The notes below the pieces were generated by a model, which did no database searches, had not been told where the DNA came from, and was given only the letters and a program-made list of their open reading frames with translations. A program made the translations under genes and the position numbers. 32,000 bases of DNA from Ktedonobacterales bacterium (GTDB taxonomy: Bacteria > Chloroflexota > Ktedonobacteria > Ktedonobacterales > JADMIN01): assembly GCA_030167145.1 (NCBI GenBank), contig CP126532.1, positions 2,400,001-2,432,000 on the forward strand. Direction: 5' to 3'. Below are positions 1-32,000 of the stretch, one piece after another. Every line of letters starts with the position of its first letter. Within the stretch, counting starts at the first letter, position 1.

Positions 1-1185
1 CCCGATGCGCTGGATCCCGCGTTGCGCCGCCCCGGACGCTTCGACCGCGAGATTAGCCTGCACGCGCCCGACCAGCAGGGGCGGGTCGAGATTCTGCGTA
101 TCCACAGCCGCGATATGCCGCTGGCGCATGATGTGGAGCTTGCCGAAATCGCGCGCATCACGCCAGGGTTCGTCGGCGCGGACCTCGCCGCGCTCTGCCG
201 CGAAGGCGCGATGGCCGCACTGCGCCGCACCTTCCCGGAGGCGGTGCTGACCAGCGCCAGCATCCCCACCGAAGACCTGCTGGCGCTGACGGTGACCAGC
301 GACGATTTTCAGGACGCGCTCAAGGGTATCGAGCCGTCTGCCGCGCGTGAGGTAGCGGTGGATGTGGGCCGCATTGCGTGGGATGAGGTCGGCGGGCTGG
401 AAGACGCGAAACGCACGCTGATCGAGCTGATCGAATGGCCGCTGCGCTACCCCGACATCTACGACCAGATGGGCCTCGATCCGGTGCGTGGCGTGCTGCT
501 CGCTGGGCCGCCGGGGACCGGCAAGACGCTGATCGCCCGCGCGCTGGCTACGGCCTGCCAGGCAAACTTCATCAGCGTGAAGGGGCCGGAACTGCTCTCG
601 AAGTGGGTCGGCGAATCCGAGCGCGGCGTGCGCGAGACGTTCCAGCGGGCGAAGCAGGTTGCACCATGCGTGCTGTTCCTCGATGAGATGGATGCGCTTG
701 CGCCGCAACGCGGCCACGCCTTCGACACGGTCTCGGACCGCATCATCGGGCAATTGCTCACCGAGTTAGACGGCATCGAAGGGCGGCGCGGCGTGATCGT
801 GGTCGGTGCGACCAACCGCCCGGAACTGATAGACCCTGCCGTGCTGCGCTCTGGGCGCTTCGACCTGACCCTTGAACTGCCACTGCCGGATCGAGACGCA
901 CGTAAGGCAATCTTCGCCATACACACCAAGCGCCGCCGTCTCGCGCCCAACGCCTCGCTCGATACGCTGGCCCGCCGCACCAACGGCTTCAGCGGCGCGG
1001 ACATCGAGGCCACCTGCCGCCGCGCCGCCAATCTCGCCCTCTCCGAATGGCTGCGCGCGCGTATGACGGGACGCGCTGGCCCGCCCACAGTGGAGACGTT
1101 GTCTGCGACGCCCAACGCCGGCCCGCAGATCGAGATGCGCCACTTCGACGCCGCCATCGGCGAGGCGAAACAGCGCGAAGTGTAA
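1..1185 (+). CDS. AAA+ ATPase, CDC48/VCP-like two-module type (3' part; 5' end outside window)
   Basis: Frame 1 is open from base 1 (PDALDPALRRPGRFDREI is the end of a preceding AAA module). The second module has Walker A GPPGTGKT, Walker B VLFLDEMD and an SRH/arginine-finger region PAVLRSGRFD. Stop at 1183-1185. Confidence 0.9.
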   Translation, partial: PDALDPALRRPGRFDREISLHAPDQQGRVEILRIHSRDMPLAHDVELAEIARITPGFVGADLAALCREGAMAALRRTFPEAVLTSASIPTEDLLALTVTSDDFQDALKGIEPSAAREVAVDVGRIAWDEVGGLEDAKRTLIELIEWPLRYPDIYDQMGLDPVRGVLLAGPPGTGKTLIARALATACQANFISVKGPELLSKWVGESERGVRETFQRAKQVAPCVLFLDEMDALAPQRGHAFDTVSDRIIGQLLTELDGIEGRRGVIVVGATNRPELIDPAVLRSGRFDLTLELPLPDRDARKAIFAIHTKRRRLAPNASLDTLARRTNGFSGADIEATCRRAANLALSEWLRARMTGRAGPPTVETLSATPNAGPQIEMRHFDAAIGEAKQREV

Positions 1186-1398
1186 CGCCCCATACGAGAA
1201 TCCGAGCGCCCCACCGCACCCAGCCACGGCGACCGCCGGATGTCCCTGCGTGCTGCAAATGGCGCGTGGTAGAATACAGGTTGGCCGCGCGAGCGTCGCG
1301 GGCGTCCGGCAGATGCCCCTACATATGCCCATAGACGATGGTTCGCGCGGCGCATTCTGGCATCCGGCAAGCAATGTGGCTTCAGGAGAGATAGTTCG

Positions 1399-2865
1399 AT
1401 GACGACTTCAGATGGCGAGCAACGGGCCGTGCGGATGGAGCACGATTCGCTGGGCGATGTGGCCGTGCCCGCGAGCGCGCTCTATGGCGCGCAGACGCAG
1501 CGCGCGGTGAATAATTTCCCGATCAGTGGCATGCGCGCGCATCCAGCGATGATCCAGGCAACGGTGCTGGTGAAGAAAGCCGCCGCGCTGGCGAATATGG
1601 AGACGGGACGGCTTGACGAGCGCATCGCCCGCGCTATCGCGCAGGCGGCGGACGAGATTCTCGCTGGGCAGTGGCACGAACATTTCGTGGTGGACGTGTA
1701 TCAGGCGGGCGCGGGCACCTCGCACAATATGAACGCGAATGAGGTGCTGGCCAATCGCGCCATCGAGCTGCTTGGCGGCCAGCGCGGCGACAGCGCGATG
1801 GTCCATGCGAACGACCACGTGAACATGGCGCAGTCCACCAACGACACCTTCCCCACGGCGATGCGCGTGGCGGCGCTGCTGATGATCCGCGAGACACTTC
1901 CCGCGATGGAGCGGCTGGCGGAGGCGTTCGAGGAGAAGGGGCGTGAGTTCGACGGCATCGTCAAATCGGGGCGCACGCACCTGCAAGACGCGACGCCGAT
2001 TCGCCTGGGCCAGGAGTTTGCCGCATACGGGCTGAGCGTGCGCCGCGACGTTGACCGGCTGCGCGCGACACAGGCGACGCTCTGCGAACTGAACATCGGC
2101 GGCACGGCTGTTGGCACAGGCCTCAACGCAGAACCAGCCTATATCGCTGGCATGGTGCGGCATCTGAGCGAGCTAACGGGCTTCCCGTTCCGGCAGGCCG
2201 AATCGCTGGTGCAGATTGCGCCGAGCATGTCGTCATTCGTCGAGGTGTCGGGCGCGCTAAGGGTGCTGGCGACGGACCTGACCAAAATCGCCAACGACAT
2301 TCGCCTGCTGGCCTCTGGTCCCGCAACCGGCTTGTATGAGATCATTCTGCCGCCGGTGCAGCCCGGCTCTTCGATCATGCCGGGCAAGATCAACCCTTCG
2401 ATGGCCGAGATGCTGAATCAGGTCTGCTTCCAGGTGCTTGGCTACGATACCACCGTGACCTTCGCGGCGCAGGCGGGCCAGCTTGAGTTGAACGTGATGA
2501 TGCCGGTGCTGATCCACAATGTGCTGTGGTCGCTGACAATTCTCAAGAACGCGATGGACGCCTTCACCGAACGCTGTGTGCGCGGCATCATCGCCAACAA
2601 AGAACGTTGCGAGGAGTACGCCTTCAAGAGCGCGAGCCTGGTAACGGCGCTCGCCCCGTACATCGGCTACGAGGCGTCGGCCAAGCTGGCAAAGGAGCAG
2701 GTGGCGACGGGACGCGACATCCGCGACATCGTGCGCGAGCATAACCTGCTGCCCGAAGAAGATCTCGTCGAGATCCTGCGGCCCGCCGCGATGACCGAGC
2801 CAGGGGTCGCGGGCCAGGGCAAGACCAAGACGCCGATCCTGGGCCACGCCAGCGCGGGCGGCTGA
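1399..2865 (+). CDS. aspA: Aspartate ammonia-lyase (class II fumarase/aspartase family)
   Basis: Fumarate-lyase signature GSSIMPGKINP. The blocks VDVYQAGAGTSHNMNANEVLAN and NQVCFQVLGYDTTVTFAAQAGQLELNVMMPV match my memory of E. coli AspA better than FumC. AGGAGA lies 9 nt upstream of ATG 1399. Confidence 0.85.
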   Translation: MTTSDGEQRAVRMEHDSLGDVAVPASALYGAQTQRAVNNFPISGMRAHPAMIQATVLVKKAAALANMETGRLDERIARAIAQAADEILAGQWHEHFVVDVYQAGAGTSHNMNANEVLANRAIELLGGQRGDSAMVHANDHVNMAQSTNDTFPTAMRVAALLMIRETLPAMERLAEAFEEKGREFDGIVKSGRTHLQDATPIRLGQEFAAYGLSVRRDVDRLRATQATLCELNIGGTAVGTGLNAEPAYIAGMVRHLSELTGFPFRQAESLVQIAPSMSSFVEVSGALRVLATDLTKIANDIRLLASGPATGLYEIILPPVQPGSSIMPGKINPSMAEMLNQVCFQVLGYDTTVTFAAQAGQLELNVMMPVLIHNVLWSLTILKNAMDAFTERCVRGIIANKERCEEYAFKSASLVTALAPYIGYEASAKLAKEQVATGRDIRDIVREHNLLPEEDLVEILRPAAMTEPGVAGQGKTKTPILGHASAGG

Positions 2866-2878
2866 TCTACGCTGCCGC

Positions 2879-3505
2879 TCACATCCGCCGCAGCCAGTAC
2901 CACGCCGAGCCGACGCCGAGTCGGTCGCTGCCCTGCACCTCGCGCTCGATGGTGAAATGCTCCGCGAAGAGCGCGCGCACGCCGTCGGGCGTTATGCCAA
3001 TCTCGCGGCCATTACGCATATGTGGCGCGAACACATAGACGAGATACAACGCGCCCGGCGCGGCGACCTGCGCCAGACCGGCGGCATAGCGGGCGCGGCC
3101 AGCGGGCGCGATGAGGTGCAGGCAGCCGAGATCGAAGAGCAGCGTATACTCCTCGCCCAATCCCAGCGTCTGCATCGCGGTGGCGTCGCCGCGCAAGAAA
3201 CGCACTTGTCTGTCGGGCAGCTTCGCGCTCTGGAGTTTGCGGTTGGCGCGGGCAATCGCAGGCGCGGCGAAGTCTATCCCCGTCACCTGCCAGCCATGGC
3301 GGGCGAGATACAGCGCGTTGGTGCCGGTGCCGCAGCCGATGTCCAGCGCGCGACCTGGCGGCAGCGCATGCGGCCCCGCGACTGCCTCGACCAACTCCGG
3401 TGGGCTGATGCCGGTATCCCAGGGCGTGAAGCCGCGCAGATACCTCCACGTAAAGAACCAACGCTCCAGATGGAGCGCATGCGTCGTGCGCCCGAAAAGT
3501 GACAT
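2879..3505 (-). CDS. Class I SAM-dependent methyltransferase (TPMT/TehB-like)
   Basis: SAM-binding motif LDIGCGTGTNALYLARHG followed by the acidic loop TGIDFA. The N-terminal W..W...TPWD block is typical of small-molecule methyltransferases. Confidence 0.85.
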   Translation of the reverse strand: MSLFGRTTHALHLERWFFTWRYLRGFTPWDTGISPPELVEAVAGPHALPPGRALDIGCGTGTNALYLARHGWQVTGIDFAAPAIARANRKLQSAKLPDRQVRFLRGDATAMQTLGLGEEYTLLFDLGCLHLIAPAGRARYAAGLAQVAAPGALYLVYVFAPHMRNGREIGITPDGVRALFAEHFTIEREVQGSDRLGVGSAWYWLRRM

Positions 3506-3768
3506 ACAGCCGCTCTCTTTCTATTTCCGCTCATATCTATTCAGCGCATGTTATGTGTGCTACCATGCGAGCAACAGATACGCCGGTGTCCACAGCATAG
3601 CGTATTATTGGCCAAACCCGCCGCTCACACGTCTAAAGCATAGGGGCCGTCACTCTATGCGGGCGGGGGCAACAAACGGCTGCACTCAGCGGTTCCACGG
3701 CACATAACTTGTAGCGTGTGGCAACACAGACGGACCGAGGCGTGTGATGCGGTGAGGAGGGTGGCGCG

Positions 3769-5247
3769 ATGTGGAGACGTGGACGTGCAGCGAAAACGGA
3801 ACGGATGGATGTACCGGATCTGGTGGAGGATGACATGGATGAGCAAACGACTGATGGCTTTGTGCGCGAGGACCTGGATGGCAAATCGCGCTCGCGTCTG
3901 TCGTTGCGTATGCCCCAGAGTATTGCTGGTATGTCCCCTGGTCGCAGGCGGATCCTCTATGCCGCGCTTGCGCTGCTGGTGGTGCTGATTTTCGTCTTCG
4001 TCTTCATTCTGCGCCAGCTCGCGCCCGCAGTCCACTACGCAACAGTCGCGCAAGGCAATCTGACCATCAGCTTTCCCGCTACGGGGACGCTGCAAAGCGC
4101 CGAGTACGATCCCAACTTCGCCATCACCGGGCAGGTAGCGGAGATAGATGTCACCGTGGGCGATACCGTCACGGCGGGGCAGACGCTCGCCAAGCTCAAC
4201 ACCACCCAGCTTCAGAATGCCGTCAACGCCGCACAGGCCGCCGTCAACGCCGCGCAAACCAAATTTGACGACGCCAACGCCTCGCTGAACAAAGTGCAGG
4301 CACAGACCGATGCCGCGCTCGCCGCCGCCTACGATGCGGAGCAGGCCAAGCTGAATAGCAGCAATTGCGATAGCGCATGTGTGCAGCAGGCGGAAGACCA
4401 GTACGCCGCCGCGCAGGCCCTGGCCGACGCCCAGAACGCCGCCGCGCAGACTGCCGTAGATGATGCGCAATCAGAGGTCAACACATCAAAGGCGCTGCTT
4501 CAGATCGCGCAGGGCAACCTTGCCGCCGCCACGCTCACCGCCCCACACGATGGCACCGTCGCCGCCATCTACGGCACGGTCGGCGGCGGTGCGGGCGGCA
4601 GCGCTGTGCCATTCATCAAGATCGTGGACCTGGGCGCGATGCAGATGCAGGCCAATGTCAGTGTCGCGCATGCGGGCGACGTAGCCAGGGGCCAGATCGC
4701 GCAGGTGACGGTTCCCGCCATCGGCAAGCAGATTTTCCAGGGGACCGTCACGAGTGTCTCGCCGCTTGGCACCGTGATCGGCAATACGCTCACCTATCCC
4801 GTGACGATTGACCTCGATACCGCCAACACCACGGGCGCGGCGCCGCTGCCCGGCATGGCGGCACAAGTGGCCATCGTCACCGCCCAGCGCTTTGCCGTGC
4901 TCCTCATTCCCGTCAGCGCCGTCACCTTCGCCCAGGCCGCAAGCGACCTCAAACACGGTGGTTTCCTCACTGCCAAGCAAGTGACCGCAGCCATGACGCA
5001 GGCGCGCAATATGCTGACCACGCTCGAAAACGAGCAAGGCGCAGACATCTCGCAGGACCAGCCCACGCCGTCCTATGTGTTGGAAAACGCCAATGGCAAG
5101 TGGGTGGTGAAGCCGGTGGTGCTTGGGTTGACGAACGGCAAATCTTATGAGGTGCTCGCGGGCTTGAAGGCGGGCGAGAAGATCGTCTCAGGCGAGGCGA
5201 ACAGTGGCCTGACCTTCCCCACGCCGACACCCGTCATTACACGCTAA
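3769..5247 (+). CDS. HlyD/membrane-fusion-protein family periplasmic adaptor
   Basis: GAGGAGG lies 8 nt upstream of ATG 3769. There is one TM anchor (ILYAALALLVVLIFVFVFIL), a long Ala/Gln/Asn-rich coiled-coil hairpin and an LTAPHDGTVAAI beta-barrel motif. The start could be a later in-frame Met. Confidence 0.8.
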   Translation: MWRRGRAAKTERMDVPDLVEDDMDEQTTDGFVREDLDGKSRSRLSLRMPQSIAGMSPGRRRILYAALALLVVLIFVFVFILRQLAPAVHYATVAQGNLTISFPATGTLQSAEYDPNFAITGQVAEIDVTVGDTVTAGQTLAKLNTTQLQNAVNAAQAAVNAAQTKFDDANASLNKVQAQTDAALAAAYDAEQAKLNSSNCDSACVQQAEDQYAAAQALADAQNAAAQTAVDDAQSEVNTSKALLQIAQGNLAAATLTAPHDGTVAAIYGTVGGGAGGSAVPFIKIVDLGAMQMQANVSVAHAGDVARGQIAQVTVPAIGKQIFQGTVTSVSPLGTVIGNTLTYPVTIDLDTANTTGAAPLPGMAAQVAIVTAQRFAVLLIPVSAVTFAQAASDLKHGGFLTAKQVTAAMTQARNMLTTLENEQGADISQDQPTPSYVLENANGKWVVKPVVLGLTNGKSYEVLAGLKAGEKIVSGEANSGLTFPTPTPVITR

Positions 5248-6545
5248 GCTTCGCTGACCGCTGGAAGCTCGCCATGACGCAGCAGCCATGCGCGCACCGG
5301 CGCGACGCCCTCGCGCACGAGCAGCGCCGCCGTGGGGGCGAGCCGCCGCTCAACCCAGTGCCGCGCCCTGGTGTCCGCAAGCAGCGCATCAAGCGTCTCG
5401 GCTGTTCTCGTGGTGACGATACGCGCATCGCGCGTCAGGCGCAGGCGCTCGACATGCCGCTCCCAGTCGTCCAGTGTCACGCGCACATTCGCGGGGAACA
5501 AGAAGCCCCCAGTGGGGGACCCCGGCACATCCGCCAGCGCGGTCAGCCGCCGCGCTACCTCATCGGCGTTCCAGCCGAGCGCACGGGCGCGGGCGAATGC
5601 GGGGCGGCTCAGGCGATAGCGGGCCGTCAACTCTATCGCGTCCTCGTCGGCGCAGGCATCGAGCAGCAGCAATTCTGGGGCGGTCAGCGGCGGATAGGCG
5701 ACCAGCGTGAAATCGGGCGAGAGCACCACGCGCCCTGTCGCTTCCGGCAGAGCCAGCGCCGCACCTTCGTCCTCCACCGCGCGTAACGCCTGGACCGCCA
5801 TGCCCGCGCGATAGACACTGGCGCGCAGGCCCTCAACCTGCGTCTCCTCCACTACGGCGAATCCCAGCCATGCCAGTGGCCCCAGCAGCGCCGCACGTTC
5901 GGTCGCGCCATCCATTGTGGTGTCGGCGCGTAACGGCACGCTGGCCGTGCGGCGGCGGACGCTCGTGCGTGTGCGGCGATCCGTGCTGGCGCGCGGCGCG
6001 AGAGGCAGCGCATGAATCGTATCCAGCGTCATCGCGGCCAGGGCATCCAGCAGACGGCGGCGAGCAAGGGCGATGCGGGGCGGGGCGGGCGTCATCAGCC
6101 GAGGCGGCTCGGCGCGTGGGTCGGGCGCATCGGGCCACCAACCGCCCGCCACCCAGAGCCGCACGCAGATACGCAGGCGCTCGGCCAGTGGATGCGCGAG
6201 ATAGCGCGCCATCTCACGCTGCTCCGCCGCGAGCAGCCGTGCATCGCCAGGAGCGGCGCGCAGCAGCCCGAGCCGTTGGAGCAACCGCCGCACGAAGAAC
6301 AGACGCGCATCCTCAGCTTCGGTCCGGTCGGCATCCACTGTGCCTGGGGCGCGCATGCCATCGGCGGCTAGCAGCCGCGCCCGCATCCGGCGCAACGCAG
6401 GACGTGTCACCAGTCCTCGCGCCGTCAGAGCCAGCCCGTCCGCTGCCCACGCCTCACGCCAATAAAGATAGAGGTCACGCTGAAACCGCACGGCTTCGGC
6501 TAGCCCCACCATAGCTTCGCTCCGCCACTCATCCGGCGTCGGCAT
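5244..6545 (-). CDS. Hypothetical protein with XPB-N-terminal-like (Helicase_C_3-like) module
   Basis: ATG 6545 lies 15 nt after the stop of the upstream SWIM gene, with GAGG in between, which suggests coupling. The C-terminal half (LSPDFTLVAYPP...ARYRLSRPAFARARALGWNADEVARRLTAL...NVRVTLDDWERHVERLRL) resembles the N-terminal damage-recognition module of bacterial XPB-type helicases; that match is from memory. No Walker A motif was seen. Confidence 0.75.
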   Translation of the reverse strand: MPTPDEWRSEAMVGLAEAVRFQRDLYLYWREAWAADGLALTARGLVTRPALRRMRARLLAADGMRAPGTVDADRTEAEDARLFFVRRLLQRLGLLRAAPGDARLLAAEQREMARYLAHPLAERLRICVRLWVAGGWWPDAPDPRAEPPRLMTPAPPRIALARRRLLDALAAMTLDTIHALPLAPRASTDRRTRTSVRRRTASVPLRADTTMDGATERAALLGPLAWLGFAVVEETQVEGLRASVYRAGMAVQALRAVEDEGAALALPEATGRVVLSPDFTLVAYPPLTAPELLLLDACADEDAIELTARYRLSRPAFARARALGWNADEVARRLTALADVPGSPTGGFLFPANVRVTLDDWERHVERLRLTRDARIVTTRTAETLDALLADTRARHWVERRLAPTAALLVREGVAPVRAWLLRHGELPAVSEA

Positions 6546-6560
6546 CAGCTTCGCCTCACT

Positions 6561-8951
6561 TCATACAGCGTAACCCCGACGCGCGAGCGCCGCTTCAAGT
6601 GCGGCGGCGGCATCCGGCGGCGCAAGCGCCAGCGCGGGGGCCAGCCGCTGGCAGCGTGCGGCAAGCTCTGGCACGGCGGCCAGCGCCTCGGCCAGGGCAA
6701 CATCATCGTGCGCTTCGATCAGCAGCCACCCCGCATACAGGTGGCTCTGCCCATACGCTTCTTGCCAGGCGCGCAGTCCTGTTTCGATGGCAGTGGCGGC
6801 GCGCTCACCGCCAGCCCGCAGGATGCGCGCAATCACGGCATCTGCTGACACGCCCGCATCGAATGCGGCGCAGGCCAGATCCGGCGCCAGGCGGTAGATC
6901 AGCCGCCCGCCCGCCACCGCCGCCGGACGCGCCCACATTTCCAGCGCATCGAGTGTCTCCGCGCCCAGCGCCAGCGGCGCAGCCGCCAGCGCACCGTCGC
7001 GCATCGCCAGCAGTGGCGCGCCCCACTCGCCCGCCAACGCATCACCAGCCCCGGACGGGAGCGCCGCCGTGTCAGTGGGGTCGAGCAGGAAGCGCCCGAA
7101 CGGCGTCACGCGGAACGCACCCGGCTGGCCTGCCGCATCCGCCGCGAGGTCCAGTGCGCCCCACCAGTGCAGCGGACCTGCCAGCAGCGCCCGCACATAC
7201 TCACCCTCGCTGGCGCGCCATTCCGCCGCGATGGAGGGTCGCAGCGGGCGACCCGCTTCGGAACGGCTCAGCGGGGCTACGCTCCGCCTGCCCGCTTCGG
7301 CGCGCTCCAGCCACCAGGCTGGTGAAGTGTAGGCCGCCTGCCGCCCGCGCAGAAACAGCGGCGCAATGCGCCAGATCAGATCGAGCAGCGCATCTATGCT
7401 ATACCACACGCCGGGTTGCGCCGTTGCGATCAGCCGGAGCACGAACTGCCGCGCCGCCTGGATTTCGCTGGCCAGCGCCGCCGGACGCAACTCGGTATGC
7501 GCCGCATCGAAGCCCACTCGCAGCGACGACCCCGGCTGGCTGAGGTCCGCTAGCTCAGCAGGTGACTCCGCCGCGCGCCACAGGCCAAACGCCGCGCGCA
7601 GGGTCAGTGGCCGCTCATCTGGCGGGGCGCCAGCGAGGTCACGCAGCGAATAATAGCTGGCGCCATCTTCGCGCGCCCAGAGCAACACGCGCCGCGCCAT
7701 CTGCGCCAGCCCCAGGGCCACGTCCGCACCACGCGCAAACTCCGTCAGCGGGGCGGTGGGCAGATCGCCAGGGACGAGCGGAAACGGGGCAGGCCCACAC
7801 GCTCCCTCGCGTGGCGGCTCGCGACGGTCTGAGGTGTCGCGCGGCGCGGCGCCAGCGAGTGGGTTGAATGGGCGCGGCGCGCGGGCTAGCAGCGCCAGCG
7901 CCAGGCAGAGCGGGCGCGGTGTGGCGCGCAACAGGCGCGTTGCCCGCGCGGCGGTGGACCCCTCCGCATGATCCGCTGAATCTAGTAGCGGCAACCCCTT
8001 GCCTGCTGCTAATGACGCGGGCGCGAGCGGCAACGTCAGCGGCAGCGCGGCGCGCACCTCAGGCGCAATCCGCCACCCCGCGACGCGACGCCACGCATGC
8101 TGTTCCTCGGTAGGCATAGGCGAAGGAGGGCGCACACCATGCGCCCCTACAGCGCCGGGCGCGGCGAAAAGCAGCGCGTGCCGTTCGAGCACGGCAACCT
8201 CGCTGCGCAGCGCGGCGGGCGCGCGGTGGGCGCGGGCGGCGATGCCATCCAGGTCAGCGGCGGTGAGACTGCCACCCAGCAGCGCAATTTCCATCAGCAG
8301 CGTGCGCGCGGCGGCGTCGAGCCGTTCGAGCACACGAACCAGATGCGCGCGCGCGCCGAGCGTCATCACCAGCAGCCGCCGTGCCTCATGTTCGTCGTGT
8401 TCACGCAGCTCACTGCCGAGCACACGGCGGGCGATTTCGGCGACATCGGCGGCGGGGAGCCGTGTCAGCTCATCCGCCAGCGTCGCGGGGCGGGGCGGCT
8501 GGCGCATGGCTCGCGCCTTCAGCAAAGTGGGCTGGGTGACCTGCGGCGGGGGCTGGGCGGGTAGCGAAAGGGAGGCTGGGGCGGATGCCTGGGTGGCCGA
8601 CGATCCGCTGGTGAGCGCGACGAAATCGCCAGGATGGCGAATCCACGCGGTGAGCAACGCTGCTACATGCGCGCACCCGAAGCGCGGTATCATCGCTGGC
8701 GCTTCGGTGGGTGGCGCGCAGTCGCAGTGCCAGCGCACATCCGCTGAGCCTTCATCGGTGGCTTCTGCTTCCACCTGATGCGCCGCGCCATCTTCCACTG
8801 TCGCGCGGAGGGTAGCGACCTCGCGGCAAGTCCCGGTCACGGCATGGCGCGAGACAAGTTCAATGCCGCGTGCGGCCGCCTGAAGCCCGCAGAAGCGGAC
8901 CACATCCGCTTCGCGCAGCTTCACCAGCGATGCGGGCGGCGACTGACTCAT
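6561..8951 (-). CDS. SWIM zinc-finger domain protein, 796 aa
   Basis: SWIM motif C76-x-C78-x14-C93-x-H95 (WHCDCAPP...FGCAHVAALL, about 8667-8726). GGAGG lies 7 nt upstream of ATG 8951. The C-terminal module LIYRLAPDLACAAFDAGVSADAVIARIL parallels one in the downstream gene. Confidence 0.85.
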   Translation of the reverse strand: MSQSPPASLVKLREADVVRFCGLQAAARGIELVSRHAVTGTCREVATLRATVEDGAAHQVEAEATDEGSADVRWHCDCAPPTEAPAMIPRFGCAHVAALLTAWIRHPGDFVALTSGSSATQASAPASLSLPAQPPPQVTQPTLLKARAMRQPPRPATLADELTRLPAADVAEIARRVLGSELREHDEHEARRLLVMTLGARAHLVRVLERLDAAARTLLMEIALLGGSLTAADLDGIAARAHRAPAALRSEVAVLERHALLFAAPGAVGAHGVRPPSPMPTEEQHAWRRVAGWRIAPEVRAALPLTLPLAPASLAAGKGLPLLDSADHAEGSTAARATRLLRATPRPLCLALALLARAPRPFNPLAGAAPRDTSDRREPPREGACGPAPFPLVPGDLPTAPLTEFARGADVALGLAQMARRVLLWAREDGASYYSLRDLAGAPPDERPLTLRAAFGLWRAAESPAELADLSQPGSSLRVGFDAAHTELRPAALASEIQAARQFVLRLIATAQPGVWYSIDALLDLIWRIAPLFLRGRQAAYTSPAWWLERAEAGRRSVAPLSRSEAGRPLRPSIAAEWRASEGEYVRALLAGPLHWWGALDLAADAAGQPGAFRVTPFGRFLLDPTDTAALPSGAGDALAGEWGAPLLAMRDGALAAAPLALGAETLDALEMWARPAAVAGGRLIYRLAPDLACAAFDAGVSADAVIARILRAGGERAATAIETGLRAWQEAYGQSHLYAGWLLIEAHDDVALAEALAAVPELAARCQRLAPALALAPPDAAAALEAALARRGYAV

Positions 8952-9003
8952 GCTCGCGCCTCCAACACGAGAGGACGAAACGAGAGACGCTGCTCAGCGA
9001 GCG

Positions 9004-9222
9004 TCACTCCTCCTCATCTTCGTCGTCGTCAAAGTCATCTTCAAACGCATCGTCCTCATCGTCTTCGTCATCATCCCAATCGTCGTCGTCAAAGTCGTCG
9101 AGATCGTCATCGAACTCGTCATCAACGTCAAGCTCCTCATCAAGTTCGTCTTCGTCAGGACCGGACGCGAGCGAGACCGGGATGCGCGGAAACAAGGGTG
9201 TTTCGGCTGTGGCGAGACTCAT
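9004..9222 (-). CDS. Hyper-acidic small protein, 72 aa
   Basis: ATG 9222-9220 has GGAGG 9 nt upstream and a TTGACC-18-TACAAT promoter further upstream. Product: MSLATAETPLFPRIPVSLASGP followed by 50 residues of which 40 are D or E, punctuated by L, V, F, W and A. It is the 3' end of the 347-aa track ORF, whose remainder overlaps the FHA gene out of frame. Confidence 0.6.
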   Translation of the reverse strand: MSLATAETPLFPRIPVSLASGPDEDELDEELDVDDEFDDDLDDFDDDDWDDDEDDEDDAFEDDFDDDEDEEE

Positions 9223-9309
9223 GAACAATAGCCTCCATGTGCTATAGATTTCTCGGCGATACGGTAATTGCGCGCATGCGAGCGGCGCGCCAGCCGGATG
9301 CTCCGGCAT

Positions 9310-9339
9310 ATTGTACGCACTGCACATGATGCAGGTCAA
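9310..9339 (-). promoter_or_regulatory. Sigma70-type promoter for the acidic-ORF/SWIM operon
   Basis: Minus strand: TTGACC (9339-9334), 18 nt spacer, TACAAT (9315-9310). It sits about 85 nt upstream of ATG 9222. The spacer contains TGCA-N5-TGCA dyad symmetry. Confidence 0.5.
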
Positions 9340-9394
9340 AGCGGGCGGCGTCAAGGGGGAAATTCGCTTGCCCGAAAGACCGATGCTGAGACCG

Positions 9395-10327
9395 CTATGA
9401 GGTGGCCCGGCCGGGCTGCGCGCGACGGACCGATGAGGCGTTGGGCGTGTGGCAGCGCGGGCAGCGCTGCTGAATTGGCAGCAGGCTAAGTCGGCAATTA
9501 GGGCATTCCCGCGCGATGGGCTGATGGCAGTTCTGGCAATAGGCGGCGGCGGGATTGGTCCGCTGGCCGCAGGTCTGGCAGACGTGTAGCAGAATCGCGC
9601 CGGAGTCGCTTTCCGCAGGGGCGTGTGCGCCGCCCGCCGCCTCGCGCCGGTAGAGATCGTGTTCGAGATCGTCCAGATCGGATGCGGCGCGCGGAGCAGG
9701 GCCACTGGTGGGCGTGGAACGAAGCGCGGCTTCAGCCGCTTCCGCGAAGCCGGGCGCCGTGCGCAGCGCCTCGCGCACGGGCATGGTCGGCGGGGGCACG
9801 CGCGCTGCGGGAAACGATGACGCAGGCGGTGTAGAGGCGGCAGGCATCGCCGCCATTCCTGGCGGCACATAGGACGTTTCATCGCTGGAATAGGCGGAGC
9901 GCGGCGGCAACGGCGCCACCGAGGACGAAGGCACGAAGGCCCCAGCATTTCCCGCAGAGGAGCGCTGTGGCTGCTCCCAGCTTTCCAGCACCGCCGACAC
10001 CGCCGGAGCCAGCGCGCCAAGCGGTGACGCGGGTGGCGCAGCCTCATCTACGAATCGCAACGTGATGCCGGGCGCGAGCAGAATCTGGTCGCCGTGGACG
10101 AACGCACGCCGCTCGATGCGGTGGGCATCGAATACCAGGCCGTTGGTGCTGTGGAGATCAGCGATCCACCACTGGCCATTGTGATAGCGTAGCTCCGCGT
10201 GCTGGCGCGAGATCTGGCCGAAAGCCAGCACGATGTCGTTATATGCGAGGCGGCCAACCGTAAGACGCTCGCCCGCTAAACCCACGCGACGGCTGCCTTC
10301 AGGTGTCTCGATCTCCAGATAGGCCAT
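9395..10327 (-). CDS. FHA domain protein with C-terminal double zinc ribbon
   Basis: N-terminal FHA domain (LTVGRLAYNDIVLAFGQISRQHAELRYHNGQWWIADLHSTNGLVFD), a Pro/Ala-rich linker, then two C-x2-C-x10-C-x2-C ribbons (CQTCGQRTNPAAAYCQNC and CPNCRLSLLPIQQRCPRC). ATG 10327 (MAYLEIE) is preferred over the ORF opening at 10429. Confidence 0.85.
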   Translation of the reverse strand: MAYLEIETPEGSRRVGLAGERLTVGRLAYNDIVLAFGQISRQHAELRYHNGQWWIADLHSTNGLVFDAHRIERRAFVHGDQILLAPGITLRFVDEAAPPASPLGALAPAVSAVLESWEQPQRSSAGNAGAFVPSSSVAPLPPRSAYSSDETSYVPPGMAAMPAASTPPASSFPAARVPPPTMPVREALRTAPGFAEAAEAALRSTPTSGPAPRAASDLDDLEHDLYRREAAGGAHAPAESDSGAILLHVCQTCGQRTNPAAAYCQNCHQPIARECPNCRLSLLPIQQRCPRCHTPNASSVRRAQPGRATS

Positions 10328-10637
10328 ATGCGCCACTTCCGTTTCCCGCCGCGCCAAAGACGGCGGCGTAACCGATGGGTTTCTCGCCACATCGCCAGTA
10401 TAGCACTCGCCTGTCACAACGGGACACATCCAGCAGTACTATGGCAAAAATTGCGCGCGCACAAGCCCGCCCTTCACCAGGCGACTGACGCACGCCATGC
10501 GAACCTACAGCGCAGAGGGCAGCCGTGCGGCAGCACTTGCGCCCAGTGGTCATAGTCATGCATCATCTTCAGAGGAGAAAGCGGCACGTTATACGCCTCT
10601 CTGCACGCATGTACCGACAAGGAGCTTTCTGAGTATC

Positions 10638-11078
10638 ATGAGCCAGCACGACGACGACGTCTCCCCGCAGGGCACGGCGTCACTCCCCACCGAGACGGAC
10701 ATAGACCAGGTTGACCCCAAACAGCGCCAGGCTATCCGCGAGAACGCACGGCGCGTCATCCGCGAGAGCGGCATCGGCGAGATGCTGCAAACGCTGAACC
10801 GCAACGCGCTGCAGGGGCGCGGTTGGTTCGAGGAGTACGATTCCGGGGTGATCTTCAAGTGGGGGACTGGTTTCACGCGCCGGCATATCTGGGTGGATAT
10901 TTCCAGCGATCTGCTGCGCTTCCGGCTCCGTCCGCATATCAGATGCTCCGCGCCGGTACCCCTGTGCGATGGCGAATACCACAGCCTGACGCCGCCGATG
11001 TGGCGTCAGCGCGGCACGGTGTTGCACGAGCTGCACCGCAACTACGAACATCCGGTAGCCGAAACGTCGGAGGATTAA
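10638..11078 (+). CDS. Hypothetical protein, 146 aa
   Basis: ATG 10638 has AAGGAG upstream, though the 13-nt spacing is rather long. It ends 6 nt before the S9 peptidase start, so the two look like an operon. No recognisable motif. Confidence 0.55.
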   Translation: MSQHDDDVSPQGTASLPTETDIDQVDPKQRQAIRENARRVIRESGIGEMLQTLNRNALQGRGWFEEYDSGVIFKWGTGFTRRHIWVDISSDLLRFRLRPHIRCSAPVPLCDGEYHSLTPPMWRQRGTVLHELHRNYEHPVAETSED

Positions 11079-11084
11079 TCCGCC

Positions 11085-13136
11085 ATGCCACGAACGCTGA
11101 CACCAGACGACTTCTATGCGATCAAGCAAGTTGAAGACACGCGCATCTCGCCCGATGGCACGCGCATCGCCTATGTGTTCGTCGAGGTTGACCGCGACGC
11201 ATACCAGTATCACCGCTCGATCTGGCTGGTTCCCGTCGCGGGCGGCGAGCCAGTCCGCTTCACTTCTGGCCCGAATGACAGCGCGCCACGCTGGTCGCCA
11301 GACGGCCATTCGCTCGCCTTTCTGCGTGCGCCCGCCGGGAGGGTGAAGCCTGCCAACGCCAACGAGCGCGACCAGGGCAAGGGACAGCCGCAGCTCTGGC
11401 TGCTGCCGGTGGATGGCGGCGAAGCGCGCCAGCTCACTACCCTGCGCTATGGCGCTGGGCCGGCCGTGTGGTCGCCTGATAGCGCGACGCTGCTCTTTGC
11501 CGCGCGGACCGGCGACCCTGATGACGACGAAGCGGCGGACGCCGAATTGGCAGGCAAAGATGTGCCACGCGTGCGGACCATTACGAACCTCTGGCACCGG
11601 CTCGATGGCACGGGCTACATCTATGAGCAGCACGCGCATCTCTTCACCTTGCCTGCCGCTGGCGGCACACCCCGGCAACTCACCGATGGCGATTGGAACG
11701 ACGACGAGCCAGCCTGGTCGCCGGATGGTAGACGCATCGCCTTCTCCTCGGACCGCAGCGACCTGCGCTGGCGTGTGCCCGGCCCATCGGTCTGGGTGAT
11801 GCCCGCCACTGGCGGCGAGCCAACGCGCCTGACGAGCGAAGATCTGGCCTGCGCCGCACCCGCGTGGTCGCCCGATGGCGCGACCCTCGCCTTCCTGGCC
11901 GCGCCGCGCCGTGGCGAGACGGGCCACACCGACCTCTACGTCGTGCCAGCGCAGGCGGGCGCAGGCGATGCCCGCTGCCTGACACTCGATTTCGTGCCCA
12001 TCTGCGACGACCGCTGCATTGACGATCAGCGCGATCATACGCATATGCATCTCACATGGTCGCCAGATGGCCAGGCGGTCTACTTCCTGGCTTCGATGCG
12101 CGGCGCTACGCACGTCTATGCCGCCCGCCCCAACGACGACCTGCTGCCGTATCGAATCACCGATGGCGAGTGCCATATCTTCGCCTATTCGCTCGACCGT
12201 GAGGGCCATACGCTCGCGCTGGGGCAGTCTGATCCCCTTGTGCCCAGCGATATCTACACTCAGGTGGTGTCGTCGCCTGCTGCGGGCGAGGCGGCATCGG
12301 TGGCGCGGCGGCTCACGAACATCAACGCGGCGCTGCTGGCAGACGTCGCGCTGGCCGGACAAGATGAGTTTGCCTTCGCCACCGATGACGGCTGGGAACT
12401 GCAAGGCTGGGTAATGCGCCCGACCACGACTTCCAGGGGCAATCCTACTCCGGCGGTGCTTGAGATTCACGGCGGACCAGCGTATATGTACGGTTACAGC
12501 TTCTTTCTGGAGTTCCAGTTGCTGGCGGCTCAGGGCTACGCGGTCATCTTCAGCAATCCACGTGGTGGTGTCGGCTATGGGCGCGTCTTCACGCATGCCA
12601 TCACCCAGGACTGGGGCAACAAAGATTACCGCGACCTGATGGCGGGCCTAGACGCCGCGCTTGCGCTGGGCGGCATTGACGGCGCACGGCTGGGAGTCGC
12701 GGGGGGCAGCTACGGCGGCTACATGACGAACTGGATCGTCGGCCATAGCGACCGCTTCAAGGCAGGCGTCACCATGCGCTGCGTCTCCAACTTCGCCACG
12801 ATGTTTGGCACCAGCGACATCGGCTGGGAGCTGGCGGTGGATGAGTGGGGCGGTACCCCCTGGGACGATCTGGAAAAACTGATGCGCGGCTCGCCCATCA
12901 CCTACGTCGCCAATATCCATACGCCGCTGCTGATCCTGCATAGCGACAACGATCTGCGCTGCCCCATCGGCGAAGGCGAGCAACTCTTCTCCGCGCTGAG
13001 CTACCTGGGCCGCACGACCAAGCTGGTGCGCTTCGAGGGGCAGTCACATGGCCTTTCGCGCGGGGGACATCCGCGCTCGCGGGTGATCCGCTTCCGCGAA
13101 ATCCTCGACTGGTTCGATAGCTACATCCCCGCGTAG
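11085..13136 (+). CDS. S9 family serine peptidase (prolyl oligopeptidase / acylaminoacyl-peptidase type)
   Basis: Repeated WSPDG blades indicate a TolB/DPP-IV-like propeller. The C-terminal alpha/beta hydrolase has the nucleophile elbow GGSYGGYM, then HSDNDLRCP and GQSHGL for the Asp and His of the triad. GGAGGA SD. Confidence 0.92.
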   Translation: MPRTLTPDDFYAIKQVEDTRISPDGTRIAYVFVEVDRDAYQYHRSIWLVPVAGGEPVRFTSGPNDSAPRWSPDGHSLAFLRAPAGRVKPANANERDQGKGQPQLWLLPVDGGEARQLTTLRYGAGPAVWSPDSATLLFAARTGDPDDDEAADAELAGKDVPRVRTITNLWHRLDGTGYIYEQHAHLFTLPAAGGTPRQLTDGDWNDDEPAWSPDGRRIAFSSDRSDLRWRVPGPSVWVMPATGGEPTRLTSEDLACAAPAWSPDGATLAFLAAPRRGETGHTDLYVVPAQAGAGDARCLTLDFVPICDDRCIDDQRDHTHMHLTWSPDGQAVYFLASMRGATHVYAARPNDDLLPYRITDGECHIFAYSLDREGHTLALGQSDPLVPSDIYTQVVSSPAAGEAASVARRLTNINAALLADVALAGQDEFAFATDDGWELQGWVMRPTTTSRGNPTPAVLEIHGGPAYMYGYSFFLEFQLLAAQGYAVIFSNPRGGVGYGRVFTHAITQDWGNKDYRDLMAGLDAALALGGIDGARLGVAGGSYGGYMTNWIVGHSDRFKAGVTMRCVSNFATMFGTSDIGWELAVDEWGGTPWDDLEKLMRGSPITYVANIHTPLLILHSDNDLRCPIGEGEQLFSALSYLGRTTKLVRFEGQSHGLSRGGHPRSRVIRFREILDWFDSYIPA

Positions 13137-13149
13137 TCGCGCACGCTGA

Positions 13150-13193
13150 ACGTCCCGCGCTGTGGCCCTGCTGTGAGCCATCGCGCGGGACGT
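13150..13193 (+). terminator. GC-rich hairpin downstream of the S9 peptidase gene (possible terminator)
   Basis: ACGTCCCGCGC (13150-13160) pairs with GCGCGGGACGT (13183-13193), giving an 11-bp perfect stem and a 22-nt loop. There is no clear T-tract. Confidence 0.35.
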
Positions 13194-13226
13194 CGCTCTG
13201 TCCCGCCTCTCGCCCGCACGGCGCGG

Positions 13227-13302
13227 CCCCCTACCCCCTACCCCCTACCCCCTACTCCACTACTCCCCTACTCCACTACTCCCCTACTCCACTACTCCCC
13301 TA
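13227..13302. repeat. Two adjacent tandem repeats: (CCCCCTA)x4 then (CTCCACTACTCCCCTA)x3
   Basis: Read directly. The 7-bp unit occurs 4 times at 13227-13254 and the 16-bp unit 3 times at 13255-13302. The complementary strand reads G5-TA-G5-TA-G5-TA-G5. Confidence 0.9.
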
Positions 13303-13365
13303 CCTTACCAGCCATGTAGACGGATTCATGCGCCTGCCGCCGAACCCCCTCTTTTTCAGCCGTGC

Positions 13366-13394
13366 TTGACACAAATTTATCAATGCCGTAGAAT
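13366..13394 (+). promoter_or_regulatory. Sigma70-type promoter of mntR(-mntH)
   Basis: TTGACA (13366-13371), 17 nt spacer, TAGAAT (13389-13394). It is followed by an AT-rich stretch with TAGATTT repeated twice (13394-13407) before ATG 13440. Confidence 0.6.
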
Positions 13395-13439
13395 AGATTT
13401 TAGATTTGTAAAAATTGCATTTCACGGAGATACGCCCGC

Positions 13440-14150
13440 ATGAGTCCAGAATTGCGTGAGCTACCGATCCGCGCGGTGGATTGCCTCAAGTATGTCTACA
13501 AGTTCCGCGAGCGCGGCGAGCGTATCTCCACCTCGGCGATGCGCGAGCGTTTGCAGGCGTTGGAGCCGACTGGGCAACTCAGCGACGCCACTGTGACCCA
13601 GCTTTTCAAGACGCTGGCCGAACGCGGCTATCTGCGCCACACCAAATACCACGGCGTGGAGTTGACCGCGCAGGGTGAGGCGGCGGCGGTAGAGATGGTG
13701 CGGCATCACCGGCTGATCGAACTGTATCTGGTGCGTGAGTTGGGCTACAGCCTGGACGAGGTGGACGCCGAGGCCGAGCGGCTGGAGCATGCCGTCTCCG
13801 CTACGTTTGTCGAGCGCATCGCCCGCAAGCTGGGCTACCCAACTGAAGATCCGCATGGCGACCCCATCCCCAGCAGCACCGGCGAGGTGGTGGCAACGCC
13901 CACGCAGCCGCTCTCCGAGTTAACGCCTGGCTTGCCCGCAGTGGTGCGCCGCGTCAGCGATGACAATGCGGCGCTGCTGCGCTACCTGGCGGCGCGCGGC
14001 CTGGTGCCGGGCGCGAATGTGCGCGTGCTCGACCGCGAGCCATTCGGTGGACCGCTGCGCGTGCATGTGGGCGACCCAGATGACGGCGCGGAGCATGCCG
14101 TCGGGCCGCAGGCGGCGGCAAGCGTCGGCGTGGTGCTGGCGGGCCGCTGA
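13440..14150 (+). CDS. mntR: DtxR/MntR family metal-dependent transcriptional repressor
   Basis: Winged-helix N-domain, a metal-site/dimerisation region ([10 protein letters not shown]...[10 protein letters not shown]...DPHGDPIP) and a C-terminal FeoA/SH3-like domain. It lies immediately upstream of an Nramp gene. Confidence 0.9.
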
Positions 14151-14187
14151 TGCACGCATCGTTCTTGAATAGTCCGTGGAGTGTATG

Positions 14188-14217
14188 GCGTGCGATAAAG
14201 AGGCGTGCGATAAAGAG
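14188..14217. repeat. Perfect 2 x 15-bp tandem duplication GCGTGCGATAAAGAG
   Basis: Read directly at 14188-14202 and 14203-14217, in the mntR-mntH spacer just upstream of the mntH start. Confidence 0.9.
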
Positions 14218-14239
14218 CTAGGTGGGAGTTGGCGAGTAC

Positions 14240-15583
14240 ATGGATATCACCGTCAAGCCGTCCGAGCGTGGCGATCAGCAGCGCCCCGGCGAGTATTCCG
14301 CTGATACAAAGCGGGGCAGTGTCGCGACGGTTGCCGCGGCGCGGGCTGTGCTGGCTGGCGACCGGCGCTTCAGCCTGAAGCGCGCGCTGCCATTCCTGGG
14401 GCCAGCGTTCATCGCCGCCGTGGCCTATATTGATCCCGGCAACTTCGCCACCAATATCCAGGCCGGCTCGCAGTTCGGCTATCTGCTGCTCTGGGTGATC
14501 CTCGCCAGCAATCTGATGGCGGTGCTGCTGCAAACACTCTCAGCGAAGCTGGGCATCGCCACTGGGCGCAATCTGCCCGAACTCTGCCGCCGCCACCTGC
14601 CTCGGCCAGTAAGCATGGGCCTGTGGGTTGTCGCGGAGATTGGCGCGATGGCCACCGATCTCGCCGAATTTCTGGGCGCGGCGGTCGGCTTCAATCTGCT
14701 GCTGCATGTGCCGCTCTTTCTTGCCGGTCTCCTCACCGCCGTCGCCACCTTCGGCATCCTGGCGCTGCAGCGGTTCGGCTTCCGCCCGCTGGAGGCGCTG
14801 ATTACCGTGCTGGTCGGCGTCATCGCAGGCGCATATCTCATCGAACTTTTCATTGCCAAGCCACATGGTGGCCAGATCGCATATCATCTCTTCGTTCCTG
14901 GGCTGGCTGGCCCGGAGAGCGTGCTGCTGGCGGTAGGCATCCTGGGCGCAACGGTGATGCCGCACGTGGTCTATCTGCACTCGGCGCTGACACAGAATCG
15001 TGTGCGTCCGCGCAACGCGGGTGAGGCGCGGGCCATCTTCCGCTTCGAGCGCTTCGACATCTGGCTCGCGATGGGGCTGGCGGGTATCGTCAACGGCGCA
15101 ATGCTAATTATGGCGGCGTCGGTCTTCTTCAGCAGCGGCCACACTGGCGTCTCCTCCATCGAAACAGCGTTCCAGACGCTGACCCCGCTCGCGGGGAACG
15201 GGGCGGCGGCGCTCTTCGGCGTCGCGCTGCTGGCTTCGGGCCTCTCGTCCTCGGCGGTGGGCACGCTGGCGGGGCAGGTCATCATGGAAGGATTCACCGG
15301 CTGGCGCATCCCGCTCTGGATCCGGCGGGCCATCACCATGCTGCCCGCGCTGGTGGTGATCGCGTTGGGGATGGACCCAACGCGCACGCTAGTGCTGAGC
15401 CAGGTGGCGCTGAGCTTCGTGCTGCCGTTCGCCATCATTCCGCTGCTCTACTTCACGGGCCGCCGCGACATCATGCGCGGGCTGGTGAACCACCGCGTGA
15501 CGCGCATCCTGGGCTGGGGCGTCGCCGCGATCATCATCGCGCTCAACCTCGTGCTGCTGTATAGCACGTTCACGGGCTTGTAG
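14240..15583 (+). CDS. mntH: Nramp family divalent metal (Mn2+/Fe2+) transporter
   Basis: Nramp signature DPGNFATNIQAGSQFGYLLLW and many hydrophobic TM segments throughout. I chose ATG 14240; the in-frame GTG at 14222 is an alternative start. Confidence 0.92.
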   Translation: MDITVKPSERGDQQRPGEYSADTKRGSVATVAAARAVLAGDRRFSLKRALPFLGPAFIAAVAYIDPGNFATNIQAGSQFGYLLLWVILASNLMAVLLQTLSAKLGIATGRNLPELCRRHLPRPVSMGLWVVAEIGAMATDLAEFLGAAVGFNLLLHVPLFLAGLLTAVATFGILALQRFGFRPLEALITVLVGVIAGAYLIELFIAKPHGGQIAYHLFVPGLAGPESVLLAVGILGATVMPHVVYLHSALTQNRVRPRNAGEARAIFRFERFDIWLAMGLAGIVNGAMLIMAASVFFSSGHTGVSSIETAFQTLTPLAGNGAAALFGVALLASGLSSSAVGTLAGQVIMEGFTGWRIPLWIRRAITMLPALVVIALGMDPTRTLVLSQVALSFVLPFAIIPLLYFTGRRDIMRGLVNHRVTRILGWGVAAIIIALNLVLLYSTFTGL

Positions 15584-15882
15584 AGGCGAGAGAAGTCGAG
15601 CCATGAAAATGGTCGACGCACGGAATGCCTCTTATGGCCTGATGCCGTTCACAACACGCACGGGTCATGATCGGCGAAGCTAGCTAGTTTCCACCACATT
15701 GCACCTTTAGGCGGTGCTTCCTCGTTGCTGCTCGGTATTTTTCTTGATGACAACTTAACACCAGCCGAATACACTATTCGCGATTCGTGCAATAGGTATG
15801 TCGCTTTGGATCAACACAAATTTAATCCATTCGTTGAAATCTCATGCGAAAGGCTGGGGTAGATGACTCGACACTCCGCCAC

Positions 15883-16485
15883 ATGTATCCTGCATCCAAG
15901 CAAACTAAAGCATCACTGATCCTCGCCATGGAGGTCGTCATGCTTCTCGCTGTTCTGATATTCAGCCATAATGCCTTTGCTTACAACTTATTTGGCGGCC
16001 GTTGGCCCAATCAACCACACCGTGGCTGTTGCGCGCAACTTTCTCTTTACTATTCCTCTGGCTTGAAATCATACGATAAGACTGGTTGGCAAAACGGTCA
16101 GAATGCTTGGAACGCAAGCTCGGCCAATATCGTGTATTTGACAACAACAGATACCAGCAACCCCATCTATTTGCAAGACGGGTACTATAACAACGTGTCG
16201 TGGGATGGAGTCACATATCTATATCCGTGCAACAGTTGCACCTACAGCACAGCCAACGTGGTAATGAATTGGTACTTTACCGGAAGATATTCGTCTGTTG
16301 GCTCCTACTCAACAGGCGAGATCCAATCTGTGGCAGCACATGAGCTTGGCCATCTCCTTGGTCTTGCTCACAATAACCTTTCATCGTGCGTCTTGATGAA
16401 CGGTTTTACCGACCAGAGATGGGTACAGTGCCAGATCAAGACACCGCAGTCAGACGACGCGAATGGCGTAAACGCGCTGTACTAG
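15883..16485 (+). CDS. Secreted matrixin-like (M10-type metzincin) zinc metalloprotease
   Basis: Zinc site AAHELGHLLGLAHN (HExxHxxGxxH), a Met-turn candidate CVLMNG, and a C-terminal SDDANGVNALY that matches the matrixin DDxxGIQxLY block. The N-terminus looks like a signal peptide (...LLAVLIFSHNAFA). The ORF opens at 15844; I chose ATG 15883. The gene is visibly low in GC. Confidence 0.85.
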   Translation: MYPASKQTKASLILAMEVVMLLAVLIFSHNAFAYNLFGGRWPNQPHRGCCAQLSLYYSSGLKSYDKTGWQNGQNAWNASSANIVYLTTTDTSNPIYLQDGYYNNVSWDGVTYLYPCNSCTYSTANVVMNWYFTGRYSSVGSYSTGEIQSVAAHELGHLLGLAHNNLSSCVLMNGFTDQRWVQCQIKTPQSDDANGVNALY

Positions 16486-16508
16486 CACAAAGGATGGGAG
16501 ACTTATAT

Positions 16509-17090
16509 ATGATGCGCGCTGTGAAGATGTTGGGCATGTTCCTAGTCCTGGGCTTCATTGCTGCTAGCGCCACTCTCTTCGCAGGGTGCGCACAGTCGCA
16601 ACGGCAGGCTCAGCAACCCACTCCTACCCAGCGAGTGGTGTATATGGCGGCGAGCTGGGCGCATAGCTATCGCGACCTGAAGAGCCTCAAGCGCGACGCG
16701 GATATCGCGGTGGCGGGAACGATCACCAGTGTAGCGGGAACCAGTAGTGACACGGTTGGCGTGGTCGCTACGGACTTTGTGTTCAGCATCAACCAGAGTA
16801 TCTTCAATCCACATGGGCAGGCACTTGGCGCGACCATCACGATTCACCAGACCGGCGGCATCGTGGGCAACACGCGCTATGAGATGGAGGATGACCCGCT
16901 CTTCCAGACGGGCGAGCAGGTGGTGCTGTTCCTCCATGAGTACAGCGTCGGTCACTACAATGTCATTGGCGGGCCAACGGGCCGCTTCGAGGTGCGAAAC
17001 GGTGTGGTGCAGCCAGTCACGGGTGGGGGCGTTCAGCTTGCCTCATCCACATCGCTGGATGCGTTCGTCATGATGATTCAGCAGGCGTAG
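16509..17090 (+). CDS. Lipoprotein of unknown function, 193 aa
   Basis: MMRAVKMLGMFLVLGFIAASATLFAGC carries a lipobox (L-F-A-G-C). GGATGGGAG SD lies upstream of ATG 16509. No recognisable catalytic motif. Confidence 0.7.
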   Translation: MMRAVKMLGMFLVLGFIAASATLFAGCAQSQRQAQQPTPTQRVVYMAASWAHSYRDLKSLKRDADIAVAGTITSVAGTSSDTVGVVATDFVFSINQSIFNPHGQALGATITIHQTGGIVGNTRYEMEDDPLFQTGEQVVLFLHEYSVGHYNVIGGPTGRFEVRNGVVQPVTGGGVQLASSTSLDAFVMMIQQA

Positions 17091-17116
17091 ATTGAGTGGG
17101 GCGAACCCTGTCGGGA

Positions 17117-17458
17117 TTACGCACCAGCAGCGTCAGCGGCGCGGGCGCGGGCCTTCGCAATCGCAGCGCGCAGCGCAGTCTCAGCATCCACGCCCAGGCT
17201 GTTGGCAAGGACGAGCACTGTGTAGAGCACGTCGCCGAGTTCTTCGTGGGCCGCCGCCAGGGTCTCGCTGGCCTTGATGCGCTTGGGGCCGTGGGCCTGA
17301 TTGACAGCGCGAGCTAGTTCGCCACACTCCTCGAAGAGACGCGCCAGGTTAGCGAGGGGCGGCCAGTAGCCGCCGAGCGCAAAGATTGTGGCGTCTACGT
17401 CGGCCTGCGCCTGGCGCAGCGGCAGTGAATCGGATGAAGAAGTTGTCTCTTCGGGCAT
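17117..17458 (-). CDS. MazG-like nucleotide pyrophosphohydrolase domain protein, 113 aa
   Basis: Paired acidic helix motifs EECGELARAV and HEELGDVLYTVLVLAN are typical of small all-helical MazG/NTP-PPase proteins. ATG 17458 is preferred; the ORF opens at 17641. Confidence 0.7.
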   Translation of the reverse strand: MPEETTSSSDSLPLRQAQADVDATIFALGGYWPPLANLARLFEECGELARAVNQAHGPKRIKASETLAAAHEELGDVLYTVLVLANSLGVDAETALRAAIAKARARAADAAGA

Positions 17459-17639
17459 GAAGATCCACGCTTTCTCAGTGCTGATGCGGGCAGACAGGAA
17501 TGTCCTCCCTACCGGAGTGTATAGCGACAGACTGCCGATTGACGCCGGCGCGTATGATATTTGTAGCTGGCGAAGCACTGATATGGCCTCTTTGCCATAC
17601 CCTCTCAACCACTGTAGGATCATGGAAAGGAACGAATTC

Positions 17640-18155
17640 ATGGCGCTTGATGCGCAGGAGACCCCAAAATATCCTCGCTATCTGACGATTGCCTGGGCGC
17701 TGTTGTTGGTGCTGGGCGCATTCTTCCTCTTTGCGGCGCTATCCGATCTCGTGGCCGATGCGCGGGTCGGGCTGCCGTCCGATCATCTGGGCGCGTTCCA
17801 GTCGGTTGCCGGGATGTCGTGGGCGGCGGCGCAGAAAGCATCACCGGGAATCACACGATATATCACGCTGCTGGAAATCGCCTATGCTGTGCATGAACTG
17901 GTATTCGGAATACTCTTTCTCGTCATCGTGGCGATTCCCTTCCGGCGCGGCGCACGGTGGGCGTGGTGGGCCTGCTGGGCGGTGATGCTAGCGAACATCA
18001 CGTATTCGCTGACCTTCGGGCGGCACGACCCGACGATTCTGGCGCGGAGTCTGGTCGCCGACATCGCGCTACCGGTGCTGCTGCTGATCCAGGCGCCAGC
18101 CTTCTTCGGCGCACGCGCACGCGCACGAGCAGCACAACCACGCAAACAGATTTAA
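17640..18155 (+). CDS. Integral membrane protein of unknown function
   Basis: About four hydrophobic segments: YLTIAWALLLVLGAFFLFAAL, LVFGILFLVIVAIPF, WAWWACWAVMLANITY and IALPVLLLIQAPAFF. ATG 17640 follows GAAAGGAA; ATG 17622 is an alternative start. Confidence 0.6.
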   Translation: MALDAQETPKYPRYLTIAWALLLVLGAFFLFAALSDLVADARVGLPSDHLGAFQSVAGMSWAAAQKASPGITRYITLLEIAYAVHELVFGILFLVIVAIPFRRGARWAWWACWAVMLANITYSLTFGRHDPTILARSLVADIALPVLLLIQAPAFFGARARARAAQPRKQI

Positions 18156-19966
18156 TAGACGAGAATCGGCGTGCCGATCTGCACCCAGTGATAGACCCAA
18201 TCGGCGTCGCTCAGCGGGAAGTTGATGCAACCGTGGGAGCCATTGTTGAACGAGATGGGGTCGTAGTGCGGCAGATTGGAGTATTTGCCGAACCAGGAGC
18301 GCCACCAGGCGTCGTGCAGGTAGTAGCCGTAATCAGAGTAGAGCATGGCCCACGTGATAGGCGTGGGTTCGTAGTAGTGTGGTGAGCCTTTGGGATAGGG
18401 CGAGATGAACTTGGTGTGGTCCATCATGTAAAAGACGCAGTGGATTCCGGGCGGTGTGGGCAGGTCGGGCGCGCCGGTGGTCACTTTGTTGGTGTGGACC
18501 AGCTTGCCGTTGTCGTAGATGCGCGCCTGCTGTTCGCTCAGCGAGACGATGACGACCTTGCCGCTAGCGATGCCATAGTGTTGCATCAGCGAGAGGTCGG
18601 TCTGATGTGGCTGGTTGGAGGGGGTTTTGTCGTTGAGGTTATCGAGCATGGCCTGGAGATTGGTGATGAACATCTGAATCTCCTGCTCCACCGCCTGATA
18701 ATCGTCCACCGTCTGTGCCTGTTGCAGCCGCTGCTGGGCGTCGCCGATGCCCGCCGCCGGATCGGAGTATTCGTAGGCGAGCGGGTAGCCAACGCCGTTC
18801 GCCGGATCAATCACCTTGATGGCCACACCCTTGTTGACGAGCGCTTGAAGCGTCTTGAAATCGTGCTGGGCCTGCGTGCGGATCAGCGGCAGCGCCATCG
18901 CCTTGATCTGCTGCTTCAGCGTCTGCACCAGCGCGGAGTAGTCGCTGACGGTTTTGGCGGCGCTGAGCGTTTGGGCGTCTTGCGTGGCCTGCTGCTGATA
19001 GGTGGCATCTGTGCCGCCGCTCTGCTGGTAGGTCTGGACGTTGTTCTGGAAGTTCTGCAACAGCGTATAGGCTTGCTGTGGCAGCACCGTGGTCGCGTCC
19101 GCTGTAAGCTGCGACACCTGCGCGTTCATCAGCGCGGTGAGCGCGGCGTATTGTTCGGCGGAACTGGCGGCGCGGAAGAGGGCCAGATTCTGCGCAGGCC
19201 ACTGCTGATAGCCATAGGTGGGCGAGGGCGTGCCGCTGCCAACGTTGACGATAGGGTCAGCCTCGAAGTACGACTCGTTGCTGCCGCGTGCGCAGTCCAG
19301 CGGTAGAGGGCCGGTGGTGTTCAGGCCGAGCGCCGCATTCTGCGCCTTCACCAGGGACTCGACGGTCTGCATCTGCTGATAGACGGGAACGATCTGGTTG
19401 ACGGCGGCGGTCTGCGCCTGCACGAAGCGGTCAAGCTGGAAGTAGTCTTTGGTGGTCGCGGCGGCGGGCAACTGCGTGAACTGCTGCTTCGCCTGCTGGA
19501 GCCGCTGCGCGAACTGATCGGCCTCGACGAAGCCCTGTTTCTGCACGCTTTGCAGCGCGGCGGTCAACTGCTGGATATCGGAGGAGGTCTGCGCCTTCGC
19601 TTGATCGGGCGTCATGCGCTCGATGGCGACAAGCTGATCGTAGAGGTGAGAATAGCCGCTCGCGGCAGCCTGAAAGCTCTGGTCGGATCCTTTGGCCGTG
19701 CTGGCGGCGAGGGCGGCTTCTTGAGTCTGGATGGGCAGCAGCAACGAATCGGGCACGAAGAGGTTGACCTGGGCGTTATGGATCTCTTTATCGAGTTTAG
19801 CTTTATTCTGCTGGGCCATCTGGTGCGCATCGGGGGCGCAGGCGCTGAGCAATAGATTCAGGGCGAAGATACCGAGGCTGAGAAGCGTGAGCAGACGTAG
19901 CCCACCACGCGCCCGGCGGTGATACGGCAGGCCGGAGTGACCATCCGCGTCGTTCGTATGTTCCAT
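18152..19966 (-). CDS. Lipoprotein L,D-transpeptidase (YkuD domain) with long Gln-rich N-terminal region
   Basis: The C-terminal YkuD catalytic domain ends ...NNGSHGCINFPLSD (His-Gly-Cys active site). A lipobox LLLSAC follows a hydrophobic signal. The start is ambiguous (ATG 19966 or 19981; the ORF opens at 20074). Confidence 0.85.
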   Translation of the reverse strand: MEHTNDADGHSGLPYHRRARGGLRLLTLLSLGIFALNLLLSACAPDAHQMAQQNKAKLDKEIHNAQVNLFVPDSLLLPIQTQEAALAASTAKGSDQSFQAAASGYSHLYDQLVAIERMTPDQAKAQTSSDIQQLTAALQSVQKQGFVEADQFAQRLQQAKQQFTQLPAAATTKDYFQLDRFVQAQTAAVNQIVPVYQQMQTVESLVKAQNAALGLNTTGPLPLDCARGSNESYFEADPIVNVGSGTPSPTYGYQQWPAQNLALFRAASSAEQYAALTALMNAQVSQLTADATTVLPQQAYTLLQNFQNNVQTYQQSGGTDATYQQQATQDAQTLSAAKTVSDYSALVQTLKQQIKAMALPLIRTQAQHDFKTLQALVNKGVAIKVIDPANGVGYPLAYEYSDPAAGIGDAQQRLQQAQTVDDYQAVEQEIQMFITNLQAMLDNLNDKTPSNQPHQTDLSLMQHYGIASGKVVIVSLSEQQARIYDNGKLVHTNKVTTGAPDLPTPPGIHCVFYMMDHTKFISPYPKGSPHYYEPTPITWAMLYSDYGYYLHDAWWRSWFGKYSNLPHYDPISFNNGSHGCINFPLSDADWVYHWVQIGTPILVY

Positions 19967-20189
19967 GCGTCCAGTTCCCATCTTCCCAGCGGCCCCGAAG
20001 CGCCGTCCGCTCCGCCCCCGCTCCTCCGTCAGCACACCCACTCTCGCACATCGCATGTGCATGCGACATACCACGATATACCACGTCTGTCAGGCGCTCG
20101 CGGTCACACCACCGGGCGGTTCCGGCCACGCCGACCGCGCCTTCTATCTATATACAGAGACGCGCTACAGTATCGAAGTACGATGACAT

Positions 20190-21434
20190 TTACGCCACGC
20201 GCTTCGTGCGTACAGGAATCTGTACGGGGTGAACTGCTGCACCCGCTATCCCCTTGCCTTGAAAGGCATCAGGGAGTACTTTGCGAATGGTGTTGTAGGA
20301 GCCGTTCACATCTGCGTTGATGTGCCGCCCATCCGCCGCTCGATACAGCCCACGCCGCACCCGCCGACCGCTGAAGGAAGGCGCAGACCGCGTGGCGTCC
20401 CGTGTGGCATCATAGATGGGCAAGGGGTCCGCATCAAGGAAGCTAGCCTTGCTGGTGTAGCTCTCCTCAGTGAGGCGTACCTGAATACCGACCAACTCCC
20501 CTTTGTAGGTGAGCATGTCAATGAAGCGCGCATGGGGAACGGCAACAAAGTTTTGATTGTTGCGCTTCCCCAGGTTGGCTTGCTGCTTCCAAAGTGGGTT
20601 CTTGCCGATGCACAGCGTCCCGATGCCCTCGGCCACCAGCAGATCAATGATGCGCCGACTGGCGGTGTGCAGGTAATGATCGATCTGCCGCGTTCGATGG
20701 GCCGTGAGCCTCTCCATCTGGCGCGTGGTACCAGTCGTGCCCAGCTTCTTTTGCAACTCCGCTCTGCGCTTGTTATAGAACTGGTTGATCGACTTCACGG
20801 GGCGCCCGTTAACGATGCGCGGAACAAAGCCCGCTTTGTTTGAGGTTAGCGCCGCGAGATTGTTGAGACCAATGTCTATCCCAGCGTAGAGCGATGGGTT
20901 GACCGCTGTGGGGACCGGCTCGCGCTCGTAGACGACTTCCATGACGTAGTAGCCCTTGCGGGGCACAATCCGCGCCTGCTTGACCATGGTTTGTCTGGTC
21001 GGAACACGGATGCCCAACTGCGATGGAATGACCTCACAGCGCCGTAGCCCGGTTGAGCTGATGGCTTGAATATCGTAGGTCAGCAGATTGCGGCCCTTCT
21101 GCTTGTCTTTGTAGCCCGGCAGCCGGGGCCGCCCGACAAACTTCGACGCGTCCGCTTTCCAGGCGTCCAGATCGGCAAAGAAGGCCCGCCAGTCGTGATC
21201 GAGTTGGCGCAGCACGTCATTGCTCACCTTACGCGGCAGGGCGCAGTAGGCTTCGTGGTCCTTGATGCGGTGGAAGACGGCCGCAAAGTTGAGGTAGACG
21301 CCCTCATGGATAAAGGACTGCCGTACGATGTAGTTGGCCGCGTTGTAGAGGTTCTTGGAGGCAAATGCGGCACGGTCGATGGCGGCAAAGCGCGGGTCGG
21401 TGACGCGGATGACGTGCTGTTCAACGAGTTGCAT
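20190..21434 (-). CDS. tnpB: TnpB-type RNA-guided endonuclease (IS200/IS605-IS607 accessory protein)
   Basis: N-terminus MQLVEQHVIRVTDPRFAAIDRAAFASKNLYNAANYIVRQ is typical of a TnpB subfamily. RuvC motifs are present: YAGIDIGLNN (D), RLTEESYTSK (E) and HINADVNGSYNTIRK (D). The segment between RuvC-II and RuvC-III has no cysteines (FSGRRVRRGLYRAADGR). The start overlaps the stop of the tnpA remnant by 14 nt. Confidence 0.92.
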   Translation of the reverse strand: MQLVEQHVIRVTDPRFAAIDRAAFASKNLYNAANYIVRQSFIHEGVYLNFAAVFHRIKDHEAYCALPRKVSNDVLRQLDHDWRAFFADLDAWKADASKFVGRPRLPGYKDKQKGRNLLTYDIQAISSTGLRRCEVIPSQLGIRVPTRQTMVKQARIVPRKGYYVMEVVYEREPVPTAVNPSLYAGIDIGLNNLAALTSNKAGFVPRIVNGRPVKSINQFYNKRRAELQKKLGTTGTTRQMERLTAHRTRQIDHYLHTASRRIIDLLVAEGIGTLCIGKNPLWKQQANLGKRNNQNFVAVPHARFIDMLTYKGELVGIQVRLTEESYTSKASFLDADPLPIYDATRDATRSAPSFSGRRVRRGLYRAADGRHINADVNGSYNTIRKVLPDAFQGKGIAGAAVHPVQIPVRTKRVA

Positions 21435-21600
21435 CGCCTGTGGCCTCCTCTCCGCGTAACTCAGCCGCAATGCGCTCCGTCTTGCGCTTTGCTCGGCGCT
21501 GGCCGTAGAGTCGAGCCGTGAACGAATAGACAATCGCCGCCAAATCGGCGATCAAGTTCTCTTTGTCGTTCTCGGCCAGATTCACGACCTCGGTGGTCAG
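21421..21600 (-). pseudogene. tnpA: Truncated IS607-type serine-recombinase transposase (C-terminal ~59 codons only)
   Basis: EVVNLAENDKENLIADLAAIVYSFTARLYGQRRAKRK aligns, from memory, with the C-terminus of IS607 TnpA (...EIIVINQ...ELVEDLISIIHVFSCRLYGLRKYKK). The upstream part of the ORF has no resolvase or HTH features, so the catalytic-Ser N-terminal domain is missing. Confidence 0.7.
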
Positions 21601-21779
21601 GAGGAGTATAGCACGGGCGAACTGGGGAAGAATGGGGAAGCATGACCATTTGCGCGGCACTATGCGCGGGTATGCGCACGCAAGTCGCCGAGACATGCCG
21701 CACGGGCGGCGCATCCGAATCAAGGACACGCCACCCGTGGGCGATTAGCGCGACTGGGACGCGCGTATGCAGGAGTTCG

Positions 21780-23735
21780 TTAACGCAGATTGTTGAGCCG
21801 CCGCTCGGCTTCATCCAGCGTGATGCTGCCGGAGCGCAACTGTTCGAGGATGTCGCGGCGCGCAGCCTCGGCGTCGTCTGCATTGGGCGCGGCGCTGGCC
21901 TGGGCGTCGGGGTCATCGTATTCGATGCGGACGCGCTGCGCGCCTGTGGGCCGTGAGCCGCTGGCGGACGAGTCGCCAGAGCCGCCGCTGGACTTGCCAG
22001 AACGCTGCCGATCCCAATCGCGCTTGGCGCTGGAGAACGCATCCTCCAGGTCGCCCATTGCCCGCTCGATGGTGTTGCGCACCTCGCGCCCGACGGATTC
22101 CCAATCGGTCTCGCGGATACGGCGCGCCGCGCGCTCAGCATACTCTTCGGCCTGCTCGGCGGCCTTGCGGGCTGCCCGCTGCGCCTTGTCGGCGAGATCG
22201 CCGAGCTTCTCCTCATATTCGCCATAGACGCGCGCACCGCGGCCCTTCTCCCAGTCTACGTTGAAGTCGCGTGAGGCCGCGCCCATGCCGTCGGGATCAT
22301 CCTCAGCGGTGAACGGACCCTTGAAATGCACGTGCGCCCGGCCGGGACCGCGATCCATACGCACGCGGAAGCGATGTCGCCCCAACGAGCCTTCCCAGGT
22401 GCGGCTATCCTGCTCGTCGCCATCTGTCGTTCCTGTGGCCTGCTGTTCGCGGGCATCGAAATCGTCGCTCATACCATTTGCCTCCCCATACCGATCATCA
22501 GTGGCGATGCGAATGTCGCCGCCACTCCGTAACGTCACTGTGGCCTCGCCACGGCCAATCACGCCGACCAGATTGCGCCGCCGTCCGCGCTCGACCGCCA
22601 GCGGCAGGCGGGTGCGAATCTCGCCGCCGTGGGTCTGCGCGACAAAACGGGCATTGACTTCGCCACGTACACGCAGCTCGATGTCGCCGCCGGTGGTGAT
22701 GGTGTACTCCGCTCCGGCGCCGAGCGGCGTATCCAGTTTGGCGTCGCCGCCGACCTGGCCCACATTGATGCCGCCTTCGGCGTTTTCGGCCATCAGGTCG
22801 CCACCAACCCGGCCCAGCCGGATGCGGCCGCTGGCTGAGCGAATTTCGGCGTCGCCGCCGACACTGGAAATCTCGACGACACCCGCCGCGTTCTCGATTC
22901 GCAGGTCGCCCCCGGCGCTGGCGAGGGTCACGAGGTTGATCGTGTCCAGTTCGACATCGCCGCCGACCGCCGTTGCGCGGAGACTGACGGTGGAGCGCAC
23001 CGCATGCAAATCGCCGCCGATAGAGCCAGCAAGGCTGACGCCGCCGCAGCGGTCGAGTTCCACACCGCCGCCAACGGATTCACGTAGATCGAGGCCAGGC
23101 ATATTGCGCGCATCCAGGTCGCCTGATACGTGGCCGATCAGCGGGGCTTCATCGTAGTCGCTGAGCTCCAGGTCGCCAGAGACCCCGCGCACGCTGAGGC
23201 TGCCACCGCCGCGCGCCTCGACATCGCCATTCACCTGGGTTAGCTCGGCGACGGCCACCTGCTCTAATTCGGCGTCGCCGCCCACGCGCTGCACCTGGAT
23301 GTAACCATCCAGATGCTCGACTCGCAGGTCGCCATAGACCTGGCGCACGCGCACATGCGCGCCATCCGGCACACGCAGTTCCACGCCGTCCGGCAGATGG
23401 CGGAAGCGCAACGTGCCACCGGCCTCCTCGACAACATCATCGTCGAGATCGTCGTCATCTACGCTGAGCAACACCTGCGCCGCGCCGCCCAGCACATGCA
23501 GGTCACCTTCGACGAGGTCAATCTCGATATGCCGCTCCGCGAACGGGGCCGCGGCGAGATCGTCGTCGGCCGGTGGCGCTGCGTCGTGCGGATGCTCCGA
23601 GTGTTGCGCATGTTCCGCATGCTCGCTGGCATCCACCGCGCCGGGCGCTGCGGCGTCCACTGCGGGCGTTGCCTCCTCGCCGGGTGGCGCGACCTCTTCA
23701 GAGGGCATACGAGTCTCGCCGTCTTCGGGTTCCAT
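21780..23735 (-). CDS. DUF4097-like beta-helix repeat protein, 651 aa
   Basis: A dozen or so tandem strands of the form (V/I)GGD(L/V/A)x(L/V/I), for example VGGDAELEQ, VSGDLELSD, IGGDLHAVR, VGGDVELDT, AGGDLRIEN, VGGDAEIRS, VGGDLMAEN, VGGDAKLDT and TGGDIELRV. The N-terminal segment is acidic and His-rich (EHAEHAQHSEHPHD). The C-terminal tail is charged and ends in SITLDEAERRLNNL. No signal peptide. AAAGGGAAA SD. Confidence 0.8.
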   Translation of the reverse strand: MEPEDGETRMPSEEVAPPGEEATPAVDAAAPGAVDASEHAEHAQHSEHPHDAAPPADDDLAAAPFAERHIEIDLVEGDLHVLGGAAQVLLSVDDDDLDDDVVEEAGGTLRFRHLPDGVELRVPDGAHVRVRQVYGDLRVEHLDGYIQVQRVGGDAELEQVAVAELTQVNGDVEARGGGSLSVRGVSGDLELSDYDEAPLIGHVSGDLDARNMPGLDLRESVGGGVELDRCGGVSLAGSIGGDLHAVRSTVSLRATAVGGDVELDTINLVTLASAGGDLRIENAAGVVEISSVGGDAEIRSASGRIRLGRVGGDLMAENAEGGINVGQVGGDAKLDTPLGAGAEYTITTGGDIELRVRGEVNARFVAQTHGGEIRTRLPLAVERGRRRNLVGVIGRGEATVTLRSGGDIRIATDDRYGEANGMSDDFDAREQQATGTTDGDEQDSRTWEGSLGRHRFRVRMDRGPGRAHVHFKGPFTAEDDPDGMGAASRDFNVDWEKGRGARVYGEYEEKLGDLADKAQRAARKAAEQAEEYAERAARRIRETDWESVGREVRNTIERAMGDLEDAFSSAKRDWDRQRSGKSSGGSGDSSASGSRPTGAQRVRIEYDDPDAQASAAPNADDAEAARRDILEQLRSGSITLDEAERRLNNLR

Positions 23736-23835
23736 AGTGTTTCCCTTTCTATCACCTGGAGCGAGCGGGTAACGCTTCTACAGGGCGGGCGTCCAGCGGG
23801 GTTTCAGCGGACGCCCCTACGAAATGATGGATATG

Positions 23836-24261
23836 TTAGACGCGCTGCTTCTCGCGCTCGGCGAGCCAGGTGAGCGCGAGGTAGCCGCCGTTCATATTGG
23901 CGCGCCAGTACATCAGGCCGATGGTGGGCATTTGGTCGTACTGGAGCAGATGCAGGCCAAATGTGGGGCGGACGCCAGAGAGCGCGGGAACCAGCCCCGG
24001 CGCGGCGGGCGCGAGCCGGTAGCCGCGAACGCCGCTGGTGGGCGCGAGGCCAGCGGTTGTGAGCACGGGGGCCGCATACGAGCGCTGCTTGAGTTTCAGA
24101 CCCCAGAGCAAGAGCAGATCGCCAAGGCGCGAGGCCAGCGCATCGTGTGGCGTGAGTGTCTGCGCGGTGGCCGCTCTGCGGAGCCGCTCGGTGGCGGCTT
24201 CGCAGAGCAGTGCGTTGCGGTGTGCATGCAGATGGTCGTCGAGAAGCACGGGATTCATCAT
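23836..24261 (-). CDS. Hypothetical protein, 141 aa (between the DUF2089 and DUF4097 genes)
   Basis: GGAAGGGA lies about 10 nt upstream of ATGATG 24261. It shares strand and spacing with the flanking operon genes. No motif was recognised, and the competing plus-strand 289-aa ORF is antisense to a domain-supported gene. Confidence 0.45.
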   Translation of the reverse strand: MMNPVLLDDHLHAHRNALLCEAATERLRRAATAQTLTPHDALASRLGDLLLLWGLKLKQRSYAAPVLTTAGLAPTSGVRGYRLAPAAPGLVPALSGVRPTFGLHLLQYDQMPTIGLMYWRANMNGGYLALTWLAEREKQRV

Positions 24262-24330
24262 GGTCGCGTGTCCCTTCCGCCAGATTGCCTTATGGCGGGC
24301 GTCTGCTGCCAGACGCCCTACGTCGTCTCG

Positions 24331-24810
24331 TTAGTCGTCGTCAGGTTCGCCCTGGAGCAGCCGGTGGGCCTCTTCGGTGGAGATGCGCCCGGCGGCAAGG
24401 TCAGCGAGAATCTCGCGCCGCGCCCGCCTACGTTCGGCGGGCGGCAATTCGTCTTCGGGCGCGAAGCCCATCGCTTCGAGCACACTGGCCAGGCGCGCTT
24501 TGACGGTGGGGTAGGAGATACCGAGCATGTCTTCGACATTCTTGATGACACCACGGCAGCGCAGAAAGGTCTCAACGAATTCGAGTTGCGTGGCGTTGAG
24601 GCGCGCCATCCGGCCAAAGCGCGACTCGTCGCCGCCGCGCCCGGCGAGGGGACCACTGCGCGTACCCGCACCCGCGCCCGCCGGAGCGGATGACGTGACG
24701 CGGAAAGCGCCTTCGAGCGCGCTACCGCACTGCTGGCAGCCGAGCCGGGTGACGATCATTGGTTCGCCGCAGACGGGGCAACGGCCATCCACGTCGTAGA
24801 GTTGTGCCAT
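24331..24810 (-). CDS. DUF2089-type zinc-ribbon + HTH protein
   Basis: N-terminal ribbon CPVCGEP...CQQCGS, then LNATQLEFVETFLRCRGVIKNVEDMLGISYPTVKARL, which is characteristic of DUF2089. C-terminal RISTEEAHRLLQG tail. Confidence 0.8.
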   Translation of the reverse strand: MAQLYDVDGRCPVCGEPMIVTRLGCQQCGSALEGAFRVTSSAPAGAGAGTRSGPLAGRGGDESRFGRMARLNATQLEFVETFLRCRGVIKNVEDMLGISYPTVKARLASVLEAMGFAPEDELPPAERRRARREILADLAAGRISTEEAHRLLQGEPDDD

Positions 24811-24884
24811 CGCCGGTCCGCCTTTCTTTGGCGCTAGCCGAGTGGTATCGGCTCATGGGCGGGTCTGCGCCCTATCTGCAAGAG

Positions 24885-24913
24885 ACTATACCAGGACACA
24901 TGAACAATGTCAA
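24885..24913 (-). promoter_or_regulatory. Near-consensus sigma70 promoter of the DUF2089 operon
   Basis: Minus strand: TTGACA (24913-24908), 17 nt spacer, TGgTATAGT (hexamer 24890-24885 with a TG extension). It sits about 75 nt upstream of ATG 24810. Confidence 0.6.
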
Positions 24914-25192
24914 TATCAATTTTAACTTTTTCAATATTCTCATCAAAATTATTGATATTTGCCACGCGCGTCGGCTGCCGGATCGCCCAATATCGCGGCG
25001 AACCCTGGTGCGGCGCGCATTCCGCATTGGCGCGAAGGCGCGGGAGAAGGGCTAGTTCCGTGATATATGACAAATTTTTCGTAGTGTAACCAGTCGCGCG
25101 AACATACGTCTGTACATGTGTACCAGGGCGGCGCATTCTGAGAGCGATTCCCCGGGAACGACTTATCCCCCTCATGTCAGGAAGGTCAGTTC

Positions 25193-25552
25193 ATGCCTAC
25201 CGCAACCCGGAAAACGGAACTCTCGCCGCTCGAAGCGATCGTTGTCGAACAAGCCTTGGGCGCTGAGGCGCTGCGCAACACCCGTGATGGGGTGCTGGCG
25301 CGCATCCAGCAGCTCACGAAAGAACGTCAGAAACTGTACGCAAAGTCGGGGGCGCATCCCCTGCTTGCCCCAGCGTATGGCCCACGCATCCGGGCGCTCG
25401 GCGTCGAGATCGAGATGCTGTGGGAGCTTCTGCGACGCCAGCGCGCGTCGCGTCGTGTGCAGATGGAGCGGGCGCTCCACGTCACGGGAGAATCCGACGA
25501 CAACGAACAACGCGAGCAGCGTGAGGAGCACGGCGACACCGATGCCGCTTAG
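25193..25552 (+). CDS. Small helical hypothetical protein (DUF2630-like?)
   Basis: GGAAGG SD upstream of ATG 25193. ARIQQLTKERQKLY...IEMLWELLRRQRASRR resembles DUF2630-type proteins; that match is from memory only. Confidence 0.6.
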   Translation: MPTATRKTELSPLEAIVVEQALGAEALRNTRDGVLARIQQLTKERQKLYAKSGAHPLLAPAYGPRIRALGVEIEMLWELLRRQRASRRVQMERALHVTGESDDNEQREQREEHGDTDAA

Positions 25553-25577
25553 GCGGCGCGGTACACGCACGTGCGCG

Positions 25578-25617
25578 AAACGGGGCCAGCTTCCCATCAG
25601 CGGGAGCGGCCCCGTTT
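25578..25617. terminator. Bidirectional intrinsic-terminator-like hairpin between convergent genes
   Basis: AAACGGGGCC (25578-25587) pairs with GGCCCCGTTT (25608-25617). The stem extends inward (GCTTCCC with GGGAGC, one bulge) around a 6-nt loop. It is flanked by A3 on one side and T3 on the other. Confidence 0.55.
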
Positions 25618-25708
25618 GCGTTTATCTGGCGCGTGTGGAGGGGATCTGCGCCCAACGGCGCATAGAAATACATGTGGAAATACGCGGATACTCCATACTA
25701 CGGTGACG

Positions 25709-25999
25709 TCACATCTTGCCGAGAATCGTTTCTATCTCGCCCTCATCGAACGCACGAAGGGTTTCGGTCCGAACGTTGCCGAGGCTGCCGACGGCCATGA
25801 TCGTCGCCATCGCCGTCTGCTCATCGGGAACATCGAGCGTCACTACGATGTCATATGCCCCCTGAGTCCAATAGATGCTGCCGAGCTTGCCGCCACGGCG
25901 CTCCACATCCGCGCGGAACGCACGGGCACGCTGCACCGTATCCTTCACGGTTTTCGCGCCCTGATCGGTGAACCTGACCAGCGTCACATACCTGGGCAT
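25709..25999 (-). CDS. GYD domain protein
   Basis: MPRYVTLVRFTDQGAKTVKDT...IYWTQGAYDIVVTLDVPDE contains the GYD motif, and the ~96-aa size is typical. ATG 25999 is preferred over the ORF opening at 26023. Confidence 0.85.
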   Translation of the reverse strand: MPRYVTLVRFTDQGAKTVKDTVQRARAFRADVERRGGKLGSIYWTQGAYDIVVTLDVPDEQTAMATIMAVGSLGNVRTETLRAFDEGEIETILGKM

Positions 26000-26195
26000 G
26001 GCGCTGCACCTGCCTTTGCTCACGACTCACCGCGCCGCTGGCGCTTCTCCTTGCCACACGCTGCTTCCATCAAGTCGCAGGCTGCGCCGGATGTCAATGG
26101 GGCAAAGTGGGGAAGGCTAGCGCATATTGCGGCTCACGTCCAGTGATATGATGCGATAGAGATAGCGCTATCCAGAGACATAGGCGGACGGACAT

Positions 26196-26867
26196 ATGGC
26201 GAATACAACGACGCGGCACGAGCGCGGCGACCAACATAACGCGCACGACGATGATGCGCCAGCGGCGACAACGGACGAACACGGCGGCGAGCGCGGGCGG
26301 AACACGTTGCGCTCGATCATCCTGGGGCTACTGGGCGCGCGGGCGATGTCGGGCTACGACATCAAGCGTGCGTTCGACCGCTCGCTGGCAACCTATTGGA
26401 ACGCGGGCAACAGCCAGATCTACACCACGCTGAAGGCGCTGGCGGCGGATGGGCTGGTATCCTCAGAGCTGATCTATCAGCAGGGGCGCCCCAATCGAAG
26501 GGTGTACCGGCTGACCGACCGCGGGCAGGCGACGCTGGACCGCTGGCTCAGTGATCCCGTGCCAGAGCGTTTCACCAAGGATGAATTTCTGACCAAGCTC
26601 TTCTTCTGCGGCCAGACCTCAGACGCGGTGGCGCTGCGGCATCTTGAAGAACATCGCGAGGCGCTGGTGGCGCAGATCGCCTATATGGAGTGGGTGCTGC
26701 GCGAGTTCGGCGGGCGGGCGTCGCGGCGTCCGCGCCTGCTGGAATACCAGTTGTTGGTGCGCGACTATAAGCAAGCGGCACTGCAAGCCGACCTGGACGT
26801 GACCGAGCGGGCAATTGAGCGGCTACGCGCACGGCTGGCGGAGGATGAAAGCCAGCGCGAACGCTAG
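26196..26867 (+). CDS. PadR family transcriptional regulator (long form with C-terminal helical domain)
   Basis: Winged-HTH region LRSIILGLLGARAMSGYDIKRAFDRSLATYWNAGNSQIYTTLKALAADGLV...RRVYRLTDRGQATLDRWL. Confidence 0.9.
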   Translation: MANTTTRHERGDQHNAHDDDAPAATTDEHGGERGRNTLRSIILGLLGARAMSGYDIKRAFDRSLATYWNAGNSQIYTTLKALAADGLVSSELIYQQGRPNRRVYRLTDRGQATLDRWLSDPVPERFTKDEFLTKLFFCGQTSDAVALRHLEEHREALVAQIAYMEWVLREFGGRASRRPRLLEYQLLVRDYKQAALQADLDVTERAIERLRARLAEDESQRER

Positions 26868-27442
26868 AGATAGCAAGGCGGGCTGCTGCCCCGACGGCGG
26901 TACTGCTCGCGGTTGAGGGCCTCCTGCCCAAGCTGGCGTACCAGTGTGGAAAGCGGGATGTCGGCGGGGAAGCCGTCTTCGTAGCCAAGCTTGCGCGCCC
27001 GCTCGCGGCTCACCTCTGGGCCGATCAGCGCGGTGAAGCAGCGGTCGAGCAGGCCAGTGCGCTCGGCGGCGGCAAATACGTCGCGTACCCAACGCTGGCT
27101 CGCAGACTGCGCGCACTCGGTCTGGGCCAGCGTTTCGCCGCGCGCCCAGATCAGCGTCACATCATCGTCGAAGCGCAGCGTATCGGCAAGCAGCGCCGCG
27201 ATGTCGTCCACGCTCGCGCCGGGTGGGGGCGTGAGGGCGCGCACCAATACTTCCGGGTAGCTCGCCAGATGCGCGCAGAGGTCAGCGCAGTCGTCATCGC
27301 CACCGGGCGGCGCAAGCACCGAGATGCTGAGGCGGTGGCTCAGCGTGGCGCGCAACCAGGCGTTGACCGCCGCGAACTCGGCATCCGCCGTGCGCGTATC
27401 CATGAGAAACTCCAACTCGTCCACATACAACATCTGGAGCAT
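26864..27442 (-). CDS. Hypothetical protein, 192 aa (last gene of the kinase/FHA operon)
   Basis: Same strand as the upstream kinase gene and 63 nt downstream of it. GC3-rich codons. It has a faint flavodoxin/B12-binding-like pattern but no DxHxxG motif. Confidence 0.6.
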   Translation of the reverse strand: MLQMLYVDELEFLMDTRTADAEFAAVNAWLRATLSHRLSISVLAPPGGDDDCADLCAHLASYPEVLVRALTPPPGASVDDIAALLADTLRFDDDVTLIWARGETLAQTECAQSASQRWVRDVFAAAERTGLLDRCFTALIGPEVSRERARKLGYEDGFPADIPLSTLVRQLGQEALNREQYRRRGSSPPCYL

Positions 27443-27505
27443 ATGACGCCTCCCGCTGAAGATATGATCGTTCAGCAGCGGAAAGCGTGCCAGTTGTTGG
27501 GCTGG

Positions 27506-28741
27506 CTACTGCAATTGGCGGCGGCACGTGGCGCAGAAGCGCTGGGTCGGCGCATTGCGCGCGCCGCAGATCGGACAGATGATCGCCAGCGGCTGACGAC
27601 AATTCGTGCAGAAGCGATTGCCCTGCGCGTTCGGCGCGCCGCAGGCGGGGCAGCGCACCCAGCTTGCGGTGTGCTGCTGATAGGGGCCTTGCGACGCAGG
27701 CGGGGCTGGTTGAAGCGGGCGCAACGCCAGCCCACAGGCAGAGCAGAAGTTTTGGTGCGGGGCGTTGGGATGGTGGCAGCGCGGGCAGACCAGCGCCCCC
27801 AGCGGCGCGGATGGCACTGAGCGGCGCGGCGCGCCTGTCGGCAGTGGCTGCGCGCCGGGTGTGGGCGCGGCGGTTTGCCTGCCCACGGCGGCGCTGGGCA
27901 TCGGCGCCTGAGCCGCCACGGCCTGCTCCAGCGCGATGGCAAGCTCGGTCGCCTTCTGGAAGCGTTCGGCGGGATTCTTCTCCAGCGCCTTGAGGATCAC
28001 CGCCTGTACTGCTGGCGAGATGTGCGGGTTGAGTTGTGAGGGCGGCGGCGCTGGCTCATAGATGTGCGAGTGAGCGAGGGCGGTATAGTTGTCGGCGATG
28101 AATGGCGTGCGCCCGGTGAGCATCTCGTAGAGCATCACGCCAAGGGCGTAGATGTCGCTGCGATAGTCCACGCCGACGCCACGGCATTGCTCCGGCGACA
28201 TGTATTCGGGCGTGCCAACGCCCGCGCCGTCGCGGGTGAGCGCGGCGGAGGTGGCCAGTACTTTAGCAATGCCGAAGTCGCTCAGCACGGCGCGCCCACC
28301 GAGGTCCATCAGCACGTTGACGGGCTTCACGTCGCGGTGAACGATGCCCATGGAGTGCGCATAGGTGAGCGCGCCCGCAATCTCGTTGACGATGCGCACA
28401 ATGTCGCGCAGCGGCATCTTGGCGAGCATGCGCTGCTTCAAGTTGCCGCCTCCGACATACTCCATGGTGATGAAGAGGCGCCCGTTCTCTTCGCCCGCGA
28501 AGTAGACCGCGACGATATTCGGGTGCGAGAGCCGCGCCATCGCCCGCGCCTCCAGCTTGAAGCGTTCGACAAAGGCCTCATCGGCGGCATAGTAGGGCGG
28601 CAGCACCTTGACGGCGACATCGCGCTCAAGGTTCGCTTGCTTGGCACGGTAGACCCGCGCCATCCCTCCCTGGCCCAGGAGTTCTTCGATGACGCAATCT
28701 CCCAGAGTCGCGCCGATTAGCTCGTCATCCACGCGATTCAC
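27506..28741 (-). CDS. Ser/Thr protein kinase with three C-terminal zinc ribbons
   Basis: Hanks kinase motifs GQGGMARVY, VAVKVL, HRDVKPVN, DFGIAK and GTPEYMSPE. The C-terminus has three C-x2-C-x10-C-x2-C ribbons (CPRCHHPNAPHQNFCSAC, CPACGAPNAQGNRFCTNC, CPICGARNAPTQRFCATC). GTG start at 28741. Confidence 0.9.
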   Translation of the reverse strand: MNRVDDELIGATLGDCVIEELLGQGGMARVYRAKQANLERDVAVKVLPPYYAADEAFVERFKLEARAMARLSHPNIVAVYFAGEENGRLFITMEYVGGGNLKQRMLAKMPLRDIVRIVNEIAGALTYAHSMGIVHRDVKPVNVLMDLGGRAVLSDFGIAKVLATSAALTRDGAGVGTPEYMSPEQCRGVGVDYRSDIYALGVMLYEMLTGRTPFIADNYTALAHSHIYEPAPPPSQLNPHISPAVQAVILKALEKNPAERFQKATELAIALEQAVAAQAPMPSAAVGRQTAAPTPGAQPLPTGAPRRSVPSAPLGALVCPRCHHPNAPHQNFCSACGLALRPLQPAPPASQGPYQQHTASWVRCPACGAPNAQGNRFCTNCRQPLAIICPICGARNAPTQRFCATCRRQLQ

Positions 28742-28778
28742 GTCCCCCGCTCGTCCCCAACGCGCCGCGCATCGGTGG

Positions 28779-29861
28779 CTAGCGGCGCGTAAACTTCAGC
28801 ACCGTCTGGCCGACCTGCACCTCGTCGCCTTCATCGAGCATCTTTTCGTTGACACGCTGCCCGTTGACGTAGGTGCCATTGGCGCTGCCCTCATCGCGCA
28901 GCAGATAGCGCCCGTCCATTTCGCGATTGATGCTGGTGTGCAGGCGCGAGACGGCCAAATCTTCTAAGAAAATGTCGCTCTCGCGGCTGCGTCCGATGGT
29001 GATGCGATCTTTGCGTAGCTCATAGGGGCGCCCCTGCTCTTTGCCTTCCTGCACCACCAGCACATAGGAGCGCTGCGGCGTATCTGGGCGGGCGCTGCGT
29101 GTCCGCTCCATATCCGCGTAGGCTGCGCCCGCGCCACCAGCCGCACCCCACTGCTGCGCACCCTGCTGCGCGCCCCAATCCTGTCCCATGGTGGGTTGTT
29201 GCGCGCCGCCCATGCCCCAGCCGCCTGCGCCACCTGTTTGCGCGCCTGCCCATTCGGGTTGTGCGGCACCTTGCTGGCCGCCCCAGCCCTGCGCTCCACC
29301 CTGATCCCACGGCGCAGGTGTGCCCTGCGATGGCATCCCAGCGTGTGCGTCCCATGCGGGCTGGCCCGCACCGGCAGCCGGGTTCATGCCCCACGCGCCC
29401 TGGCCGCTCGATTGATTGCCCCAGGCGCCCTGCTGGCCGCCGGTTGCGTAGTCCTGACCCCAGCCAGCGGCAGCGGCTTGCTGGCTGCCCCATTGCGCCT
29501 GCGAGTTCGGCCCCGCCGCGCCGCGTGGGTCGGCGTAGTCTTGCCCCCAACCCGCGCCAGAGCCACCACGCGCGCCAGACATCTGGCCCGCCGCGCCATA
29601 ATCGTAACCACCGGAGGCGGGGCCGCCCTGGCGCTGCCATGCGCCATCAGCCTCGTTGCGCGGCTGGCCGATAGGGCCAACCTGTGCATCGTAGCCCAGC
29701 CCGCTCGATGCTTTGCGACCCGCGCTGTTGCTACGCAGCACCATCACAAAGACCAGCACGATTGTCAGCACGACCACCAGCGCTGCGGCGGCGACCGCCA
29801 CATTGCTGCTCAGCCCGCCGTCACCAAGGACGACCAGCCAGGTCTGCGCGAATGTCATCAT
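28779..29861 (-). CDS. Membrane-anchored FHA domain protein with Trp/Gly/Gln-rich disordered linker
   Basis: N-terminal TM segment (VAVAAAALVVVLTIVLVFVMVL), about 200 aa of low complexity with 13 Trp, and a canonical C-terminal FHA domain (ITIGRSRESDIFLEDLAVSRLHTSINREMDGRYLLRDEGSANGTYVNG). GGGGAAGGAA SD. Confidence 0.85.
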   Translation of the reverse strand: MMTFAQTWLVVLGDGGLSSNVAVAAAALVVVLTIVLVFVMVLRSNSAGRKASSGLGYDAQVGPIGQPRNEADGAWQRQGGPASGGYDYGAAGQMSGARGGSGAGWGQDYADPRGAAGPNSQAQWGSQQAAAAGWGQDYATGGQQGAWGNQSSGQGAWGMNPAAGAGQPAWDAHAGMPSQGTPAPWDQGGAQGWGGQQGAAQPEWAGAQTGGAGGWGMGGAQQPTMGQDWGAQQGAQQWGAAGGAGAAYADMERTRSARPDTPQRSYVLVVQEGKEQGRPYELRKDRITIGRSRESDIFLEDLAVSRLHTSINREMDGRYLLRDEGSANGTYVNGQRVNEKMLDEGDEVQVGQTVLKFTRR

Positions 29862-29884
29862 CGTATCATTCCTTCCCCAGCAGA

Positions 29885-31057
29885 TTAACGCGGGCGAATT
29901 TCAAAGCGAAGCTCGATATTGCCCAGCCGCAGCGCATCACCGGAGTGCAACTCCAGTTCTTGATGCGGTGCAAGTTGCACATTGTTGACGCGCGTCGGAT
30001 TGAAGGCGTTCATATCTTCGATATAGAAGCTGCCACCACGGCGGGTGATGCGCGCGTGGCGGCGCGAAACAGTCTGTGCGGGGTCCAGCGGCAGCAGATC
30101 CACATCGGGATGCACCCCGCGCTGTGGGTCGCTGCGACCAATAATCATATCGGGCGCGCTCAGCGTAAACGACGCGCCACCACCCGCTGGCTGCAGCGTC
30201 GCCAGCGGCTCCAGCGGGCGCGATACGCCCGTCTGGCGCACTGGCAGCCCGGCAAGCGCCTCAGTAAAGGCGAGCGGTGTCTGAAAGCGATCTTCGCGCG
30301 ACTTGGCCAGTGCTTTCTGGAAGAAATCATCGAACTCCGGTGGCAACTCTGGGCGCAGGCTCCGGGCCGACGGGATCGGGCCATTCAGGTGTTGCATTAC
30401 TACGTCCCAAGCATGCTCTCCGTCAAACGGCACCCGGCCCGTCAATAGCTCGAAGAAGACGCAGGCCAGCGAATACAGATCGGCGCGCACATCGGCGCGG
30501 CGGCTGTTCTCCACCTGCTCCGGCGAGACGTAGTATGGCGTGCCGACAAAGAAGCCAGTAACGGTGATGTCGGCGGATTCATTGCTGCGGGCGAGGCCAA
30601 AATCGGCGAGTTTGACCGTGCCATTCACGCTCAGCAGCAGATTCTGCGGCTTGATGTCGCGATGCACGATGCCGCGCTCAGCCGCCGCCGCGACCCCCGC
30701 CGTCGCCTGCTCGGCCACGTCAATCGCGCGTGCGGGCAGGAACGCGCCGCCCGTGAGCACCGCATGCTTGAGATTGTGGCCGTCCACGTAATCCATGACG
30801 ATGAAAAGCCCGCCACCTTTATCTTCGCCGAAGTCCACCGGACTGACGATATGTGGCCCAGAGAGGCGCGTGAGCAACTCGAACTCGCGCTTGAAGCGCT
30901 CGACCAGCTCACTATCCGCAGACGCCTGTTTGCTCAGCACTTTGACAGCATACAGTCGGTTTGTTTCCAGATCACGACCGATGTAGACAGTGGCCATGCT
31001 GCCATTGCCGCGCTCATCAATGAGCTTGAAACGATTTTTTAGCACCCGCCCAAGCAT
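29885..31057 (-). CDS. Ser/Thr protein kinase fused to a C-terminal FHA domain
   Basis: Kinase motifs YAVKVL, HRDIKPQN, DFGLAR and GTPYYVSPE. C-terminal FHA domain: MIIGRSDPQRGVHPDVDLLPLDPAQTVSRRHARITRRGGSFYIEDMNAFNPTRVNN. Confidence 0.9.
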   Translation of the reverse strand: MLGRVLKNRFKLIDERGNGSMATVYIGRDLETNRLYAVKVLSKQASADSELVERFKREFELLTRLSGPHIVSPVDFGEDKGGGLFIVMDYVDGHNLKHAVLTGGAFLPARAIDVAEQATAGVAAAAERGIVHRDIKPQNLLLSVNGTVKLADFGLARSNESADITVTGFFVGTPYYVSPEQVENSRRADVRADLYSLACVFFELLTGRVPFDGEHAWDVVMQHLNGPIPSARSLRPELPPEFDDFFQKALAKSREDRFQTPLAFTEALAGLPVRQTGVSRPLEPLATLQPAGGGASFTLSAPDMIIGRSDPQRGVHPDVDLLPLDPAQTVSRRHARITRRGGSFYIEDMNAFNPTRVNNVQLAPHQELELHSGDALRLGNIELRFEIRPR

Positions 31058-31171
31058 GCCTGCCCCCTACCCGGAGTCCTCCGAACCTGTGCTCTTGCGC
31101 GTCCAGATGCACGAAATCGAATCTACGCTTCTGCTACCACACGTCCCGACTGCCTCACGTCAACACGGCAT

Positions 31172-31199
31172 GTCGCCAGAATATAGTCGCCAGGATATA
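31172..31199. repeat. Tandem 14-bp direct repeat GTCGCCAGAATATA / GTCGCCAGGATATA
   Basis: Read directly at 31172-31185 and 31186-31199 (13 of 14 identical), inside the 420-bp divergent intergenic region upstream of the kinase operon. Confidence 0.85.
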
Positions 31200-31477
31200 C
31201 CAGAACACACCAGGGCGCGCGCCGACGAAATCTTCGCGGCCTTCTTGCAAAACGGTTCAGGACGTTTCGGGTTGCGCCCCATTATAGCAACGCATGCCTA
31301 GCCGCCGCAACGGCATCCGCCCATCTTTCCCTTCTCGCGCGCGGAGGCTTTCGACGCGGCGCACTTCCGGCACACTTTATGCAAAGCTTCCGTTGACCGC
31401 GATGCACGGCCAGGATAGCGAGCAAAACAAGCGAGCAGGAGCAGCGCATCAGGCGCTGACAATCAGGAGGTACTCGA

Positions 31478-31723
31478 ATGGGAATGCTTCGAGTGATGTC
31501 GCGACGTGGTGACGACCGTGTCGCCTGGGACGTAAGCCGAGCGCAAGTAGGTGAGCTTGACGCGATTGCAGCGGTGAAGGAGGCCGAGCGCATTTTCGCC
31601 GAGGAGCGAGCAAAAGGCGCAACCGCATTCAAGGTAGAGCCGGGCCAGGCGCCCGTTCGCATTGATCAGTTTGACCAGACGGCCGAGCAGATCGTGCTGG
31701 TGCCGCGAGTCGTTGGGGGTTAG
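31478..31723 (+). CDS. Hypothetical protein, 81 aa
   Basis: AGGAGG lies 7 nt upstream of ATG 31478. Composition looks GC3-rich and coding-like. No motif recognised. Confidence 0.6.
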   Translation: MGMLRVMSRRGDDRVAWDVSRAQVGELDAIAAVKEAERIFAEERAKGATAFKVEPGQAPVRIDQFDQTAEQIVLVPRVVGG

Positions 31724-31728
31724 CGGGG

Positions 31729-32000
31729 ATGCTCTGGGAAGGCTTCCTCGCGCTCCTCGGAATCTGGGCGCTGTTCCTGGTGCTGGCCCTGGTCTATCTG
31801 GCGCGCATCGCGGATGGGGGCTGGGGCAACTGGGGCCACGCGCTGAAGAGCCACATCACGGCGGAGCGACGCGCGCACACGCTCATGCGCGAGATGCTCT
31901 CGCCGGAGGAGTATCAGCACCTCACGCGGCATGGCTTCGTCGAGCTACACAGCCCATCGCTCCCTAACCGGACGTACCGGATTCCGGCGGGAGGCGGATT
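31729..32000 (+). CDS. Hypothetical membrane protein (5' part; runs off the window end)
   Basis: This ORF is absent from the track because it has no stop in the window. ATG 31729 lies 5 nt after the previous stop. My own translation is MLWEGFLALLGIWALFLVLALVYLARIADGGWGNWGHALKSHITAERRAHTLMREMLSPEEYQHLTRHGFVELHSPSLPNRTYRIPAGGG, with no stop before base 32000 and an N-terminal TM helix. Confidence 0.5.
   Translation, partial: MLWEGFLALLGIWALFLVLALVYLARIADGGWGNWGHALKSHITAERRAHTLMREMLSPEEYQHLTRHGFVELHSPSLPNRTYRIPAGGG

Follow-up and report, generated by a model that had tools for sequence, protein, structure and literature searches.

Two p52/Tfb2-like proteins and a hyper-acidic mini-protein in a Ktedonobacterales operon: most likely a motor-less module of the bacterial XPB repair system

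Introduction

In TFIIH, the subunit p52/Tfb2 (GTF2H4) is the holder and regulator of XPB, the DNA-repair motor. Its 'clutch', which is a Helicase_C_3 domain homologous to the N-terminal domain of XPB, forms a pseudo-symmetric dimer with that domain, and its C-terminal domain forms a second dimer with p8 (PMC6422496), while the p52/p8 pair has an activating as well as a limiting effect on the XPB ATPase (PMC7708078). According to the published view, bacteria possess no homologs of the other TFIIH subunits (PMC3353954), and our literature search found no paper on bacterial p52 homologs or on the protein family considered here.

Bacterial XPB, defined here by the combination of Helicase_C_3, ResIII, ERCC3_RAD25_C and Helicase_C, is encoded together with proteins annotated as 'helicase-associated domain-containing' (PF13625). 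In Spirochaetia and others the XPB gene is followed by one p52-like protein of 560-885 aa, mostly about 700-760, and in Chloroflexota by a SWIM/p52-like protein and then a long p52-like one; this wider XPB and p52-like module is also uncharacterised in the literature that we searched. In archaea, the accessory protein Bax1 is encoded beside XPB and modulates the XPB ATPase (PMC7293015, PMC13024598). SWIM proteins of SF2/SNF2 helicases (PF04434) carry a CxCxnCxH motif after a small beta-sheet. Among the DNA mimics of phages there are small, hyper-acidic proteins. An operon of a Ktedonobacterales bacterium is described below and compared with these systems.

Organisation of the operon

The operon is found on the minus strand of the window (the whole stretch of 32 kb that was analysed) and is composed of three tightly spaced genes, separated by 52 nt and then 15 nt. 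Together with its upstream neighbour it has the following features.

9395 to 10429, minus strand: FHA and double-zinc-ribbon protein, 344 aa (Pfam FHA E 2e-15, DZR E 6.6e-6)
9310 to 9339, minus strand: predicted sigma-70-like promoter, TTGACC-18-TACAAT, ahead of the gene for the acidic protein (sequence reading and consensus scan)
9004 to 9222, minus strand: hyper-acidic mini-protein, 72 aa (open reading frame, composition, positional equivalents, alignment)
8986 to 9005, minus strand: weak stem-loop directly 3' of the acidic-gene stop, with a 6-bp stem and a T-poor tail
6561 to 8951, minus strand: protein A, SWIM and p52/Tfb2-like, 796 aa (AlphaFold2 model, Foldseek, collinearity with the XPB-operon SWIM protein)
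8622 to 8951, minus strand: SWIM-type zinc-finger domain of A, aa 1-110 (CDC-x14-CAH, aa 76-95)
6675 to 6980, minus strand: probable Helicase_C_3 or 'clutch' domain of A, aa 658-759 (Pfam below cut-off, hhalign to the family of the 433-aa protein)
6579 to 6725, minus strand: beta-alpha-beta-beta-alpha C-terminal domain of A, aa 743-791 (secondary structure of the model)
5244 to 6545, minus strand: protein B, p52/Tfb2-like short form, 433 aa (AlphaFold2 model, Foldseek, profile searches)
5340 to 5726, minus strand: Helicase_C_3 or 'clutch' domain of B, aa 274-402 (Pfam PF13625)

Most of this layout had been outlined in a sequence-only reading of the same DNA, and it holds: the coordinates and both gaps of the three same-strand genes stand, the expected Shine-Dalgarno sites are represented by a GGAGG upstream of the first two start codons (the 72-aa and 796-aa genes), and the promoter scan recovers TTGACC-18-TACAAT at 9339-9310 with 10 of 12 consensus matches, being one of two promoter-like sites in the 5.8-kb region where 0.4 is expected from shuffles. 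Judged from its sequence, the stem-loop may be a partial terminator or attenuator between the first and second genes. Searches of Pfam, NCBIfam and PADLOC found no catalytic domain in the operon proteins, in agreement with the earlier statement that neither large protein contains a motor or a nuclease. Conservation of the gene set, raised in the same reading, is borne out by the relatives: the SWIM gene adjoins a gene of the 433-aa type in almost all of them, and an acidic open reading frame stands ahead of the pair in 27 fetched loci of about 12 distinct lineages (L001, L002 and 24 more loci have an equivalent in this place), so the set is not a product of chance.

Homology of both large proteins to p52/Tfb2

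Protein B, which contains 63 Arg and no Lys (pI 10.3), gave an AlphaFold2 model with a pLDDT of 86. All of its top 18 Foldseek hits are TFIIH p52/Tfb2 (345-421 aligned columns, best E 1.2e-8), followed in the list by XPB N-terminal domains, and its family profile also matches p52 best in the PDB (E 0.055-0.08). Its Helicase_C_3 domain matches PF13625 over profile positions 2-124 of 125 with 38.0 bits (E 1.9e-9; gathering cut-off 34.2), PF13625 also matches all 29 members of the protein B family, and in the AlphaFold model the protein ends in a Tfb2C/Tfb5-like beta-alpha-beta-beta-alpha unit. Taken with the model, the best explanation is that B is a minimal p52-like protein made of a winged-helix region, a Helicase_C_3 clutch and a Tfb2C/Tfb5-like C-terminal domain.

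Protein A (pLDDT 83.8) starts with a beta-sheet and the SWIM finger (about aa 1-110), continues through a disordered linker (116-151) into a helical, winged-helix-like middle, and ends in a half that is paralogous to the 433-aa protein. Its top 14 Foldseek hits are p52/Tfb2 chains, the best being 8ebs_D with a near full-length match (E 4.8e-6). Its PF13625 score of 23.4 bits (E 6.4e-5) is below the cut-off, and 14 of the 35 members of its family match (best E 1.5e-8). According to the model, its C-terminal domain has a fold resembling Tfb2 C-terminal/Tfb5 (p8), and Foldseek likens it weakly to 3dom and 3dgp (target TM about 0.6, E 6-10), which is not significant alone. We found 75 homologs of A; nearly all of those that bear a taxon name belong to Ktedonobacterales.

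The paralogy of A and B is supported by profile-profile comparison (hhalign probability 97.3%, E 2e-11), which aligns residues 430-775 of A with 107-411 of B over about 300 columns; the module common to both proteins, seen earlier by eye, is thus real and larger than had been noticed. The accompanying comparison with Helicase_C_3 was right for B, to whose family A, itself below the Pfam cut-off, is tied by profile comparison, but it understated the likeness, which extends to nearly the whole of p52/Tfb2, the best Foldseek match of both models. In TFIIH this module is a protein-protein clutch and is not established as a domain for damage recognition; the archaeal DRD is described as unrelated in structure (PMC3353954).

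The homology of A and B with TFIIH p52/Tfb2, which covers nearly all of that subunit, is in our view solid. The profile of the long relatives of B, a family linked to the B of the window with E down to about 1e-65, matches residues 286-451 of human p52 (E 2.8e-5) and human XPB's N-terminal domain (E 1.6e-7). Pfam Tfb2 (PF03849, cut-off 34.5 bits) leaves the window proteins unmatched at E <= 1 and matches 4 of the 29 B family members (best E 3.8e-4), its cut-off being passed only in more distant long-form relatives, P0230 (42.5 bits) and P0245 (38.5 bits). A and B keep the p52 order of winged-helix region, clutch and C-terminal dimerisation domain, although at a sequence identity of only 12-15%, and TM-scores to p52 are low, about 0.3, which flexible multi-domain chains lead one to expect, so that we make no claim of a rigid-body match. 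Unlike TFIIH with its one p52, the locus encodes two paralogs, one of them with a SWIM finger, and a hyper-acidic partner, and it contains no homolog of p8/Tfb5, p34, p44, p62 or XPB.

The SWIM motif read from the sequence, C-x-C-x14-C-x-H, is present as CDC-x14-CAH at residues 76-95. Among 35 homologs of A the ligands Cys1, Cys3 and His are kept with few exceptions or none; about 60% have Cys as the second ligand, and the others have His or Asp one residue further on. The N-terminus of ZSWIM8 matches this part of A structurally (Foldseek probability 0.95, E 0.64), and an association with a helicase, XPB, is found in relatives of A, as in known SWIM proteins. The clade of A differs from these by the 14-residue loop, the variable second ligand and sub-threshold Pfam scores (PF04434 gives no hit for the A of the window and weak ones for 8 of 35 homologs, best E 0.018), and by fusion of the finger to a p52-like body rather than to a helicase or MuDR transposase. 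In the XPB-linked relatives the motif is canonical, CxCx7-9CxH.

Relation to bacterial XPB operons

The relatives of A and B that are encoded beside XPB recall the functional pair of p52 and XPB. In loci L004 and L007 the XPB gene is followed by a SWIM protein and a p52-like protein with gaps of -4 to +4 nt, the order XPB, A-like, B-like is found at 10 Chloroflexota genome loci, and a p52-like open reading frame lies just downstream of XPB in 58 of the 74 evaluable bacterial XPB loci. BLAST aligns protein A collinearly, at both ends, with the L004 SWIM protein (E 7e-16 and 6e-14) and places B on residues 198-626 of the XPB-linked 787-aa protein from the same locus (E 2e-19), B missing about 190 N-terminal residues and the C-terminal second Helicase_C_3 copy of the long form. 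The near-abutting A-then-B order is common to both types of operon. What differs is that in the Ktedonobacterales version XPB is unlinked, the second protein is shortened, and there is an additional acidic mini-protein, often together with an FHA gene.

The triad, taken to be new and self-contained in the sequence-only reading, derives from a widespread bacterial operon of XPB and a p52-like protein, and the enzymatic partner which that reading placed elsewhere is therefore most likely XPB. As the A/B pair stands directly behind XPB in related bacteria, we regard the operon as most probably a regulatory module, lacking a motor of its own, in the little-studied bacterial XPB repair system. The HMM search found no XPB gene in the window and none in about 50 triad-type loci with flanks of up to 10 kb, and Pfam found no helicase among the other genes of the window. 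A scan of reference genomes for XPB recovered no Ktedonobacterales; it used two short peptide patterns only, and so gives no evidence of an absence of XPB from the order.

The hyper-acidic protein and the FHA neighbour

The share of Asp and Glu in the 72-aa protein, estimated earlier at about 55%, is 57% by count (41 of 72 residues), and the net charge is -40. A short Thr-containing N-terminal segment is followed by an L-x-x-G-P hinge and an acidic tail of about 50 aa; the alignment of the equivalents shows that the GP hinge and the Trp/Phe anchor positions of the tail are conserved. The protein has no match in Pfam, NCBIfam or PADLOC; its composition makes it a putative DNA mimic. It is clade-specific, belonging to the Ktedonobacterales version of the module, and is missing in about 7 lineages, hence not essential to the A/B pair. 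In about 10 of the roughly 17 lineages left after dereplication an FHA gene is the immediate upstream neighbour, and its product is a possible, unproven accessory component of the module.

Discussion

From the observed homology, paralogy, synteny and conservation we infer a p52-like heterodimer, itself non-catalytic, which works for a DNA-repair translocase whose gene lies elsewhere and has an acidic charge-mimic regulator, and we give this reading an even chance of being right. The A/B pair would descend from an operon of XPB, A and B that is intact in other Chloroflexota; in the Ktedonobacterales clade the pair would have been split from XPB, B would have lost its second XPB-N-terminal-like copy and the acidic gene would have been added in front. 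A and B may bind each other by way of the clutch and C-terminal domains in which they are homologous, in parallel to the XPB-NTD/p52-clutch and p52-CTD/p8 contacts of TFIIH, and the heterodimer may clamp and tune an SF2 double-strand DNA translocase, most likely XPB, in DNA repair, with the SWIM finger and helical regions providing contacts to DNA or to a partner. The repair context is supported by XPB-unlinked relatives of the pair, which lie beside Ogt and RecO or beside a UvrA-like gene. Such a function would resemble that of Bax1, which in contrast is a nuclease bound to the thumb and HD2 of XPB, A and B being nuclease-free and of p52-like fold. The acidic protein may put its Trp/Phe anchors and negative charge on a basic surface (such as that of B, by its pI), acting as a competitor or chaperone that mimics DNA and prevents the module from binding DNA before it is needed, possibly under a control exerted through the Thr motif at its N-terminus and the FHA protein encoded next to it.

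It is possible, though we give it clearly less credence, that the pair works without XPB as a lone scaffold or sensor that binds DNA structure or damage, with the acidic protein replacing the lost partner (XPB or DNA) and a signalling input through the FHA protein. The window and all triad loci are free of XPB, the acidic gene directly upstream of A occupies the slot of XPB in L004 and L007, the FHA gene recurs upstream, and XPB-unlinked A/B relatives have Ogt and RecO, or a UvrA-like gene, as repair neighbours; with the XPB-NTD-like C-terminal copy of B lost, the connection to XPB could have been abandoned. However, neither A nor B carries a catalytic domain or a known effector domain, holding and regulating XPB is the one role characterised for their fold (PMC6422496, PMC7708078), partners can be encoded by unlinked genes, and the clutch and C-terminal domains are retained and strongly conserved.

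A bolder and rather unlikely suggestion is that bacteria have a TFIIH-core-like XPB/p52 machine of which the Ktedonobacterales triad is an XPB-independent, acidic-gated offshoot. The two p52-like paralogs alone would form a pseudo-symmetric dimer through clutch/clutch and CTD/CTD contacts, and a phospho-regulated mini-protein, read by the FHA protein and mimicking DNA, would gate their access to DNA. If true, it would be a new kind of non-enzymatic sensor of DNA damage or DNA structure and a living model of the ancestral XPB-NTD/p52/p8 assembly, and it would contradict the published absence of other TFIIH subunits from bacteria (PMC3353954).

Quite improbable is a role in transcription, with or without XPB, in which the module would open or remodel promoter DNA or act on RNA polymerase, and the acidic protein would be a ligand of the acidic activation-domain type. 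The acidic tail has spaced Trp/Phe/Leu residues, which we take to resemble the acidic-hydrophobic motifs that bind TFIIH, and eukaryotic p52 and XPB work in promoter opening (PMC6422496). Against it, the related pairs adjoin repair genes (Ogt, RecO, UvrA-like) and not transcription genes, homologs of p62 and other TFIIH core subunits are absent, and the genes nearby include none for RNA polymerase or a sigma factor.

We see very little prospect for an anti-phage defence or mobile-element function, with an anti-restriction-like acidic DNA mimic and a SWIM nucleic-acid sensor: beyond the resemblance of the small protein to phage mimics and a weak match of the SWIM N-terminus of the L004 relative to the PADLOC candidate PDC-S62 (E 6e-8), the four proteins of the window have no match in PADLOC-DB 2.0 at E <= 0.01, and the flanks are housekeeping genes, differing between relatives, and contain neither an integrase nor a defence island. 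One such cluster is present in each of the approximately 50 fetched triad loci, and all sequences in which the triad type was seen are Ktedonobacterales-like, their members being 40-55% identical, a pattern that resembles vertical inheritance. It is just as hard to believe that the acidic frame is no gene and only a GA-rich stretch read in frame, in spite of its low complexity, its lack of a database family and its patchy occurrence, as it has a Shine-Dalgarno site and a promoter-like site of its own, is alike in place, orientation and length (67-90 aa) across about 12 lineages, and conserves the GP hinge and the Trp/Phe anchor positions though its large neighbour is only 40-50% identical.

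Homology of A and B to the TFIIH subunit p52

Homologs of p52/Tfb2, the TFIIH subunit that holds and regulates the XPB motor, are widespread in bacteria and usually encoded directly after XPB, and we see this bacterial module as more interesting than the triad itself. The triad (an acidic 72-aa protein, the 796-aa protein A and the 433-aa protein B) combines two p52-like proteins, one of them fused to a SWIM finger, with an acidic partner, and has no linked XPB. Its genes and putative signals are as follows (positions within the window).

5244-6545, minus strand: ORF, B gene, 433 aa
6561-8951, minus strand: ORF, A gene, 796 aa, GGAGG before the start
8986-9005, minus strand: stem-loop GACGCTCGCTGAGCAGCGTC, beginning at the acidic-gene stop codon; only weakly terminator-like, its tail poor in T
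9004-9222, minus strand: ORF, acidic gene, 72 aa, GGAGG before the start
9339-9310, minus strand: promoter-like site TTGACC-18-TACAAT, consensus score 10/12

The intergenic gaps are 52 nt (acidic gene to A) and 15 nt (A to B), and promoter-like sites number two in the 5.8-kb region against 0.4 expected from shuffles. Everything that the sequence-only reading had described of this operon, namely the promoter-like site, the three minus-strand ORFs, the gaps, the SD sites and the SWIM motif, was found. The stem-loop might set the ratio of the acidic protein to A and B. A is identical to the deposited hypothetical protein OJF49_002291 (5.07-Mb contig), and B contains 63 Arg and no Lys (pI 10.3). 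The B gene converges with an HlyD-like membrane-fusion gene on the plus strand (3769-5247); the two share 4 nt at their 3' ends (5244-5247), and an intergenic terminator therefore has no space there.

The two large proteins had been suggested to share a module resembling Helicase_C_3 (PF13625), the domain that forms the clutch of p52. The Pfam search agrees with this, placing the domain at residues 274-402 of B, above the cut-off, and at residues 658-759 of A, below it; moreover, the A and B families are paralogous across about 300 columns, and so beyond the module (hhalign probability 97.3%, E 2e-11). AlphaFold2 models built from the family alignments were confident (pLDDT 86 for B and 84 for A) and were compared with the PDB by Foldseek. 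Hits 1-18 of the B model were all TFIIH p52/Tfb2 chains (345-421 columns, E down to 1.2e-8), followed by XPB N-terminal domains, and p52 also led the hits of the A model (E 4.8e-6). The last 60 or so residues of A gave weak matches to the Tfb2C/Tfb5 dimer, and its SWIM part resembled the ZSWIM8 N-terminus (Foldseek probability 0.95). TM-scores to p52 were low, about 0.3 for B and 0.13-0.24 for A, as expected for flexible, multi-domain chains.

On the level of sequence profiles, the best matches of the 433-aa family among PDB sequences were p52 (E 0.055-0.08), and the profile of the 796-aa family found nothing there even at E <= 10, so that the p52 likeness is seen only through structure comparison and through the profiles of the 433-aa family and of its longer relatives. 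Pfam Tfb2 matches 4 of the 29 members of the 433-aa family; formal membership was found for distant relatives and not for A and B themselves. In the profile of the wider bacterial family, the first Helicase_C_3 copy matches human p52 residues 286-451 (E 2.8e-5) and the second the human XPB N-terminal domain (E 1.6e-7). The likeness to p52, the XPB N-terminal domain and p8 (Tfb5) is one of fold and domain-level logic. B is a minimal p52-like protein, A is a SWIM finger with a helical region and a C-terminal p52-like half, and in these homology assignments we have high confidence. The finger itself (CDC-x14-CAH, residues 76-95 of A) keeps Cys1, Cys3 and His across 35 homologs, with Cys, His or Asp as the second ligand, a conservation that fits a retained metal site.

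Linkage of the p52-like family to XPB

Close homologs number 75 for A and 239 for B, and those with names are nearly all from Ktedonobacterales. With a limit of E <= 1e-3, the B profile reached 5,016 representative clusters in an exhaustive HMMER search, and beyond the forms of about 430 aa there were many proteins of 750-800 aa (long B), in which the entire B profile maps to residues ~180-610. These hold two Helicase_C_3 stretches, and some surpass the Pfam Tfb2 cut-off. It is the gene neighbourhoods of the long-B relatives that identify the partner as XPB, an SF2 translocase, in the following operons.

L004, 3857-10364: XPB, SWIM protein, long p52-like protein
L007, 4089-9833: XPB, SWIM protein, long p52-like protein

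In both the gaps are -4 to +4 nt, the SWIM protein has 796 or 718 aa, and XPB carries Helicase_C_3, ResIII, ERCC3_RAD25_C and Helicase_C domains. A of the window runs collinear with the SWIM protein of L004, and B aligns to residues 198-626 of the 787-aa protein of the same locus.

A scan of reference genomes with two strict XPB peptide patterns returned 80 loci (L009-L088), from Anaerolineae, Chloroflexia, Spirochaetia and others, and none from Ktedonobacterales. A p52-like ORF lies just downstream of XPB in 58 of the 74 evaluable loci. In ten Chloroflexota loci the A and B HMMs gave the order XPB, A-like, B-like, and in the majority of Spirochaetia (and other) loci a single p52-like protein of 560-885 aa, mostly 700-760, comes after XPB. 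The single p52/Tfb2-like protein, on the same strand as XPB, was seen in Spirochaetia, Desulfobacterota-like and other bacteria; in Chloroflexota there are two, a SWIM/p52-like protein and then a long p52-like one with two Helicase_C_3 copies. Among more distant relatives from the B-profile search, P0230 (1346 aa) has an N-terminal Rho_N/SAP (HeH) DNA-binding motif and P0320 (925 aa) a C-terminal WYL domain, which hints at more architectural variety in the bacterial family.

The pair is also found unlinked to XPB. One Ktedonobacteraceae-like lineage has the order Sir2, Ogt (O6-alkylguanine transferase), A-like with SWIM, long B, RecO, and in another lineage a SWIM/p52-like and long p52-like pair lies directly before a UvrA-like ABC gene. 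Loci with the Ogt/RecO or UvrA-like context are these.

L138, 807-7850, and L139
L003, 10483-13461
L006, 10208-12631

The Ogt, RecO and UvrA-like neighbours point to DNA repair.

According to one paper, no bacterial homologs of other TFIIH subunits were identified, and XPB in bacteria probably works with no complex of the TFIIH type (PMC3353954); in a 2026 review, archaeal Bax1 is the sole prokaryotic partner given for XPB, and none from bacteria is listed (PMC13024598). In the literature collection that we searched there was no description of bacterial p52 homologs or of a bacterial module of XPB and a p52-like protein. Database annotations ('helicase-associated domain-containing protein', 'XPB/Ssl2-like') mean that the domain was recognised and not interpreted. 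The wide occurrence of p52-like genes behind XPB suggests that the XPB-p52 clutch is an ancient pairing, open to study in prokaryotes.

Clusters of the window type and the acidic protein

The window-type clusters compared were L001 and L002, looked up directly, and 49 further loci from metagenomes. Conservation of the triad, proposed earlier as a check, holds for A and B, since a B-like gene directly follows A wherever sequence is available (exceptions are L098, L101/102 and L106), and holds in part for the acidic ORF, which immediately precedes A in 27 loci, from about 12 lineages after dereplication, and is absent in about seven lineages. Of 17 lineages, about 10 have an FHA gene immediately upstream, and the flanking genes otherwise vary. 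One lineage has a SAM-methyltransferase-like gene in the acidic-gene position, with the FHA gene on one side of it and the SWIM/p52-like gene on the other (L090 4230-5381, L091 2348-3496, L111 2288-3439). A co-occurring helicase was likewise proposed as a check, and XPB was found neither in the window-type loci nor in the 32-kb window.

The acidic protein has 41 Asp/Glu among its 72 residues, slightly above the 55% first estimated, and a net charge of -40. Its relatives (67-90 aa) share a short N-terminal segment containing a Thr, the hinge L-x-x-G-P and an acidic tail in which Trp/Phe positions are conserved, and these features argue that the ORF encodes a real, clade-specific protein and not random low complexity. 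Its origin as a piece split off from XPB-linked proteins is not supported, as in the linked operons no stretch of XPB, A or B exceeds 27% D/E per 30 residues.

Possible mechanism

Within TFIIH, the clutch of p52 dimerises pseudo-symmetrically with its homolog, the N-terminal domain of XPB, and p8 binds the C-terminal domain of p52, whose fold it shares (PMC6422496); p52 and p8 activate and cap the XPB ATPase (PMC7708078). A and B each have a clutch and, at the C-terminus, a Tfb2C/Tfb5-like unit, and the most economical model would be an A/B heterodimer formed through the same two types of interface, clutch to clutch and C-terminal unit to C-terminal unit. Considering the descent of A and B from XPB-operon genes, their likeliest job would be to hold and tune an XPB-type translocase, encoded elsewhere, in DNA repair. 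The acidic protein, whose polyanionic tail bears aromatic anchors, would plausibly lie over the basic surface that the complex presents and act there as a DNA-like competitor or chaperone, and its conserved N-terminal Thr together with the frequent FHA neighbour suggests that it may be under phospho-dependent control. For this mechanism as a whole we see about an even chance.

The main rival, a pair that no longer depends on XPB, would agree with the loss from B of the second, XPB-NTD-like copy and with the position of the acidic gene, which occupies the place of XPB in the linked operons. A defence-island reading we rate low. Searches of NCBIfam and PADLOC assigned none of the three proteins to a family or to a defence system. 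The sequence-only interpretation is supported in part. A spurious acidic ORF is rated low as well.

The window version is a natural experiment on a minimised pair uncoupled from XPB, and it adds a SWIM-p52 fusion and a conserved, hyper-acidic partner with a possible role in regulating DNA binding. Should A and B pair in the pseudo-symmetric way that is predicted, they would be a simple system for studying the evolution of p52-type regulators and the control of SF2 translocases.

Other genes of the window

Scans of the window for Rfam families and tRNAs found nothing; the remainder of the window consists of housekeeping genes, and no helicase or nuclease was found in it. A TnpB-like ORF (20190-21533, minus strand, 447 aa; OrfB_IS605 and a Cas12f1-like TNB domain), with no Rfam RNA found nearby, marks an IS200/IS605-type element or remnant. 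At 13440-15583 (plus strand) a DtxR/MntR-type metal repressor (Fe_dep_repr and FeoA) adjoins an Nramp transporter, an ordinary Mn/Fe uptake pair where Rfam found no yybP-ykoY or other riboswitch. Signalling genes are the following.

9395-10429, minus strand: FHA and double-zinc-ribbon protein, upstream neighbour of the triad
27506-28741, minus strand: Ser/Thr kinase with zinc ribbons
28779-29861, minus strand: FHA protein
29885-31057, minus strand: kinase-FHA fusion

Conceivably, phospho-signalling links these FHA proteins and kinases to the Thr motif at the N-terminus of the acidic protein.
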